DNA from: a phage
Direction: 5' to 3' (one strand)
Sequence record: PX441839.1
Length of the DNA: 64,000 bases
In this document: positions 1-64,000 of the stretch, one piece after another
Numbering within the stretch: position 1 is the first letter of the stretch
How the letters are laid out: the number at the start of each line of letters is the position of its first letter
Notes under the pieces: generated by a model
Told to the model about the DNA's origin: nothing
Seen by the model: only the letters and a program-made list of their open reading frames with translations
Database searches by the model: none
Made by a program: the position numbers and the translations under genes

Positions 1-573
1 GCAAGGTCTTACCGTAAAGGGACTAACCTGAATGTTGTTCTTAATGACCTTATTTCTGATCTTAAGTTGCCGAAGGGGAGGGTTGTAAATTTCTCCGGTC
101 AAACACTTCAACACTCTATGGCATTCTCTGGCACCGCATCACAAAACCTAGAAAATCTGGCGAGAAACACAGGATCTACCTTCTCTGTACAAGATGGGGC
201 GGTATACTGGACAAGAGAGGGTTCCAGATTTGAAAGCACGATGTTTGAGATATCCGAAGATGGCGGGATGGTTGGATCGCCAACACCAAAAAACCCCAAA
301 ACGGGCAAAAGAAGATTGGCACAAAGATCTGGAAAAGAGACCGTTGCCGATGCAAGTGAGAAGAAAAAGGCAGAGGTTAAGGAAGATGCTGGCCTATCTG
401 TGACCACGCTCCTAAACGGAGCTATTCTCCCTGAGTCAACAATATACCTCAAGAGTAGAAGGTACACAGGGTTTTATAAGGTGGTGTCTTTGAGACATAG
501 GGGTGGTTTTGAGTCAGGAGATTGGATCACTGAAATGGATCTTTCAGAAACCCGTGGGGAATTAATTAAGTAA
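1..573 (+). CDS. Tail/baseplate protein, C-terminal fragment (gene starts upstream of the window)
   Basis: Frame 1 is open from nt 1 to the stop at 571-573; sits directly upstream of the baseplate gene set; no specific motif recognised. Confidence 0.4.
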   Translation, partial: ARSYRKGTNLNVVLNDLISDLKLPKGRVVNFSGQTLQHSMAFSGTASQNLENLARNTGSTFSVQDGAVYWTREGSRFESTMFEISEDGGMVGSPTPKNPKTGKRRLAQRSGKETVADASEKKKAEVKEDAGLSVTTLLNGAILPESTIYLKSRRYTGFYKVVSLRHRGGFESGDWITEMDLSETRGELIK

Positions 574-582
574 GGTTACTTT

Positions 583-1230
583 ATGGCTTCCGTAGATCGT
601 TATGATGCTGCATATAATGTGTTTATCAGCAGGTATGTTAGAAACAACCTTCATACAAACATACGTGGAAAGGTTGTTGGGGTAGATTACAGTGGACCAT
701 CAGTAGATGTTCAACCAATGACCTATACCCAATTCCCATCAGGGACAAAAGATTCCTATCCTGTTATTTATGATGTCCCCATTCTCCTTCCTTCTGGGGC
801 AAATGGAAAGGCCAGGTTGACAATGCCTATCAAAGTTGGGGATATAGTTGGCCTGTCGTTTTCAGAGAGAAACGAGAGCGATGTCATGGATATGAACACC
901 CACCAGCTATTCCCAGGTTGGGCAGTGACTCAAATATTCACAGACGGGAACAGGAAACCAATAGACCCTGATAACGTTGTCCTTGAGAACGATAAGTCGA
1001 TTATGACCTATAAGCCAGATGGGACTATGACATTCAAAAACCCTTCTGTCAACATCGAGGCAAAACCAAACGGCCAGGTCTTTGTGAATGGCTGTGAGAT
1101 AACCCCTGACGGAAACGTGATAACCAGGGCTGGTGTGAACCTTAATGAATTTTGGCAGAAATATGTATCTCACGTCCACCCAGGTGTCCAATCAGGCGGG
1201 TCTTCAACTCAGCCAACAACACAAGTTTAA
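583..1230 (+). CDS. Baseplate spike/assembly protein (gpV-like by position and size)
   Basis: 215 aa ORF first in a V-W-J-I-fibre-chaperone-like order; tight spacing to neighbours. Confidence 0.35.
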   Translation: MASVDRYDAAYNVFISRYVRNNLHTNIRGKVVGVDYSGPSVDVQPMTYTQFPSGTKDSYPVIYDVPILLPSGANGKARLTMPIKVGDIVGLSFSERNESDVMDMNTHQLFPGWAVTQIFTDGNRKPIDPDNVVLENDKSIMTYKPDGTMTFKNPSVNIEAKPNGQVFVNGCEITPDGNVITRAGVNLNEFWQKYVSHVHPGVQSGGSSTQPTTQV

Positions 1231-1239
1231 GGAGATTAT

Positions 1240-1764
1240 GTGGCTACAAATTTCGTCGATTTTGCTCTGGACCCTTTGACAGGGGATCTTGATTTCTCAG
1301 GACAGGCTATCAACCTAATTGAGTCCAATCAGTTGTCCCTGAGGCAGAGGCTGTACCTCAGGTTTGCGGTATGGGCAGGAGATTGGTGGTTTGATGAAAC
1401 TTTCGGATTTCCATATAGAGCCTTTATTTCGAAAAAGACCATCAAATCAGTTCTTGACGGCAGAATAAAATCTGAGGTGAGAATGGAACCTGATGTCATG
1501 GAGATATCTGAGTTCCGGTCTGAGATGGACGTTGTCAACAGGACATATCAATGTTTCTTCACTGTCGTTACCCAAGAAGGTATTGAGGTGAATATGGCCT
1601 TTATGGGCCAAGACAACTTCGAATACCCAACACCTCCAGAAAGTAACGTATCTCTGTGTGGTGATGAGGGAGTTGTAATCCAGTTCAAGAATAAACTGTA
1701 CTACTTAATAAACTTCCGTTTACCATCCTATGGTGATGCCACTTGGGTAAATACTTGGAAATAA
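1240..1764 (+). CDS. Baseplate wedge protein (gpW/gp25-like by position)
   Basis: 174 aa ORF between the V-like and J-like genes; followed by a terminator. Confidence 0.35.
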   Translation: MATNFVDFALDPLTGDLDFSGQAINLIESNQLSLRQRLYLRFAVWAGDWWFDETFGFPYRAFISKKTIKSVLDGRIKSEVRMEPDVMEISEFRSEMDVVNRTYQCFFTVVTQEGIEVNMAFMGQDNFEYPTPPESNVSLCGDEGVVIQFKNKLYYLINFRLPSYGDATWVNTWK

Positions 1765-1771
1765 TAATAAA

Positions 1772-1796
1772 GGGAGCTTCGGCTCCCTTTTCTTTT
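1772..1796 (+). terminator. Rho-independent terminator
   Basis: GGGAGC-TTCG-GCTCCC hairpin followed by a T-run. Confidence 0.6.
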
Positions 1797-1858
1797 AATT
1801 CGTATCTGAATATGATAAAATACGACTATCGCCTAATTTAGGAGCACAGGAGGAGACT

Positions 1859-3346
1859 ATGGCTTCCAATTACGGCTTGACAAGCAGCGGATTCAACCTC
1901 CCGGCTCTTGATGACCTGACGGAGGAAACCAAGAAGGCTTTCCGCCAGGCTTTCGGAGAAAACTTCAATACCGGAAGTAACTCAGTTGCTGACAAGCTGA
2001 TCTACATTCTCAACGAGAGAGAATATCAACTTTATCTTTTAATGGCCTCTGTTTATTCTGCTCAAACAATGCAGGGTGCCGAGGGAATCTATCTTGACGA
2101 TTTGCTGGGTAAAAGAGGTATTTACCGCTTAGGCAAAACAAGAAGTACCGGGACAGCAGTTCTTACTGTTGACGCTTCCGTTCCCTACAATATGATCTAT
2201 AACGCTTCCAGTTACAGCATTGACGGTGGAAACTACGAACTGGCAACTGATGTTCAAGTAGCAGGGAACATCATAGCACAGGTGATCAGAGGAACTGATC
2301 TGGTTGTTGGTAATTATAGATTAACAATTCAAAACGTCAATGATCAATCTCAAAGGACAGTGACCCACAACCTCACCGCAACGAGCGGTGCCCCTCTGAC
2401 AGTTTTCTTTAACGTCATAAAAGATTTCATTGTCACAAACACCATTTTGTCCAACCAAGACCGAATTGTCATTGATTCGGTAGAGGGTGCCATCTACATT
2501 GGATACAACACCAGCAAGGAGATGATTGGACTTTCAAGCCGTGTTGATTTCAGAACATCACCGCTGGCAGGGAATAAGACAATCCTTATTGATGTAAGAT
2601 CGGTAGAGCCAGGTGCAATATCACGAGAGGCACACAGTATTAGGTCGATCTCTCCAACCCCTAGTGGTTTTGTTGCTATAGATAACCTGAGTGCATTTAC
2701 CGATGGTTCAGACGTAGAGTCAGATAACGAGTACAAGCTTCGTGGGGCCATGTCCGTTAACTCAGGGAAGGCAACCCGACCTGCTATCCTCTCTGCCCTT
2801 TTGAACGGAGTGGAAGGGATAGAGAAGGTTCGCATATTCAACAACAATACGGATAAGACTAACGCACTAGGTATCCCACCTTATCGCTTTCAGGTTGTTG
2901 TTTATGGTGGCACAACAGAACAGATCAGTCAAGTCCTTTATGATACGATAGCGGCATCTAATAATACCTTTGGTACAACTTTCCACGACATCACTACAGA
3001 GGATGACCAGGTGGAAAGAATATGGCACACAAAGGCATCAGAAAGAAGGTTAGCTATTCGAGTACGCTACAGAGGACGACCGTTGTCTATGACTGAGGAG
3101 ACAGCCATTGCAAACGGGTTGGTCACGATAGTTAACGGATCTAATATCGCAGACACGATCTACAACGTTCAGTTGGTAGGTACAGTAATGAGTTCCACAA
3201 CACCGGGTAGATTCACCCAAGTGTTTGTAGATATTAAGAATAAAGGGGCACCTGATTCGGAATTTGTAAACTCTGACATAACAGCAGGTGTTACCGAGGT
3301 ATTCAACCTTGAACCGGAAGATGTCCAGTTCAGCCAAGTTGTGTAA
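1859..3346 (+). CDS. Baseplate J-like protein
   Basis: 495 aa ORF in the baseplate J position; SD GGAGGAG upstream of the ATG. Confidence 0.45.
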   Translation: MASNYGLTSSGFNLPALDDLTEETKKAFRQAFGENFNTGSNSVADKLIYILNEREYQLYLLMASVYSAQTMQGAEGIYLDDLLGKRGIYRLGKTRSTGTAVLTVDASVPYNMIYNASSYSIDGGNYELATDVQVAGNIIAQVIRGTDLVVGNYRLTIQNVNDQSQRTVTHNLTATSGAPLTVFFNVIKDFIVTNTILSNQDRIVIDSVEGAIYIGYNTSKEMIGLSSRVDFRTSPLAGNKTILIDVRSVEPGAISREAHSIRSISPTPSGFVAIDNLSAFTDGSDVESDNEYKLRGAMSVNSGKATRPAILSALLNGVEGIEKVRIFNNNTDKTNALGIPPYRFQVVVYGGTTEQISQVLYDTIAASNNTFGTTFHDITTEDDQVERIWHTKASERRLAIRVRYRGRPLSMTEETAIANGLVTIVNGSNIADTIYNVQLVGTVMSSTTPGRFTQVFVDIKNKGAPDSEFVNSDITAGVTEVFNLEPEDVQFSQVV

Positions 3347-3354
3347 GGTGAATT

Positions 3355-4005
3355 ATGGCAGAAGAAGTAGATAACGTCACGGTGAAAGACGTTAACCACA
3401 TCCACCCTCTGCCCAATTTCGTCCAAGAGGGTATAGATTACATACCCTCTAATCTTTTCGAAGGAAAAGAAAACTTCCTTAAAACATTGACCATCTTTCT
3501 TGAAAGGCTGGAGAGCATAGATAAGAAGATGGTTGAGATGGCAGAAATGAGGACGATCCTCAATGCCGAAGGGGAGAACCTGGATGAGATAGGCAGACAA
3601 CTGGGGATCTTTAGAAACGGCCTCAACGACCCTGAGTACAGGGCAGTTATCATGATTCTTACAGGTAACAACTCTAAGAGTGGGACCAGAGCCGATATTA
3701 TTGCAACTTTGAAGCAACTATTCGGTGATGAGGGCGTTACAACATACAAGGGTCATAATTACAGGCTGGATATAAATATATTCAACACCTGTATGGAAGT
3801 CACTGACATACTTCCGCAAATATTGGATATGTTGCCCCTTGTCACCCACCTCCGAGTTGTAGAAAACAACGGATATCCTTTTGGGTTTGAGGGCGACAAC
3901 CAATCTTTTGGTTGGTCGTCAGTTTGGGATGAAAGGCCAACAGGCGCGGGTGGAATGGCATCACTGATCTATGTGTCCGATGATGAAGACCCTTTCTTTT
4001 CTTGA
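3355..4005 (+). CDS. Tail protein I-like baseplate component
   Basis: 216 aa ORF immediately after the J-like gene and before the tail fibre gene. Confidence 0.4.
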   Translation: MAEEVDNVTVKDVNHIHPLPNFVQEGIDYIPSNLFEGKENFLKTLTIFLERLESIDKKMVEMAEMRTILNAEGENLDEIGRQLGIFRNGLNDPEYRAVIMILTGNNSKSGTRADIIATLKQLFGDEGVTTYKGHNYRLDINIFNTCMEVTDILPQILDMLPLVTHLRVVENNGYPFGFEGDNQSFGWSSVWDERPTGAGGMASLIYVSDDEDPFFS

Positions 4006-4018
4006 GGAGATTTTATAA

Positions 4019-5509
4019 ATGGCTAAACCACGCAGCCAGCTTGTCGTTTGGGCAAGACAAGATGTTGCTTTGCCAAACACTGGCAGGATCAACAAAGTAA
4101 AACCTATTGATGACCTGTTGAATAAGGGTTATGATAAAGGTCAGAAGCCAGCGGCAGAAGAATTCAACTACATCTTGAACATGTGTACCGATTGGGTACG
4201 ATACATGCACGATGAGAAATTTCCAGAGTTTGAGAGGCAGATAGAAGAGAAGCTTGAAGCCTTCAAAGACGAGATGGAAAAGGAGATGGACAAGGTCCGT
4301 GGGGAAATGGACCAATTGGAAGCCTCTGTTAATAATAAACTGGCGGCTTTTGAATCTTACCTTGTTCCAGTAGGGGCGGTTATTGCTTGGCCCTCTACAA
4401 CAATACCGAAGGGTTGGTTAGAGTGTAACGGACAAGGTTTCAATATTGGTCAGAACCCCCGTCTGTATGCGGCACTCGGAAGAGGTAACGTACCGGATTA
4501 CCGTGGATTGTTCTTGCGAGGATGGGCACACGGTTCTGGTGAATATGATCCTGATGCAGGAAGGACTCTTGGCTCCATTCAGGGTGATGCCATTAGGAAC
4601 ATCACAGGTCGATTCGCTGCTGACCACGGTGAAACATGGATCATTGGTGCCTACAACGAGGGGGCCTTTTATGATGCAGGTGTTGCTGGGTCTGGTGACA
4701 AGGGCGGGAAGGCAAACGAAACCCGTCAGATCCGATTTGATGCCAGTCGTGTTGTACCAACTGCGCCGGAAAACCGACCTAAGAACATCGCAGTAATGTA
4801 CATCATAAAGGCAGATGCTGCAACGGCAACTGGTGGTAATGTCCCAACAGGACTGGAAGTGACACCTGAAACATTTGAGGGCCTTGTAGGTTCTACTTTC
4901 AGAGCCTCTGCTCAAGTTCTTCCAACGAACATGGCTCCTCAGTATCCTGTATCGTGGACCAGTCAAAACCCAGCAGTGGCAACTGTGGACGCCCAAGGTA
5001 ATGTAAGAATTGTTGGTCAGGGGACAACAAGCATTATCGCATCAATATCTTCTGGGATGAACTCTAGGATCTCCATTGTGGGTCACAAACCTCTTACTGG
5101 CCTCTCTATCGCCCAGTTTGAAAATTTAGAGGTCGGTGGGAGCATAAGGACGACTGTAGCAAGAATACCATCTGATTCAACAGAACCCTTAATCTTCTCC
5201 ACTGGCAACACAGGGATCGCCAACGTAACTCAAGATGGGGATGTTGTTGGGGTTGCAGAGGGAACAACTACCATTTCTGCAAGGGGTCGGTTCACAGGGA
5301 TAACTGCCAGAGCAAGCATAACCGTTGTTCCAGAAGAGGTTGTGACAACTGTTGAAGACATTATGCTGGGTATTGAACAGCAAGCTCCAAACGCTGCACC
5401 AAAAGGATGTGTAATAACATACGTCGATGGTGGTGAAAACATGGAGTATGTCAGATATAAGCCCATCCAGAAGAAGGTAAATGGGGTGTGGGTAACTATT
5501 GAGGGTTAA
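4019..5509 (+). CDS. Tail fibre protein with phage tail-collar domain and bacterial Ig-like (Big_2-like) repeats
   Basis: Motif VGAVIAWPSTTIPKGWLECNGQGFNIGQNPRLYAALG matches the tail-collar signature; C-terminal repeats such as PVSWTSQNPAVATVDAQGNVRIVGQGTTSIIAS look like Big_2. Confidence 0.7.
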   Translation: MAKPRSQLVVWARQDVALPNTGRINKVKPIDDLLNKGYDKGQKPAAEEFNYILNMCTDWVRYMHDEKFPEFERQIEEKLEAFKDEMEKEMDKVRGEMDQLEASVNNKLAAFESYLVPVGAVIAWPSTTIPKGWLECNGQGFNIGQNPRLYAALGRGNVPDYRGLFLRGWAHGSGEYDPDAGRTLGSIQGDAIRNITGRFAADHGETWIIGAYNEGAFYDAGVAGSGDKGGKANETRQIRFDASRVVPTAPENRPKNIAVMYIIKADAATATGGNVPTGLEVTPETFEGLVGSTFRASAQVLPTNMAPQYPVSWTSQNPAVATVDAQGNVRIVGQGTTSIIASISSGMNSRISIVGHKPLTGLSIAQFENLEVGGSIRTTVARIPSDSTEPLIFSTGNTGIANVTQDGDVVGVAEGTTTISARGRFTGITARASITVVPEEVVTTVEDIMLGIEQQAPNAAPKGCVITYVDGGENMEYVRYKPIQKKVNGVWVTIEG

Positions 5510-5511
5510 TT

Positions 5512-6027
5512 ATGAAGATGGAAAACTTTGAAGTTTACTCTCCAGAATTTAAAAGGTTTGGAGAGGGCGTCCAATATTTTAGGGATGCAGAAGGAAGAGA
5601 CTTCTATGAGAGTCGTGATCTTTTCACCAAGAAGTATTGCGTGTTCTACGACGAGCATGGGGTTGTAAGGGGTATCTGCAAATCAGTGGAGGTTACGAGG
5701 GGGAACCCTAACGGTCTATCTATTGCAGATCTCAACTCCTTGCCCAGAGGGTTTGAGATGTTCAAGGGTATCTGGAAATTCGACGGAAAGAGGATAATTC
5801 CTTGTGATTTTGACCCTGCCATAACAACCAAGATGCGGAAGGATAAGTTATTCAAAGCTCTTGCCTCACGACTTGCCCCTCTTCAAGATGCTGTTGAATT
5901 GGAGGAAGCCACAGAGGAAGAGACCTTGGAATATAAAAGGCTCCGTTCATTAAGGGTTAAGCTTCTCCGAGTCCCAGATGACGAGTCCCCTAGTAATGTA
6001 GCTTGGGAAGATTTCTCGGGTATTTAA
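5512..6027 (+). CDS. Tail fibre assembly chaperone (Tfa-like)
   Basis: 171 aa ORF directly downstream of the fibre gene; C-terminal LAPLQDAVELEEATEEETLEYKRLR resembles the conserved Tfa C-terminus. Confidence 0.55.
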   Translation: MKMENFEVYSPEFKRFGEGVQYFRDAEGRDFYESRDLFTKKYCVFYDEHGVVRGICKSVEVTRGNPNGLSIADLNSLPRGFEMFKGIWKFDGKRIIPCDFDPAITTKMRKDKLFKALASRLAPLQDAVELEEATEEETLEYKRLRSLRVKLLRVPDDESPSNVAWEDFSGI

Positions 6028-6067
6028 TAGCTGCCAGTGCCGACCCTGTCGGCACATAGGAGATAAA

Positions 6068-6406
6068 ATGATTCTTGATATAATGGCAGTTCTTAAAGCA
6101 CTCTGGGGATTTGCCACTTTTATTTTGTTGGGGATTCTCAAAATTACGTATTCTGACTTCAAAAAGATGCAGGAACGTCAGGACACTCTTGAGAAAGATA
6201 TTATCCGACTCAGGAGTGAGATGGTTACTAAGGACAGTCTTGATGATATTTTTGATCGGAAGATGAAACATATTCAAGACACTATCCAGGATATACGTGG
6301 GGATCTCGCAGACATGCGAGGAGAAACAAAGGACGAGGTTACTGCCTTACGTAATGAAATCAGGACTGTTTTGAATGTAGTTTTGGAGAGAAGCAACAGA
6401 CAATGA
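6068..6406 (+). CDS. Membrane-anchored coiled-coil protein (function unknown)
   Basis: N-terminal hydrophobic segment ALWGFATFILLGILKI followed by charged heptad-like sequence. Confidence 0.4.
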   Translation: MILDIMAVLKALWGFATFILLGILKITYSDFKKMQERQDTLEKDIIRLRSEMVTKDSLDDIFDRKMKHIQDTIQDIRGDLADMRGETKDEVTALRNEIRTVLNVVLERSNRQ

Positions 6407-6864
6407 TATCTTCCCTGTTCTACGGGATGTGCTTCCTGATTGTCCTTATGAACCCTTGCGTTCGTACAAAAATAATGGCGGGGCTATGCCTCGCCTATAT
6501 TGTAATAGAGAATATGATGCTTTGGTACACAATAACCAATGTTATCCATTTCGATATTACCCTTTATCATACCCTCGGGTGGATATTGGATTCAACTCTT
6601 TTGTTTGCAGTGGGTTGTGTTTTAAGAGGAAAGAGGCAGATCCTCATCATAGCTTCCGCAATACCCCTTATGGTGTCTCAAGTGTTAGCAATCCAATATC
6701 CTTCTATGTTCCCACCTGATGTATACCAGTGGGTAATTAAAGATGCTCACATGTATTTTATTGAGATGTTTATCTTCGCTCATTCTTGGAAAGACAACAC
6801 AGTAAAAGAGTGGTTAAAGACAGGAACAGTGTTGGGCCTTGTTGTTGCTGCACATTTAGTTTGA
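6403..6864 (+). CDS. Multi-pass membrane protein (function unknown)
   Basis: 153 aa with about four hydrophobic segments; start overlaps the upstream stop. Confidence 0.4.
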   Translation: MISSLFYGMCFLIVLMNPCVRTKIMAGLCLAYIVIENMMLWYTITNVIHFDITLYHTLGWILDSTLLFAVGCVLRGKRQILIIASAIPLMVSQVLAIQYPSMFPPDVYQWVIKDAHMYFIEMFIFAHSWKDNTVKEWLKTGTVLGLVVAAHLV

Positions 6865-6883
6865 TTGATATTACAGGTGGTAT

Positions 6884-7156
6884 ATGTTAAAATTCCTAAA
6901 GGACTTGATCCGGTCCACAACCGACCCTGCCAAGGCTTCACATACAAAGCTTTGGTCGAATATCGGTATGGCTTCAATGACTGCGGTGTTTCTCTGGTAT
7001 GGTTTCAAAGGAACCCTCCCTGAGTGGTATTTGTGGGTTTATGCCCCTTCCGTTGCTGCACCACAGTTATTTAGCAAACTGATCGCCCTTCGTTGGGGAA
7101 TAAACCCCAACCAGAAGAATACAGAAGATGAATTAAAAGGAGATCCTCGTGGCTGA
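6884..7156 (+). CDS. Small membrane protein (function unknown)
   Basis: 90 aa with two hydrophobic segments; stop overlaps the start of the long fibre gene. Confidence 0.35.
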   Translation: MLKFLKDLIRSTTDPAKASHTKLWSNIGMASMTAVFLWYGFKGTLPEWYLWVYAPSVAAPQLFSKLIALRWGINPNQKNTEDELKGDPRG

Positions 7157-10100
7157 TGATATTATTCAACTGATCAGTGCAGAAGCTGACGCCGCTGTTG
7201 ACCAAATCATTGAAGACTCTGTAAGGCTTCATAAAGTTGTAAATGGAACTGGAGTTGAGACAGTTGTAACAGAAGATGGTAGCATAATCCCTTCTGTTCG
7301 AAAAGCCCTGATTGACAACTTGTATTTTAAGACCCCTCCAATTCCTTGGAGACAAGGAACACAGGTAAGAGAGTTTAACCAACTTTATTCCTTTACCGAT
7401 GTAAACGGAAAAGCCACTTGGTGGTATGCACCAGGAGCTACAAACAGTTCACCAGTGACGCAAGGTGATCAGCCAGCTACGGATACAAGATGGAGAGTGT
7501 TCTTAGATGCTGGGAATATGGATGGGATCTATGCTCCGATCCTGTCTCCAGATTTCAAGGGAAATCCGAGAGTACCCACCCCTGCGGAAGGTGATGAGAG
7601 CACCTCAATTGCAAACACACTGTGGACAAAAAATGCGATAGCAAAAGCTATTGACATTGCACTTCCTAACTGGGATGATGCAATTTTTAACAACATCACT
7701 GTTAAAAATAATTCGGTGCTCAATAATCTCAGAGCAGACGGGCAGGTAACTTTTACTGGTCCGAAGGTCGATGCTGTTGATTCAGAGTTCAACCTTAAAA
7801 AGATCAATCTCGTCGGGGAAGATGCAGAAATAAATTTCCTTTGGTCTGATGGATCAGGTTACAGAACAAACCTGACACCCAACAAGATCTTCACTGCGGA
7901 AATGACGGCAAACAGGGTCAAAGGTTCGTATGTTGAATCAGGAGAACCTCGTGCTGTTGGAACAACTATGCGTGGGCATGGAGAGGCAATCTTTGATACT
8001 GTGCATATCTCAAAAAACGAAAGACAGCCAGTGGATGCAGACACATTATCTGTCACTGGGATAACCCGTGTTCAAAACCTCATTGTAGAGGGAGAGGCAG
8101 TAGGGATCAAGTCTAACGTAGATGGAACAACCATCGCACCGAGCAACATAAACAATGATGGGCATATTAATACCAAATCCCTGTATGTCTCCGAAGAGAC
8201 TCAATTGGATGGTATTACAAGGATCGGTGATGTAGAATTCTTAGGGACTGTCAAGGGACTTGATATGAATATCGAGTTCGACGAGATGAACCTTAAGAGT
8301 TTAAATGTCGCAGAATCCCTTGTTGTTGGTGGACAAACAACAATGTCTGCCGCTGTTATCGGAGATGTTGTTTTCACTGGATCTGTGGCGGGTATCGTAT
8401 TGCCACCTGCCAATGTCGATGGACAGGAAATAAAACCTGCCTCTGTTGAGACAGAAACTCTCGATGTGTTGGGAGAGACCGTTCTTGAGAACCTGACAGT
8501 AAATGGAACGGTGACTGGCATTGACATGTCTGTAGATGGAACAGACATATCCCCATCAAATGTTACGACAGGAAACTTAACCGTTAATGGACAGCTTACC
8601 ATGAACGGGGCTATCCAAATTAACAATATTGATGGTGACTCTGTCAAGACGAAAACGTTAGAGGTCTCCAACTTAGCAACTGTTCAGAATCTGACTGTTC
8701 CAGAGGAAGGGACTATAACGGGTTTTGGAAAGGTTGTCAATGAGCAAGATATCCTTCCAAACTCTGTCTCTGTAAAAGAGGGGTTGTCTGTAGGAGGAAC
8801 TACTAACCTGAGAGATGTGAACATCTCTGGGAAAGTAACTGGACTCAATCCCGATTTCGGGCCTGGTTCAACGATTACCTCTGACACGGTAAATGCTAAA
8901 ACGGTAAATGCTGATACTGTCAATGCAACTACTTCCAGGACTGGGAACATAACGGTTACTGGAAGGATCTTAGATGCAGAAGGAAATGATTTTGCTCTCC
9001 GTGTAAGTCCAGAACAGATTGGTGAAGCTATCAAGGTTCTTGATATCCAGCCAAAAACCATTGTTACTAAAGTCAGTGATGAGGATAAAGGATCTGTAAC
9101 CACAGGTACAATCACGGCTGATAATGGAAACATTGGAACTTTAGGGACCAGCAACCTCACCATGCAAAATGGTACGGTAAACGGATCTTTGAAGGTGATG
9201 GGAGAGATCCTGGACAAGGATGGAAACCCTGTTGCAATTATGGACATTCCGAGCATGATTGCTGGGAAGGACATCGCACCGAAGGACGTTAGATCCTCTG
9301 GCTCTGTAACTGCCGCTGTGGACCTTACCGTCAATGGAAAGGCCAAGGTAGGTGGAACCTTAGAAACAGGCTCTGTGACCGTTACAGGAGGTCTCAGCAC
9401 AACAGGCAGTGTCACTGTAACTGAGCAGCTATCTGTTCTTGGCAACGCTGTTGTTTCTGGAAGTCTACAGTCAACAGGTGCGGACATTGGAGGAACGACC
9501 TCTGTTGACAATCTGATTGTAGCTGGAACCCTTACAGATGCACAAGGGAACCCAATTGGATCTGTCGAGTCAATCACAGGGAAGGATATCAATCCTCGTG
9601 CTGTAACTGCAACTGGTAATATTTCCACAACAGGGACTATTACCGGACAGTCTGGTAGAGTAGATGAATCATTCACTGTAGGAACTGACCTTGGGGTTTC
9701 AGGTAAGTTGTCAGCAGGAGAGACAACACTTGGAGTCACAAAAACATCTTCTCTGGAAACAGGTCCAATAAAGACATCTGGAATATCTGTCCTTGAGGGT
9801 AGTATTTCGACAGGCAAAGCTGTGACTGTAGGAACTGACCTTACTGTAACAGACAATGCCGTCATCGGTCATGTAGATATGGATTTTGACGGTGATCGGT
9901 TGAAGGTTGTGGGGAACCAACGGGTAGAGGGGAACCTGTATGTAACTGGAAACATCAACGGGAACGTAGATATTTCTGGGCAGGATATTAACCCGAGATC
10001 TGTAACTGCCTCTGGTAATATTTCGGTTGCAGGTACAATTAGCTCCGACATTGGAGATTTCAACTCTGTCGAGATTGGTGTTTCTGGAACTGCGGTTGGC

Positions 10101-10637
10101 CTCAGGGTCCTCAATAATGCAACTTTTGCTGGAGATCTCACTGTCTCAGGAAAGGTCAATGCAACTATTGACCAATCCGAGCAAGATGTAGTGACAAAGA
10201 ACCTGCAAACTGGTAATATAACTGCAACGGCTATAACTGCTGGAAGTTTAAATGTTACTGGTGCTCTTAAGGCCCCGACTTCGGATGTTGAGGCAAACAG
10301 TGTCACTGCAAACAAGTTCATGGTCACACCTCAAGAAAGAACGCTAGATACTGGGGCATTTATCCCTGATGGAACAACCAATATCTACAATATTGTATTG
10401 ACACAGAATACAAGAATTGAGGCCCCTAGTCAACTTATTCAAGGTGGCAAGGGTGGTTCTATCATTATCTACTTGAACCAGGATGCAACTGGTGGTAGGG
10501 AGGTAACATTCTCCACAGAGTATCAAGCTCTTAATGATGGTGAAATAAATATGAACCCTAGTGGTGTTACTGTGGTCCAGTTGATGTATTCTGGACATGG
10601 AAGCATCATTGATACACTTATCCTTCCTAGAGTGTAA
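7149..10637 (+). CDS. Long tail fibre protein
   Basis: 1162 aa with many short G/T/V/N-rich beta-strand-like repeats (e.g. repeated TVNA at KTVNADTVNATT); fibre-like composition. Confidence 0.6.
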   Translation: MADDIIQLISAEADAAVDQIIEDSVRLHKVVNGTGVETVVTEDGSIIPSVRKALIDNLYFKTPPIPWRQGTQVREFNQLYSFTDVNGKATWWYAPGATNSSPVTQGDQPATDTRWRVFLDAGNMDGIYAPILSPDFKGNPRVPTPAEGDESTSIANTLWTKNAIAKAIDIALPNWDDAIFNNITVKNNSVLNNLRADGQVTFTGPKVDAVDSEFNLKKINLVGEDAEINFLWSDGSGYRTNLTPNKIFTAEMTANRVKGSYVESGEPRAVGTTMRGHGEAIFDTVHISKNERQPVDADTLSVTGITRVQNLIVEGEAVGIKSNVDGTTIAPSNINNDGHINTKSLYVSEETQLDGITRIGDVEFLGTVKGLDMNIEFDEMNLKSLNVAESLVVGGQTTMSAAVIGDVVFTGSVAGIVLPPANVDGQEIKPASVETETLDVLGETVLENLTVNGTVTGIDMSVDGTDISPSNVTTGNLTVNGQLTMNGAIQINNIDGDSVKTKTLEVSNLATVQNLTVPEEGTITGFGKVVNEQDILPNSVSVKEGLSVGGTTNLRDVNISGKVTGLNPDFGPGSTITSDTVNAKTVNADTVNATTSRTGNITVTGRILDAEGNDFALRVSPEQIGEAIKVLDIQPKTIVTKVSDEDKGSVTTGTITADNGNIGTLGTSNLTMQNGTVNGSLKVMGEILDKDGNPVAIMDIPSMIAGKDIAPKDVRSSGSVTAAVDLTVNGKAKVGGTLETGSVTVTGGLSTTGSVTVTEQLSVLGNAVVSGSLQSTGADIGGTTSVDNLIVAGTLTDAQGNPIGSVESITGKDINPRAVTATGNISTTGTITGQSGRVDESFTVGTDLGVSGKLSAGETTLGVTKTSSLETGPIKTSGISVLEGSISTGKAVTVGTDLTVTDNAVIGHVDMDFDGDRLKVVGNQRVEGNLYVTGNINGNVDISGQDINPRSVTASGNISVAGTISSDIGDFNSVEIGVSGTAVGLRVLNNATFAGDLTVSGKVNATIDQSEQDVVTKNLQTGNITATAITAGSLNVTGALKAPTSDVEANSVTANKFMVTPQERTLDTGAFIPDGTTNIYNIVLTQNTRIEAPSQLIQGGKGGSIIIYLNQDATGGREVTFSTEYQALNDGEINMNPSGVTVVQLMYSGHGSIIDTLILPRV

Positions 10638-10646
10638 TGTAAACAA

Positions 10647-10676
10647 TAGCCCCTACTAAGGGGCTATTTTACTTTT
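10647..10676 (+). terminator. Rho-independent terminator
   Basis: TAGCCCC-TACTAA-GGGGCTA hairpin followed by TTTT. Confidence 0.6.
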
Positions 10677-10687
10677 GAGGAGACAAA

Positions 10688-13186
10688 ATGATACCTTTCC
10701 CATTATTAGGTGGAAAATCACCAACTCCACCACCGCCACTTCCAAAGGGCGTTTCTGGGTACTCAGGAACTACCTACATAGGTGAAGATGGTGAAACTTG
10801 GTCTTGGAACAGGCAACTGGAGAGATGGATTAAAAAAGATCCGTTTCCAGTTGACGAAGGGCATCCTGAACACTTCATGGTGGGGCCTGCAAAGATAGGC
10901 ACAGATGGTTCTTTCCGATACTTCAATACTGTAACCAACGCTTGGGAAGATGTTCCTAACGGGAGCACCTTGGGGATGGTCCCTCTGACCCTGACAGATG
11001 AAGGCGTAAACATAGGGACATCGGTATTTGTAGAGTATCCCATTTATCAATCCGCTGGGTATGCCGTAGGTCTTGGAGGGTTCGCAAGACTGCTTGGGAC
11101 GGAGGTACTGGGAAGACCAGATCTTATGGACCTGTACCTTATAGGAAGAAGAGGGGATTTCTTTTCACCTTCTCCTGCAAACCCTGACTCCACCAACGCA
11201 ATTCTCGTAATTCGAAATGTTAAAAGGGATAGGGTGTGGAATACTTACCTGAACATGGTTGTGGAAACAAGTGATGGGGAGATGTGGGCTTGGGGAATGA
11301 ACTTCTATAATCAGTACGGCCCTTGGATAAGAAGCGGAGTAACAAGTTCCAGTCAACCACACATGAAGATAAACCCATTCTCTAAAATATCTGATTTTCC
11401 AGTACCACCTGAGAAAATAAAAGATATCTTCCCCGGTGTAACAATGGTCATAGTTGCAGACACTGACGGGAAATTCTGGTCCAAAGGGATTAACATTGGT
11501 CAGTTTAACGATATTGATGACCAAATTAGGACAGCCTGGGTAGAGATACCCGCAGATAGGTTCCCAGGGTTTAAAAAGTTTTATCGGAGTCTTAACGGAA
11601 CAGGTGCCGCCAATGATCTTGCTTACACCAACTGCGTTTGGTATTTGACAGATACAGGGATAAGACATTTTGGAAATGTGTATGGAGTGATGGACGGTTC
11701 CCCACTTGTATCTGCAACAACTAGGGATCTCCCTGACAGTAAAGTTCACTCAGCCCCTGTAGGATTGCCTGAAAGGAATGATGAGCCTAAAATAGTGAGT
11801 TTTTCACTGGCCAGATCTTCTGACTATATCCTTATTGCTGTTTGGTATGATGACCCCGAAGAGATGTATGTTGCCTATCCTACTTCTGGACTTATTTGGG
11901 ACCACGCAGATGGAGTAACGTATGGGAGGAGATTCAATAAATCCTCAGCCCCTGTAGGGAAGCATAGGAACCCCATACTGGACTTCAATAAAGAGGCCAC
12001 CCTTATAACGGGGTTTGATGGAAAATTCTATGCTTCTGGGACCCCAAGTGTAAATAACGGGCTATACTCAAGAACCAGCCCAACCACTTTTATCGACCAG
12101 AAGATGCCATCCTCTCTCGTTTATCAGGTTGAGCTATCCGACTCTGTAAACGGAAAAACTCAACTGTTGAGAAATGATAGGCGTTCTTTAATGATAGCCG
12201 ACCTTTCGGGAGGAAGCAACTACTTTGGAAATGGAACTTTCTGGAAACCAACTGCAACGATTAAGTGGCCTGACTATCCAGACGCAATTCCAATAGTGTT
12301 CAAGAATGATGGTGTCACTATCTCGGGATCTGCTGAAAGGGTAGATACGTTTTGGGGGTGGAATGTTAGCAACTACAACACTGTCAGCAGTACAGCCGGA
12401 GACCAGTACGGTGCTCCCAGTGGGGATGCTGTGCATGTCTCAGGGGAAGGGCACCTTACAATCTGGAAAGATGATAGCAGTATCCTTGTTGGTGGTTACA
12501 ACATAGGTGGAGTGTTTGGTGCTTTTAACCAGTGGAAGCAACCACAAGGTGCTGGAAGGTGGGTAGGCACAGTAAGAGAGTCTTTTACTGGCACATCGAC
12601 AGTAAGCTGCGGAACCACTATTGCTTGGGATGGAAAAGATCATTACATATTTGGCAAAAACTACTGGGATGTTGCAAACGGACAACCAGTAATAAAGTTC
12701 AGTTCCTCTGCACCTGTAAAATGGAACAGTAAACAGGGATACCCGAACCTCCCTAATTTTATAAAATGGATTCCTGCAATTATGGGATATTCTGATGACG
12801 AGGGTTCTTTGCAACAACCCTTCTTTATGTATCGGGGTACTGACGGTCTGTTTTATGCTGCGGGTAGCAATACAACAGGTGCCTTGGCGACAGGGACCCC
12901 ACCTGAGACAAGGGATGAGCAAAGATGGACTTTTGAGGTAATGAAGGGATCTGAGGTGTTTGTTGGTAAAAATGTTAAGGTTTACCACGGACACGGAAAT
13001 ACCTCTTGTTTGTTGTTCGCTTGCGAGGGAAAGGTGTACGGTGTTGGATTACCTAACAGTATGAAATGGAATGACACCGGAACCATCCCTGACCCGTTCT
13101 TCCCTGGTTTCAACAGAAGGCTTAATGAAATCACCTACCTGATGGATTTGCCGGATGTTATCTATACCCGACCAATAGAAGAATAA
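10688..13186 (+). CDS. Putative distal fibre / receptor-binding protein
   Basis: 832 aa ORF last in the fibre module, proline-rich N-terminus, W/G/N-rich body; assignment by context only. Confidence 0.35.
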   Translation: MIPFPLLGGKSPTPPPPLPKGVSGYSGTTYIGEDGETWSWNRQLERWIKKDPFPVDEGHPEHFMVGPAKIGTDGSFRYFNTVTNAWEDVPNGSTLGMVPLTLTDEGVNIGTSVFVEYPIYQSAGYAVGLGGFARLLGTEVLGRPDLMDLYLIGRRGDFFSPSPANPDSTNAILVIRNVKRDRVWNTYLNMVVETSDGEMWAWGMNFYNQYGPWIRSGVTSSSQPHMKINPFSKISDFPVPPEKIKDIFPGVTMVIVADTDGKFWSKGINIGQFNDIDDQIRTAWVEIPADRFPGFKKFYRSLNGTGAANDLAYTNCVWYLTDTGIRHFGNVYGVMDGSPLVSATTRDLPDSKVHSAPVGLPERNDEPKIVSFSLARSSDYILIAVWYDDPEEMYVAYPTSGLIWDHADGVTYGRRFNKSSAPVGKHRNPILDFNKEATLITGFDGKFYASGTPSVNNGLYSRTSPTTFIDQKMPSSLVYQVELSDSVNGKTQLLRNDRRSLMIADLSGGSNYFGNGTFWKPTATIKWPDYPDAIPIVFKNDGVTISGSAERVDTFWGWNVSNYNTVSSTAGDQYGAPSGDAVHVSGEGHLTIWKDDSSILVGGYNIGGVFGAFNQWKQPQGAGRWVGTVRESFTGTSTVSCGTTIAWDGKDHYIFGKNYWDVANGQPVIKFSSSAPVKWNSKQGYPNLPNFIKWIPAIMGYSDDEGSLQQPFFMYRGTDGLFYAAGSNTTGALATGTPPETRDEQRWTFEVMKGSEVFVGKNVKVYHGHGNTSCLLFACEGKVYGVGLPNSMKWNDTGTIPDPFFPGFNRRLNEITYLMDLPDVIYTRPIEE

Positions 13187-13194
13187 CAACCAAT

Positions 13195-13226
13195 AAAAAG
13201 GCTCCCGAATGGGAGCCTTTTCTTTT
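13195..13226. terminator. Bidirectional terminator between convergent transcription units
   Basis: GGCTCCC-GAAT-GGGAGCC hairpin flanked by an A-run and a T-run; lies between the last plus-strand fibre gene and the last minus-strand gene. Confidence 0.6.
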
Positions 13227-13231
13227 ATGTA

Positions 13232-14431
13232 TTACAGGACATAAATCACGTGGTTAGGATATTGAAGCCCTACCGGAGCGAAGGGGATGTCATCATCGAA
13301 ATCCATAACATCTGGGGTGTAGTCCAGATGACCATCATCGCTTACCGGAACTTGAGGATTAGTATCCTGAGGTTTTTGTTCCAGTTGAGGTTCAGGGGCT
13401 TTTTCTGGAGACGCGTCTTTCCGAACAAGGTCTTCTGTCGCATTGATGAATCGGAAGGTTGTTTCCACATTCTCAATAAACTGATCAATACCTTCTTGAC
13501 TGTGTCGAGCAGCCAAGATACCGGATTGGCCCAGACGAGCACCAAACGCATAATCATCCATACCTTTGAACTCTTCCCGCAGCTTGGCCTTGATGGTATC
13601 CATAGCTTTCAGAACCTGCACCACAATAATTTGCTGATCGACGATAGCTGCATTTGGGAACATTGCATCTGTGATAGTCAGTGCGTTGCCTAAACGAATC
13701 GGCAAGTCATCCTTTCCACCTTTACGGGAACCACCTGCACCACCTGCACCTTTTGGACCATAAGCCTTGAAAGCACTGATTGAACCATCAGCCGCCCGCT
13801 GACCAGCCAAACGACCACCCTCTTGGATCTGGGAGAGTTGCTCGTCTGACAGCTTAACGGTAACATCGCCATTATCTGTCTTCACTACAACGTCTGAGCC
13901 GCTCACAGAGACGATTTCTCCGTAAACCTTAGTGGTTGCACCACCTGCACCTTGAGAGCCTCCCTGAGGTGTCTGAGAGCCTTGCGGAGCTACATCTCGA
14001 GCACCAGATGCATCGGTAATTTTAATTTTGTTCTTTTTACCCTCGGTGGAGGTTCGTTCATTACCCTCTCGGTCTTTGTAATATTTAACCTGCACTGGTA
14101 GACGAATCTTCATGCCTGGTTTAAGGCTTACATATTTGTCACCTTCTTTGATCTGGAACTGATCTTCGTATTTCAAGTTCTTAACTTCACCTTCTCCAAA
14201 AGAGATCCAAGCTGAATCTTCACCTTCTTTCAACAGGATAGAATAGCGATGGGTAGACTTGATAGTCTTACCTGCATTTGGACCCTTGTTGATGTGGGTG
14301 ATTTTAGGACTACCGTCCTCATTGATACGTTTGATATTGATACGTTCAATTGTTCCAGCGGCGACGTGTACAGTCACATCATTAACAGCATCATAAACAG
14401 AGTTAACAACTTGAATTTTAACTTCGGACAT
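13232..14431 (-). CDS. SSB-like protein carrying an internal copy of the bacterial SSB C-terminal tail
   Basis: 399 aa; G-rich low-complexity middle; near the C-terminus the peptide MDFDDDIPF matches the E. coli SSB tail but is followed by 15 further residues. Confidence 0.4.
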   Translation of the reverse strand: MSEVKIQVVNSVYDAVNDVTVHVAAGTIERINIKRINEDGSPKITHINKGPNAGKTIKSTHRYSILLKEGEDSAWISFGEGEVKNLKYEDQFQIKEGDKYVSLKPGMKIRLPVQVKYYKDREGNERTSTEGKKNKIKITDASGARDVAPQGSQTPQGGSQGAGGATTKVYGEIVSVSGSDVVVKTDNGDVTVKLSDEQLSQIQEGGRLAGQRAADGSISAFKAYGPKGAGGAGGSRKGGKDDLPIRLGNALTITDAMFPNAAIVDQQIIVVQVLKAMDTIKAKLREEFKGMDDYAFGARLGQSGILAARHSQEGIDQFIENVETTFRFINATEDLVRKDASPEKAPEPQLEQKPQDTNPQVPVSDDGHLDYTPDVMDFDDDIPFAPVGLQYPNHVIYVL

Positions 14432-14504
14432 TTATTTCTCCTTCGGAATTAAGCCTCGTTTGAGGCCGGAACAACATATTATCACAAATACTTAGATTTG
14501 CAAC

Positions 14505-14897
14505 TTACAAGTAGACACGTTGGACTTCTTTGTCTGCCTTTTCGAACATCATGTTTGCCATGTTAATATCCTTGATCACCACCTCTGTAATCTCGTCCGG
14601 ACGAAAAGCCTTAAGTGACCGTTTAAAGATGATAGTCGGATCTTCACATGGATCACCTGATGTGTCAAACAATTTCACCAGCATCTTAACAGGAACTTGA
14701 CAAGACACCTTTCCCCCATAGTTGATTGCATACGCTGCGCCGACCTCTGCCTGACGGTCTCCCAGTTCATACACCAAATTCAGGTTTACATATTTACAAC
14801 CTTGACCTGCCGTTATGTTCTTTGTTGCAGAGATGCAGTTCCAACCTGGTTCAATAAAGGTGTTGTCAAAAATGCTCATGGTGAAATCTCCTTTCAT
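14505..14897 (-). CDS. Hypothetical protein
   Basis: 130 aa ORF in a same-strand gene series. Confidence 0.4.
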   Translation of the reverse strand: MKGDFTMSIFDNTFIEPGWNCISATKNITAGQGCKYVNLNLVYELGDRQAEVGAAYAINYGGKVSCQVPVKMLVKLFDTSGDPCEDPTIIFKRSLKAFRPDEITEVVIKDINMANMMFEKADKEVQRVYL

Positions 14898-14944
14898 TAA
14901 GTTATGGGTCTATTATATAAGACCCACCTCAATTAAGTCAACAC

Positions 14945-15301
14945 TTAAATACTTTTCTCAAAGCCTTCCGCTTGGAAGTAGGCTGTTTTCTCAGAGGTCT
15001 CAATTGAGAAACTTACCTGGGACAGTTCAGCAGCCAAGTGAGCAGCAATCTGTTTTGCCATGTGGACAATCATACCTTCTTCTTTTGGGAAGCGAGGGTA
15101 CTGGATAAGTCGCACAGTAAACCCCTTTTCCATCCCTCCCGTATAGATATAGTCAGTTTTAGTAAGCTGAATACATCCTCGCTCCGCATGGGTAAGGTAC
15201 TTCCTAAGAATATGACGAGCAAAGTCAATATCCCCTGCCATGTGGATCGTCACATAGAATGTTTTCTCGGTTGCCTTTTGAACGAAATTTACATTAGCCA
15301 C
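14945..15301 (-). CDS. Hypothetical protein
   Basis: 118 aa ORF, tight spacing. Confidence 0.4.
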   Translation of the reverse strand: MANVNFVQKATEKTFYVTIHMAGDIDFARHILRKYLTHAERGCIQLTKTDYIYTGGMEKGFTVRLIQYPRFPKEEGMIVHMAKQIAAHLAAELSQVSFSIETSEKTAYFQAEGFEKSI

Positions 15302-15685
15302 TTATTTTCTCCCCTTCTTACGGTGATAAACTCCACGTTTGGACAGAGGAATTTCCTCTGCATCTCTTCCATCAACACCATCTTCACCAGGTTCACCTTG
15401 AGGACCCATTGGACCTGCTGGTCCCATTGGCCCCATAGGTCCTACAGGTCCAGTGACAACACGAATGTCTTTAGGTTTGTACAGAGAATAACCCAAGCAT
15501 CCAAACCAACCGATAAGTGTAATTACGCTCGGAGGCAAAAGGAAGAAGATAACAGTAAAGACAGAGATCATCCACTTATTCCTGTGATCCTTCTTCCATG
15601 CGATAATTATTGGGGAAAAACTAATTGCCAATAAAATTAACAGAAAAACAAGACCGAGAGTGATGGCAGCTTCTGCAATTATCAT
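15302..15685 (-). CDS. Membrane protein with collagen-like G-X-Y repeat
   Basis: N-terminal hydrophobic segments, then GPVGPMGPMGPAGPMGPQGEPGEDG. Confidence 0.45.
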   Translation of the reverse strand: MIIAEAAITLGLVFLLILLAISFSPIIIAWKKDHRNKWMISVFTVIFFLLPPSVITLIGWFGCLGYSLYKPKDIRVVTGPVGPMGPMGPAGPMGPQGEPGEDGVDGRDAEEIPLSKRGVYHRKKGRK

Positions 15686-15999
15686 TAACGAAGACCCTCT
15701 TTGATTTTAAGTTCAATCAACCCTGCATCCAGGGTATACATGTATCCAGTGTTATCCCGAAAGTAACAAAGGACTCCCTTGGGTTCGGATTTTCTTACTA
15801 TGACCCGACCCCTTTGATAACCAGGTTGTGTTTCACAAACCTTGTACAGTTCCTGAATACGGGAAGGCAGAATAGTATGAGAATTCTTGTACTTATCCTC
15901 ACCTTCTTCCAGACACCCTGTCAAAAGTACAGAGCACAGTAGTGCAATAATTAACTTTTTCATGCGCAGAATGCCGCCACAATTAGTGAAAAGGGCCAC
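15685..15999 (-). CDS. Putative lipoprotein
   Basis: Signal peptide MKKLIIALLCSVLLTGC with lipobox LTGC. Confidence 0.5.
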   Translation of the reverse strand: MALFTNCGGILRMKKLIIALLCSVLLTGCLEEGEDKYKNSHTILPSRIQELYKVCETQPGYQRGRVIVRKSEPKGVLCYFRDNTGYMYTLDAGLIELKIKEGLR

Positions 16000-16138
16000 A
16001 CGATCCCGAAAATTACAGAGGGTCCTTTGTCAATTCTGCAAAATCGACGATAGAATAGTCGCCCTGCTCCAACACTGATCAGGATATAGAGTAAAGATAC
16101 AAGTAACTCAAGTGCATATAATGTTAAAAAATTCATAA

Positions 16139-16516
16139 TCAGATTCCTTTTCTTTCTCTGCGTTTACGGCGGATATCCTCTTCAACCTCTACCTCAGCCT
16201 TGTCGATAATCTCGTATACGGACGGAACTGATTCAGATGGGGAAAACATCTTGTGCAGGTTCCTGACCATCATTACCAACTTCCCCCTTACCTTGAAATC
16301 ATATCTCCAAGATCTAAAGTGGAAGCAATCATGACGCCATTGGAACATATAGCATATCTCTTTTGCACGGTTACGAGTAACACCCAGTAAGTTTGCAAAC
16401 TCTCCATGAGGATCTCCATTTGGATCTCCAAGAATATATGCTGTTGCCCAATGCTTCTTCGCCAAGTTGTACTCTTCAACCGTCATGTTTACTTTCGTGT
16501 TCATATTGCCCTCCAA
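16139..16516 (-). CDS. Hypothetical protein
   Basis: 125 aa ORF. Confidence 0.4.
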   Translation of the reverse strand: MEGNMNTKVNMTVEEYNLAKKHWATAYILGDPNGDPHGEFANLLGVTRNRAKEICYMFQWRHDCFHFRSWRYDFKVRGKLVMMVRNLHKMFSPSESVPSVYEIIDKAEVEVEEDIRRKRRERKGI

Positions 16517-16568
16517 GATACTCTACTCCAAGATTATGGGGAGTATAACGCCCCTTGTCAACAATTAC

Positions 16569-17165
16569 TTAATCACAACTGCAAGATGACCCTGAGTCAC
16601 AGGAAGAATAGCTGTCTGAACCACCGTAGCTGGACGAAGAACTATACGATGAAGTGTAGTTGCAATTGTCATCACTGCGGTAAGAACTTGAACCAGACGT
16701 CACGATTGCAGTGGAAATACCTGCAACGGTGGCGATATTCAAAATATCATCACTATCCTGGTGAACTGGACGAGATGGACTTGAAACCGACATTGGACGA
16801 CCATTTGATCGTGACCGCTTAATGAACTCTTTCTTCGCCTTAGGTGGTAATTTACGACCTTTGGCGTAAGCTGGGAGTTCAACTTCTTTCAGTTTATCAT
16901 TCAGAGTCTTACCCTGTTTAATTACAACTTTGGAATCATCCTGTACGATCTCCGCGACCTTGACAGTGTTCTCTTTGGTATTGACTGCTGTGACCACCTC
17001 TTTGTCACCCAGAGGCTTGTCGATAGGTTTGGTTCCCACTTCAACCATTCGAACATTAACATTGGTAGGTTGTTTACTGATGTATTCATCAACCTTCACT
17101 TCGTCAATTTCAACCTTGGAGGAAGAGAACAGACCTTTAAACCAAGATACCAGCTTCTTAAACAT
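16569..17165 (-). CDS. Hypothetical protein with Ser/Cys-rich C-terminus
   Basis: 198 aa; C-terminal SSYSSSSSYGGSDSYSSCDSGSSCSCD. Confidence 0.4.
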   Translation of the reverse strand: MFKKLVSWFKGLFSSSKVEIDEVKVDEYISKQPTNVNVRMVEVGTKPIDKPLGDKEVVTAVNTKENTVKVAEIVQDDSKVVIKQGKTLNDKLKEVELPAYAKGRKLPPKAKKEFIKRSRSNGRPMSVSSPSRPVHQDSDDILNIATVAGISTAIVTSGSSSYRSDDNCNYTSSYSSSSSYGGSDSYSSCDSGSSCSCD

Positions 17166-17175
17166 ATTGTTTCTC

Positions 17176-17397
17176 CTATTCGCTAATGACTACTAGTTGA
17201 GTAATTCCGATCAGACCTGCACTAAACAGATCGTCAATTGCAGCTTGCCCGTCAAGACCTTCTTCATAACATTCTTTGAGGGTATCATTGTCAAGCAGCC
17301 ATTTGTTTGCCACGTCCTCTGACGTGAAGACCAAATCTTGCTGACCAATATCCCATTCAGACCAAATAGAGTACATTATTTTGCACTCCCGTTCCAC
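17176..17397 (-). CDS. Hypothetical acidic protein
   Basis: 73 aa ORF. Confidence 0.35.
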   Translation of the reverse strand: MERECKIMYSIWSEWDIGQQDLVFTSEDVANKWLLDNDTLKECYEEGLDGQAAIDDLFSAGLIGITQLVVISE

Positions 17398-17570
17398 ACT
17401 GCGTCCACAACACCCTTGAGTCCAACACTATCTACAGCTTGGATAAGCTCAACAGCGCCCCAAATCATCACACCAATACCTACAACGGTCATCGCAAAAA
17501 CAATACCGATACCGATCTTGATTGCATTTTTTGTCCGGTTAAAGGATTTGTTGAAATCTGAACTAATCAT
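17376..17570 (-). CDS. Small membrane protein
   Basis: 64 aa, central hydrophobic stretch IGIGIVFAMTVVGIGVMIWGAV. Confidence 0.35.
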   Translation of the reverse strand: MISSDFNKSFNRTKNAIKIGIGIVFAMTVVGIGVMIWGAVELIQAVDSVGLKGVVDAVWNGSAK

Positions 17571-17900
17571 TTAATATCTCCCATTATCAAATTCATTTCT
17601 TGCCCATTGGACTGCCTTTATGAGCACATCTCCGTGACAAGGTTGCGGTGAGCAGAAGCAGACTAGGTCTTTGCCCTCCAACTCAAGAAGATCACCAATT
17701 GTTATTCTACCTTCTTTTATCTGAGTCCACAACCACTTTCTGTATCTTTCGATTGTGGCCCCTCTCGGCTCATCATTTGACAATTTGAAAGGGTTGGCAA
17801 ATCTCGATTGGAGTAGCCCGAAGTGGGGCATTCTCCTCCCGATATAAACTGCATTCTCTGGTATGACCTTCCCTAAGTGGTAGAAGTTCAATACCTTCAT
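17571..17900 (-). CDS. DUF4326-like protein
   Basis: C-terminal LVCFCSPQPCHGDVL motif as I recall for DUF4326; start moved to the internal ATG (MKVLNF) because the longer ORF overlaps the upstream gene. Confidence 0.35.
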   Translation of the reverse strand: MKVLNFYHLGKVIPENAVYIGRRMPHFGLLQSRFANPFKLSNDEPRGATIERYRKWLWTQIKEGRITIGDLLELEGKDLVCFCSPQPCHGDVLIKAVQWARNEFDNGRY

Positions 17901-17901
17901 A

Positions 17902-18180
17902 TTACTTACCTTCACGGTCCTTGTCAATAATTTTCTGTGCCAGATCGGATAGCTTGTTGCCAATGAATGGCATCTTGTCCAGCAATTTTGTGGATTTTCT
18001 CTCCAGATCATAAAATAGGTCAGTGGCCTTGTCGAAGATCCATCCTCCAAACTTACCGATATAAACAAAGACAAGGGCCAGTGTCCTATGGGGATTAATA
18101 ACCAGCAAGGCAAAGAGTAAACCTGCCATCTTACTGTGGAATTTGACCTCTTTCCAAAAATGTTTTAACTTAGTCACCAT
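17902..18180 (-). CDS. Small membrane protein
   Basis: Hydrophobic segment LLFALLVINP...LALVFVYIG; start uncertain. Confidence 0.3.
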   Translation of the reverse strand: MVTKLKHFWKEVKFHSKMAGLLFALLVINPHRTLALVFVYIGKFGGWIFDKATDLFYDLERKSTKLLDKMPFIGNKLSDLAQKIIDKDREGK

Positions 18181-18571
18181 ATAGTTGAGTCTCCGGAATA
18201 ATATCTTCAATAGAGTCGTCCCAAACAACACAGCCATAATGTCGGTACGGGTTCTCTCCGTAAGTGTTTGGCGACACCCAAACTTTGTTTATGTCTGCTG
18301 TAACAAGGTTTCCCTTATCTACGTGCATGTAGAAGTGACGGTAAACGGGGATTGGGGTGATTTCCCCTTTCCCGCTATCACAGCACCAAACTTGATGCTC
18401 TTTCAGTTCAACGGGATCTTCATCTTCGTCAATGGACAGTTGTAGGTCAGGGTAGAATCGTAAAATTCGCATTTCTGCATCTTCTACGGACAACCCATCC
18501 AATGAGTTCAGAAACTCCTCGAAATCATCCATTGCTTTTTCATTAATGGATGGACACTGTTCACTCATCAT
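18170..18571 (-). CDS. Hypothetical protein
   Basis: ORF with internal ATG start chosen to limit overlap. Confidence 0.35.
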   Translation of the reverse strand: MMSEQCPSINEKAMDDFEEFLNSLDGLSVEDAEMRILRFYPDLQLSIDEDEDPVELKEHQVWCCDSGKGEITPIPVYRHFYMHVDKGNLVTADINKVWVSPNTYGENPYRHYGCVVWDDSIEDIIPETQLYGD

Positions 18572-19001
18572 CTTCTTCCTTGCTCCCCTCGACCTTCGTG
18601 AATGAATACTCTGTACGTACAACCTCTTTGGAGGTCATGTTTACATAGTAGGCGTACTCCATCCAGTCAATCTCTTCTGGATTGCCGTGTTTTCCGCCGC
18701 CGTACCAATATGTCCAAGATACCCAACCGAACGGTGTTTCACGGGCAACTTGATCACTTTCATAATGGCGACTCATTTCTGGGAGAAGATTGGTTACAAT
18801 TCCTGAGCTTCGGAAATCGTATTGAACTTCCCACAGGCTATCTCCATCCACACCCTCAAACTCATTATCTTCAACCTTATCCCAGAGTTCGGCAATAGCT
18901 TCTTGGTTCATATTACGGATATCTTCCCGTGATACAATACCCTCTAAAACCTCTGCAAGAATTTCTGCACGGATTGCGTATTCAGCGGTAACTTTACTCA
19001 T
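18561..19001 (-). CDS. Hypothetical acidic protein
   Basis: 146 aa ORF. Confidence 0.4.
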   Translation of the reverse strand: MSKVTAEYAIRAEILAEVLEGIVSREDIRNMNQEAIAELWDKVEDNEFEGVDGDSLWEVQYDFRSSGIVTNLLPEMSRHYESDQVARETPFGWVSWTYWYGGGKHGNPEEIDWMEYAYYVNMTSKEVVRTEYSFTKVEGSKEEDDE

Positions 19002-19014
19002 TTTATCTCCTCAA

Positions 19015-19236
19015 TTAAAAGTCAAACTGCTTTGTCAACTTCGCCATAGATTTCTTGTATGAGGGGTGCAGTCGATAATTACACCCCTTCTCCACACACC
19101 AGTCGCTCGCCTTGTTTCTAAGAGCAATTAAGCCGCACCAAGCGCAAACTTGCTTACCTGCATTTTTGTCCAGATAGAAGTGGTGACGCTCGTAATGGTA
19201 TTCTTCCTTCTGGCTCTTGTCAATCTTTTTTACCAT
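19015..19236 (-). CDS. Small Cys-containing protein (possible zinc binding)
   Basis: 73 aa with CAWCG and CVEKGC. Confidence 0.35.
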   Translation of the reverse strand: MVKKIDKSQKEEYHYERHHFYLDKNAGKQVCAWCGLIALRNKASDWCVEKGCNYRLHPSYKKSMAKLTKQFDF

Positions 19237-19919
19237 CCGAATTTCTCCGTTGGAAGGTAAACCTGTTGTTGGTTACGAAGAACCAAGCGTAGGTCTGTTT
19301 GAGGCTCAAGGTAGTCCGTCTCGGTCACACGAATAAGGTATCGCCAACCTGGAGCACGGGCTTGCTGTGCCGTGTGGATTTCCCACCAATCCCATTCAAC
19401 AACCTGACCATCAGGTGCGTTGTAAGCGTCAATAAACCCTTGCTGTTCCATCTCTGCGACTTGAGAACTTATACCCGCATAAAGGTTTGGAACATCAACG
19501 TTAAGGTTCAAGTTACGACTGTGGATAAACTTCGTAGGGCAATCCCCACCCACAACCAAAAGATGATACCTCGGCGAAGATGCTTGCTCCTGCATGTGGA
19601 TATTGGGTTCACCTTTTGCAGGGGACATCTTTCCACCACGAGGGACACCATCCGTATGCCAACCAGGGATGGCGGGAATCATACCCGGCATGAGCATATG
19701 GGTCTTTACGTCCACCACAATATGTTTTCGATCACCGTGCAGATTCATGGCTTGTAATGCTGCTCTTGTTAAGTCCCCTCCGAAACGAAAGGCGTCATCA
19801 AAAGATGCATTCCAAAGACCTTGTGTGTTCTTAATATCATCCTGTGAGGGTTTTTCAATTTTGTTTCCGAATTTTACTACACCACGGTTAAATTTCATCT
19901 TTTCCTCCAAATATCGCAC
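19230..19919 (-). CDS. Possible 2OG-Fe(II) dioxygenase-like protein
   Basis: HxD-type motif in GWHTDG with later His residues (EIHTAQ); weak motif-only call. Confidence 0.3.
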   Translation of the reverse strand: MRYLEEKMKFNRGVVKFGNKIEKPSQDDIKNTQGLWNASFDDAFRFGGDLTRAALQAMNLHGDRKHIVVDVKTHMLMPGMIPAIPGWHTDGVPRGGKMSPAKGEPNIHMQEQASSPRYHLLVVGGDCPTKFIHSRNLNLNVDVPNLYAGISSQVAEMEQQGFIDAYNAPDGQVVEWDWWEIHTAQQARAPGWRYLIRVTETDYLEPQTDLRLVLRNQQQVYLPTEKFGW

Positions 19920-20121
19920 AAGCTAGTGATTTATCTATGTGGCCCATTACATTGTGGCCTTCTTTCTTTAAGCATTTGCTGCATATTCTGTAGATATTAG
20001 ACTCTTTTGACGAAGGTGTCAAGTGGGCAGGTGTGTCATGCTCCCTTACAAAATGGACAACTTCGGTTATATGCCATTGGTGGCTACATACTTTTTTCTT
20101 TTGACGTTTAAAGGGCCACAT
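19888..20121 (-). CDS. Small Cys/His-rich protein
   Basis: CSHQWH and CSKC motifs; start ambiguous. Confidence 0.3.
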   Translation of the reverse strand: MWPFKRQKKKVCSHQWHITEVVHFVREHDTPAHLTPSSKESNIYRICSKCLKKEGHNVMGHIDKSLACAIFGGKDEI

Positions 20122-20122
20122 A

Positions 20123-20308
20123 TTAACCACCTATCAACTTAAAGCTGCCATATACAGACGTTTCGAAGACAACCTGAGTTTGAACACCCTCATCGTTGAT
20201 TACTTCAACCATCTTCTTGTTTGGAGACATGACGAGGATCTTGTATTCCTTACCAGTTGTGAATAATCCCCAATCTGCATAGTGGCTGTTGGTGCATAAA
20301 AGCTTCAT
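20123..20308 (-). CDS. Hypothetical small protein
   Basis: 61 aa ORF. Confidence 0.3.
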   Translation of the reverse strand: MKLLCTNSHYADWGLFTTGKEYKILVMSPNKKMVEVINDEGVQTQVVFETSVYGSFKLIGG

Positions 20309-20312
20309 ATTC

Positions 20313-20531
20313 TTATACTCCTGGAGGTAAAGTTACGCCGCCTACGCTACGGCAGTTTCCCATACACTGGGTATTTGAACGTGCCAGTTGTTCTTCCAGT
20401 TCGTCATTCTTGTGCTGTTGGTACGCCATGAATTGTAACATTTCCCACATCTTGTCCATTAGGTGGTCTTTCTTTAAAGTCTTCCAGTATTTACGGAAGG
20501 CCACTTCATCCTCTTTGGTTAATGGTTTCAT
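20313..20531 (-). CDS. Hypothetical small protein
   Basis: 72 aa ORF. Confidence 0.35.
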   Translation of the reverse strand: MKPLTKEDEVAFRKYWKTLKKDHLMDKMWEMLQFMAYQQHKNDELEEQLARSNTQCMGNCRSVGGVTLPPGV

Positions 20532-20610
20532 TTGTTATCCCTCTTTCGTTTGGTATGGGATCATTATGAGGGTTCTGAGCAAGGAAGTCAACACCTTTCT
20601 GCAAATAAAA

Positions 20611-20630
20611 AGGCCACCCGAAGGTGGCCT
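20611..20630. terminator. Hairpin terminator (A-run and T-run flanked)
   Basis: AGGCCACC-CGAA-GGTGGCCT perfect 8-bp stem. Confidence 0.55.
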
Positions 20631-20635
20631 TAATT

Positions 20636-21028
20636 TTATTCCAGTTCTGCCAATTGTTTGCGGATTTCTTCCGGAGTTAATTTCTGTAACTCACGGGCCT
20701 CTGCATCTGCCAATTGCTGCAACAGAGCTTCACGCTTCTGTCGTTTTGCCGTTTCTTCCTGCTGTTTGGCAATCTCCTCTTTGCGGACCTTGATCACATG
20801 TTTAACAATTTCCATCGCCAGTTCAAGGCGTTCGTCCACAGAAGTCTTGTCATCAACAAAAGATTTTTCCCCTGCGGCCTTGATTTGCTTGTCAACAGAT
20901 ACTGCGATGGAGTTCAGGCTAACATTGTTACCTTTCAGCGGAAGTTGCCATAAATCTTCAACGGTGATCAGGCCACGCTGGGTTTCAAAACGCAGTTTTG
21001 CACGGGATGCTTTTTCAAAAATAGACAT
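20636..21028 (-). CDS. Coiled-coil protein
   Basis: 130 aa, charged heptad-like sequence (EEIAKQQEETAKRQKREALLQQLADAEARELQKL). Confidence 0.4.
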   Translation of the reverse strand: MSIFEKASRAKLRFETQRGLITVEDLWQLPLKGNNVSLNSIAVSVDKQIKAAGEKSFVDDKTSVDERLELAMEIVKHVIKVRKEEIAKQQEETAKRQKREALLQQLADAEARELQKLTPEEIRKQLAELE

Positions 21029-21092
21029 ATTTGTTCTCCTCAGTAATAAGTGATTTCGTGTTAATTATGGGGCCTTTCGGCCCCGTTGTCAA

Positions 21093-23111
21093 TTAAAATT
21101 TAATTTTCAGTGTTCGGGTGAAAGAACCAGACACTTTCACAGTAACTTCGTTTCGCACGGTATCCGAGAAACCAATACCTGCCAACTGACGATCAGACTT
21201 GGCAACCTTCATCTTAGCTGCAAGGTGTTCAAACACCTTACCGTGATCTTTAGCCAAATCGTTACGAAGATACTCATTATAGAATCCACGAGTACCCTCT
21301 GGATTGGCACAGCCCTCAAGGATGAAGAACATGTGCTTGTTTCCTACTCCTTGACCATCCCAATGGTTAGGAGAGTTCATCACCATAGAAACTTTCTGGA
21401 ACTGCTCTGTGGCGATACCCCACACTTCCTTGGACTGCTTGGTGCTGCCAATGGAGTCAAGAACCTTGATCCCGTGGATTCGAGAATACTCGAACGACAA
21501 CACCTTGACAGAACCTTTCTCACTTACAGCCTTGTCATAAACAAACTGTGTGGAGTTTCCACGGAAATCCAGTTCAACAACAAAACCTTCACGGTCACGA
21601 AGACGTTTGTTAAAGTTTTGAACCTCTACGCGATACACACCCTCAACCATACGGTTCATGTTAGGCCATGTAATGTTCTCAACCGGATTGAAAGCATCAG
21701 ATTCTCCGTATGCGTTCATATCGACATCCAGTTCAGCACCCGTGTTACCAAAACGGTTGCCAAAGTACACACGATTCCCGTTAGGTTCAATCAGGTACAG
21801 GTCAAGGTCATCTGGGTTAAACCACGACAGAGATACACGCAGTTCACCAGAAACACTACCACCCGCCGCCTTTACACGTTCCTTGATAGAGTCTGTAACT
21901 TCACCATTGTATGACCAAGAGAAGTTGTTATCCCATTTCAGCATATTAGGTGCATCTGGGTATACAGGTGCCACTAACGTCATCAGATTTGGAACATGAC
22001 GGTTTTCTACCAGAACTTCCAGAGCCTCTGCTTTAGGCAGGACGTTGGAAATAAAGTCTGCAATGCTGATCTCTTCTGCCTTGGCAGGTCCAGCCTTGGG
22101 CTTCTTAGCCGTGGCTAACAGGTCATCAAATGCATTCATCGCCTTCTTAGCTGAACGATCTGCAAACAGAACGTTATTGATAGTCAGGTCTTCTGCAACA
22201 GCATATCGACGAGGCAGTGAATCCATCATGCCCAACTCTTCAACTTTTTCCTGAGCCTTCTTGATCATGGCTTCTGTAACCAGCGCTGTCGGACGCTTAT
22301 AGTTTGCCGGGGCCATTACATTTTCCCAACGCTTAACCGCAGTTTCCAGATCCATGCCGTCAGAAAGATCTTGCAGCAGTGTACCTACCGCAGTGTTTCG
22401 GAACTTACCGAAAGCACCAAGTTCTTTACTCTTGGTCCATAAGAACGCATCACGGGACTCATCATTGTCGATATTATCAAACTCACGTTTGATTGCAACA
22501 AACTTCTCCAGTGTACCTTTGGCTTCATTGCCACGATACAGGGAGTTCTGAGCAATTAGTTCTAAAGCGGTTTCAGCAGAATCTGTGGTCAGTTCTTTCA
22601 GAGAACGTTCCAGAACTTGCTTGTTTCCACGGCTATCGTTTAACTTGGTCGGGATCTTGTCACCTCGCTCAACGTACTGGGACGGGAGAACCGCATGGAA
22701 GTGATTGAAGATGATAGTCTTCTCGTCACCAGCGCCTAAAATAACAGACCGCTCAGTACCAACCTTCGCCTGGAAGTGCAGAAACTCGTCAGTTACCTTT
22801 GCAGACTTAATAACATCCGCCATGGTATCAACCACCACCTGGTAGTAGCTTGGTACGGAGATGTCCCAAATAGTTACCATCTTGCCATCAACGAAAGTTA
22901 CAACTCGACCAAGGTCACGAATAAACTGCTTGCAGCAGTTGCAATCATATTCACGTCGCTCTTTGTAGATCAGGTTGGTTCCTTCTGGGAAAGAATCCAG
23001 GTAGGTGTTCCAAACAAGATCCTTATCCAAGGCCACCTCAAACAGGCCCGTCTTAGCCATCTTGGAAAGTTGTTTCTGCATTGCTGTTACAAAACCGTGG
23101 AAGTTGCTCAT
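21093..23111 (-). CDS. Large hypothetical protein (672 aa)
   Basis: Long uninterrupted ORF, no motif recognised; hairpin GGGGCC-TTTC-GGCCCC just downstream. Confidence 0.45.
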   Translation of the reverse strand: MSNFHGFVTAMQKQLSKMAKTGLFEVALDKDLVWNTYLDSFPEGTNLIYKERREYDCNCCKQFIRDLGRVVTFVDGKMVTIWDISVPSYYQVVVDTMADVIKSAKVTDEFLHFQAKVGTERSVILGAGDEKTIIFNHFHAVLPSQYVERGDKIPTKLNDSRGNKQVLERSLKELTTDSAETALELIAQNSLYRGNEAKGTLEKFVAIKREFDNIDNDESRDAFLWTKSKELGAFGKFRNTAVGTLLQDLSDGMDLETAVKRWENVMAPANYKRPTALVTEAMIKKAQEKVEELGMMDSLPRRYAVAEDLTINNVLFADRSAKKAMNAFDDLLATAKKPKAGPAKAEEISIADFISNVLPKAEALEVLVENRHVPNLMTLVAPVYPDAPNMLKWDNNFSWSYNGEVTDSIKERVKAAGGSVSGELRVSLSWFNPDDLDLYLIEPNGNRVYFGNRFGNTGAELDVDMNAYGESDAFNPVENITWPNMNRMVEGVYRVEVQNFNKRLRDREGFVVELDFRGNSTQFVYDKAVSEKGSVKVLSFEYSRIHGIKVLDSIGSTKQSKEVWGIATEQFQKVSMVMNSPNHWDGQGVGNKHMFFILEGCANPEGTRGFYNEYLRNDLAKDHGKVFEHLAAKMKVAKSDRQLAGIGFSDTVRNEVTVKVSGSFTRTLKIKF

Positions 23112-23141
23112 GTATATCTCCTTTGTAATTGGTTTCAGGTA

Positions 23142-23456
23142 TTACTTAATTGTGATAAAGTTTACTTTATTTTCTGCCAGGATGTCAATACGTAATTGAC
23201 GTTCATTTTCACGATAGTCGTCTATAATCTTATCCAACCTCTCTTTTTCCTCCTCATATTTTTCAGGAGGAAGTACACGGATTATGCTTTCAGCACGGTA
23301 ATAGCTGTAATCATTTACCTTTACTGACCCATCCCCTTGAAGAAATCCCTTGCTGACCCTGTATTTTGGAAAAAGGTCATACTTAACAATCGCCGTAACT
23401 GGCATTCCAAGTTCCCCCATCTTACACCACCTTTCTCTCCATATAAGCTTTAGCAA
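23142..23456 (-). CDS. Hypothetical protein
   Basis: 104 aa ORF. Confidence 0.35.
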   Translation of the reverse strand: MLKLIWRERWCKMGELGMPVTAIVKYDLFPKYRVSKGFLQGDGSVKVNDYSYYRAESIIRVLPPEKYEEEKERLDKIIDDYRENERQLRIDILAENKVNFITIK

Positions 23457-23661
23457 CTTGAATCCCTAATCGCTCCTGCGGGGTAGCTTCTTTGAAGCCT
23501 TCCCCCATCATTTTACGAAGTTGATACTGAGTCATTGCAGATTTAATGGTCTCTTCGTAACACTCGATTTCAACTGTAAACTTGACGATTTTCTTATCAG
23601 TCATGTTGGCCCCCTTTGTGCTTCGATGGGTGTATATTACCAGCTTTGATCTTGAAGTCAA
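23422..23661 (-). CDS. Hypothetical protein
   Basis: 79 aa ORF. Confidence 0.35.
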   Translation of the reverse strand: MTSRSKLVIYTHRSTKGANMTDKKIVKFTVEIECYEETIKSAMTQYQLRKMMGEGFKEATPQERLGIQVAKAYMERKVV

Positions 23662-23676
23662 CAGTTTTATGCAATA

Positions 23677-23702
23677 AAAAACCGCCCCGAAGGGCGGTTT
23701 TA
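23677..23702 (-). terminator. Rho-independent terminator closing the paralog array
   Basis: AACCGCCC-CGAA-GGGCGGTT hairpin with flanking A/T runs, directly after the stop at 23704. Confidence 0.6.
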
Positions 23703-23703
23703 A

Positions 23704-24825
23704 TTAATCTACACTTGCACTTATTTCAGTCGCAAGTCTAAAGCTCCCTTCGACCAAGCCAGGGATCTCCTCAACATTGTTAATTACAACATTTGACACT
23801 CTGACAGGAGGAGAACTCGGCAGGTAATCCTCCACCTTGCTTGCCACAACATCACCGTTTGTGTTTTTGACCACCAGTTTCGAGGCAGATCTTGATGTAG
23901 TGGTTGGAGCCTTTGTGTACGTTGTAACCTGAACAGCTTTTATCTGTTGACCACCTGGTGCTCTCCAGCTTGGGGACAGGGCTACAATTGGTGCCTTCCC
24001 TACAGTTTCAGATGCCAATGAATTCACAGCAGGGGAGTTCATAGCCCTCCCCATTGTATTTGAACCCCCATAGACGATATCTGAAATTGTTTGTGTCGTT
24101 CCTCCAGAGAAGCTACCTATGTCAGTGACACTTTGTGTTGTTCTTGTTATTTGGGGTTCACCCAAGAACTCAAAATTCCCTTCTTCATTGTATGCAGTAT
24201 ACATCCTTCCAAACATTAGTGGGTTAACAGTGTCGCCAAAGGCAACTCCATCGTACAAAGCACCAGAGAACCCTATGAAAAGTCCAGTCCCAACTGGCAT
24301 ACGCTCTGCGAAAGTGTAAGGACCAAGCGGCCCTGCCGGGGCATCTCCGTTGAGTGAGTTCCATGTCTCAAAGCTATCTTCACTGACCTTTCTTATACAC
24401 ACCTCCATGTAGTTATAACCAGGGGTGTACGATGATCGCATCAGGACTGTAGATGGGTCAACCCCATTGAACTGGTTTGTAAGTATCCCCGTCCGGAGGA
24501 ATCCTCTATTAAAGGGGAAGAATACCCGATACCCGAAGGTAAAGGTGGCATTCACTGGAGCTTCAAGAAGTATCTTCCTGACATCTATGGTGAACCCACC
24601 ATAATCTCCAGTGGAGCTTGTAAACCTGATTGCGAACACGGGGGATGATCCTCCACTCTGGGAGGCGGTCATAAGGGACCCCGGCAAGGTAGGTGATTTT
24701 ATCATAGATATTGACACACCGAGCTTTTTTGACAGGTACTCCTCAAGACCCTTTTCATAATCGTTGCTGGAATTATATGCGAATGGTGTCATATCCAAAA
24801 AATCTGTAAATCCGAGTATTGCCAT
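23704..24825 (-). CDS. Array paralog C (about 373 aa, possible lectin-like beta-sandwich)
   Basis: Shares diverged blocks with paralogs A and B (Y-x-A-[FY]-N-x-E-G; GDVVASK near the C-terminus); ATG with AAGGAG SD; overlaps the stop of micro-ORF C. Confidence 0.5.
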   Translation of the reverse strand: MAILGFTDFLDMTPFAYNSSNDYEKGLEEYLSKKLGVSISMIKSPTLPGSLMTASQSGGSSPVFAIRFTSSTGDYGGFTIDVRKILLEAPVNATFTFGYRVFFPFNRGFLRTGILTNQFNGVDPSTVLMRSSYTPGYNYMEVCIRKVSEDSFETWNSLNGDAPAGPLGPYTFAERMPVGTGLFIGFSGALYDGVAFGDTVNPLMFGRMYTAYNEEGNFEFLGEPQITRTTQSVTDIGSFSGGTTQTISDIVYGGSNTMGRAMNSPAVNSLASETVGKAPIVALSPSWRAPGGQQIKAVQVTTYTKAPTTTSRSASKLVVKNTNGDVVASKVEDYLPSSPPVRVSNVVINNVEEIPGLVEGSFRLATEISASVD

Positions 24826-24827
24826 AA

Positions 24828-25025
24828 TCACTCCTTAATTGGTGATGTTAAGACTTCTGTTACCACGAGTAGCGTGTTCTGTGCCAACTCAGGTTGAAGG
24901 AGAACCTCTGTGACCACAATGCCGACATTGGCAGAAAATTGTGGTGTAATAAGAACCTCTGTTGTCACTAAATAGACGTTGGAAAACATTGCCTGTTCCC
25001 CAACGGCGGTCATGATTTCAATCAT
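24828..25025 (-). CDS. Micro-ORF C: conserved N-module plus three 17-aa tandem repeats
   Basis: MIEIMTAVG..., then VTTEVLITPQFSANVGI / VVTEVLLQPELAQNTLL / VVTEVLTSPIKE; start overlaps the stop of paralog B (ATGA). Confidence 0.5.
   Translation of the reverse strand: MIEIMTAVGEQAMFSNVYLVTTEVLITPQFSANVGIVVTEVLLQPELAQNTLLVVTEVLTSPIKE
24831..24968 (-). repeat. Three tandem 51-bp (17-codon) repeats inside micro-ORF C
   Basis: Repeated AGAACCTCTGT(T/G)... units visible on the plus strand. Confidence 0.6.
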
Positions 25026-26089
25026 ACATCCACAACCCTCTCGCTGGAAGCAACGAACGAAAGACCTGCCAACTGGTCCCTTCCTGAAAGTGGAATAGTC
25101 ACCTTGCTAACCCCACGGGCGTAATCTTGACTATCGTTCTTTATGCTTTTCGATTTCAAAAGCTCACCATCAGAACTTACTATCTGAGATGTGATATCCA
25201 CAGACTTGCCTTGTACACTTGATCTTCCAACTAGTGTAGAGCTAACCGCAGCAATCTTCACAGAAGGGTCAAGAGTTGAAAGATTAGCTTTTGCCACTGC
25301 TGGGTTTACTAGGGTTGTTGGACCCAGCAATCCTCCCAAGTGATTATAGTTTAATCTGTTGGTAAGTGTTGCCTCCCCGTTTGGGTTATCACCTCCAGAT
25401 ACCAGTGTGTTTGGTAATGTTCTTACCGAGCAAGTTCCCAAACGCTCCTCAAGACCTTCCTTGTTGAATGCCCAATATTGGTCCATAAATGTTACCTCCA
25501 CTTGAGTGGTTGGTAACTTATTGGTGGTAAGAGGGGACCAATTATACCCAGTGCCTATTACCATTTGCTGGGGAAGAGAGTTTACAGAATCGTTTTGCAA
25601 GACAGTGCCGTCAACCCAAGCCCTTAGTCGATATGAGGTTGCAGAAACTTTACTTACTTCAAGCTCCACGTACACTGATCTTTCTGATCCCGAGTACCTC
25701 TGCATAGGGTAATCCAAAACTGCTGCCAAAGATCCAGAGGTAAACCCTCCCAACCTTAGGTCTGCGGTCATATATTCTTGGGGGATGATTACTCGGCTTC
25801 CGACCGTAAGGGTATCGCCAACATCCACAATCCAAGGCCCAATCGACGTCACAGTTGCTGCGTATGATGTCATCGTCGGAAAGAATGACACCTTATTTTG
25901 ACCAACGGTTCCGTACATGGTGCCGGATGAAATGTAGTAATCGAATCTACCTCCGTTTGAACCCACAGGGGTTTTTGGAATACAAGCGGCATTTAATGTT
26001 TGTAGCAGCAGGAGCGCATCGTTACCTTGTATTTGCCCCTTGTTAGGGAATTCCCTGAGGGAACCGAACCCATTGATGTGAAAAATCAT
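25022..26089 (-). CDS. Array paralog B (about 355 aa)
   Basis: Conserved blocks IVDVGDTLTVG, YWAFNKEGLEERLG, VGRSSVQG shared with paralog A; start overlaps micro-ORF B stop. Confidence 0.5.
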   Translation of the reverse strand: MIFHINGFGSLREFPNKGQIQGNDALLLLQTLNAACIPKTPVGSNGGRFDYYISSGTMYGTVGQNKVSFFPTMTSYAATVTSIGPWIVDVGDTLTVGSRVIIPQEYMTADLRLGGFTSGSLAAVLDYPMQRYSGSERSVYVELEVSKVSATSYRLRAWVDGTVLQNDSVNSLPQQMVIGTGYNWSPLTTNKLPTTQVEVTFMDQYWAFNKEGLEERLGTCSVRTLPNTLVSGGDNPNGEATLTNRLNYNHLGGLLGPTTLVNPAVAKANLSTLDPSVKIAAVSSTLVGRSSVQGKSVDITSQIVSSDGELLKSKSIKNDSQDYARGVSKVTIPLSGRDQLAGLSFVASSERVVDV

Positions 26090-26094
26090 ACAAC

Positions 26095-26286
26095 TCACCC
26101 CACAGTATAAAGATATTCTTGAACAAAAGCCGCTGAGTTAATCTCTGACGGGACATAATACAGATATTCTTGAACAAAAGCAACAGTATCTGTATTTGTT
26201 GGGGAGTAGTACAGGTACTCCTGAACAAAAGTCACAATCTCAGGATTAATGGCTCCACTTCCAGAGGCTGTCATCATCTCCAACAT
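26095..26286 (-). CDS. Micro-ORF B: conserved N-module plus three 17-aa tandem repeats
   Basis: MLEMMTASG..., then VQEYLYYSPTNTDTVAF / VQEYLYYVPSEINSAAF / VQEYLYTVG. Confidence 0.5.
   Translation of the reverse strand: MLEMMTASGSGAINPEIVTFVQEYLYYSPTNTDTVAFVQEYLYYVPSEINSAAFVQEYLYTVG
26098..26226 (-). repeat. Three tandem 51-bp repeats inside micro-ORF B
   Basis: Repeated GATATTCTTGAACAAAAGC-like units on the plus strand. Confidence 0.6.
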
Positions 26287-26302
26287 AGCATTACCTCAAT
26301 AA

Positions 26303-26320
26303 GACGCCCCGAAGGGCGTG
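26303..26320 (-). other. Inter-cassette RNA hairpin
   Basis: ACGCCC-CGAA-GGGCGT between paralog A stop and micro-ORF B start; only a weak T-run follows, so attenuator or processing site rather than full terminator. Confidence 0.35.
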
Positions 26321-26324
26321 TGAC

Positions 26325-27377
26325 TTAAACATTCGGTTCTTTTTCCCTTGAAGATACGAAACTGTAGTTTGTAAGTTCAGACATTGGTTTATCACTCACA
26401 TCCAAAACTGTTTCACAGAAACCTCCACGATAATCAGGGGTTACAGATTCCTTTGTGGTTGAGGATACTACCTTTCCAGTGTGATCCAGAATCTGACTGG
26501 TCACCGGAGCAGGAACTCCCGTTACCGACGACTTACCTACAGTTGTCATCTTAAAAGCCTTAATCCTTAGGTTAGGGTTCGGGCTTGGCATATTCACCTT
26601 TTGTACCATAGGGTCGCGAAGGGTTATCGGGTCCTGAGACCCTTTCGAGAGATCCCAATTAACCCTTGCGGTCCCCCAAGTGGACCCACCAGGGTTTTCA
26701 CTTCCTGCCGTTAATGTTCTTGGGACTTGGGTCACGGTTGCTCTCCCAATTCTCTCATCCCTTCCCTCAGTATTAAATGCAAAATAGATATCTTGGAAAT
26801 AAAAACTCCCCGCTGGGTTGGTGTTGGATTTCCAAAGAACACTTGTTCCAATAGCACCATAGTTGAACAGTTCCGACCCTTGACCCGCTTTCCTCAAAAG
26901 ACCGTTTACCCACATCTCGTAAGTGTATGGGTAATCAGGATGATCTGTTTTTCTAACTACCATCTCCACATACGGATTAGCTGTCCTATCTGTGTGGTCA
27001 CAAACCATGGTTAATGACGACAGATACCCATTTGAAAATCCACCAACCGCAGGTAATGAATTTGCGTGAGTAGATGTCATACCCAATCCACAACCAACCG
27101 TCAAAGCGTCCCCAACATCAATAATTATGGATGGGAGGTGAATATTCAAACATCCGATCCCTGATGGACCCAATACGTTCATTGACAACCTGTTGGTCCC
27201 AGGTAAAGATAGATTAGGGCTAGAACTCTGGTATGCATAATTTGCAAAAGTTGCACCTTGCTTTGGGCTTTGTGGGTGCCCGTACCGCAGAGAAGTTAAA
27301 ACGGTTTGGATATCGTTAGTGCTTACCAAGTTAGTTAATGGCTCCCACACAGAAAACCCCTGAATTCCGATAATCAT
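26325..27377 (-). CDS. Array paralog A (350 aa, possible lectin-like beta-sandwich)
   Basis: IIDVGDALTVG, YFAFNTEGRDERIG, VGKSSVTG blocks; SD AGAGGAAAG; ATG overlaps micro-ORF A stop (ATGA). Confidence 0.5.
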   Translation of the reverse strand: MIIGIQGFSVWEPLTNLVSTNDIQTVLTSLRYGHPQSPKQGATFANYAYQSSSPNLSLPGTNRLSMNVLGPSGIGCLNIHLPSIIIDVGDALTVGCGLGMTSTHANSLPAVGGFSNGYLSSLTMVCDHTDRTANPYVEMVVRKTDHPDYPYTYEMWVNGLLRKAGQGSELFNYGAIGTSVLWKSNTNPAGSFYFQDIYFAFNTEGRDERIGRATVTQVPRTLTAGSENPGGSTWGTARVNWDLSKGSQDPITLRDPMVQKVNMPSPNPNLRIKAFKMTTVGKSSVTGVPAPVTSQILDHTGKVVSSTTKESVTPDYRGGFCETVLDVSDKPMSELTNYSFVSSREKEPNV

Positions 27378-27574
27378 ACACTTTCCTCTATAACGTATAA
27401 ATATTCCGGCATTAAACCTATCGTACTTACATCGGGAATGATGGAGTACAAGTATTCCGGCATAATGCCTATAAGATTTACCTCTGGGGCCAGAATATAA
27501 AGATATTCCGGCATAAGACCTATGACCTCAACTGGGGCCTTTCTTACCCCTGATGCCGTCATCAATTCTATCAT
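27374..27574 (-). CDS. Micro-ORF A: conserved N-module plus three 17-aa tandem repeats
   Basis: MIELMTASGVRKAPVEVI, then GLMPEYLYILAPEVNLI / GIMPEYLYSIIPDVSTI / GLMPEYLYVIEESV. Confidence 0.5.
   Translation of the reverse strand: MIELMTASGVRKAPVEVIGLMPEYLYILAPEVNLIGIMPEYLYSIIPDVSTIGLMPEYLYVIEESV
27377..27520 (-). repeat. Three tandem 51-bp repeats inside micro-ORF A
   Basis: Repeated (A/G)ATATTCCGGCAT(T/A)A... units on the plus strand. Confidence 0.6.
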
Positions 27575-27586
27575 ACATACCCCCGA

Positions 27587-28426
27587 TTACACTTTTCTTG
27601 CATTGCTGGGAAATTCTCGTTTCTCCGTATCACCCCATATGATCCTTACAGCAGATGCACCTGGGGCATTTGAAGATCCGTGTCCAGACCCACCTCCGAA
27701 GTTTCCTCCTCGTCTACCACTCTGGTCTTCGCCTCCAGACCCACCTCTTGCACTTGTGGGGATTTGACCACCCCTGCCCCCTGCACCATTGACACCTACT
27801 CCGTAAATACCCACTCCACCACCGCCACCTGAGTTTTCACCAGATGACCCTGAGAAGTAATATCCTACAGATCCTCCACCCCCACCACCTTCCCCGCTAC
27901 CTCCAGCGGAGTAATTTGTAGAAGGGGGGTATGCATTACCTCCGTCCCCTCCCTTTCCTATATACCCTGCTGCACCTCCAGCGCCAGCACATCTTTTCCT
28001 GTCATTGGCGGAGGAGTTACTCCCTCCAGCACCACCTTTGTTTATTACCGCACCACCCATATCAGGATACGATCCTGTGTAAGGTTCCGGTCCAGAACCA
28101 AACCCTGCGACAACCAGCGGAGTTCCATCCCGAAAAAGTCCAACAACAGTTGTCCCATCATCGCTGCCTCTTGTGTGGACCTGTAGAGTCTCCCCAGGTA
28201 GCACAGGTATGTGGTTTCTCCATACTAGGTCTCCCCCAGCACCACCTCTACGTGGGAGAGGATCTGTTTGAGGCATCCCTCCTTGACCGACACACACTAC
28301 GCTAATATCTTCCACATTGTTTGGAACAACCCACAACTTAGGTGCAGTAGTGAGGGAAGTGTACTCCACATTCCCTAGTTTAACTGGAGCTTTAGTTTTT
28401 ACCGTCGCTGTCATTAATTCTAACAT
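27587..28426 (-). CDS. Glycine-rich protein with fused N-module
   Basis: Starts MLELMTATVKTKAPVKLGNVEY (resembles the micro-ORF N-module), followed by long GGxGG low-complexity tracts; start moved to the internal ATG that carries the shared motif. Confidence 0.45.
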   Translation of the reverse strand: MLELMTATVKTKAPVKLGNVEYTSLTTAPKLWVVPNNVEDISVVCVGQGGMPQTDPLPRRGGAGGDLVWRNHIPVLPGETLQVHTRGSDDGTTVVGLFRDGTPLVVAGFGSGPEPYTGSYPDMGGAVINKGGAGGSNSSANDRKRCAGAGGAAGYIGKGGDGGNAYPPSTNYSAGGSGEGGGGGGSVGYYFSGSSGENSGGGGGVGIYGVGVNGAGGRGGQIPTSARGGSGGEDQSGRRGGNFGGGSGHGSSNAPGASAVRIIWGDTEKREFPSNARKV

Positions 28427-28451
28427 AACTTTCCTCTTTAAGATACTAATT

Positions 28452-28709
28452 CTAGAACGGGTCTCCATCCAAGATCGGTATTAGCTGTACCGTTAATCTT
28501 CCCACCGAAGATATTCCCAGTAGACTAGGAGATACCTCTGCGTGGAACATGTTATTTTGGTACATTGTGAATTCAGTCGATAGTGAGTACCTGCCGTAAA
28601 TTGGAGGGTTAAAGTCCGTAGTTGGCAAAGTCAGAAGTGTCATAAGTACCTCTCTAAAATTCAATGCAATTGGATCGCTGTTTATAAAACCATAAAGTCT
28701 TCCTTCCAA
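28452..28709 (-). CDS. Hypothetical small protein
   Basis: 85 aa ORF inside the array; contains an EVLMTLLTL stretch. Confidence 0.3.
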   Translation of the reverse strand: MEGRLYGFINSDPIALNFREVLMTLLTLPTTDFNPPIYGRYSLSTEFTMYQNNMFHAEVSPSLLGISSVGRLTVQLIPILDGDPF

Positions 28710-28842
28710 ATTACCACAATTTCAAGCATTATTTACCCTCTGTGTTGCATGGAAGGATCTTTATTGATCCTCGACGTACCGCAGGATTCTTATCACTCCT
28801 TGCACACTGTTGTCGGGTACTGGTGAGTATAGCCTAGGTATC

Positions 28843-29379
28843 TCAAGTATATATAAACTCCCCTGTAAAGTTTACATCCGTGTATATTCCACGAAACGGA
28901 GATACAATCTTCATCAACCCGCTTACAGGGTCTAAGTACACAAAATTAGTAACCGTATATCCTAAGTAACTGGAGTAAGAGTTACTGGTGTGGTTATTCC
29001 TTGAAACCGAAATATATTGATTATAAGTAACAGTTACTGTTTTCGTTATAAGGACGGTAGAATTAGTCCGCAGCAGGGCTTGGTACGTACCATACGAAGG
29101 TGAGGCATGTTGCGCTACCAGATACCACCAAGAGTCGTAAGTTACCGAAGTTCCGTATGGGCTTCCCCACATCCTCCCGTCTGTTGAGTACACTTTCCCG
29201 ACATCATACGCCATAGTTTGGGCCGGAGCAGTGACCTCGGGTATCCAAGACCCTGCCGCCTGATTGTCAGGGATACGGAGTATTCCCCTTTGTTGGTCTA
29301 GCCATTTTAGAAACACAGGATAGGTCATGGGGCCCTCGATTGGGGCGGATGCCCCTGATACCGACAGTAACTCAAGCAT
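28843..29379 (-). CDS. Array family member with fused N-module (about 179 aa)
   Basis: Starts MLELLSVSGASAPIEG; the longer ORF-track start lies inside the upstream terminator hairpin, so the internal ATG with a GGAGAG SD was chosen. Confidence 0.4.
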   Translation of the reverse strand: MLELLSVSGASAPIEGPMTYPVFLKWLDQQRGILRIPDNQAAGSWIPEVTAPAQTMAYDVGKVYSTDGRMWGSPYGTSVTYDSWWYLVAQHASPSYGTYQALLRTNSTVLITKTVTVTYNQYISVSRNNHTSNSYSSYLGYTVTNFVYLDPVSGLMKIVSPFRGIYTDVNFTGEFIYT

Positions 29380-29397
29380 AAATCTCTCCAATATTTG

Positions 29398-29422
29398 AAA
29401 GGGGCCGAAGCCCCTTTTTTCT
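29398..29422. terminator. Hairpin terminator between the polymerase gene and the paralog array
   Basis: GGGGCC-GAAG-CCCC hairpin flanked by AAA and TTTTTT. Confidence 0.55.
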
Positions 29423-29501
29423 TTGTACAGAGGGTATTTTAACACGGACGCTTTGAATTATCCACAAGGTATAAAACCACCCCATAGAACAAGCGCATAA
29501 C

Positions 29502-29801
29502 TCAGTGACATTGCCCCCAATTAAGTCCTGTCAGATACTCACCTGTGATATGTACAGGTGCCTTCATCATCTTAGCTGCTTGTTCAACGCAACGAACAAC
29601 CATTTCACCGACAGGGCAGTAGATGATAGTGAATATTCCATTCTCATCGGGGTCGCACTTAAACTTACCTTCCTTGACACAATGACCATCCAGAACCATA
29701 CGCTTCTTGAGGCAATCCTCAACAAAAGCTTTTGCTTCGACTTCATTGTCAAACTTCCATTCCTTCTTGAACTTATTTGGAACTTCAAGCTGGTATTCAT
29801 C
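29502..29801 (-). CDS. DNA polymerase (family A), exon 2
   Basis: Translation begins DEYQLEV (motif C region) and ends ...LNWGQCH, resembling the T7 gp5 C-terminus; a TAA lies in frame just upstream, so this cannot be a continuous extension. Confidence 0.55.
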   Translation of the reverse strand, partial: DEYQLEVPNKFKKEWKFDNEVEAKAFVEDCLKKRMVLDGHCVKEGKFKCDPDENGIFTIIYCPVGEMVVRCVEQAAKMMKAPVHITGEYLTGLNWGQCH

Positions 29802-30631
29802 CAAAGTTTAGCAGGTTCGTTAATCCTGCCCACACCATTACGTGTTGCCATACGGTTTCCCGTAGGATCGGACTATATCACCACCCTTTTCAGGGTGCTC
29901 CCCATTTCGACGCCACTTGGTCGCCTACGCCTCTCGGCTAGTCTCTGAACGTTAAGACCACGTATACTTCTCGGAAATATGCTTCCACTGCCGACGCTGC
30001 TTAATGGCTCGTACTGTTGCATAGGGGAATCCCATGTCGCGTACCTCTGCCTGGCTCATTCCGCTTTCAAGAAGCTGGCAAATGGTCATCACTTCGTCTT
30101 CTGTGAGGGCACTATTAGCATTGTTGATACCTTCCGCGCTGCGACAGTTGTGGCGATAGGCGTTCTCTATGTTTTTGCCTCTCGTAACCCACTGTAGGTT
30201 GTCTTTGTGGTTATTCCTTTTATCGGGCCACTTGTGATCAACCTCTGGAAGATTGTTCGGATTGGGAACAAAACATTCTGCCACCAAAACATGGACCGCC
30301 TTTGTCGTCGCCTTTTTGTTAAGGTAAAGACTGACAATTGCATACCCTCTTCCATTATCAACATGCTTCATAGGTTTACCTCGACGACCTATAATGGTCC
30401 CGTCCTCGTAAACTTTATATCCGAAATAGTCTTTGTACTCCACGTAGTCCTCTTCGCTGCTGATTAACATAGCTGCACTTTAGTTTATTATTAACCCAGT
30501 GTCAACCTTAGCCTTCCAGCAATTAAAGGAGTTTTCGATGTAGGTTGCCCTACAAAGCCACAATGTTACTTATGGTAATAGATAATACGACGAACTCCCT
30601 CGTCATACCATCCCTTCTTGACCAGTTGCCA
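29802..30631 (-). mobile_element. Group I intron in the DNA polymerase gene (boundaries approximate, about +/-6 nt)
   Basis: On the transcribed strand: P-like AATTGCTGGAAGG, R-like GTTCAGAGACTAGCC, S-like GATATAGTCC, terminal G before exon 2; contains an HNH ORF. Confidence 0.55.
29952..30470 (-). CDS. HNH homing endonuclease (intron-encoded)
   Basis: VHVLVAECFVPNPNNLPEVDHKWPDKRNNHKDNLQWVT His-Me finger signature; paralog of the ORF in the second intron. Confidence 0.65.
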   Translation of the reverse strand: MLISSEEDYVEYKDYFGYKVYEDGTIIGRRGKPMKHVDNGRGYAIVSLYLNKKATTKAVHVLVAECFVPNPNNLPEVDHKWPDKRNNHKDNLQWVTRGKNIENAYRHNCRSAEGINNANSALTEDEVMTICQLLESGMSQAEVRDMGFPYATVRAIKQRRQWKHISEKYTWS

Positions 30632-32899
30632 GTGAAGCAAGATTCCAACCAGGTCAAATAGTGCTGCACCACCATTCTGCTGAAATGCGTTCAACAGGGA
30701 GTGCTTTGAACGAGTCCAAATCTTACGCCCATCCAAACCATAGATGAATCTTTTCCCTGTCGCTTCCCAGAATTTCTCCAGCGCTTCTTTACGACCTTTT
30801 AATCCGATGTTGCTATCCCAGAATGCGTTGATTACATCCTGTGCCTTATCTACTGTGATTCCAAGCATGGATGCAATCTTGGGTGCCTGAGCGCCGTACA
30901 TGATTCCATACGTGATACTCTTTCCCTCGCCACGAGAAACCTTCTTCCCCGCTGCCTTTGTGTATGCCTCTGCGTTTCGGGTGTGGGCGTCCCCCGACTC
31001 CATGATTTCAAGGTAAGCGCCACCATCGAACTCATACGCACCCCAAGCCGCAATCATACCTTCCAGGTTAGAACCATCAATACCCACTTGGTACTTACCC
31101 TTTGGTGCTCGCCAAAGGGAACGCATCTCATAACCAAACAACACCTTCGGATCAGGCTTAGGCATGTTTGCGCAGATCGTGTGCTTACGACGCCCAGTGT
31201 TGGTAATCCCTGAGAACCTTGCTGGTAATCGACCATCAATCTTCAAGCGTGGGTGGTTAAGAAGTCCAGTATCAACCTTATCCTCTTTCAGTGGATCAAG
31301 GACAGATCGTCGGTTACGTGCAGATAACCACTGAACAATGCCTTTAGCCATCGCACCATCCACCTTTTCCAAGTTTGGGCACAATCCCTGCTGGTCTTTC
31401 AACTGAGGGCTTGTTGGCAATGCACGGGCCTTCTTACGGAAGAATTTGAACATCTTCTCCTTGTCTGCCCACTGCTTAGGGGTAATGTGCAAGTTCTTAA
31501 GGATAAGATCACGATATTCTGTCTGATCTAGTTGCTCAATATACTCCCGCACAATTGCATCAACTTCACCATCCGGACGTTGCTTTTTAAACTGGTCCTT
31601 TGTTGCATCCTTTGTACGCCAAATTGTTGGAATCCAACCCGCATCTCGGATGAGGAACTTCTTAACATCATCCTGGTTACCGATACGCATCGGAATCATT
31701 ATATCTGGCATGGTCTTATTCTTCAAGTCCGCCAAAGCCCGTGCCATATCCTCTGGAGGTAGTGGCTCCAGTGTGGATTGTTTTTCGTTCTGACTACGAA
31801 TGAACTGAGGCATTTGATCCTCATCTTCCACCCCGTGGTCATTACAGTATTTAATAGCCGCAGCCGTAAGTGAACCATCTGCCTTAAATGCTTTAGCCGG
31901 AGGCCCCTTGAAATCAAGGGCTTCCCAATTAATATTGTATCCTAACTTCTCCAGCCATTTCCAACCTGTGCCGGACAATGTCCCGTCACCCTTGAAAGGT
32001 TTGGATGGGAAAGTTGGTTGTGCGGATTTAGCCATCTCTTTCTTCGGAAGCTGAGGCTCAACCTCTTCCTCAATCTTCTTCATGAAGGCATCAACCGTAT
32101 CGCGGAGTTTCAGCGCCGCCTCTATGTCAAAATCAACACCTTGGATTTCTTGCTCAATCATCAGGTAATCGGTAAGCATACCTCGACGAAGAGAGTCTTT
32201 CCAGTTGATCATTTTATATTTTGTTGGGACACGCTCATCTTTAAACATGAAGCGTTTATCATCTGGGTACGCATCGCAGGTGATTTCCTTCATAAGGGCG
32301 TCCCACACCTTTTCGTTGATGATAACGTCCTCAATGATACGGTCACAATACTTCCACAACGGGAGTCCACGCCAATCATCAATGGCGACTTTCAGGTTGG
32401 CTACTCTCATACCCCATGCTTCCAGACCATGAGGGCCAACAGGTTTCATCTTTCCTGTGACAGGGTTTTTAACCATTTCTGGGCAACCCTTCGGCAATGG
32501 GCGGTCAGGGTAGAGTGTACGAGACATAGACAAGGAGTCAAACAGGTTAACCTGTTTTCCATTGATCGTTCCCATGCACTTAGGATCGGCAAACATATCG
32601 TATTGTGTACCGAACAGCTTCTTGAACAGACGTAAGTCATATCCAAACAAGTTGTGAATAACAATGCTACTAGGGACTTCTGTGAACCATCTATTAAGGT
32701 CAGAGAAGTTCATTACATGCAGATTGAATCCCTTCGCATTAACGAAGTTCAAAGCCTCTTGATAACCCTCTCGCGCTGGGTCCATGAAGAGATACCAGTT
32801 ATCCTTTTTGTACTCCTTGAAGAGGATGCAGTGAGCATGTAAGTTCTCCTCGTCAAGTAAACCAGATGCTTCCGCATCACCTACCCATAAACCTTTCAT
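30632..32899 (-). CDS. DNA polymerase (family A, T7 gp5-like), exon 1
   Basis: Exo I GDAEASGL; motif A IDGSNLEGMIAA; motif B RGEGKSITYGIMYGA; the ORF-track C-terminal 21 codons (30566-30631) are interpreted as intron read-through. Confidence 0.75.
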
Positions 32900-32955
32900 C
32901 TTGTTCTCCTTTTCTCATACCTTCTGGTAAGATAACCCATTCCCCATAAAAGATC

Positions 32956-32976
32956 AAGCCCAGCTTTCACTGGGCT
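32956..32976 (-). other. Hairpin upstream of the polymerase gene (terminator or attenuator)
   Basis: AGCCCAG-CTTTCA-CTGGGCT followed by a T-run on the minus strand. Confidence 0.4.
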
Positions 32977-32982
32977 TCTGTA

Positions 32983-33318
32983 TTAAGGTACAACCTGCAT
33001 ATGGTTAGAATCGCAACCATCGTACCAGTGGTCAAAGAAAATCTTCACTGTGTCATCCCAGGCGAAAACATTCGCACGTTTTAACTCCTCGTTGAACTCC
33101 TTAATAAGTTCATGTGGATTGAAGGATTCAAAAGAGAAATCATAGCTCTCTTCATCACGTTTGATAAAAAGAATCATGTTCCCATCGTAGTTCAATTTCA
33201 GGTTCGATTCAATTTCTTCCAGCCACTCTTGCAGGTCGATATGCTCAGAATTTTCATAGCCACCTACCGGAATAGCCATCTCTGCCATCACGCCGAAAGT
33301 TATACGTTGATTACTCAT
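32983..33318 (-). CDS. Hypothetical protein
   Basis: 111 aa ORF. Confidence 0.4.
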   Translation of the reverse strand: MSNQRITFGVMAEMAIPVGGYENSEHIDLQEWLEEIESNLKLNYDGNMILFIKRDEESYDFSFESFNPHELIKEFNEELKRANVFAWDDTVKIFFDHWYDGCDSNHMQVVP

Positions 33319-33578
33319 TTCTTATTTCCTCCCCAAATTTCAAAAGATGGTTCCCAGCACAAAGAGATCTTACAAGAATAGATCAGTTTGTTGTCCTCAT
33401 CGTACAGTTCACAATTAACATCACCCTCCTTCCAACTTTCCCAACCATCGTGGTAATCTCGATAATCAGCAGCGGCCTGTTGAGCAATTGATTCCAGATC
33501 CCATTCATCCTCTAAGTCAAAAATGGTCATATCTGGAGCGAAGGTGTACTCGTAACCTTGAATAACATACTTAATCAT
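33315..33578 (-). CDS. Hypothetical protein
   Basis: 87 aa ORF, overlapping stop/start. Confidence 0.4.
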   Translation of the reverse strand: MIKYVIQGYEYTFAPDMTIFDLEDEWDLESIAQQAAADYRDYHDGWESWKEGDVNCELYDEDNKLIYSCKISLCWEPSFEIWGGNKK

Positions 33579-33844
33579 TAATACTCTCCTCTCAGAAGGC
33601 CATCTTTGTCAGGGAAGGTGGCACCATCACCACCTTCAAACATTCCGTCCAGGTCTGCGATTACAAGAGCACCCTGCTCACCTGACTGAACAAACCGTAG
33701 AGATCCTGAATAAGAACCACCACCAAAAATTTGGATACCTAGGGCCTGAGCTTGTCGCCCGTAACGGGACAGACCTTTTGCAATACGCTCAACTTCTTTT
33801 GGATCTAAACCTGCTGCTTCACACTCATCAACATTCGCGTACAT
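33578..33844 (-). CDS. Hypothetical protein
   Basis: 88 aa ORF. Confidence 0.35.
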   Translation of the reverse strand: MYANVDECEAAGLDPKEVERIAKGLSRYGRQAQALGIQIFGGGSYSGSLRFVQSGEQGALVIADLDGMFEGGDGATFPDKDGLLRGEY

Positions 33845-34212
33845 TATTTCTCCAGATATTCCAAGCGAGGGTATTTTTTACCTGCGTAGGTTTCGACATT
33901 ACCACACTTGTTACAGGTATGTGGGTACTTTATCGGGCTGGACAGAAGTGCATCTCCACGAGACTCCATTTCCCCACCGCATTCGCAATACATGTGGATA
34001 AAGTAAGGTTTTGCCTCTACTCGCCGTTCACCCTTTGTCGGCTTAGGATCTGTGGCCCTCATGTTCCATTGTTCTTGGAGATAATCAAATCCGTGTTCTG
34101 TTCTTTTCTGACAGCCGCAGTTCCCACATTCGGCAACGTACCGATCAGAGTACCTTTTCTCCTCATATGTGTATGCTTCACTCCCGCAGAACGGACAAGG
34201 TTTAAAGTTCAT
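33844..34212 (-). CDS. Double zinc-ribbon protein, Lar-like (possible restriction alleviation)
   Basis: N-terminal PCPFCGSEAY...CGNCGC and a second CECGG...CNKCG pair; the CPFCG start is reminiscent of Lar-family proteins. Confidence 0.35.
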   Translation of the reverse strand: MNFKPCPFCGSEAYTYEEKRYSDRYVAECGNCGCQKRTEHGFDYLQEQWNMRATDPKPTKGERRVEAKPYFIHMYCECGGEMESRGDALLSSPIKYPHTCNKCGNVETYAGKKYPRLEYLEK

Positions 34213-34654
34213 TATCGACCTCCAGACTTAACTCAACCATAGCTTTCTGCCCTGTTGCGCCATAATAAAAAACTTGGAAACTGTCGAAAGTGTAATAAAT
34301 ATCCCACATATCAGGATCTGTAGGCCAGCACTCGATCAATTTACCGCTGTCCCATTCATCCCCTACCCACTCATCATAACCCTCAACATTTTTGTAGTGC
34401 TTGCTCCCACTTTTCCCATTCGGGTATTCTGCCAAGCAACGTAAGAGGAAATTAACAAAACGTTTAAGGTCCTTTTCCCCTTCAAATACAAACACTTCAT
34501 TTTTGTAACCGTCTGCATCACCAATCATCCAGCGAGCTTCAACCGTGTAGACATTGAAGTGTTCCAGAGGGACAAGTCCGGTAATGTTAAGATCTTTGAC
34601 CTTGTAGGTTTTTGTGTCTCGAAACTCTTGAGTTACAAACGTTTTCTTTATCAT
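34202..34654 (-). CDS. Hypothetical protein
   Basis: 150 aa ORF. Confidence 0.4.
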   Translation of the reverse strand: MIKKTFVTQEFRDTKTYKVKDLNITGLVPLEHFNVYTVEARWMIGDADGYKNEVFVFEGEKDLKRFVNFLLRCLAEYPNGKSGSKHYKNVEGYDEWVGDEWDSGKLIECWPTDPDMWDIYYTFDSFQVFYYGATGQKAMVELSLEVDNEL

Positions 34655-34663
34655 AGTGTTTCC

Positions 34664-35377
34664 TTATTGGTTGTGTAGGAAAACTGCCTTTGCCAAACCC
34701 CTTGGGGTAAGGGAGCGTATCAGTTTTGTACGTGCCGATTTACCACCTAACTTATTATGCTGCTCAGAATATCCCTGTGCGACACCGACAGGCGACTTCA
34801 CTGGCATCTTGAACCCTTTCCCCGTCCAAAGGCATGTCTTCTTAGGATAAGCGTCACGAGCCTTAATGTACTCAGGGAAAAATGGATTCACATCATCCTC
34901 CGGTAAGTAACCACCATACTCATATGGGTGGAACTGGTAGTCAGATTTTCTCCATTTTGTTGCCAAAACACTTACAGGGTTTTCTATCATGTAAGGGCAG
35001 TCGAAAACAAACTCTGCCAAGTATGCCGGAATTTTTGCAGTACGTACAGCATTTATTTGGAAAAATGGATCTTTTGCTGCTTTTCTTTTAAAGTGGGCTG
35101 CACCGCTCACCGCCATATCTGTGCAGGGAGGGAAGGCAAAGATAATATCTGGGTTTGGGATTCCCAAACTTTCAACATTCTCTGCCCACTCCATGTCAAT
35201 CCACGCATCCACATACGTCACGTTCGGGTGATTAACTCTTACATTATCATACAATCCGTGGTCAGCCTCCTTAGCGTTGAAGCAGAAGCACAGGTGACCA
35301 GCTTTTGCCCAATCAAAGACCATTGCCCCAGATCCATCAAACAAAGACCAAACAACCTTTTTAGACATGCTTTTCAA
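34664..35377 (-). CDS. DNA (cytosine-5)-methyltransferase, small
   Basis: Motif I LFDGSGAM (FxGxG), motif IV FPPC (catalytic PC), motif VI ENP in canonical order. Confidence 0.55.
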   Translation of the reverse strand: MKSMSKKVVWSLFDGSGAMVFDWAKAGHLCFCFNAKEADHGLYDNVRVNHPNVTYVDAWIDMEWAENVESLGIPNPDIIFAFPPCTDMAVSGAAHFKRKAAKDPFFQINAVRTAKIPAYLAEFVFDCPYMIENPVSVLATKWRKSDYQFHPYEYGGYLPEDDVNPFFPEYIKARDAYPKKTCLWTGKGFKMPVKSPVGVAQGYSEQHNKLGGKSARTKLIRSLTPRGLAKAVFLHNQ

Positions 35378-35738
35378 ACCCCAAGGTGGTTACCAATTGC
35401 TCGTAATCCCAAGTATCCAGGTATGCTTTCTCTCCATGTTTGGCAAAACCTCGCCACTTATTGGTTCGATACAGGAACCAAAGTTGTTTCGCAACATTCT
35501 TATCATCAACATACCCCAGCAGAAATGCCCAACGGTGGGTTGGAATGAGGCCAACAGCAATACGATTAAGTTCGTCCCATTGGTTTGTTTTCACATTAAA
35601 AACCCAAAGTCGTTTCCTGATCACCTCTTTACTTTTCAGGAGGTCACGTAAATGTTCTGCACGTTTAATCATTGTGTCGTGTACATTCGCGGCACGGATC
35701 AGTGTGTTTTTGTTAACTTCGATCAAGGTGTTACTCAT
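35361..35738 (-). CDS. Hypothetical protein
   Basis: ORF with internal start chosen to limit overlap. Confidence 0.35.
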   Translation of the reverse strand: MSNTLIEVNKNTLIRAANVHDTMIKRAEHLRDLLKSKEVIRKRLWVFNVKTNQWDELNRIAVGLIPTHRWAFLLGYVDDKNVAKQLWFLYRTNKWRGFAKHGEKAYLDTWDYEQLVTTLGFEKHV

Positions 35739-35979
35739 GTTCTTCCTCCTCCGCAATCTCACCAATGGCAACAAACTGATCATGGTCAAGAGATACCCAT
35801 GCACCAAGGATTCCGTTGTGTACCCAGAAGGTGAACATGTCACCGCTTTCGTCTACGGCGCAGTAATTTACACCATCTTCGTCCTCGTATTCATTAATTA
35901 CTTCAAGGAAGGACCCTACCCGTAAGACATTACTTAACGTTACCTTTATTTTCACCTTTGCCTCCAAAATCATGTTCAA
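35731..35979 (-). CDS. Hypothetical acidic protein
   Basis: 82 aa ORF. Confidence 0.35.
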   Translation of the reverse strand: MNMILEAKVKIKVTLSNVLRVGSFLEVINEYEDEDGVNYCAVDESGDMFTFWVHNGILGAWVSLDHDQFVAIGEIAEEEEHE

Positions 35980-35988
35980 GTTTAATGA

Positions 35989-36246
35989 TTATACTATCTT
36001 GTCACCAATGATGCAAGGAACATACACAGACCCGCCATTACTGTTGGTAATCTTTACTTTTGGGGATGAGGTCATCAAAATATCCTCCTCATCCACCCCA
36101 AACCAGTCTTCACCATATTCCAGTAAGGCATTCAGTGTGCGAATTACGTAGATAGCTTCCTCTGTACCACAATCGTAGAGATCCTCTTCACTCTCTTGTC
36201 GTTCAATGGCAGTACGTTTGTCCAGTTTCACAAAATAACGGCTCAT
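35989..36246 (-). CDS. Hypothetical protein
   Basis: 85 aa ORF. Confidence 0.35.
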   Translation of the reverse strand: MSRYFVKLDKRTAIERQESEEDLYDCGTEEAIYVIRTLNALLEYGEDWFGVDEEDILMTSSPKVKITNSNGGSVYVPCIIGDKIV

Positions 36247-36449
36247 TTCTTTTTCCTCTTTGATTCAACTTTTGGTTCCACTAGTCGGGCTTGGTAAGAA
36301 TGAGGTGTGACGTACCGCCATGTTTTCTTTAAGTGTTCAACAAGTTCTTTCAGGTTTTCTTCGTCGGTGGCCCAACCCAAGGTTAGGGCAGGATCACCTA
36401 CCGACATCTGGCACTTGACATACCAACGGGTAACTGTAGGATGTTTCAT
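36243..36449 (-). CDS. Hypothetical protein
   Basis: 68 aa ORF. Confidence 0.35.
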   Translation of the reverse strand: MKHPTVTRWYVKCQMSVGDPALTLGWATDEENLKELVEHLKKTWRYVTPHSYQARLVEPKVESKRKKK

Positions 36450-36700
36450 TTCATTACCTCCAGAAAGGATTTAAACTCTTCAACATTCCGTTTGTGTACA
36501 ATTTGGGGCCAGTTTTTAAGAATATCTCGAAACTTTACATAGCGTTCTCGGAATCCAACCACCCCTCCAATACATAACAGGGTTACCCCTTCAACACCGA
36601 CAAAAGTTACAACTTCCACAATCTTGGAGTTATCATACCCACGATTAACAACGAGATCCCCGATCTCAAAGTCAACATTTTCATTTGATGAATAGTTCAT
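36446..36700 (-). CDS. Hypothetical protein
   Basis: 84 aa ORF. Confidence 0.35.
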   Translation of the reverse strand: MNYSSNENVDFEIGDLVVNRGYDNSKIVEVVTFVGVEGVTLLCIGGVVGFRERYVKFRDILKNWPQIVHKRNVEEFKSFLEVMK

Positions 36701-36761
36701 TTTGTCCTCTCCTTATTTGATAGGGTAAGTATAAGTGAGATTTTGCCCCATGTCAAATGAA

Positions 36762-36780
36762 AAAAGGCCCCCGAAGGGAC
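36762..36780. terminator. Hairpin terminator after the primase-helicase gene
   Basis: Imperfect GGCCCC-CGAA-GGGACC hairpin flanked by A-run and T-run, immediately 3' of the stop at 36788. Confidence 0.45.
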
Positions 36781-36787
36781 CTTTTAT

Positions 36788-37258
36788 TTAGAAAGGTGGT
36801 TGGTCATCCCAATCACTGTCGTCTTCCACAACCTCAGGTGTGACTTTAGATTCTTCCGGTTTGGAATCCTCTTTAATCTCCATCTGCTGTGGTTCAATGT
36901 CATCTTCATCATCAGGGATATCGTCTTCCTTGAGATCAGATAGACCTTTCTCCGAGTTCTCTTGTGATAATGGCTGCATTTTACCAACAGCCTTCTCAAC
37001 ATAATGTTCAGAACTTGGATCATCTTCTGGATGAATCGCATACCACTCTCGAAGAGTTTCATATGGACTGTCCAAGAAGCCTTCTGGCGGTTCTAAGTAA
37101 TCACCTGTGTCAATATCATAGAACACAGGGAACTTCCCGCTACGCCCGTGCTTACGGTCATCTAGAATTACAAACCAAGAGGTATTTCGCTCTTTCATTG
37201 GCAACTCTGGATCTTTGTTACGCTCAATACCCACCATAAAATAAGTGTTCTTTTTGTC
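36788..37258 (-). CDS. Primase-helicase (T7 gp4-like), exon 2
   Basis: Begins DKKNTYFMVGIERNK...DDRKHGRSG...YDIDTGDYLEP (helicase C-terminal motifs) and ends in an acidic tail DDSDWDDQPPF with terminal Phe, as in T7 gp4. Confidence 0.55.
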   Translation of the reverse strand, partial: DKKNTYFMVGIERNKDPELPMKERNTSWFVILDDRKHGRSGKFPVFYDIDTGDYLEPPEGFLDSPYETLREWYAIHPEDDPSSEHYVEKAVGKMQPLSQENSEKGLSDLKEDDIPDDEDDIEPQQMEIKEDSKPEESKVTPEVVEDDSDWDDQPPF

Positions 37259-38123
37259 CAGTGGGTTCGCTACTCCCACCCGGTGCGATTCCTGGCACCC
37301 GCCTACACTTTCGTGCAGGAACAGACTATATCATCACCTTTCGGTGCTCTCCGCTTCGGGACCGCTTGGCCCTAACGCCTTTCGGCTAGTCGTTGAGGTT
37401 TTTGCACGTTCTGGGTACATCTTCCAAGAATACAAGTCCCCGACCTCTTTCCAATCCCTTCGGGAGCGGATATTGAGGACTGCTGACCTTGTTACAGGTA
37501 ATCCACTATTATCGACAATCTTCTGCGCTGACCAACCCTCAGAAAGAAGCCTACAAATTTTGTGAACCTCTGCCTCTGTGACTTTGGACCTGTAATGATC
37601 CTCTCCCCTCTTTGGAAGCTTATTGGCAATAGAGTGCTCAAGATTTTGCCTACCAGTGACCCATTCCAGGTCATCTTTGTGGTTAAATTCCTTGCCTCTT
37701 TTATGATTAACTTCGGGTAAGTTCAGCGGGTTTGGAATATAAGTCTTAGCTACCAACCTGTGAACATACTCGGGCGTTCTCTTACCTTTAAGTATCACAT
37801 TGACAAAATAATACCCTGTACTCTTGTTTCGAATGTTCTTCAAAAATTTATTTGTGAACAAACTAAATACCTTGCCATCTTCTGTTACAAGATATTTACT
37901 ACCCTCTTCTATTGGTATCATGTTTCCCCCTTCTTTATTCTAACAAAAGGGTATAATACACAAAAGAATTTGAATATGCAACTTACCTGCTGATTACCCA
38001 ATCCTCTGTCTTTTCAAACATTCACGCCCACCCTTACGGGTCACGTTGTAGTGCCAGAGGCTCTAAGGGCTTCCCAGCAATTCAAAGAGTTTTACATGCG
38101 CTAAATCAACGCATCATCGCACG
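37259..38123 (-). mobile_element. Group I intron in the primase-helicase gene (boundaries approximate)
   Basis: P-like AATTGCTGGGAAG, R-like CAACGACTAGCC, S-like GATGATATAGTCTG on the transcribed strand; core clearly related to the polymerase intron; contains an HNH ORF. Confidence 0.5.
37334..37921 (-). CDS. HNH homing endonuclease (intron-encoded)
   Basis: YVHRLVAKTYIPNPLNLPEVNHKRGKEFNHKDDLEWVT; paralog of the ORF at 29952-30470. Confidence 0.65.
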   Translation of the reverse strand: MIPIEEGSKYLVTEDGKVFSLFTNKFLKNIRNKSTGYYFVNVILKGKRTPEYVHRLVAKTYIPNPLNLPEVNHKRGKEFNHKDDLEWVTGRQNLEHSIANKLPKRGEDHYRSKVTEAEVHKICRLLSEGWSAQKIVDNSGLPVTRSAVLNIRSRRDWKEVGDLYSWKMYPERAKTSTTSRKALGPSGPEAESTER

Positions 38124-39644
38124 AGAACCTGCAAACTGTGCCGACTGAACCTGACCACCAAATTCATGGGGTTTTCCAGATTCCGGTTTGTTCAAGTGAC
38201 AGAAACAATAATATGTGAAACCTAAGTCCTTTGCAAGGATAGAGATCTCATCTGAAAATCGTTCCAGTTCTGTGTTAGCATCACCTGGTGACATACCTTG
38301 CACAAGTCGAGTAATTGGGTCGATAATAATATCTTCACAACCCTCCACCAAGACTGCGTGGCGGATTGCACCCTTCACCTCGTCCCATACTGCACGACCA
38401 TAGTTGGAATAATAAATGATCTTATCGCCAACATAATCTGTAGCTTGGATTAGTTCTTCATGCTTGAAGTATCCACGTTGTCCTTCAAAGATTTCGTTAC
38501 CCCAAACATCTCGGTAAGTCCCATCTTCCTGAGGGATCATTACCTTTTCTGCGTTAATGAAGTCCTTGTGGTAAATTTTACCTGCAACCTTCTTACAAGT
38601 GATGTCGTTCTCTTCTTCAAACTTAAAGATACCGACTTTCTTCTTGTCTTTTTCAATGATGTGCTCGACAAGTTGGTTAACAAACTCGGACTTACCGATC
38701 TTAACACCTGCACCAAGGAAGTATCCCTCTCCTTTACGACGACCCAGTGTCAACTTGGTCATGGTAGGCCAAGGCCATGATTTACCAAGTTTTGGAATCT
38801 CGTGCGCTTTGTCTCGAAATTGTGCATACGTAGAGAAACCTTCTGGTACATAGTCCTTTGGCTTCATTGCTGCCCAGAATAATTGGTCAGCCATTCCCTT
38901 GATGTACATGTCGCATGGGTCCATGTCCTCTGGGATGTCAACAACCTTCATCTGAGGAATTACTGAGTAAACCGCTGCAACAGCATCCTTACCTTTCATA
39001 ATCCCCTTGGCCTTTTCTGCCTCCGTTGCACGATCAGCATCAAAAGCTACAATAATCTCTTCAAACTTGTTCAGAAGCTTGTAGTTGTTCTTCTGAGCTA
39101 GGTTCTGCACGGCATTAGATGTGCCGTTGGAAATTGAGACCACCGTGAAGTTTGGTTTACGTGCATTTCCATCCTTAGATTTATACTTTTCTCGGAGAAC
39201 CTGCCACAACACTGCCGCATCGTACTCGCCCTCCGTGATAAAAATCATGCGACGTGAGGATTTATTTGCACCCTCCAGACCAAACAGGTCACAAGCGACA
39301 GATTGGAAACCAATCGTACTAAAGTGGCCCTTCTGTTGCTTAGGAATGGTCAGATCTCGCTTCTTAAAGCCGACGATCTTACCCTCCAGTGTGTAGGGAA
39401 AATAGTGCGCCTCTGGTGTCATCCCATCCTTGGCAGACAGCTTAGTCCTGATTCCAAAGCGCTCTGCCGTCTTCTGATCGATACCTCGCTCAGGGATGGC
39501 TTTAAATGGGTAAGTTTTTACATCTTCTACTGTTTCTTCAACCTTGTTCATACGACCACCCCCTACTGAACGAGATACCGATGCCTTCGGGTTCTTGTAC
39601 CCCGTCTTATAACCACCAAACAGACCTTCACCTAATGTGCTCAC
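38124..39644 (-). CDS. Primase-helicase (T7 gp4-like), exon 1
   Basis: TOPRIM FITEGEYDA; Walker A GAGVKIGKSEF; H3-like CHLNKPESGKPHEFGG; last few ORF-track codons (38106-38123) interpreted as intron read-through. Confidence 0.7.
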
Positions 39645-39804
39645 TCACCAATCTCCTTTACCATCGTTGCTACAAAAATGGTGTTTCCGTTACCATTTAT
39701 ACCAACAGTGACCGGACCTGCGAGTTTGTAACCGTATCCGTACCACTTCTCGATAGTATCTTCAAGGACCTGCATGTTGGTGTAATTTAACAGTTTCACT
39801 TCCA

Positions 39805-40080
39805 TCAAAAACCTCCAGTTTCCTCGTTAAATGCACGATTTATTTGTGCATCACGAATTTGGGCCGAGATCTCAGAATAGATTACCTGCTCTGGAATGTC
39901 AACAAGGATCTTCTCTCCTTCGTCGAACACCTCAACAGAGATAATGTCGAGATAATCGCTGGCATCCCAATCCGATTGAGGATTCTTAATACCCTTGTGG
40001 AGCATAAACTCTACTTCAACAATGATCTCTTTAGCCATGTCTACGTTGAAATATGGAAAATCAATAGTTACTGTACGCAT
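39805..40080 (-). CDS. Hypothetical protein
   Basis: 91 aa ORF. Confidence 0.35.
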   Translation of the reverse strand: MRTVTIDFPYFNVDMAKEIIVEVEFMLHKGIKNPQSDWDASDYLDIISVEVFDEGEKILVDIPEQVIYSEISAQIRDAQINRAFNEETGGF

Positions 40081-40101
40081 TGTTTGCTCCTTCTTTTATT
40101 A

Positions 40102-40293
40102 TCACTTCTTTCCAGAAATCTGATCTTCTTTTACTTGGGTCTTCACACCATCAGGCATTTCCACGAGGTACGCATTGCAGGAGAGGTATTCCTGTTGCAT
40201 CAAAACCTTCCCGTTTCCACGTAAATCCCACTTCATGGGGCCTTGGTCAAAAACAACCACCTCATTAATTTCGTACTTGAAAGTATTCTTCAT
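40102..40293 (-). CDS. Hypothetical protein
   Basis: 63 aa ORF. Confidence 0.3.
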   Translation of the reverse strand: MKNTFKYEINEVVVFDQGPMKWDLRGNGKVLMQQEYLSCNAYLVEMPDGVKTQVKEDQISGKK

Positions 40294-40564
40294 CTGTAAT
40301 CACCTCGGTTAGCATTTCAAATCCATCTTTTTCAAGATAGAACTTCATACTGGCCTTATCCACAGGCATTATTAGCCACATTTCGTCATTTTTGCAACAA
40401 TACAGGTTTATGCCGTAACCCAGGTCACAAGCCCGATCAAATCCATTCTGTGTTTTTCTTACTTTGCACCGCACATTCTTAACCATTACTCCACCTCCAA
40501 ATATTTCTTCAATGTTTTGGCAATATGGGTTCTGAGTTGTTGGGTCTTCCCATACGTTACGCAA
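40265..40564 (-). CDS. Hypothetical protein
   Basis: 99 aa ORF. Confidence 0.35.
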   Translation of the reverse strand: MRNVWEDPTTQNPYCQNIEEIFGGGVMVKNVRCKVRKTQNGFDRACDLGYGINLYCCKNDEMWLIMPVDKASMKFYLEKDGFEMLTEVITDEEYFQVRN

Positions 40565-40740
40565 ACTTCCCGAATGTCATTCACCATTTGGTTAAAGAGG
40601 TGGGGTTTGATCTTAGTACCACCTCTGGAACACTCAAGCTCCTCAAGCGTCTCAATCGCCTTCTGAGCGATATCTGTCATTTGCCTAGGGTTATCATGGG
40701 CTGCGTCTTCAAAACGCTCCCAGAGGCGGTACGCTTTCAT
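40486..40740 (-). CDS. Hypothetical protein
   Basis: 84 aa ORF. Confidence 0.35.
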   Translation of the reverse strand: MKAYRLWERFEDAAHDNPRQMTDIAQKAIETLEELECSRGGTKIKPHLFNQMVNDIREVCVTYGKTQQLRTHIAKTLKKYLEVE

Positions 40741-40916
40741 TTACTCACCTTTCTCCTTGCGTTCTTCGAGAAGACTGTGAATTTCGTTCTCGTAGATAAT
40801 TTGGTGACGGTATTCTTCCGCTAAACGGGCGGTGTTGGCAACCGCCAAGTCACGAAGACTTAGCAGTTGACGCGTTGTCAGGTTGTTTAGCTCTTTGCTG
40901 AAATCAATAACTTCCA

Positions 40917-41156
40917 TTATTTACCTACCTTAGTGATCTCTTCTTCCGTAAGAATGTACAGGCGAGAGTACAGTTTCTCAGAGAACTCCTCCCCCGCAGT
41001 GTCATAAATTTCCACGAGGGTTACATCGTAAACAATACCCTCACCATCCTCGGTAACACGTTCACCACGAATATACGCAGTGCCATGCCAATAATCGGAC
41101 CCCCAAGTGGTCTTTTCATTGAAGTGTACGAAATCACCGCTCTTGTACTTACTCAT
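40917..41156 (-). CDS. Hypothetical protein
   Basis: 79 aa ORF. Confidence 0.35.
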   Translation of the reverse strand: MSKYKSGDFVHFNEKTTWGSDYWHGTAYIRGERVTEDGEGIVYDVTLVEIYDTAGEEFSEKLYSRLYILTEEEITKVGK

Positions 41157-41158
41157 AA

Positions 41159-42571
41159 TTAACCTCCAAAAATTTGTGGGAATGTTCTTTTATAAAAATC
41201 AGCCACTTGCTGGTCAACAATAATATCTTTCACCCGCAACGGCTTAGACAAACGCAGACCCTCTACACTTCGGGCACGAGACAGCATAACATATGTCTGA
41301 CCTGCTGTAAATGCCCCGTATCCAAGGTCAATATTAACCTTGTCTAAGGTTAACCCTTGACTCTTGTGTCCGGTAATAGCATAACCCAGTTTGAGTGGAA
41401 ACTGCAAGAACTTTCCGATCTCCTTATCCACAAGGCGGGTTGCCTCTACCTTCTTCTTGACGGTTTTCTTTGTCCCGTCAGGCATATCAACTTCCTCTTC
41501 CACCTCTTTCCAATAGGTCTCTGGAACCTGAATGTTGTTTTTCCACTCATTTCTTCCCAGCGTCACAGGGACACCGTCTACATTAACAACTACGAATGTA
41601 CGGGCAATACGGGATACAATTCCAACAGTCCCATTAACATATTGTGGCTCACCCTCCCCCTCTTTGGGGTTGTGGTTTACAGTAATCATTACCTTTAGCC
41701 CAACCTTCAAGCTTAAGGTTTCCTGTACCGGACGGTCAGGGAACTCTCCACTAATATGAGCTTGGAACTCATGAGCCTCTGCCTTAATTTTGGCAAACTC
41801 ACGAGCATTGATTGCCTCTGCCATCTTGTTTGTTGTGGTCAAGGTAACAGCATCCGCAAGAGGCGCTTTCCCAAAGCAACAGTTCTTATTGAGGAACTCT
41901 ACAGCTTCGTTTAAGTTCTTACCAACACGGATGTTGTTCAGATGGTTAGCATACACAGGGTCTGCCTGTCGGTGAACCTTCGGCAGATAGCAGTTCGTAA
42001 AGTTTAAAGAGTTCCATACATCACTTTCGAAAGGGATCTCATCTCCATATAGGCGACGGAATTCCGCAATTTCGTTACGAACCAGAACAGGCTTAATCTG
42101 GAACCCATCCCCAAAAGCGATGACCTGTAGGCCACCAAATGGCTTGTTAACTTTCCGATGGTGTCGGAGTTTCATATCCATCTCTTTCAACTTATCTCTC
42201 CGCACCATAGAGATCTCATCGATAACAAGAGCTTCTAGGGCATCGGAGGATAACAGCATCGCCGCCTTCCGAGATTTCGCCTTGTAGTCCTCGTCTGTCG
42301 TGATGCCAAAAGTAAGTCCAAAAGCCTTGTGGCAAGACATCCCCGCAATATTAAGTGCAGCAATCCCCGTTGGGGCAACGAACAAAAAACTCTCCCCAAA
42401 GAACTCCCTGAGAGACGAGATCATCATACTTTTACCAGAACCACCTGGTCCAGTGATGAACACATTCTCCCCTGCCATAATAGCTTCCATCCCTGCATCA
42501 TTTCCGATTACTGTTTTACTCACCAATATACTCCTCGATTTCGTCAGGGTAAAGGACGTATGTCTTTCCAT
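41159..42571 (-). CDS. SF1 DNA helicase, Dda/RecD/Pif1-like
   Basis: Walker A FITGPGGSGKS, Walker B LVIDEISMV, C-terminal VMLSRARS-type motif. Confidence 0.7.
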   Translation of the reverse strand: MERHTSFTLTKSRSILVSKTVIGNDAGMEAIMAGENVFITGPGGSGKSMMISSLREFFGESFLFVAPTGIAALNIAGMSCHKAFGLTFGITTDEDYKAKSRKAAMLLSSDALEALVIDEISMVRRDKLKEMDMKLRHHRKVNKPFGGLQVIAFGDGFQIKPVLVRNEIAEFRRLYGDEIPFESDVWNSLNFTNCYLPKVHRQADPVYANHLNNIRVGKNLNEAVEFLNKNCCFGKAPLADAVTLTTTNKMAEAINAREFAKIKAEAHEFQAHISGEFPDRPVQETLSLKVGLKVMITVNHNPKEGEGEPQYVNGTVGIVSRIARTFVVVNVDGVPVTLGRNEWKNNIQVPETYWKEVEEEVDMPDGTKKTVKKKVEATRLVDKEIGKFLQFPLKLGYAITGHKSQGLTLDKVNIDLGYGAFTAGQTYVMLSRARSVEGLRLSKPLRVKDIIVDQQVADFYKRTFPQIFGG

Positions 42572-42698
42572 CCACTAAGGATTCACATAAGTAACTTTGA
42601 ATGAATCCATCGTGAAAATCTAAAACCTTAAATACATGACCCGCCTTTGGGTGGTCGAGTCTGTCACTATAATCCGCCGTCAGATACACTTTCTTCAT
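42516..42698 (-). CDS. Hypothetical small protein
   Basis: ORF with internal start chosen to avoid overlap with the hydrolase gene. Confidence 0.3.
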   Translation of the reverse strand: MKKVYLTADYSDRLDHPKAGHVFKVLDFHDGFIQSYLCESLVDGKTYVLYPDEIEEYIGE

Positions 42699-43213
42699 TT
42701 TACCCTCTCTTTGTAAAATATGTGGTTTCCGATTATTACTGTTCTTACCATACTGGCTATCCAATAGGGCCTGATCTTCTTTGTATGGTAATGCGTAGAA
42801 CCATTCGTGAAATCATAAGATGAGTATACAGCAGGGTACTTGTGCAATGCAAGAATAAATTTGGATAATTTCTTTGCCTTCTCCCAAGTAGCTTTATCCC
42901 TGATCCGGTAATTCTTGCCGGAGTTTGCCCAAGAGAACTGGGAATCTTGATAAACAACACCTTTTACGGAATCTGGATATCTGTCCTTATCTTTTCTGTT
43001 GAGAGTTACAAAACCAACAGCGAGCATACCTCTCTCACCTTCACCAGATGCCTCTTTAAACATGTTACATGCAAGGGCATTGACTGCATTATCATTCTTC
43101 TTGCAGACGTGGACAACGGGTGGGTTTTTCGGTGCGTTCTCTTTAGCCAAAGCCGAGGCGGTGGATAGAGACAACGTACAGGCCAAAAGAATGGCGGTTA
43201 TCCGCTTCTTCAT
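42695..43213 (-). CDS. Secreted cell-wall hydrolase, SleB/CwlJ (Hydrolase_2)-like
   Basis: Signal peptide MKKRITAILLACTLSLSTASALA; EASGEGERGMLAVGFVTLNR...VKGVVYQDSQFSW matches the Hydrolase_2 pattern. Confidence 0.6.
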   Translation of the reverse strand: MKKRITAILLACTLSLSTASALAKENAPKNPPVVHVCKKNDNAVNALACNMFKEASGEGERGMLAVGFVTLNRKDKDRYPDSVKGVVYQDSQFSWANSGKNYRIRDKATWEKAKKLSKFILALHKYPAVYSSYDFTNGSTHYHTKKIRPYWIASMVRTVIIGNHIFYKERVK

Positions 43214-43271
43214 GAGGACTCCTAAAATAATAAAGGCCCAGTGTACTTAACTGGGCCAGTGTGTCAATAGC

Positions 43272-44690
43272 TTATCGCTTCATTTGTGAAAATAAATATG
43301 TTTTAGCTACCTTCGAGATACGGCTACCAACATCCTTCATAGTTAACCCCGAAGTCTCCAGTGTATCGTACTCCTCCTTGTAGATATCTGAGTTAAGCCA
43401 CTTTAAAAATTCACCAACTTTAGGCCCAAGTTCAACAGGGTCTTCGCCAAATACCTCAGTAAGGGCTTGGTCTAGTCGAGATTTGGTTAAAGCATACTCA
43501 ACAAACTTCTCCACAGACTCCAACTTCTCAGGGTCAACCGTCGCCAGTTTCTTCACCTTTGAAGACGAGTGTTTTTCACCCTTAACCTTAAACCATGTCC
43601 CAGAGTTCTTTGCAAGTTCCTTCTTAAGGGGTTTCCATACAACACCCTCACCAATACCAGTCACCCCAAAGAACTTACCGATGGGACAAGCGTCTTCAAC
43701 CTGGGTGGTGATCTCTACAAGCCGATTTGTTGATTTTTCAGGGTCATTGAAGTCAATAACCTCAGTGAACCAGCCAAAATCCATAGCATTGTAGACCTTT
43801 ATATGCGGTGCAGAGAGAGCCATCATTGAAATTGTATTCGTCCACTTCATCCCTTGATTATCTCGACCAAAAGCCACACCAATAATCATGAATGTTCGCT
43901 CAAGCTCAGATACGGCAACGCCCTTTTGAATGCCCTTCCCCATCCACTCACCAGCAATTTCGATAGGGTATTCTACAGGAATGCCTTTGGATCGTGCAAT
44001 GAACTTTGCTTGCTCAAAAAGGTGCTCTACTTGGACAATCTTCTTAGCGAAGAATTCAGCAAACCCGTTGTTGTCTGACACCAAAGGTAACAGTTTACGC
44101 TCTTTACTTTGGAAAGCGATCTCTCCATCAGCGTACTGAACGAAACTCCCATTTGTTCCGTGGGCCTTTACCGTACCAATGTACACCTCTTTTGCATCCG
44201 AAGGCATAGGTTTACGAATGACGTTTCCATCCTCATCCACACCTCCAAATGTCAGAGTATTCTGAACATTCTTAACAACATTTCGGAATTGACCCGTGGA
44301 GGGGTATTTAATAGCTGATTTGTCCACAGGTTCAGACTGCATAAGGTCATGTTGACCGGATACGATCCGAGATTTTAATTCTTCCCACATTTCAACTAGG
44401 TCTTCACCCGTGACAACCTCTTGAACCTTTTCCCCAACCAACTTGTAGGCGCTGTTACGAGTAATTGCGTACAGTTCACCATCTTTTGCGGCAAATCCGC
44501 AAACATAGGATGTTCGGATATCCGAAGAATCTCGGAATCGATTCCCCATATCCTTTTCCAAATTACCAAAAAGACAAATTGCCTTACTTCCTTTCAATAG
44601 ACCTTCCGTGACAATACCGAAGTCAACACTACCTTCAACACGGAGTTCCCCACAATAGCGACGACCTTCAATAATCTTATCCAATTTCAC
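43272..44690 (-). CDS. ATP-dependent RNA ligase-like nucleotidyltransferase (Rnl2-type motifs) with about 170-aa N-terminal extension
   Basis: Motif I KAHGTN (K-x-H-G-T-N), motif III IAGEWMGKG, motif IV GEGVVWKP, motif V WFKVKGEKH. Confidence 0.55.
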   Translation of the reverse strand: MKLDKIIEGRRYCGELRVEGSVDFGIVTEGLLKGSKAICLFGNLEKDMGNRFRDSSDIRTSYVCGFAAKDGELYAITRNSAYKLVGEKVQEVVTGEDLVEMWEELKSRIVSGQHDLMQSEPVDKSAIKYPSTGQFRNVVKNVQNTLTFGGVDEDGNVIRKPMPSDAKEVYIGTVKAHGTNGSFVQYADGEIAFQSKERKLLPLVSDNNGFAEFFAKKIVQVEHLFEQAKFIARSKGIPVEYPIEIAGEWMGKGIQKGVAVSELERTFMIIGVAFGRDNQGMKWTNTISMMALSAPHIKVYNAMDFGWFTEVIDFNDPEKSTNRLVEITTQVEDACPIGKFFGVTGIGEGVVWKPLKKELAKNSGTWFKVKGEKHSSSKVKKLATVDPEKLESVEKFVEYALTKSRLDQALTEVFGEDPVELGPKVGEFLKWLNSDIYKEEYDTLETSGLTMKDVGSRISKVAKTYLFSQMKR

Positions 44691-45183
44691 TCTCCTTTAA
44701 TACATACACGGTAACATCCCAATGAGATAGATTTTTATCAATCATCTTAGAGATAATTTTCCAATCACCTCCGGCAAGACCTGCACCAAGCTTAGGTAAA
44801 CCCACCCGAAGTTCATTTTTTGGTACGTCCAATAAACGAACCTTTCCGTGAAGAGATGCGTTCATCATTTTTAAAGCCTTGTCTAAGGCATCATAATCAA
44901 GGTCCATCTTCCCCTGTTTACGTAACCACCAACCAAACTGACCGTAGAGGTTGTACACAAGGGTTGCGGATTCGAAGCAAAAAGCCTCTGTTATAGTCCC
45001 TAGCTTACCTTGATCACCCTTCTTTGTGTTTTGATCAACGTAGTAAGCCTCTGGAAATGATTTTGCAATCAAGGGAGCAATCCCAGATTTCATAGTGTTG
45101 AAACAATTGCAGCAGTGAGCGATAACATCCACCTCTTTGTCTTTAGCTGCCTGGATAAGATCACCAACCTTGTATTTTATCAT
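44677..45183 (-). CDS. Macro-domain-like protein
   Basis: VGDLIQAA...VDVIAHCCNCFNTMKSGIAPLIAKSF resembles the macro-domain N-terminal signature; weak motif-level call. Confidence 0.4.
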   Translation of the reverse strand: MIKYKVGDLIQAAKDKEVDVIAHCCNCFNTMKSGIAPLIAKSFPEAYYVDQNTKKGDQGKLGTITEAFCFESATLVYNLYGQFGWWLRKQGKMDLDYDALDKALKMMNASLHGKVRLLDVPKNELRVGLPKLGAGLAGGDWKIISKMIDKNLSHWDVTVYVLKESEIG

Positions 45184-45389
45184 ACCTTGCCCCGAATTTC
45201 CTTAGATGCTTTATCTGCTGCCGAAACAACCTCAGAGAATGATTGCGATACATGAGCAATATCCCCGTCGAGATACTCAATAGTCGTGCAAGGTGCATTA
45301 CCTACCTCATCCGACCAAAAAGATTTAACGAGGTTAACAGGGATGGCAACAGGTGTGTTTGTACGAGCATAATTCAGAACCATAAACAT
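45180..45389 (-). CDS. Hypothetical protein
   Basis: Internal ATG start chosen to limit overlap. Confidence 0.3.
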   Translation of the reverse strand: MFMVLNYARTNTPVAIPVNLVKSFWSDEVGNAPCTTIEYLDGDIAHVSQSFSEVVSAADKASKEIRGKV

Positions 45390-45390
45390 A

Positions 45391-45618
45391 TTAAACAACC
45401 TCCCCACTGATGTGTTTCTTAGCCTCATTGACAAGTCGGAGTGCAGTATCAAAGTCTTGTTGGATCACAATAGCCTCGTCATCATAGGTCTCCACGATAA
45501 CTGCCTTAATCTTATCTCCGTTTGGGCCGTCTACCCAATCCCCCACTAAACGTTTGATGTTACTTGCATCCTCTGCATAAGGGTTCCCGCCATTCAGGTA
45601 GTTAAAAAGTACAAGCAT
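45391..45618 (-). CDS. Hypothetical protein
   Basis: 75 aa ORF. Confidence 0.35.
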   Translation of the reverse strand: MLVLFNYLNGGNPYAEDASNIKRLVGDWVDGPNGDKIKAVIVETYDDEAIVIQQDFDTALRLVNEAKKHISGEVV

Positions 45619-45627
45619 ATTATCTCC

Positions 45628-45819
45628 TCAATAGGTCAATGATTTTATTGCTTCGTTGCAAATAGTATAGATGTCTTTATCGGTTATGCCTGGGAAAATC
45701 CTTTTCATTTCATCAAATAAGGGTTTTTTCTTAAAGAACCTTCCAGATCTAGCCAAAGTTACAAATGTGACTATGACTTCAAAATCATCAAATTTTAAAG
45801 GTACTTCCATATCAGCCAT
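45628..45819 (-). CDS. Hypothetical protein
   Basis: 63 aa ORF. Confidence 0.3.
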   Translation of the reverse strand: MADMEVPLKFDDFEVIVTFVTLARSGRFFKKKPLFDEMKRIFPGITDKDIYTICNEAIKSLTY

Positions 45820-46052
45820 TGTGTAGCCTCCTCATATGAGTTAAATACCTTTGACTCTACGGTAATCCATCCGAGATTATCTATAGCATCTTCCTCATAA
45901 TCTTCCTCGTCTTCGTCCCAAATTTCTTGGACGTCTACAAAGATCTTCCCTTCAAAATTAACGTCGCTACATATCTGAACATCCCCGTGGAGTTTAGCCT
46001 CCACTTTGGAGGCAGTTTCATCAAAAATCTCAAATGCTGTATTATCTGTCAT
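45795..46052 (-). CDS. Hypothetical acidic protein
   Basis: 85 aa ORF. Confidence 0.35.
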   Translation of the reverse strand: MTDNTAFEIFDETASKVEAKLHGDVQICSDVNFEGKIFVDVQEIWDEDEEDYEEDAIDNLGWITVESKVFNSYEEATQWLIWKYL

Positions 46053-46492
46053 AAATCCCCCAAGCTTAATCTTCCACCTTTACGCATCTCAAGAAATGCC
46101 TTGAGATCCCCGAACTTCCCTGTTTTCACTACTCCACTTGGCGCTTTGTTATAGTCCCAGGCTTCCTTCGCCTCCTCGATATCACCAACTCGTTTCTCAA
46201 TCCGCTTTCTTAACTCGTAAGCGGAATATCCTGAACGGATGATTCTGGGCGGTATGTAATTTGAAACAAGATCACCGTTTGGAAGATATCTCCCACTTCC
46301 AACCTTAGTTGTGTGCATCTTGATACAACGGACAACATACTCCTCGAACTCTTTTTTAAACGCCGGATGAATAAGAGCCTCTGGTGCAAAGAAATGAACA
46401 GTTCGGTACTTACCATCCTCGCCTTTGAAGTATTTAACCTCTGGGCGACCGAACTGGACTGTAACATCAAAACCTTCAACTTCAAATCTCAT
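46049..46492 (-). CDS. Hypothetical protein
   Basis: 147 aa ORF. Confidence 0.4.
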   Translation of the reverse strand: MRFEVEGFDVTVQFGRPEVKYFKGEDGKYRTVHFFAPEALIHPAFKKEFEEYVVRCIKMHTTKVGSGRYLPNGDLVSNYIPPRIIRSGYSAYELRKRIEKRVGDIEEAKEAWDYNKAPSGVVKTGKFGDLKAFLEMRKGGRLSLGDL

Positions 46493-46548
46493 CTAAAAAG
46501 TCCTCACTTGTTACAATGAGGACAGATTACATGATCCTTTTTAAGTTG

Positions 46549-46857
46549 TCAACTCAGGAGTTGAATCTTTGGACCTTTTTCTTTATCTTCCTCTCGGATT
46601 CGTTGACGAACGTACTTTTCGATATCTGTTGGTCGCCAAAGTTCCACAATAACAACTTCAAATCGCCCAGGGCATCCTGATTGAATGTTCATAAAACCCT
46701 TCATTTCATTAGCACTTGCCTCATCTGCAAACACCGCCTTGGCCCAAAGAGTGAGTCCTTCTGAGGTCTCACCGAGAGATAAGGAGGGCACATTGTGACC
46801 GTCTTGGGTATCATTGATTGCATACAGCAGCGTAGAACCTAATTCTTTCATGCTCAT
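46549..46857 (-). CDS. Hypothetical protein
   Basis: 102 aa ORF. Confidence 0.4.
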   Translation of the reverse strand: MSMKELGSTLLYAINDTQDGHNVPSLSLGETSEGLTLWAKAVFADEASANEMKGFMNIQSGCPGRFEVVIVELWRPTDIEKYVRQRIREEDKEKGPKIQLLS

Positions 46858-46866
46858 AAACTCTCC

Positions 46867-47199
46867 TTATTCGCCTTTTATTAATTCCAGATCGCTTTCT
46901 GGGATGTAGTAGATACCTTTGCGGTAGAACCACTCATAACCTTTATCACCCTCAGTGATCTCTGCTCCGACAATGGTGAATGTTTTACCGGAGAATTTAT
47001 CTTTCACGACATCTCCAATCTTGAACTTCGCCAAACCTACCTCACGTATACCACGAAGACACTCCCGTGTGGAAATAGCCTCATGCAAGATACCACGAAG
47101 GCGACCTATAGGATAATCAATCACATCATCATCGTCAAAACCGGGATACGTTGTCTCGATCTCTTGAAGAATATCCTCCATTGACAGTCCATCAATCAT
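46867..47199 (-). CDS. Hypothetical protein
   Basis: 110 aa ORF. Confidence 0.4.
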   Translation of the reverse strand: MIDGLSMEDILQEIETTYPGFDDDDVIDYPIGRLRGILHEAISTRECLRGIREVGLAKFKIGDVVKDKFSGKTFTIVGAEITEGDKGYEWFYRKGIYYIPESDLELIKGE

Positions 47200-47914
47200 T
47201 CTTAGGACCCTCTAGCATATCCATGTTACCACCAAGTGACTTGATCCCTGTCCGCACAATCATATTATTAATTGTAGCCTCAACCTCCGCCTGAGCTTTT
47301 GTTACAATGATCTCAGAATTCTCCTTGAACGTTGACAAAGCGTGGGCCGTTGTCTCAGGTAGTCGGCTGTGAAGACGAGACAATTGGCTCAAGACTTTTG
47401 TCAATTCTCCTTTGTTGGCCTTACCTTTAGCGACCAAATCACGAAGTTCATCCAAACCTGTGTTGAAATCCTTTACCAGATCCTTGAGGTTGGCCTCTAT
47501 GTCGATATTTGCCATCTCTTCACTGGTATTCTGATTTTCAATCAGAGGGATGGCTGGTTCACCTTTCACGTAGCGTAGCGTACAAGGCACCCCTCTTCCA
47601 CTGTGACAAGATACCAATGCAGCCCATTGGAAAGATGTCATTTCAATCTCAACGATTGACCCTGTTCTACGTGGCGCTGTGCGATACTCAGGGATTCCGT
47701 ATGCTGTTTCCTCGTAACCGACATCAACCCGAAGACTGATTCGCTCATTGTGCTTAATATCTGACCCAAACATCTCCACATTGCCACCAGAAGGGTGGCT
47801 TACACTAACAATACCATATGCAGGGTGCTCTTGAATAACCCGTGGTGTGGGAAAATCCTCAAATCGAACAGTGGGTCGAGTTCGAGGGTATCTTGCCTGT
47901 TTTTCTTTAGTCAT
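47192..47914 (-). CDS. Hypothetical protein
   Basis: 240 aa ORF. Confidence 0.4.
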   Translation of the reverse strand: MTKEKQARYPRTRPTVRFEDFPTPRVIQEHPAYGIVSVSHPSGGNVEMFGSDIKHNERISLRVDVGYEETAYGIPEYRTAPRRTGSIVEIEMTSFQWAALVSCHSGRGVPCTLRYVKGEPAIPLIENQNTSEEMANIDIEANLKDLVKDFNTGLDELRDLVAKGKANKGELTKVLSQLSRLHSRLPETTAHALSTFKENSEIIVTKAQAEVEATINNMIVRTGIKSLGGNMDMLEGPKND

Positions 47915-47915
47915 A

Positions 47916-48143
47916 TCATTTGCTCCCTAGTCCATAAAATTTATCGAACTGAATGCTCCAAAGGTTTACATACGCCTTTCCACGAGGTCGTAGCTCGTTG
48001 ACATGAGTATCGTAAATCTTACCTTTGAGGCGCATCTCATTGCCATATTTATTAACACAGTAGTGGTTAAAAATGTTCTTGCTGATACTGTTATCCATGC
48101 CAACCTTATCATTTTCACTGAAAAGAATTTGTACTTTAGGCAT
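47916..48143 (-). CDS. Hypothetical protein
   Basis: 75 aa ORF. Confidence 0.35.
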   Translation of the reverse strand: MPKVQILFSENDKVGMDNSISKNIFNHYCVNKYGNEMRLKGKIYDTHVNELRPRGKAYVNLWSIQFDKFYGLGSK

Positions 48144-48352
48144 TAAATATCCTCCACTCGTGCGACATAGTCGCCAGATTTGTTTATTCGTTTAGGTTTC
48201 TCAGAGTTACTTACTCTATACTCAATCGTTACCATAGTCAAACTTTTATTGTATCCAACAACCCTGCCAACTCCCAAACCGTGTCGTTGGAATTCAGAAA
48301 ATACTACCTTGTCTCCGACAAACAACTCAAGACCATTGACATCCTGGATCAT
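48143..48352 (-). CDS. Hypothetical protein
   Basis: 69 aa ORF. Confidence 0.35.
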   Translation of the reverse strand: MIQDVNGLELFVGDKVVFSEFQRHGLGVGRVVGYNKSLTMVTIEYRVSNSEKPKRINKSGDYVARVEDI

Positions 48353-49359
48353 TTCTTTCCTCGCTTCTTAAGTTTGTTGTGTCCATTACCACGGCGAATC
48401 TTCACCTGTTTCCAATCTTTTACTGGCTTTTCCACCTCGGCAATAGCGGAAAATTCATCAATGATATTTTTGCCAATTGGTTTACCAGCCTCCAGCAGTG
48501 CAACTTTATTGTATTTGGACATAAGGGTTTTTACCTTCTCAGAATCTAAAATTTCAACATTAGACAGATCCATGTCCTCTTTCCTCGCACCATACATTGT
48601 TTGGTACATTGCCGTCTTTAATGCAGTTTTTGTCCCAAAGTAAATTTCAACCTTGTACTCAGAAGCCAGCCTAATCAACCTCTTCATTACAGAGTCTATA
48701 TTGTTAATTGAGGATGCACAACCCGGTACTGACTCTACAAAAATAGGTGTCATGGGCCAACCTGTGTACTCAACAGTTGCTTTTGTTCTTTCCAGCATAC
48801 ACTCTAACCTTGTAAATTCATCTGGGTCTTCGACAAGGTCCGTAATTTTGAAAATAACAGGATGCTTGGTGGGAATATCCTGCATACATAGCTTCTCCAG
48901 TTCTTCCCAATCAACGCCGCTCTCCATGTCTAAATACAAATCACCATCCTTTGGGATCGACAATGTCTTTCCAGATGGGGATGTATTAGGGAGATAATTA
49001 TAGTTAAGCCGACCAGTTGGTCTACCGTCCCGTTTTTTAATGAAGTCAGCGTAGAGTTTATCACCATCCTCTAACACCTCATCAAACCAGACAAAACTGT
49101 TTACACCCAACTGATCGGTATCAGAAGTGAACTCAGATCCGGGGGTAGCGATAGCCCTTACATTTTTCAAATGATCACGAAAGAAAGGATCTGGAATAAA
49201 GAATTCCCTGCTTAGAAACATTCTTGATTTATTCTCATCTTCGTGGGTTGAGATGAGGGATTCTTCAAAATCATGACCTTTGGATTTGTAATTCATAAGT
49301 TTTAATTCCTTGTTTTGTTTTGATAAGGGGATATTACTCCCCTTTCTGACTCGTGTCAA
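48349..49359 (-). CDS. Hypothetical protein (336 aa)
   Basis: Long ORF with basic C-terminal tail. Confidence 0.4.
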   Translation of the reverse strand: MTRVRKGSNIPLSKQNKELKLMNYKSKGHDFEESLISTHEDENKSRMFLSREFFIPDPFFRDHLKNVRAIATPGSEFTSDTDQLGVNSFVWFDEVLEDGDKLYADFIKKRDGRPTGRLNYNYLPNTSPSGKTLSIPKDGDLYLDMESGVDWEELEKLCMQDIPTKHPVIFKITDLVEDPDEFTRLECMLERTKATVEYTGWPMTPIFVESVPGCASSINNIDSVMKRLIRLASEYKVEIYFGTKTALKTAMYQTMYGARKEDMDLSNVEILDSEKVKTLMSKYNKVALLEAGKPIGKNIIDEFSAIAEVEKPVKDWKQVKIRRGNGHNKLKKRGKK

Positions 49360-49362
49360 CAG

Positions 49363-49611
49363 CTATTTCATGAATATTTCTACGTGGAGCCAGGCATGAA
49401 TCAAAGTGTCCGCAATTAAATACATCACAAAGGCCATCAAAGGAATGATCAGGATGTCAGCTTTCTTAACTGAGCTTCGTGTTTCCTTTTTGCACAAACC
49501 CCAAGTTGTTTTCAGAATGTGAAATGCATCATAAGCAAACAAAGCAATAGCTGAGATAATGCCCCACATAACCAAGGTAGATACAGAATCAGGTAATGAA
49601 ATAATGGTCAT
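49363..49611 (-). CDS. Small two-TM membrane protein, paralog 1
   Basis: Related to the next gene (shared WGI...ALF...KKETR core). Confidence 0.4.
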   Translation of the reverse strand: MTIISLPDSVSTLVMWGIISAIALFAYDAFHILKTTWGLCKKETRSSVKKADILIIPLMAFVMYLIADTLIHAWLHVEIFMK

Positions 49612-49620
49612 AATTGCCCC

Positions 49621-49851
49621 TTAAAAGTTAATGATTGCTAAAGACTTTAGGATCGCCGCAGGGACGATGAAAATACAAACCACCCGAATCAACATCGCAA
49701 CCAAGGATCTGCGAGACACGCGATGACGGGTCTCCTTCTTCATCAGCCACTTGGTCTTCTTCACGGCATCTCGCATAACGTAGAAAAACAACGCCAAACT
49801 AAGGACAATACCCCATAAGTAAACAATTAAGAACGCCTCAAAAGATGTCAT
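49621..49851 (-). CDS. Small two-TM membrane protein, paralog 2
   Basis: ATG overlaps upstream stop (ATGA); paralog of 49363-49611. Confidence 0.4.
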   Translation of the reverse strand: MTSFEAFLIVYLWGIVLSLALFFYVMRDAVKKTKWLMKKETRHRVSRRSLVAMLIRVVCIFIVPAAILKSLAIINF

Positions 49852-50132
49852 TTCAAATCTTCCTCTGCCCAATATTCATTAAAAGATGGGACATAGTATG
49901 TCCAACATCCGCCAATATTCATCATTCCGACATTTAAAGATTCAAACCACAAAATGTTTGTAATCTGGACAGTAAAGATCTCGCCTGTTTCTGGATGAAC
50001 ACCAGATACAGTTTCTCCAACCTTAAACTTGGGGAGTGGAACACCCATCGAAATCAACTCCTTCTCCCTTGCCACAGGCTCCCTTCCGAAAATAGCCGAC
50101 AGGGAGGAGTCTTTAATTTCAAAACTTGTCAC
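49848..50132 (-). CDS. Hypothetical protein
   Basis: GTG start with AAGGAGG SD. Confidence 0.35.
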   Translation of the reverse strand: MTSFEIKDSSLSAIFGREPVAREKELISMGVPLPKFKVGETVSGVHPETGEIFTVQITNILWFESLNVGMMNIGGCWTYYVPSFNEYWAEEDLK

Positions 50133-50133
50133 T

Positions 50134-50364
50134 TTAAACCTCCTTGAAAGATGCAAAGATGTGAGTAGGTTTACCGTTTGGGCCGTTTCCACCACCCATT
50201 ACGTAACTGCCATCCTCCATTTTCTCCACGTATGCAACATCTTCGTCGTCTCCGATTACCGACCACATATTAAAAGAAGGCATGAAGTTACCACGGTAAA
50301 ACTTACCAACCGTGAAGTCAACAGCTTCACTTCTTGATTCTACGCACATTAAATTCTTGTCCAT
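50134..50364 (-). CDS. Hypothetical protein
   Basis: 76 aa ORF. Confidence 0.35.
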   Translation of the reverse strand: MDKNLMCVESRSEAVDFTVGKFYRGNFMPSFNMWSVIGDDEDVAYVEKMEDGSYVMGGGNGPNGKPTHIFASFKEV

Positions 50365-50365
50365 A

Positions 50366-51286
50366 TCATACCACCTTTTTCAAATTCTTAACCAGGTCTG
50401 CAACTGACAATCCAGTTGTTGTCACCAACTCATTAAGGGCATGAGCAGCCTTTTCTTCGGCAAACTTGAGATTACCTGCCTCAATTGCCTTGGATTTGTC
50501 CATAATAACTGGAGACATGTTCTCTGTCAACTCCTTACCAGTGATAAAGCAACGCTTCGCTCGATATGCCGCCTTGAAATGAGCAAAGGAGATTGTAATC
50601 TCGTGATTATGCTTTGCCAAGAAGCGCAGTAGTCCCGCATATCTCTCAGCAATGATCACATCATCAGGAACAGAATTAACAATAACCTTCTCTTTAGGTG
50701 TGGCAGACTCCTGGTCCTCGACCACCTTTTCAACTTCCACCTTGTGATCCCCTAATCCATGTAATGTAATAGTTTCTTTTTCTTCGTTACGAATTTCCAC
50801 AAGTTCACCCTCTTCGTTGATTGCATATTCAAAATCTGGAATATATTTAGTTTTCAGGTATTCCATGTGTTCTGGAGACATATGCTCAAACATGGCTTTT
50901 ACGTATCTTTGCTCACCAGCCTGGATCGTTGCCTTTCGATCAACCTTATCGATAAGCTGGTCCTTGAGTTGATTAACCCGTTGTATGGCAACACAGACAT
51001 TGCCACGGACATAGCCCTTTTTATCATCGATCCTTTCAAGTGTTGGGTGCTCAGACTGATGGATACTCCCAACAGGGAATGGAAGATCAGTGTAGTCGCA
51101 ATTCCCTCTACCACAGAGCTTTTCTGCCAACATTTTTATGTCAGAGAGAGTGAGCGTAAATTCCAAGCCCCTGTCGTTTGCCTCTTTTCTTTTACGAGCC
51201 ATTCGGTTACGAAGGTACTCGCCATCTTCTCCGAAGATTTGTACAAAGTGACTTGAGCAGAAATTTTGGTGGTCTAATATTTGCAT
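50366..51286 (-). CDS. Hypothetical protein (306 aa)
   Basis: Long ORF, no confident motif. Confidence 0.4.
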   Translation of the reverse strand: MQILDHQNFCSSHFVQIFGEDGEYLRNRMARKRKEANDRGLEFTLTLSDIKMLAEKLCGRGNCDYTDLPFPVGSIHQSEHPTLERIDDKKGYVRGNVCVAIQRVNQLKDQLIDKVDRKATIQAGEQRYVKAMFEHMSPEHMEYLKTKYIPDFEYAINEEGELVEIRNEEKETITLHGLGDHKVEVEKVVEDQESATPKEKVIVNSVPDDVIIAERYAGLLRFLAKHNHEITISFAHFKAAYRAKRCFITGKELTENMSPVIMDKSKAIEAGNLKFAEEKAAHALNELVTTTGLSVADLVKNLKKVV

Positions 51287-51366
51287 TTTTAAATTACCTT
51301 GTTTGCTTGATGTAGCTATAATACTCCCTGTTTACCCTGTTGTCAACATCTAATTTCCTTCGGGTC

Positions 51367-51876
51367 TCAATTTTCAACTTCCACACCACCCCTTAAGGTT
51401 ACACCAGCCTCTTCAAGGGTTCGGGCAGGGTCTGCATGTCGTCCCGTAAGACCACTGATCAACCGTTCAGTTTTCCTATTCAAAACCTCCCTTACAACCT
51501 CTGGATTGATCTTTGGCATACACTCTCGGCGCAGACGTTTAGATTCTTCGTAAGCATCATCAAGAACACCTTGGATTTTCTTTTCAACTTCCAAGGAATC
51601 CATAGCATCTTTACACACGCAAGTGTGTCCAACAACATCATAATCCCCGTGATAAATGTATGGTTGCAGAGGGAGACCCCTGTTTCCACAGTACGCACAA
51701 ATAGGGGTTCCTCCGTCCATAATCATCAGAGTCTTTTTGGCACCACATTGGGAGTTCCAGTGATAACGGAAGTCTTCTTTTCCACAGTATCCGAAGCGGA
51801 AGTAATCTTTTGCACGGTCGTCAACATACTCTGGATAATTTTTCATATTTGTTCCTCTCGTCATTTGATTCAGCAA
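51367..51876 (-). CDS. Cys-rich (possible zinc-binding) protein, first gene of the leftward unit
   Basis: CAYCG...HTCVCKD motifs; directly downstream of a consensus promoter. Confidence 0.4.
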   Translation of the reverse strand: MLNQMTRGTNMKNYPEYVDDRAKDYFRFGYCGKEDFRYHWNSQCGAKKTLMIMDGGTPICAYCGNRGLPLQPYIYHGDYDVVGHTCVCKDAMDSLEVEKKIQGVLDDAYEESKRLRRECMPKINPEVVREVLNRKTERLISGLTGRHADPARTLEEAGVTLRGGVEVEN

Positions 51877-51904
51877 TACTAATCTATACCTTGCCGCATG
51901 TCAA
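51876..51904 (-). promoter_or_regulatory. Sigma70-like promoter for the leftward operon
   Basis: On the minus strand: TTGACA, 17-nt spacer, TAGTAT. Confidence 0.5.
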
Positions 51905-51928
51905 ACAATATTTTAAAGCTTAAGTGTA

Positions 51929-51957
51929 TTGACACCTTAAGAATATTGTACAATAAT
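51929..51957 (+). promoter_or_regulatory. Sigma70-like promoter for the rightward island (divergent from the previous one)
   Basis: TTGACA, 17-nt spacer, AATAAT; AAGGAG SD and ATG follow at 51975-51988. Confidence 0.45.
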
Positions 51958-51985
51958 GTCGTCACACAAACACAAGGAGAAACAG

Positions 51986-52543
51986 ATGAATAAATTATCG
52001 CCAGAAAAACAACTTGCCCTTATGATTAAACTTGCAGCAGATGGGCATCTTGACCAGTTCGACAAAGGGGGTCGTCCTTATGTTCTTCACGTATTAAAGG
52101 TTATGCATTATCTCAAAGAGAAGAGTGACGATGAGCTTAATTGCATTGCGGTAGGACATGATTTACTAGAGGATACCTTGATGGACATGTTCACTCTACA
52201 AAATCTGGGATTCTCTGTCCGAGTTATCGATGGGATTGTACGTCTTACGAAGGTTTCATCTGATAATGATGTTTCCTACATGTATCGGGTCCTGGATAGT
52301 TTCGATGCTTGTCGCGTCAAGTTGGCAGATCTGCGACACAATACAGATATTCGCCGTTTGAAAGGTGTCCGAGAAAAAGACTTGAAACGTATGGCAAAGT
52401 ATCATAAAATGCACCTCAGCATCAGTGAGATGATCAAGTGGTATGAAGAAAACAACTTGAAAAATTACACTTACCCTGGGGATTACTTTACAGAAAAAGA
52501 TGAGAAAATTGAGGAGATTATGAATGCGTATAAGGGTGGTTAA
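51986..52543 (+). CDS. Small alarmone hydrolase (RelA/SpoT-type HD domain)
   Basis: GRPYVLHVLKV..., IAVGHDLLEDT and VKLADLRHN match the SpoT/Mesh1 hydrolase signature; start set to the ATG with a proper SD because the upstream ATG lies in the -10 box. Confidence 0.7.
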   Translation: MNKLSPEKQLALMIKLAADGHLDQFDKGGRPYVLHVLKVMHYLKEKSDDELNCIAVGHDLLEDTLMDMFTLQNLGFSVRVIDGIVRLTKVSSDNDVSYMYRVLDSFDACRVKLADLRHNTDIRRLKGVREKDLKRMAKYHKMHLSISEMIKWYEENNLKNYTYPGDYFTEKDEKIEEIMNAYKGG

Positions 52544-52677
52544 TGGACCGGAGGGGAGTCGGTTTTCTCCTGAGGTTTTGTACGAGGTTTACAACTTCTT
52601 TCCGGGGTTGAACAAAGCTTTCGTATTCGACGATAGTTCAGAGTCATATTTTCTTTGGGAATTGGAGTGGAGGGAAG

Positions 52678-52866
52678 ATGAAGGTTGAATTTGCAAAAAC
52701 ATCCGGTGGGTACTTGTCTGATGTAATCCATACAACTCCTGACTGGATTTGCCCCCGTAAAGGTGAGATTATTCATCTTAACGATAAAAACTGGAGTGTG
52801 GAACAAGTTTTCCATGAAATTGAAAGAAATTCCTTAATCATTTACGTTGAGGCTTGCTATGGGTAA
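52678..52866 (+). CDS. Hypothetical small protein
   Basis: 62 aa ORF with SD. Confidence 0.3.
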   Translation: MKVEFAKTSGGYLSDVIHTTPDWICPRKGEIIHLNDKNWSVEQVFHEIERNSLIIYVEACYG

Positions 52867-53392
52867 AATTACACACAGTTTTCAGTCGAAGTTTAGCTCC
52901 TATGTTGGAAAATTGAACTCTTGGGCACATCTGTGCGATGTTGGTGAGGATAAGGAGATACCAGAGGGCAAGGTGAAAATCACCTCCTTAGGTTGTCGGT
53001 TTGACAAGGTAGAACCAAAAGAGGTGTACTCGATCTGGGCGCTTCTTGATGCAACAGTCCCTGGTTGGAAGGGTGATTACCAGTTTGAATACTCGAGGGA
53101 TGAATTCCTAACCTGCTCTTGTGGTCATGGCGGGTGTGCTGGATACTTCAATGGTATACGTATCCACAAGAAAAAGAAAGCTTATCGGTTGACGGGTAAA
53201 AAGAAAGACGGTTATACTAAAGGTGTTGTTGGGACAGGGCATCAGGTGGTGTATCTGTCCCGTGAAGAGGTGGAATCAGTCCGAGATGAGTTCTTAGATA
53301 TGTTTAAAAAGGACCTGAATGGTATTTTCCAAATCAACGATATGTTCATCACTGGGGCATATGGCCTTAAACGTTGGGGGACCAAGAAGTGA
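52859..53392 (+). CDS. Cys-rich hypothetical protein
   Basis: CSCGHGGCAGY motif; internal ATG with GAGG SD. Confidence 0.4.
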   Translation: MGKITHSFQSKFSSYVGKLNSWAHLCDVGEDKEIPEGKVKITSLGCRFDKVEPKEVYSIWALLDATVPGWKGDYQFEYSRDEFLTCSCGHGGCAGYFNGIRIHKKKKAYRLTGKKKDGYTKGVVGTGHQVVYLSREEVESVRDEFLDMFKKDLNGIFQINDMFITGAYGLKRWGTKK

Positions 53393-54000
53393 AGCGTACC
53401 AAAAACATCAACAAATCTCGTTTTCGAAAATCTTTTACAGGTGCGGCGGTTGCAGTGGCATTGACGTTCTCCTTGTCTGCTTGTGAACAGGCAGATGAGA
53501 CAGTAAAATTCTACCAGAATGCAGAGGAGTGTGTCACTGGTGGAAATCCCGCTGAAACATGTAAATTGGCAGAAGAACAAGCAAAAAAGGTTGCTACAGA
53601 GACGGCCCCTCGGTTTGCGACACTTGAGGATTGCCGAGCCGAATTTGGAGACATGTGTCAAAACAATAGTTCAGGGGGGAATTCGGATTCCCCGTGGATG
53701 CCCTTGATGATGGGGTATATGCTTGGAAACATGATGAGCAATAACGGTAGCAACCACTACTACCACAACAGTTCCCCGATGTATAAGTCAAAATCAGGGA
53801 AGTGGATGGACAATAAGTTCAGGAGTTATAATGTAACACCTGGTAAAACGTTTAAAGTTACAAAGTCAGCGATCAATCCAAAGGCACAGGCACCAAAGAG
53901 TACAATCAGTGGAAGCAAAAAGTCATCTTCCTCTTTTAAGTCAACCACAACAACTCGGGGTGGTTTCGGTAGTTCAGTTGGCCGCAGCAGCGGCGGATAA
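53389..54000 (+). CDS. Putative lipoprotein (Ser/Asn/Gly-rich)
   Basis: GTG start overlapping the upstream stop; signal-like AAVAVALTFSLSAC with lipobox LSAC. Confidence 0.45.
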   Translation: MKRTKNINKSRFRKSFTGAAVAVALTFSLSACEQADETVKFYQNAEECVTGGNPAETCKLAEEQAKKVATETAPRFATLEDCRAEFGDMCQNNSSGGNSDSPWMPLMMGYMLGNMMSNNGSNHYYHNSSPMYKSKSGKWMDNKFRSYNVTPGKTFKVTKSAINPKAQAPKSTISGSKKSSSSFKSTTTTRGGFGSSVGRSSGG

Positions 54001-54013
54001 TTTGGAGGTTTTT

Positions 54014-54331
54014 GTGAAAAAGATTCAAGTAAATAATGTTTTGGCACCTCAGACGATTCTGGTTCTGGTTCAGAAAAATGTCGGTAAGTCAAATACATAT
54101 ACAACACTTTACCGTTCAAGTGAAAATAAGATTAGCCATAATGTTAAAAATTATTGGGGGAATGGGTGGGACTCATCATTTTCTAAATTCTTTGTACAAA
54201 ACTGGCATGAACATTGGCTACCAGTGGATATTTCGAATGAGAAGTTTACTCATGTATCTATCGTTCGACCAAATGACAAAACCCGCAAAATTAAGCGTTG
54301 GATTAAAAATGCAGCAAAACGATTAAAATGA
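54014..54331 (+). CDS. Hypothetical basic protein
   Basis: GTG start 5 nt after a GGAGG SD. Confidence 0.35.
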   Translation: MKKIQVNNVLAPQTILVLVQKNVGKSNTYTTLYRSSENKISHNVKNYWGNGWDSSFSKFFVQNWHEHWLPVDISNEKFTHVSIVRPNDKTRKIKRWIKNAAKRLK

Positions 54332-54389
54332 GTTGACTTGACTAAAAGGGGCGTGTAAAGTGCCCCTGTTATTTCAATAAGGAGAAGAT

Positions 54390-55610
54390 ATGACAATCAA
54401 AACATATGAACGAGTATCGCAGAGCGTATTTAAAAAACGAATTAACATCCGTCAAATGTACGATATGATGCTTCTTGGTAAAATGATCGGTAAGACTGTG
54501 TTCTTCTACGGCGGCGCTGGCCTTGGTAAGTCTCAAAAGATGCGCCAAGTAGCGGATATTTTGTTTCCGCACCGAATTGGGGATAACCTTGTCGATGTCC
54601 GGTTGTCCGATAAGGAACCCCAAGATATTGCAGGGATTCAGATCCCGATTGAACTGCCAGATGGGACTGCTCGCACCGTTTATGCTGTCCCTGACTTTTG
54701 GCCCACAGATCCAGATTGGGAAGGGATCATCTTTTTAGATGAACTTCCTAATGCTGGTCCGGCAACCCAGCAAAGTTCTTACCAAGTTGTTTTGGATCAT
54801 ATTGCGGGTAGTCATGTGTTCCCGAAGGGTGCTATTTACGCTGGGGCAGGGAACCGAGACTCTGACAATGGTAACACTCATGAGATCCTCGGTCCTTTAG
54901 TTAACCGAATGATGATGTGTGAGATTGATTATGACTTGGATATCTGGATCGAGGATTTTGCAATCCCTTTCCGAATCCACCCGATGGTTATTGGATTCTT
55001 AAAGAACTTTCCACATCATTTCTACACAGGTGATGTTGAAAACCGATCAACAGTCGTATTTGCCTCACCTCGTCAGTGGGAAACAGTCTCTAAGATTCTG
55101 TTTTGCCTGGATGAAAAACTGATCAGTACAGAGATTGCAGAGATCGCCATCTGCGGTTCAGTTGGAGAGGGCCTTGATACTGAGCTTCTGGCATACTATA
55201 AGAGAGCTAAGACTCTACCTGACTTGGAGGATATTTTCTCCGGTAAAGTTACCAAGCACAAGATCCCTCATGAGGATATGGATCTGGTGTATGTTCTGTC
55301 TCAGATTTCTATCCGTAAGATCGAAGATGAGATTATGAATAATAACATGTCAGATGAAGATGTTATTGAACGTGTTGGCAACTTCTTGACCTTCATGTAC
55401 GAAAACTACGGAAAGGAAAACAGAGATACCGTGATGGCAATGATCACCTCTCTCTTCCGAGCACCGACAGGGCAAACTCCAGTTCTTCAAATGAACCCTC
55501 GTCGCAGTAAAATGGGGCCGCTTCTCCGCAAGCGTACTCCAACAATGATGAAGGTGGTAATGGACTACATGACCCGTTACGGTTCAATCATGGCGGACTT
55601 TGAAAAGTAA
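54390..55610 (+). CDS. AAA+ ATPase (MoxR/CobS-like)
   Basis: Walker A GGAGLGKSQ, Walker B IIFLDELPNA, sensor-1-like AGAGN. Confidence 0.6.
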   Translation: MTIKTYERVSQSVFKKRINIRQMYDMMLLGKMIGKTVFFYGGAGLGKSQKMRQVADILFPHRIGDNLVDVRLSDKEPQDIAGIQIPIELPDGTARTVYAVPDFWPTDPDWEGIIFLDELPNAGPATQQSSYQVVLDHIAGSHVFPKGAIYAGAGNRDSDNGNTHEILGPLVNRMMMCEIDYDLDIWIEDFAIPFRIHPMVIGFLKNFPHHFYTGDVENRSTVVFASPRQWETVSKILFCLDEKLISTEIAEIAICGSVGEGLDTELLAYYKRAKTLPDLEDIFSGKVTKHKIPHEDMDLVYVLSQISIRKIEDEIMNNNMSDEDVIERVGNFLTFMYENYGKENRDTVMAMITSLFRAPTGQTPVLQMNPRRSKMGPLLRKRTPTMMKVVMDYMTRYGSIMADFEK

Positions 55611-55613
55611 TTG

Positions 55614-55641
55614 TTGACTTTGATTAATTGGCTATTAGAAT
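55614..55641 (+). promoter_or_regulatory. Possible sigma70-like promoter
   Basis: TTGACT, 16-nt spacer, TAGAAT, followed by a hairpin and T-run. Confidence 0.3.
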
Positions 55642-55683
55642 AGGGGTGTCCGAAAGGGCATCCCTTTTTTATTTGGAGGATAT

Positions 55684-57237
55684 ATGGATTTTGAAAGTAT
55701 CATGAGTGATGAAGAACTTACCCTTGCGAACAGTGTCGATGATGAGGCTAGGAAACTTCTAGAGGCAGCTAGTCTACAGCTTATGCGTTATCGACCTTTC
55801 TACGGCACTCTGCTTGCGTCTATGCCTGTGAAAAGGGCAACAGAGTGGTTGTCCACTATGGCAACAGACGGGAGGAACCTGTACTACTCTCCTGAGTTTA
55901 TCGCTGGTATGACTCCAGAGAGAAAACAAGCAGTTTTTAAAAGAATTGACTATCTACAAACAGATCCTAAAAAGAACAAGGAGTTGAAAACTTATATTGA
56001 TGTTTTCTACAGAAGAAAGACTGCAAGAGAGGTTTGCTTTGTGTTGCAACATGAAGTAAGGCACGTTGTTGCAGACCATGCTACTCGTGGCAGAGGTTTT
56101 GATCACAAAACTTACAACTGTGCAGCAGACCATTATATCAATACCGATTTGATCATTGTCCATTCCAAATCCAGTGATATTGGTCAAGCTTGGTTTCCCC
56201 TTGGCAGCAAAACAAAATGGGATCTGGACAAAGAGTGGGGATTCATGCACTACGCCCTCGCTGATTTTCGATTCCACGGTATGCATACGGAAGAGATTTA
56301 CGACATACTCAAGAAAGAGGACCAAGTAAAACTTATGGGCCTCAAAGGGGCAGACCAACACCAGGGTTCGAATGGGAAGATGGGTACTGAAAACCAAGAT
56401 CGTGCCAGTGATGAAGGAGATGGTGGGGAGGAACAAAAAGAAGGTGAATTGGGACAAGGTGACGTATCAGATGCATTGGGTATTGATGTCCATGCACAAC
56501 CTACCTGCTCCAGTGAACAAAAACAGGCCAATGATACAGTGATGAGACAGGCCATAGAGAATGCTGTCAAAGCTGCTGGGGCAGGTGCTCCTCCAGAGGC
56601 CCGTGAGTTCGTAGAGGAAGCAGGGAAGCCTAAAATAAATTACCTAAGGCTGATTCGTAGAACAGTCGAAAGAATGATGAAAGAGCACCTTTCTTATCGA
56701 CGACCAGCAAGACGTAGTTTTGGTCTTACGAAAGCATTGCGTCGTGGAGGGTACATTCCACGCAACCAGAGCGTCATCCTGCCTGGGAAGATTAAGGGTA
56801 AGACAATCCGCTGTCATATCGGTTTTGACGTCTCAGGATCGTTTACAGACGACCTGCTGGCACCAACAAGGAGGGAGATCTCCGGTCTGTGTGGACTTTA
56901 CGAAGACTTTGAGGTAACATTGTTTTGTTGGTCAACAAAGGTTGGCAACTTGGTTCGCTACACAAAGGATAACTTCCGAGCTATCAAGGATTACAAGATC
57001 CAAACAACGGGAGGGACTGATGTTAGATGTGTGTTCAATAAGCTAGATGAGTTGAAAGAACCAATTGATCAGGTGATCATCTACACTGATGGTGTGTTCG
57101 GTGATGTTTCCAAAGAGAAAGATTGGGCCAAGAAGTATGGTAACAAGACGCTTTGGGTGATCATCGACCGAGGTCGGAAGAAAGAATGGAAAGCTCCATT
57201 CGGTAAAGTTATTATGTTTGACAAATACTTAAAGTAA
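55684..57237 (+). CDS. vWA-domain protein with N-terminal HExxH region (partner of the AAA+ ATPase)
   Basis: HEVRH zinc-peptidase-like motif in the N-terminal half; MIDAS-like DVSGS in IGFDVSGSF in the C-terminal half. Confidence 0.5.
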   Translation: MDFESIMSDEELTLANSVDDEARKLLEAASLQLMRYRPFYGTLLASMPVKRATEWLSTMATDGRNLYYSPEFIAGMTPERKQAVFKRIDYLQTDPKKNKELKTYIDVFYRRKTAREVCFVLQHEVRHVVADHATRGRGFDHKTYNCAADHYINTDLIIVHSKSSDIGQAWFPLGSKTKWDLDKEWGFMHYALADFRFHGMHTEEIYDILKKEDQVKLMGLKGADQHQGSNGKMGTENQDRASDEGDGGEEQKEGELGQGDVSDALGIDVHAQPTCSSEQKQANDTVMRQAIENAVKAAGAGAPPEAREFVEEAGKPKINYLRLIRRTVERMMKEHLSYRRPARRSFGLTKALRRGGYIPRNQSVILPGKIKGKTIRCHIGFDVSGSFTDDLLAPTRREISGLCGLYEDFEVTLFCWSTKVGNLVRYTKDNFRAIKDYKIQTTGGTDVRCVFNKLDELKEPIDQVIIYTDGVFGDVSKEKDWAKKYGNKTLWVIIDRGRKKEWKAPFGKVIMFDKYLK

Positions 57238-57245
57238 GGGGTTTT

Positions 57246-57629
57246 ATGCTTCAATACAGCCACAAATTGGATGTAGGTAAGATTGGAACTTGTTTATCTG
57301 TATACGCCCTCACGGAGGAGGGCAATATCCACATGACTTACAGTGTTACCCTCAATGGTAAAGGGTTTAAGATAGATCGGTGGTACGAGGATGACCCGAG
57401 CCAAATCACAGAGGTTTGTGATTTTGATTCCTTCCTGTACCCGGATCGTATCGAAGACGGTGAAGTGGACATGGTGATCATGTTGATGGGTTCCAACATA
57501 AAAACTGATCGTTTGATTATCGATCTGTGTTCAATGTTGTGCGCTCAGTATGCGGCAGGGCATAGTGAAGAAGCCTTGTTTAAAACTGTCAATGATTCGA
57601 TTAAATATTGGTCAGAATCTGGAGACTGA
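57246..57629 (+). CDS. Hypothetical protein
   Basis: 127 aa ORF. Confidence 0.4.
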   Translation: MLQYSHKLDVGKIGTCLSVYALTEEGNIHMTYSVTLNGKGFKIDRWYEDDPSQITEVCDFDSFLYPDRIEDGEVDMVIMLMGSNIKTDRLIIDLCSMLCAQYAAGHSEEALFKTVNDSIKYWSESGD

Positions 57630-57794
57630 TGCATGTGCCCCGAAAGGCACACAATACTTATATTAAGATCTATAAACACTCACACTCCATCCGTCGTTTA
57701 CCGTGTTTATTAATGATCTTATAAAAACTTCGTTACACTCACCCATTCGGGCTTCGGTTTTTATAGTCTTTTTAAAGATCTTTATGAATTGTGG

Positions 57795-57823
57795 TTGACA
57801 ACCACATTGGTTATGATTACTAT
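57795..57823 (+). promoter_or_regulatory. Sigma70-like promoter
   Basis: TTGACA, 17-nt spacer, TACTAT; TAGGAG SD and ATG follow. Confidence 0.5.
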
Positions 57824-57852
57824 TGTATCAAAGAAAAGCATAGGAGATTGAA

Positions 57853-57951
57853 ATGGAAATTTTTATGTTGGTATCAGCTATGTTCTTGGTATGTTTGATT
57901 GATGAATTGTACTACAATGTTCGTAAGAATCCCTTCGGATGTTGGGAATAA
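57853..57951 (+). CDS. Micro-ORF (32 aa, hydrophobic)
   Basis: SD TAGGAG; MEIFMLVSAMFLVCLIDELYYNVRKNPFGCWE. Confidence 0.35.
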   Translation: MEIFMLVSAMFLVCLIDELYYNVRKNPFGCWE

Positions 57952-58058
57952 TGGACAGCTATGTCAAGATGTATGTTGGGATCATGTTGTTTGGTATGAT
58001 CCTGATGGGACTAGGTATGTTGGGTAAGTTTATAATTTGGATTATGGGGGTGTTATGA
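57951..58058 (+). CDS. Micro-ORF (35 aa, transmembrane-like)
   Basis: Start overlaps upstream stop (TAATG); MDSYVKMYVGIMLFGMILMGLGMLGKFIIWIMGVL. Confidence 0.35.
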   Translation: MDSYVKMYVGIMLFGMILMGLGMLGKFIIWIMGVL

Positions 58059-58180
58059 AGATCACGGTTACAAATATGAAGTGGTGGGCCTTAGCTCAAG
58101 TAGCGAATGACCATGTTGGTGGTGATAACAAGCGAGCACCCGCTCAAGTTTATGTGTGGGGACGAGGTAAGGTGGTATGA
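58055..58180 (+). CDS. Micro-ORF (41 aa)
   Basis: ATGA overlap with upstream stop. Confidence 0.3.
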   Translation: MKITVTNMKWWALAQVANDHVGGDNKRAPAQVYVWGRGKVV

Positions 58181-58356
58181 TTAAGAAGATCTCTTACCTG
58201 CGGTGGCAGATGTGGGAACTTATTTATAAGTTCACTTACTGGCTGTTCGCAGAGCACCCTGTCACATGGGGAGTTAAGCACAGTAGGAATATGGCATACA
58301 CTAAGTATTGTTTACCAAATCGAGGTGGGAAATGGAAGGGTATTTTCAAAAAGTAA
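58177..58356 (+). CDS. Micro-ORF (59 aa)
   Basis: ATGA overlap with upstream stop. Confidence 0.3.
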   Translation: MIKKISYLRWQMWELIYKFTYWLFAEHPVTWGVKHSRNMAYTKYCLPNRGGKWKGIFKK

Positions 58357-58571
58357 AGTGCATCGAATCTGACACTTGGATGTTTACAGAGGGATTCTTG
58401 TACCTGGCCCGAAAATCATTCTGGGGTGACGATTGGGAGATCTTGTCAGACGATGATGGTAAGTGCATAGATAATCCGTGGTACGCCCGTGGGGATGCTG
58501 ATGGCAAGCTTATTTTCATCCTAGGTGAGGATGATCTTAAATTCGAGGTTGTTAATGCAGAAGCTAACTAA
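58332..58571 (+). CDS. Hypothetical protein
   Basis: ATG with GAGGTGGG SD. Confidence 0.35.
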   Translation: MEGYFQKVKCIESDTWMFTEGFLYLARKSFWGDDWEILSDDDGKCIDNPWYARGDADGKLIFILGEDDLKFEVVNAEAN

Positions 58572-58800
58572 GGCAGAAGAAAAGTGGATTCGTGACTTAC
58601 AAAAGGTCATTGATCGATGCCCTTCTGATAGGCTGGGTTTCTACACTATAGGTGATCCCATGATAGGGATCTACAATCTAGAGTTCTTAGATAAGATCTC
58701 CGACATGAAGGGAGACCTTATCAGTATACTTAACCAAAATGGCTGGGGTTTCGATGAGATTATCTACTTCCCTGCCCCTGTTGAAGGAGTTTGTGGCTGA
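58555..58800 (+). CDS. Hypothetical protein
   Basis: Internal ATG overlapping upstream stop. Confidence 0.35.
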   Translation: MQKLTKAEEKWIRDLQKVIDRCPSDRLGFYTIGDPMIGIYNLEFLDKISDMKGDLISILNQNGWGFDEIIYFPAPVEGVCG

Positions 58801-59042
58801 TGATTGATAAAGCATTCATTGTGCAATGTATTAAGAATGACAAGTATATCCCTTCTGAGCCGAAGGAGGAGATTAACTTTAGGGAAGGTGAACGCTACAT
58901 TTGCTTCTGTAACGGTGCCCATTTTGACATCTACAATCCCAACGATGTTGATGGAATGGAGCCGTGGTCTGCCAAGAAGCTGGGTGATGGATACCTGGGT
59001 ATATTTGGGTTCAAGAATGAAGTTCAATTTGAAATTATTTAA
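58800..59042 (+). CDS. Hypothetical protein
   Basis: ATG overlapping upstream stop. Confidence 0.35.
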   Translation: MIDKAFIVQCIKNDKYIPSEPKEEINFREGERYICFCNGAHFDIYNPNDVDGMEPWSAKKLGDGYLGIFGFKNEVQFEII

Positions 59043-59047
59043 TAAAA

Positions 59048-59073
59048 AGGGTTGACTTCGGTCAGCCCTTTTT
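59048..59073 (+). terminator. Rho-independent terminator
   Basis: AGGGTTGAC-TTCG-GTCAGCCCT hairpin followed by a T-run. Confidence 0.55.
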
Positions 59074-59118
59074 GTATTCTATCCTCATCGAAACGAAACA
59101 GAGAAAAGGAAGCATAAA

Positions 59119-59343
59119 ATGAGCATGAAGAAAAAAGCAAATGACCTAGCACGTATTGCAACCCAGAAAGGACACATCGAAGCGGTTCGTCGTTTACAGC
59201 AAGCTTTTGAACTGGAATTACGTGCTGCGGGAGTAAAGGGGCTTAATATCGAACTGGCACAGATCAATGCAGTCATTGGATTCTATGAAGATAAGATCGG
59301 TGGTGAGTATGACAACGCCCTGTTTGAGATGGAGGATCTGTAA
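59119..59343 (+). CDS. Hypothetical protein
   Basis: 74 aa ORF. Confidence 0.4.
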   Translation: MSMKKKANDLARIATQKGHIEAVRRLQQAFELELRAAGVKGLNIELAQINAVIGFYEDKIGGEYDNALFEMEDL

Positions 59344-59489
59344 TGGCTGCTCATCATCCTCTGTAAGTATATCGCCGAGTTTATCGAATATACTTTCATC
59401 AATAATAAAATGTTCCTGAACTATGCCTGTGGGTTAAGTGGTAATTTTAATGGCATTCAACGAAGATAAAACTGCAAATCTGGAGATAA

Positions 59490-59861
59490 ATGATGGTTAA
59501 CATTCCTACCTCTAAGCACCTTGTTCCGCATTACCGTGTAATGACAAGCGACATCCGGTGCTCTTGTGAAGACTCCTGTGATTGTATGCCAGGTATGTAC
59601 TTGACATTAGATGGTCTCCCAGGTTATGGTTCCGCACACTGGACCTATACGGATGAGACTTGCCCCAAAGGTGTGGATACATTTGGCAAAGCATACTGGT
59701 GCTCTTTCTTAGGTTTAGAACCCTTTTGGGCTACGTGTGAGGAGGATGCGGCAGAAACTTTACGGAAACGTCTTGACATGATGGGTATGTGTGCTACAGT
59801 TAACTTTCAAAACACGAAACAGGCGCAGGACGTCATTAATGAACTGGAGAAAAATAAATGA
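59490..59861 (+). CDS. Cys-rich hypothetical protein
   Basis: 123 aa; CSCEDSCDCMPG. Confidence 0.4.
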   Translation: MMVNIPTSKHLVPHYRVMTSDIRCSCEDSCDCMPGMYLTLDGLPGYGSAHWTYTDETCPKGVDTFGKAYWCSFLGLEPFWATCEEDAAETLRKRLDMMGMCATVNFQNTKQAQDVINELEKNK

Positions 59862-60115
59862 ATCATCTTGAAGATATTGAAGAATGTGAAGTTAAATTGA
59901 TTACTCAAAAAGAGGCTGCTAATATTTTGGATATGGCATACGCCCTCAATCGAGCACACCCTCAGCTTCGGGTTGGTCAAAACTTGTGGAACTATATTGA
60001 CGAAGACTTTCCAGAACTGGCTGCTAAGTTCTGCTCAGGGGAGTATGACTTTTTCTACCAGCGCCATGTCCCAACAGTAATCGAAATCTTTTATCAACAT
60101 TATGTGGAGAAATAA
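59858..60115 (+). CDS. Hypothetical protein
   Basis: 85 aa ORF, ATGA overlap. Confidence 0.4.
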   Translation: MNHLEDIEECEVKLITQKEAANILDMAYALNRAHPQLRVGQNLWNYIDEDFPELAAKFCSGEYDFFYQRHVPTVIEIFYQHYVEK

Positions 60116-60349
60116 ATGAATATCAACAAACTTCTGACAACCGCCGATAAACTACTCACTCACGAATCTGTTATCCGTGTATGCAAGGAGGATGGTCGAA
60201 TTGCAGAGGCAACTGTGATGCAGCACATCACTGATGAACTGTCTTGGGATTTCACTTACTCAATTCGAGACCTGGATCTTGAGAATCCAGAGAAGTTCCT
60301 TGACTTCTATGCCGCTGTTAAAGACTATGTTCTGAAAGAAAACAACTAA
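60116..60349 (+). CDS. Hypothetical protein
   Basis: 77 aa ORF. Confidence 0.4.
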   Translation: MNINKLLTTADKLLTHESVIRVCKEDGRIAEATVMQHITDELSWDFTYSIRDLDLENPEKFLDFYAAVKDYVLKENN

Positions 60350-60358
60350 GGACTCGAT

Positions 60359-60631
60359 ATGGATTTTAAAATTAAGACCGTAACCAAAACTGGAACTCTT
60401 GTGTTTAGCCCTCAAGATGATACGTGGGATGACAACACGGAAGAAGAATTAATGGAACTCTTCAAGGAGTCATTTCCAAATCTCACTCTTGTGAACGATG
60501 ACAGCTTGTGGTTCCAATTTGAGATCGTTGATGAAGGTTGTTCCCGACCAGAATACATGACGGCAGCTTGCCAAGAACTGGTTAGTATTGCGGAATCGAA
60601 ATTCAACTTGAAGCTGGATACAGTATTTTAA
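60359..60631 (+). CDS. Hypothetical acidic protein
   Basis: 90 aa ORF. Confidence 0.4.
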   Translation: MDFKIKTVTKTGTLVFSPQDDTWDDNTEEELMELFKESFPNLTLVNDDSLWFQFEIVDEGCSRPEYMTAACQELVSIAESKFNLKLDTVF

Positions 60632-60636
60632 AAATA

Positions 60637-60655
60637 AGGGGCCTAGGAAGGCCCC
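60637..60655 (+). terminator. Hairpin, probable terminator
   Basis: AGGGGCC-TAGGA-AGGCCCCT; weak T-run. Confidence 0.4.
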
Positions 60656-60735
60656 TGTTGCGTTTAAACGACACAACCCTTAACATCGTACCAGATGACC
60701 AGAAAGTCTCTCAGAATTGATTACAGGAGCTTACA

Positions 60736-61539
60736 GTGACAACACCAAAAGGACCAGATATTTTACCAATACACGCATATGGGGTGGAGGAGTACAACCC
60801 AAGCCATAGTGATACCCGACCAGAGTTACCTGACCTACCATCATTCTGTGATAAGGTTAGTGAAGCAATGAATGAGATCTCCGATGGAAATCCAGATGAA
60901 GCCATTAGGATACTGGCAGACTTACGATCAGACATGTCTTATTTTAGCATGGCACCAATCGTAGAGCATATGGATCAGAGCGAAGATGTTATTGCCAAAT
61001 TTGCCCTGACCTACCATGAAATAAGACAAAGCCTCCTCGGAGTTGCCACCTATGAGGAAAATGCCCAGGCCCTTATGGATGTGCTGGAAGATATCGATGA
61101 GAGCATTACCGATGTTGAGCCTTCTACTGTGTGGGGAGACAAAATAAAGGAGTACGTGGGGTACGGAGTCAAGGGGTTCTTCGACAGCTTCCCCTACCTT
61201 TCTAAAAGGACTTTTTATTACAACCCTTATCTTAAGGCGTACATGGCAAAGGTTAATCTCCCTGATTCCCAAACCATATGGATTAAGGTTATGGGCGGTG
61301 GTGTTGTAATGAATACCGACAGTGGGACTATGACAATAACTGGCAGAGAGGTTATGTTCTCATCAATAAGCAGAGAATCAGTTAAGTACACGGATAAGCA
61401 ATTGAAAGAGATGTTTGAAACATCCATGTGGGATGCCAGCGAAGACGAACTTATGATGTTTAAGATGGTTTACCCTGAACACCACAGTGATATTTTAGAT
61501 TTACTGAGGGCTTGGCGCGGAAAAGAAAATACGAATTGA
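60736..61539 (+). CDS. Hypothetical acidic protein (267 aa)
   Basis: GTG start with AGGAG SD. Confidence 0.4.
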   Translation: MTTPKGPDILPIHAYGVEEYNPSHSDTRPELPDLPSFCDKVSEAMNEISDGNPDEAIRILADLRSDMSYFSMAPIVEHMDQSEDVIAKFALTYHEIRQSLLGVATYEENAQALMDVLEDIDESITDVEPSTVWGDKIKEYVGYGVKGFFDSFPYLSKRTFYYNPYLKAYMAKVNLPDSQTIWIKVMGGGVVMNTDSGTMTITGREVMFSSISRESVKYTDKQLKEMFETSMWDASEDELMMFKMVYPEHHSDILDLLRAWRGKENTN

Positions 61540-61627
61540 GATATTTTTGCAGGATATTTGGATTGATATTTGGGTTCAATTCTCAGATTGAAATTCGATT
61601 TGAGATTTTATTTTAGATTTTTACATA

Positions 61628-61647
61628 TGGGCTTCGGCCCCCTTTTT
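61628..61647 (+). terminator. Short hairpin terminator
   Basis: GGGC-TTCG-GCCC followed by CCTTTTT. Confidence 0.4.
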
Positions 61648-61788
61648 CACATTTGTTGAACAACTTGGAGGTCATACGGAACGATTGGTAGGCGTCAGTG
61701 ATAATTAAGTACAACATTTCACACATTAAGTGCAGAATATTGGCATAACTCACAATATATCACACATAACTTCGTTAACGTATGTTCA

Positions 61789-61975
61789 AAAATTTTGGAA
61801 CTCGATCACTTTTTTAAAATCCAAATCGTATTCGTCAGTGAGGGAATGAGTTGGGTACAGAGGTAAAATTTTGAGAACCGGAGCACTTTTTTAAATCTGA
61901 GATCGTATTCAAAATCCAGATACAGAGTGAAAAATTTGAGAACTAGAGAGCTTTTTTAAAATCCAAATCGTATTC
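61789..61975. repeat. Three imperfect ~47-bp direct repeats (iteron-like)
   Basis: Units near 61789-61834, 61863-61910, 61929-61975, each ending CTTTTTTAAAATCCAAATCGTATTC or a close variant, spaced about 66-74 bp. Confidence 0.6.
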
Positions 61976-62305
61976 TTTTCTAAGTTGTTAAGCACAATTT
62001 TATAGTGGAGTCAATGTGTTTTTAAAATCTTCACAAAAGGTTTAGATGGGAGTGATTATCGTTTAGAAAGGTAAATAAGAATCATTATCATTTGCAGGAT
62101 AGCGGGCACCCCCGGTGTTTTGTACTCCGGTTTCAATGTTCCCGCTATGTGTATAATATACCCTGGACCGTTACCGCTTGCAAGTGTCTTTACATTTATT
62201 TACAAAACTATTTAAGACGAACTACCGGCGATCAACCTTCGGTGCGCCTCCGCTACCTTAGCCCCGCCTTTACGCCGTGGGGTGGCGTTCCTAACCTTTG
62301 AAAAT

Positions 62306-62334
62306 AGTATAGCCAGGCTTGCGCCCGGCGTCAA
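62306..62334 (-). promoter_or_regulatory. Sigma70-like promoter firing leftward into the non-coding/repeat region
   Basis: On the minus strand: TTGACG, 17-nt spacer, TATACT; no ORF downstream. Confidence 0.45.
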
Positions 62335-62337
62335 TAG

Positions 62338-62646
62338 TTATTTTTCCAATTCCCTTAAATAATCCACCACGCCAAACCAATAAGAGATTAACAACGGTTT
62401 AAGTTTAAATTGTTCCTTCCGTGCCAGATAAACAACCTTTACACATTTTTCGTCGGCGTCGATCCTACCCTGGCGGCGCGGGCTGTTGTAAGTTACATCT
62501 TGTATTTTGTGAAGATCTAAGATCTCGCTTACGGTTAAACCTGTTTCCCTTGCCACCTGGTGAACGGTTCCACCTTGCCAACCTAAAGCAGCCATCAATA
62601 GTTCGGTATTGGTTTTCATGTTCCTGTTTCCTTTGTTTGCTTTCAT
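62338..62646 (-). CDS. Small putative DNA-binding regulator (possibly leaderless)
   Basis: MKANKGNRNMKTNTELLMAALGWQGGTVHQVARETGLTVSEI... with HTH-like stretch; ATG lies about 7 nt after the -10 box (alternative start at 62619 with SD). Confidence 0.35.
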   Translation of the reverse strand: MKANKGNRNMKTNTELLMAALGWQGGTVHQVARETGLTVSEILDLHKIQDVTYNSPRRQGRIDADEKCVKVVYLARKEQFKLKPLLISYWFGVVDYLRELEK

Positions 62647-62653
62647 TGCGTAC

Positions 62654-62682
62654 ATAATACCCCCATATAAAAAGGATTGCAA
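62654..62682 (-). promoter_or_regulatory. Sigma70-like promoter (divergent partner)
   Basis: On the minus strand: TTGCAA, 17-nt spacer, TATTAT. Confidence 0.45.
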
Positions 62683-62706
62683 GTAAAAATATTTTATATT
62701 TAGGTA

Positions 62707-62735
62707 TTGACTTGTAAAGGTCAATGATTGATAAT
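62707..62735 (+). promoter_or_regulatory. Sigma70-like promoter with overlapping inverted repeat
   Basis: TTGACT, 17-nt spacer, GATAAT; TTGAC-n8-GTCAA inverted repeat overlaps the -35. Confidence 0.45.
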
Positions 62736-62767
62736 GGCACCACGTTAACAAAACAGGTGATAAAGAT

Positions 62768-63094
62768 ATGCTACAAACTAAATATTATATTGAAGGTATC
62801 CAGGCGGCGCATAACGGCGCGGGGCGTTTCTGCCGTTATCGTAAACCTGAGAACGTAGAACAATGGCAAGCTGGTTATGATAGTGTTGAACGATCCCACA
62901 TGGTGATCCGATTCAACAGCAAGCCAATGGGTAAGCCGCTTACAGCGTACCAGGAGCGCCCCGATCCTGTCTATATGGGGACGCTAAGACAGTGCCAGGA
63001 TCGCGCCGTGTCTTTATCCCTTGCTGACCGTTCGGCATTTTTTGAAGTGTACACAAAAGACGGCGATTTGTACCGATACGAAAGCAAGATCTGA
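62768..63094 (+). CDS. Hypothetical protein with Rmf-like N-terminal motif
   Basis: GIQAAHNGAGRFCRYRKPENVEQWQAGY loosely resembles the ribosome modulation factor core (GYQAG...CPY...QW..GW); weak. Confidence 0.3.
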   Translation: MLQTKYYIEGIQAAHNGAGRFCRYRKPENVEQWQAGYDSVERSHMVIRFNSKPMGKPLTAYQERPDPVYMGTLRQCQDRAVSLSLADRSAFFEVYTKDGDLYRYESKI

Positions 63095-63110
63095 TTTTAT
63101 TTAAAAGCTA

Positions 63111-63139
63111 TTGACAAGCGCCGCTATCGTCACCATAAT
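63111..63139 (+). promoter_or_regulatory. Sigma70 consensus-like promoter
   Basis: TTGACA, 17-nt spacer, CATAAT; AAGGAG SD and ATG follow. Confidence 0.55.
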
Positions 63140-63168
63140 ACAGACTCAAAAGCAAAGGAGGCCGTAAG

Positions 63169-63408
63169 ATGTTAACCAAAAATCAATTAGTTTCTGCCGT
63201 TAAGGGTACGAATGGCATTAGCCTTGATCAAGTTTACAAGGAGTGTCGGCGATACGGGAAGATCCGACACCTGGAGGATGTAGACCAGTCCGGCACGTTG
63301 GTAACATATGCCTACATTGAATACAAGTATCTTTCTTGGGAGTTCGAACTTGTAAAAGGTGAAGTTTTATCCGTTTCATGGAACAAAGAAAATAACTGGT
63401 CATTCTAA
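63169..63408 (+). CDS. Hypothetical protein
   Basis: 79 aa ORF with AAGGAGG SD. Confidence 0.4.
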   Translation: MLTKNQLVSAVKGTNGISLDQVYKECRRYGKIRHLEDVDQSGTLVTYAYIEYKYLSWEFELVKGEVLSVSWNKENNWSF

Positions 63409-63426
63409 AAATAATTGTTGACGTAT

Positions 63427-63454
63427 CGTTATGACCGTTTATAATAGCGGTCAT
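63427..63454 (+). promoter_or_regulatory. Sigma70 consensus-like promoter with operator-like inverted repeat
   Basis: TTGACG, 16-nt spacer, TATAAT; inverted repeat ATGACCG...CGGTCAT brackets the -10. Confidence 0.55.
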
Positions 63455-63491
63455 AGAGAAACGAAACACAATCCAAACAAAGGAAATAAAA

Positions 63492-63866
63492 ATGAAAAAA
63501 TCTATCATTGCCATTATCGCCGCAGTATCTTTTAATGCCAGTGCTTACACTGTAAACCTGAATGATCTTTCAAGTTGGGAAAACAACATGCGTGATCGCT
63601 TTTCGGTCCCGAATCAAATCAAGAAAAGTCAGGAAGTCTACTGTATCGCAGATCTGACTAATGAGATCACTGGTGAAATCACAAAGGGCAATAGCTTTAA
63701 TCTTTCCGGCCCTTACGAAATGCAGGGCGGGGATCGTGTCTACACTGAGCAGGACGAAACAGGATCAACCGTTGTTTATGTTAACCCTAAAACGGGGCGC
63801 GGTTCCATTTCCATGATGGACAATAGCCAGGTTATTGCAAGCGGAAATATTAAGTGTAAATTTTAA
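63492..63866 (+). CDS. Secreted protein (signal peptide)
   Basis: MKKSIIAIIAAVSFNASA signal-peptide-like N-terminus; Cys near the C-terminus. Confidence 0.45.
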   Translation: MKKSIIAIIAAVSFNASAYTVNLNDLSSWENNMRDRFSVPNQIKKSQEVYCIADLTNEITGEITKGNSFNLSGPYEMQGGDRVYTEQDETGSTVVYVNPKTGRGSISMMDNSQVIASGNIKCKF

Positions 63867-63875
63867 AAATAGTTG

Positions 63876-63904
63876 TTGACACCGATTAGAGAAAGTAATA
63901 TTAT
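63876..63904 (+). promoter_or_regulatory. Sigma70 consensus-like promoter
   Basis: TTGACA, 17-nt spacer, TATTAT; 5' UTR hairpin GGGG-AGTTGTT-CCCC then SD. Confidence 0.5.
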
Positions 63905-63960
63905 TTATCACATAGGGCGGGGAGTTGTTCCCCACCTAAAAACAAAGAGAGTAAATAAAA

Positions 63961-64000
63961 TGGCTAAAGTAACTTTCAAAAAATCTCGCGGCGTATCTTC
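63961..64000 (+). CDS. Start of a CDS running off the window (MAKVTFKKSRGVS...)
   Basis: ATG after an SD-like AGAGAG; open to the window edge. Confidence 0.3.

What the first reader, a model, noticed from the sequence alone, without database searches (positions are those of the whole stretch)
62338..63094. Divergent promoter pair with a possibly leaderless small regulator, in a segment that looks more GC-rich than the rest
Two back-to-back promoters (-35 boxes about 25 bp apart) drive a small HTH-like protein leftward (ATG about 7 nt after the -10, so possibly leaderless) and a 108 aa protein rightward. An inverted repeat TTGAC-n8-GTCAA overlaps the rightward -35. The layout resembles a repressor/Cro-type switch. 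By eye this segment is richer in GC than the phage backbone, suggesting acquired DNA. The rightward protein has a loose Rmf-like motif, which if real would hint at ribosome targeting.
Basis: partly seen in the sequence, partly recalled or inferred. Interest (0 to 1): 0.45.

Follow-up and report, generated by a model that had tools for sequence, protein, structure and literature searches.

The report
Ordinary back-to-back phage early promoters
Two back-to-back host-type promoters in the early region of a virulent enterobacterial phage drive two conserved small proteins of unknown function; this is not a repressor/Cro switch, and the more unusual thing is an undescribed conserved structured non-coding element next door.

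Summary
The window is a virulent Vequintavirinae-type myovirus, 91% identical to Salmonella phage SSBI34.

- **Promoters:** a leftward promoter (TTGCAA-17-TATTAT) and a rightward promoter (TTGACT-17-GATAAT) stand back to back, 24 bp apart.
- **Leftward gene (93 aa):** every homologue starts at an invariant MKTNTELL with a Shine-Dalgarno site and an 18-40 nt leader. It is not leaderless.
- **Inverted repeat:** it is at chance level and is absent from phiTE and A73.
- **GC content:** the segment is 43.3% GC against 43.8% for the window. Only the 108-aa ORF (49%) is high.
- **Gene pairing:** it is not obligatory. CR3 has the 108-aa gene without the 93-aa gene, and other phages have the reverse.
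- **93-aa protein:** all-helical, with only sub-threshold HTH signals and an acidic conserved N-domain.
- **Synteny:** the 93-aa gene is linked to an adjacent non-coding element (62071-62334), conserved in more than 100 phages. That element has Fur-box-like palindromes, covarying hairpins and conserved antisense promoters.

The parts
62338..62619 (-). CDS of the 93-aa protein (p93), starting MKTNTELL. It is all-helical, with an invariant N-terminal ~36 residues and a variable C-terminal half ending in a SYW-G-V motif.
   Evidence: ORF list. SSBI34 annotates the same 93-aa CDS. In the 39-sequence alignment A2 the N-terminus is invariant. AlphaFold2 pLDDT 94. PHROG 33408 and 19316, function unknown.
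62628..62633 (-). Shine-Dalgarno-like AAGGAA, 8 nt upstream of the conserved ATG at 62619.
   Evidence: Sequence. Equivalent purine-rich sites precede the start in all homologues.
62654..62682 (-). Leftward sigma70-type promoter P_L, TTGCAA-17-TATTAT (9/12).
   Evidence: A promoter sits 25-47 nt upstream of the start in 10 homologous loci.
62691..62718 (-). Alternative leftward promoter-like site, TTTACA-16-TAAAAT (10/12). It overlaps the rightward -35.
   Evidence: Seen in the window and SSBI34; it was not among the promoter-like sites found upstream of the gene in the other loci.
62644..62646 (-). In-frame upstream ATG, 7 nt after the -10. It is not conserved.
   Evidence: It is out of frame in phiTE and absent from the family N-terminus.
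62707..62735 (+). Rightward sigma70-type promoter P_R, TTGACT-17-GATAAT (10/12).
   Evidence: The equivalent TTGACA/TTGACC-17-CACAAT lies upstream of the p108 homologues in phiTE and CR3.
62706..62725 (.). Inverted repeat ATTGAC-n8-GTCAAT over the P_R -35.
   Evidence: It is not significant and is absent from phiTE and A73.
62755..62760 (+). Shine-Dalgarno-like AGGTGA, 7 nt before the p108 ATG.
62768..63094 (+). CDS of the 108-aa protein (p108). Residues 5-38 form an RMF-like helical hairpin. Residues 44-96 form a beta-alpha-beta domain with weak ClpS-like similarity.
62312..62329 (-). Hairpin GCCGGGC-GCAA-GCCUGGC directly after the p93 stop codon, the likely terminator of the p93 transcript. 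It lies in the spacer of promoter P1.
   Evidence: Terminator scan. MFE -15 kcal/mol, z -3.0. The spacer varies in sequence but still forms a hairpin in relatives.
62306..62334 (-). Conserved leftward promoter P1, TTGACG-17-TATACT, firing antisense into the non-coding element.
   Evidence: The hexamers are conserved while the spacers vary across A4, A6 and the divergent loci.
62222..62286 (+). Core of the conserved non-coding element: near-invariant 18-mer CTACCGGCGATCAACCTT (62222-62239), hairpin H2 (62242-62256) and hairpin H3 (62257-62286).
   Evidence: Covariation: 87% of cells paired against ~43% for slid controls, 6 pairs with compensatory changes, 0 of 500 shuffles as high. The + strand folds more stably in 21 of 22 distinct sequences.
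62155..62183 (-). Second conserved leftward promoter P2 inside the element, TTGCAA-17-TATATT.
   Evidence: The hexamers are conserved while the spacers vary.
62076..62090 (.). Fur-box-like palindrome TAAGAATCATTATCA, matching 12 of 14 specified bases of TGATAATnATTATCA.
   Evidence: It sits at about the same position (about 144-155 nt upstream of the 18-mer) in most of the 24 of 33 distinct loci that carry such a site, in 1-5 copies, with a perfect match in L006 and L040. Elsewhere in the loci there are 18 sites in 305 kb.

Best explanation
This segment is an ordinary part of the early region of a virulent Vequintavirinae-type myovirus. That region is transcribed by the host RNA polymerase, and almost every small gene in it carries its own sigma70 promoter.

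The 93-aa gene is the only leftward gene in a rightward array. Its promoter therefore necessarily stands back to back with the promoter of the next rightward gene, the 108-aa gene.

- **p93 expression:** p93 is made from a conventional leadered mRNA. The leader is about 28 nt, the Shine-Dalgarno site is AAGGAA, and the start is the ATG at 62619. The transcript ends at a hairpin right after its stop codon.
- **p93 protein:** p93 is a compact all-helical protein with a nearly invariant, slightly acidic N-terminal domain that has an HTH-like sequence pattern. Its partner is unknown.
- **p93 synteny:** its consistent neighbour is the conserved structured non-coding element on its 3' side, not p108.
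- **p108 protein:** p108 is an independently expressed early protein. It combines an RMF-like two-helix hairpin with a small alpha/beta domain.

Shown here: the coordinates, the start codon, the conservation of the promoters, the synteny, the predicted folds and the composition. Inferred: actual transcription, termination, and any function of either protein.
For: - **Lineage:** the closest relative is SSBI34, and phiTE and CR3 are also Vequintavirinae. phiTE is described as lytic (PMC3475682).
- **Promoter array:** near-consensus promoters precede the successive rightward ORFs at 63111, 63418 and 63876.
- **Leadered start:** the family N-terminus is invariant. Ten loci have a promoter 25-47 nt upstream of the start plus a Shine-Dalgarno site.
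- **Independence of the two genes:**
  - CR3 has the non-coding element followed directly by the p108 promoter, with no p93.
  - In L007, p93 sits on the + strand in the p108 slot.
  - Phapecoctavirus-type loci have p93 without p108.
- **p93 and the non-coding element:** 10-11 of 16 IMG/VR p93 loci have the element within 400 nt of the gene start, that is just beyond the gene's 3' end.
- **Composition:** GC is uniform.
Against: - No transcript data exist, so the promoters and the terminator are predictions.
- P_L matches only 9/12, and a second leftward site (62718-62691) competes with it.
- Sub-threshold HTH hits recur across the p93 family, so a regulatory role cannot be excluded.
- The in-frame ATG sits exactly at the predicted transcription start in this phage and in SSBI34. 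A minor leaderless N-extended isoform is therefore not excluded.
Confidence: 0.68

Rival explanations
1. p93 is a small HTH autoregulator of the Cro, Aca or early-gene-repressor type. It binds the shared spacer and tunes one or both divergent promoters.
For: - The sequence VHQVARETGLTVSEILDL fits the classic A5-G9-I15 HTH pattern (my reading of the sequence).
- Sub-threshold Pfam hits recur in the family: DprA_WH in 12 of 39 members, HTH_7 in 6 of 39, plus HTH_8, HTH_3 and HTH_IclR.
- The top Foldseek hits are HTH regulators, but all have E > 1.
- A back-to-back promoter layout is kept in phiTE, L014, A73 and the Phapecoctavirus-type loci.
Against: - No repeated or conserved operator is present. 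The inverted repeat is at chance level and is confined to the window and SSBI34.
- The conserved N-domain has a net charge of -4 to +1 across 39 homologues, which is unusual for a DNA reader.
- There is no significant structural match.
- The rightward partner gene differs between phages, and in L007 p93 is not divergent at all.
- The phage is virulent.
Confidence: 0.12
2. p108 is a phage RMF-like factor. It docks on the 30S subunit near the anti-Shine-Dalgarno region and modulates host translation early in infection.
For: - hhalign aligns G10, A13, C22, Y24, W33 and G36 of p108 with the conserved RMF positions G16, A19, C29, Y31, W40 and G43; all but Y31 are invariant in the RMF alignment.
- Homologue P0054 gives a Pfam RMF hit at E 0.024.
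Against: - Every score is below its threshold: 15.1 against 27.9 bits, hhalign probability 13%. p108 itself gives no hit in Pfam, NCBIfam or the PDB sequence search.
- RMF's basic N-terminal KRQKRDR segment is missing. Net charge of the N-domain is 0 to +4 against +5 to +8 for RMF.
- RMF's invariant P30, G42 and R45 are not kept.
Confidence: 0.15
3. p93 is functionally coupled to the adjacent conserved non-coding element. It might bind that DNA or RNA. Alternatively, convergent + strand transcription from the Fur-box side might control p93, or the element's + strand RNA might be opposed by the antisense promoters P1 and P2.
For: - The synteny is tight and convergent in the window, L001-L003, L009-L011, L014, L019, L064 and L073.
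- Both the p93 N-domain and the element core are unusually invariant.
- The p93 terminator hairpin is built into the spacer of P1.
Against: - The element occurs without p93 in CR3 and in the Klebsiella Mydovirus-type loci.
- Distant p93 N-domain homologues occur without the element.
- There is no direct evidence of any interaction.
Confidence: 0.3
4. The segment is a recently acquired GC-rich island.
For: The p108 ORF is 49% GC, the 98th percentile of ORFs in the window.
Against: - The whole finding is 43.3% GC against 43.8% for the window, and p93 is 42.6%.
- p93 and p108 homologues occupy the same position in phiTE and related Vequintavirinae phages, at 45-83% protein identity.
Confidence: 0.03

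Closest known systems
Early-gene arrays of virulent coliphages read by host sigma70 RNA polymerase (rV5-like / Vequintavirinae early regions)
   Same: Strings of small ORFs of unknown function, each preceded by a near-consensus TTGACA-17-TATAAT promoter and a Shine-Dalgarno site. The relatives are lytic.
   Different: One gene (p93) is inverted, which creates a back-to-back promoter pair. Its terminator is nested inside a further promoter.
Lambda-type CI/Cro (PRM/PR) genetic switch
   Same: Two divergent promoters about 25 bp apart, and a small helical protein with an HTH-like pattern on one side.
   Different: - No lysogeny module and no repeated operators.
- The rightward product is not a DNA-binding repressor.
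- The two genes are not an obligate pair.
- The mRNA is leadered, unlike the leaderless cI transcript from PRM.
Ribosome modulation factor RMF (Pfam PF04957; PDB 4v8g chain AV)
   Same: The N-terminal ~40 residues of p108 are predicted to form the same two-helix hairpin and keep part of the RMF motif (G..A....C.Y.......W..G).
   Different: - Scores are below the family threshold.
- The basic N-terminal tail is missing and the charge is near neutral.
- p108 is twice as long, with an extra ClpS-like alpha/beta domain.
- It is phage-encoded and sits behind an early promoter, not a stationary-phase host gene.
Fur-repressed small-RNA genes such as ryhB, and the titration of Fur by multicopy Fur boxes (FURTA principle). 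This comparison is for the neighbouring non-coding element only.
   Same: One to five high-scoring Fur 7-1-7 boxes lie directly upstream of a structured, non-coding, conserved sequence.
   Different: - No Rfam family matches and there is no sequence similarity to E. coli genomes.
- No clear sigma70 promoter overlaps the boxes on the structured strand.
- Two conserved promoters fire antisense.
- The element is phage-borne, and its RNA core also occurs without Fur boxes in Aeromonas phages.

Membership tests
Lambda-type repressor/Cro switch | Belongs to a temperate phage with a lysogeny module | tested here: not met
   The closest relatives are Vequintavirinae. phiTE is reported as lytic (PMC3475682).
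Lambda-type repressor/Cro switch | Repeated operators shared by the two divergent promoters | tested here: not met
   There is a single 6-nt-arm inverted repeat at chance level, and it is not conserved in phiTE or A73.
Lambda-type repressor/Cro switch | Both divergent genes are an obligate pair of DNA-binding regulators | tested here: not met
   CR3 has p108 without p93. L007 has p93 in the p108 slot. Phapecoctavirus-type loci have p93 without p108. p108 has no HTH.
Leaderless mRNA | The start codon coincides with the transcription start and is the conserved start of the protein | tested here: not met
   An ATG does lie 7 nt after the -10 in the window. However, the family start is the downstream MKTNTELL, with a Shine-Dalgarno site and 25-47 nt after the -10 in 10 loci. 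The transcription start itself cannot be tested with these tools.
Helix-turn-helix DNA-binding domain (p93) | Significant match to an HTH profile or an HTH fold | tested here: inconclusive
Helix-turn-helix DNA-binding domain (p93) | Basic DNA-contacting surface | tested here: not met
   The net charge of the conserved N-domain is -4 to +1 in 39 homologues.
RMF (PF04957) | Score above the Pfam gathering threshold | tested here: not met
   p108 gives no hit. Homologue P0054 scores 15.1 bits against a 27.9-bit cut-off. NCBIfam gives no hit.
RMF (PF04957) | Two-helix hairpin fold | tested here: met
RMF (PF04957) | Invariant residues G16, A19, G20, G23, C29, P30, W40, G42, G43, W44, R45 | tested here: inconclusive
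   In the hhalign alignment G, A, G, C, W (or F) and G are kept. P30, G42, W44 (replaced by Y) and R45 are not kept.
RMF (PF04957) | Strongly basic ~55-aa stand-alone protein that binds 16S rRNA | tested here: not met
   p108 is 108 aa with two domains. Its N-domain has a net charge of 0 to +4, against +5 to +8 for RMF. Ribosome binding cannot be tested here.
Fur box (neighbouring element) | Match to the 7-1-7 consensus TGATAATnATTATCA at a conserved position | tested here: met
   12 of 14 in the window and 14 of 14 in L006 and L040. It sits at about the same position (about 144-155 nt upstream of the 18-mer) in most of the 24 of 33 distinct loci that carry such a site. Binding by Fur cannot be tested here.
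Structured RNA (neighbouring element) | Base pairs maintained by compensatory changes | tested here: met
   87% of cells are paired, against ~43% for slid controls. Six pairs carry changes on both sides. None of 500 shuffles reaches the observed values. Whether the folded strand is RNA or DNA was not tested.

The most novel reading that the evidence does not exclude
p93 and the adjoining element (62071-62334) form one conserved regulatory module of large virulent enterobacterial myoviruses. In this reading, a structured + strand RNA, or a DNA hairpin array, is preceded by host Fur boxes. The Fur boxes either make the module iron-responsive or act as a multicopy decoy that titrates Fur. The + strand product is opposed by two antisense promoters and by the convergent p93 gene. 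Next door, p108 is a phage RMF-like protein that acts on host ribosomes.
Probability: 0.15. Interest if true: 0.75.

Novelty: new member of a known kind. Interest (0 to 1): 0.38.

Why it matters
As written, the finding does not reveal a new switch. It is the expected promoter geometry around one inverted gene in a phage early region.

Three leads are worth keeping:
1. p93 belongs to a family found in more than 150 phage genomes. Its N-terminal domain is almost invariant and its function is unknown.
2. p108 is a candidate, though a weak one, for a phage protein built on the RMF fold.
3. p93 marks the position of an apparently undescribed non-coding element that is conserved in more than 100 phage genomes. 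That element combines Fur-box-like sites, covarying hairpins and antisense promoters. If it links phage development to host iron status or to Fur, it would be new biology for virulent phages.

Tried and rejected
- **Leaderless start:** rejected on the invariant family N-terminus and on leaders in all homologous loci.
- **Operator role of TTGAC-n8-GTCAA:** rejected on statistics and lack of conservation. The 17-nt inverted repeat 62656-62672 / 62692-62708 is only partly kept in SSBI34, and no counterpart is evident in the phiTE alignment.
- **GC island:** rejected.
- **Database searches that named neither protein:** Pfam, NCBIfam, PHROGs and the PDB sequence search.
- **Fold searches for p93:** nothing significant.
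- **Exhaustive representative search for p108:** only close family members, plus one spurious low-complexity repeat protein.
- **Non-coding element as a tRNA:** a PHATE annotation of tRNA-Met and tRNA-Ile overlaps it in Klebsiella phage K45PH128C2. ARAGORN reproduces this in none of 19 loci nor in the window.
- **Non-coding element as an Rfam family:** no hit at E <= 1.
- **Non-coding element as host-derived:** no E. coli match, and only one metagenome-assembled contig among 185,579 genomes.
- **Small ORF in the element:** the 11-codon ORF seen in phiTE is broken in the window.
- **Relation to phiTE's pseudo-ToxI escape locus:** no such feature is annotated in the stretch of the phiTE record I examined; the paper passages I read give no coordinates for the locus, and I ran no sequence comparison with ToxI.
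- **Single-sequence folding of the whole 272-nt element:** not significant on either strand. Only the comparative analysis revealed the hairpins.
- **Sigma70 or sigma28 promoter for the + strand of the element:** I found no convincing one by inspection. TTGAAT-18-CAGAAT around the Fur box is weak and degenerate in the window.
- **Literature searches:** Fur boxes in rV5-like phages, phage RMF homologues, and the core sequence itself all returned nothing relevant.

Full report
**Context**

The window belongs to a large virulent myovirus. Region 61500-64000 is 91% identical to Salmonella phage SSBI34 (Vequintavirinae, 141 kb). The two genes of the finding have homologues in Pectobacterium phages phiTE and CB7, and p108 also in Cronobacter phages CR3, CR8 and CR9 and in Escherichia phage A73. 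phiTE is described as lytic (PMC3475682). From about 52 kb to the end of the window, GC skew and ORFs run rightward. Near-consensus sigma70 promoters precede successive small ORFs at 63111, 63418 and 63876, each matching 11/12.

**Observation**

- P_L is TTGCAA(62682-62677)-17-TATTAT(62659-62654), 9/12.
- P_R is TTGACT(62707-62712)-17-GATAAT(62730-62735), 10/12.
- The -35 boxes are 24 bp apart.
- An in-frame ATG at 62646 lies 7 nt after the leftward -10.
- The inverted repeat ATTGAC-n8-GTCAAT (62706-62725) lies over the rightward -35.
- The 108-aa ORF is at 62768-63094.

A second leftward promoter-like site, TTTACA-16-TAAAAT (62718-62691, 10/12), overlaps P_R.

Matches of this quality are common. 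In this 5-kb stretch there are 25 sites against 12.9 +/- 4.1 expected. The evidence that both promoters are real is comparative. In 10 homologous loci, a sigma70-type promoter lies 25-47 nt upstream of the p93-type start. In phiTE, L014, A73 and the Phapecoctavirus-type loci, a divergent rightward promoter stands behind it.

**Leaderless?**

No. A 39-sequence alignment of homologues, down to 37% identity, has an invariant N-terminus M-(K)-T-N-T-E-L-L-M. This corresponds to the ATG at 62619. That ATG is preceded by AAGGAA at an 8-nt spacing. In phiTE the ATG next to the -10 is out of frame and runs into a stop. A73 and the Phapecoctavirus-type loci have leaders of 40 nt or more, with a conserved hairpin. 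The upstream ATG occurs only in the window and SSBI34. A minor leaderless isoform in these two phages cannot be excluded without mapping the transcription start.

**Operator and switch?**

The inverted repeat is not beyond chance. There are 7 short inverted repeats in the 148-nt spacer against 3.2 +/- 2.3 in shuffles, and 8.7% of shuffles reach 7. It is absent from phiTE and A73.

The two genes are not an obligate pair:
- CR3 has the p108 homologue and its promoter directly after the neighbouring non-coding element, with no p93.
- In L007, a p93 homologue sits on the + strand in the slot that p108 occupies in CR3.
- Phapecoctavirus-type phages have p93-type genes but no p108. There are 151 records with p93 hits against 33 with p108 hits.

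Together with the virulent lifestyle, this rules out a CI/Cro-type design. The back-to-back geometry is simply what one inverted gene produces in an array where each gene has its own promoter.

**Composition**

The finding is 43.3% GC against 43.8% for the window, the 40th percentile. p93 is 42.6% and the spacer is 31.8%. p108 alone is high, at 49.2% (98th percentile of 89 ORFs) with GC3 of 50.5%. The visual impression of GC richness comes from the AT-rich 61540-62073 (33%) on the left and from the 53.6% GC non-coding stretch 62200-62337. The conserved position of both genes in distant relatives argues against recent acquisition.

**p93**

- AlphaFold2 gives a confident all-helical model (pLDDT 94, six helices).
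- The sequence VHQVARETGLTVSEILDL fits the classical HTH spacing. This is my reading of the sequence.
- Family members repeatedly give sub-threshold hits to HTH-type Pfam families: DprA_WH in 12 of 39, HTH_7 in 6 of 39.
- The invariant N-domain is neutral to acidic, with a net charge of -4 to +1 in 39 homologues. That fits protein binding at least as well as DNA binding.
- PHROG 33408 and 19316 carry no known function.

**p108**

Profile-profile alignment of the p108 family with 21 RMF sequences aligns residues 10-39 with RMF 17-47 (E 0.002, probability 13%). It matches G, A, C, Y, W and G of the RMF motif. A 70%-identical homologue hits Pfam RMF at E 0.024, or 15.1 bits against a 27.9-bit cut-off.

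Membership is not established:
- All scores are below their thresholds.
- The basic N-terminal tail is missing.
- Net charge is 0 to +4 against +5 to +8 for RMF.
- P30, G42 and R45 are not kept.

**What p93 is really linked to**

Megablast showed that only 62074-62345 is conserved at the nucleotide level, at about 78-82%, in more than 100 phage genomes of several genera. Most of these records annotate nothing there. p93-type genes end about 100 nt from this element, in convergent orientation. This holds in the window and in L001-L003, L009-L011, L014 and L019, and in 10-11 of 16 independent IMG/VR p93 loci.

The element contains the following parts.

(i) One to five Fur-box-like palindromes:
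- The window has TAAGAATCATTATCA at 62076-62090, a 12 of 14 match.
- L006 and L040 have a perfect TGATAATCATTATCA.
- Twenty-four of 33 distinct loci carry at least one such site, in most of them about 144-155 nt upstream of the invariant 18-mer.
- Elsewhere in the loci there are 18 comparable sites in 305 kb.

(ii) A near-invariant 18-mer, CTACCGGCGATCAACCTT (62222-62239). It occurs once in the window.

(iii) Two hairpins, H2 (62242-62256) and H3 (62257-62286), supported by covariation:
- 87% of cells are paired, against ~43% for slid controls.
- Six pairs carry compensatory changes.
- None of 500 shuffles reaches the observed values.
- U.G-to-C-G changes occur, and the + strand has the lower folding energy in 21 of 22 distinct sequences.

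(iv) Two leftward sigma70 promoters, P1 (62334-62306) and P2 (62183-62155). Their hexamers are conserved while their GC-rich spacers vary. The P1 spacer is the hairpin that follows the p93 stop codon (-15 kcal/mol, z -3.0).

Further observations on the element:
- The core also occurs in Aeromonas phages, without Fur boxes.
- It has no Rfam match, no tRNA and no E. coli homologue.
- It appears in only one metagenome-assembled genome (MAG) contig among 185,579 genomes.
- I found no mention of it in the searchable literature.
- I could not identify a convincing promoter for the structured + strand. Whether the folded strand is RNA or DNA, and what the element does, remain open.

**Verdict**

The finding itself is an ordinary early-promoter arrangement around two conserved ORFs of unknown function. 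Two leads are worth keeping: the weak RMF-like fold of p108, and the conserved p93-adjacent non-coding element with Fur-box-like sites.

Noticed in passing
window 62071-62334: A non-coding element conserved at about 78-82% nucleotide identity in more than 100 phage genomes. It has Fur-box-like palindromes, an invariant 18-mer, two covarying hairpins that are more stable on the + strand, and two conserved antisense sigma70 promoters. It has no Rfam, tRNA or E. coli match and appears to be undescribed.
   Followed up: partly
window 61540-62073: An AT-rich (33% GC) non-coding stretch with three direct repeats of about 55 nt, at 61779, 61856 and 61921 (spacing 77 and 65 nt). It lies directly downstream of the antisense promoters P1 and P2. 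It could be a replication-origin-like or regulatory repeat region.
   Followed up: no
window 61553-61647: A sub-threshold Rfam hit to the rimP leader (25.9 against 47 bits, E 0.56) covers two hairpins after the 267-aa ORF. The terminator scan flagged one of them (61581-61605) as terminator-like.
   Followed up: no
window 63022-63037: A terminator-like hairpin plus T-run (TGCTGACCGTTCGGCA TTTTTT) lies inside the 3' end of the p108 coding sequence, 57 nt before its stop codon.
   Followed up: no
window 63111-63139, 63418-63445, 63876-63904: Three 11/12 matches to the sigma70 consensus, each directly upstream of a small rightward ORF (79 aa, 124 aa with a signal-peptide-like N-terminus, and the next ORF). 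They show the one-promoter-per-gene layout of this early region.
   Followed up: partly
L021 1469-1622 (Klebsiella phage vB_Kpn_K45PH128C2, OY978796.1): The public record annotates tRNA-Met and tRNA-Ile over the 5' half of the conserved element. ARAGORN finds no tRNA there or in any homologous locus, so the annotation is probably an artefact.
   Followed up: yes
L022, L037, L052, L060 (Aeromonas phages 2L372D, 2L372X, 4L372D, 4L372XY): The 18-mer plus hairpin core of the element occurs in 115-139 kb Aeromonas phages. There it has a TTGCTT-17-TATAAT antisense promoter but no Fur boxes and no p93. This suggests that the core is the mobile or ancient unit.
   Followed up: partly
L043, L048, L061, about 130-175 nt upstream of the 18-mer: In these metagenomic phage contigs (the longest about 141 kb), the position held by Fur boxes elsewhere carries different palindromes (TTAGTCAC..GTGAGTAA, two copies). 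The operator seems to have been exchanged for another regulator's site.
   Followed up: no
L002 2351-2782 (phiTE_079) and CB7_124: The public annotations of the p93 homologues in phiTE (143 aa) and CB7 (140 aa) are extended about 50 codons upstream, across the divergent promoter region and into the neighbouring gene. The PHROG 33408 profile inherits this extension. The conserved start gives 93 aa.
   Followed up: yes
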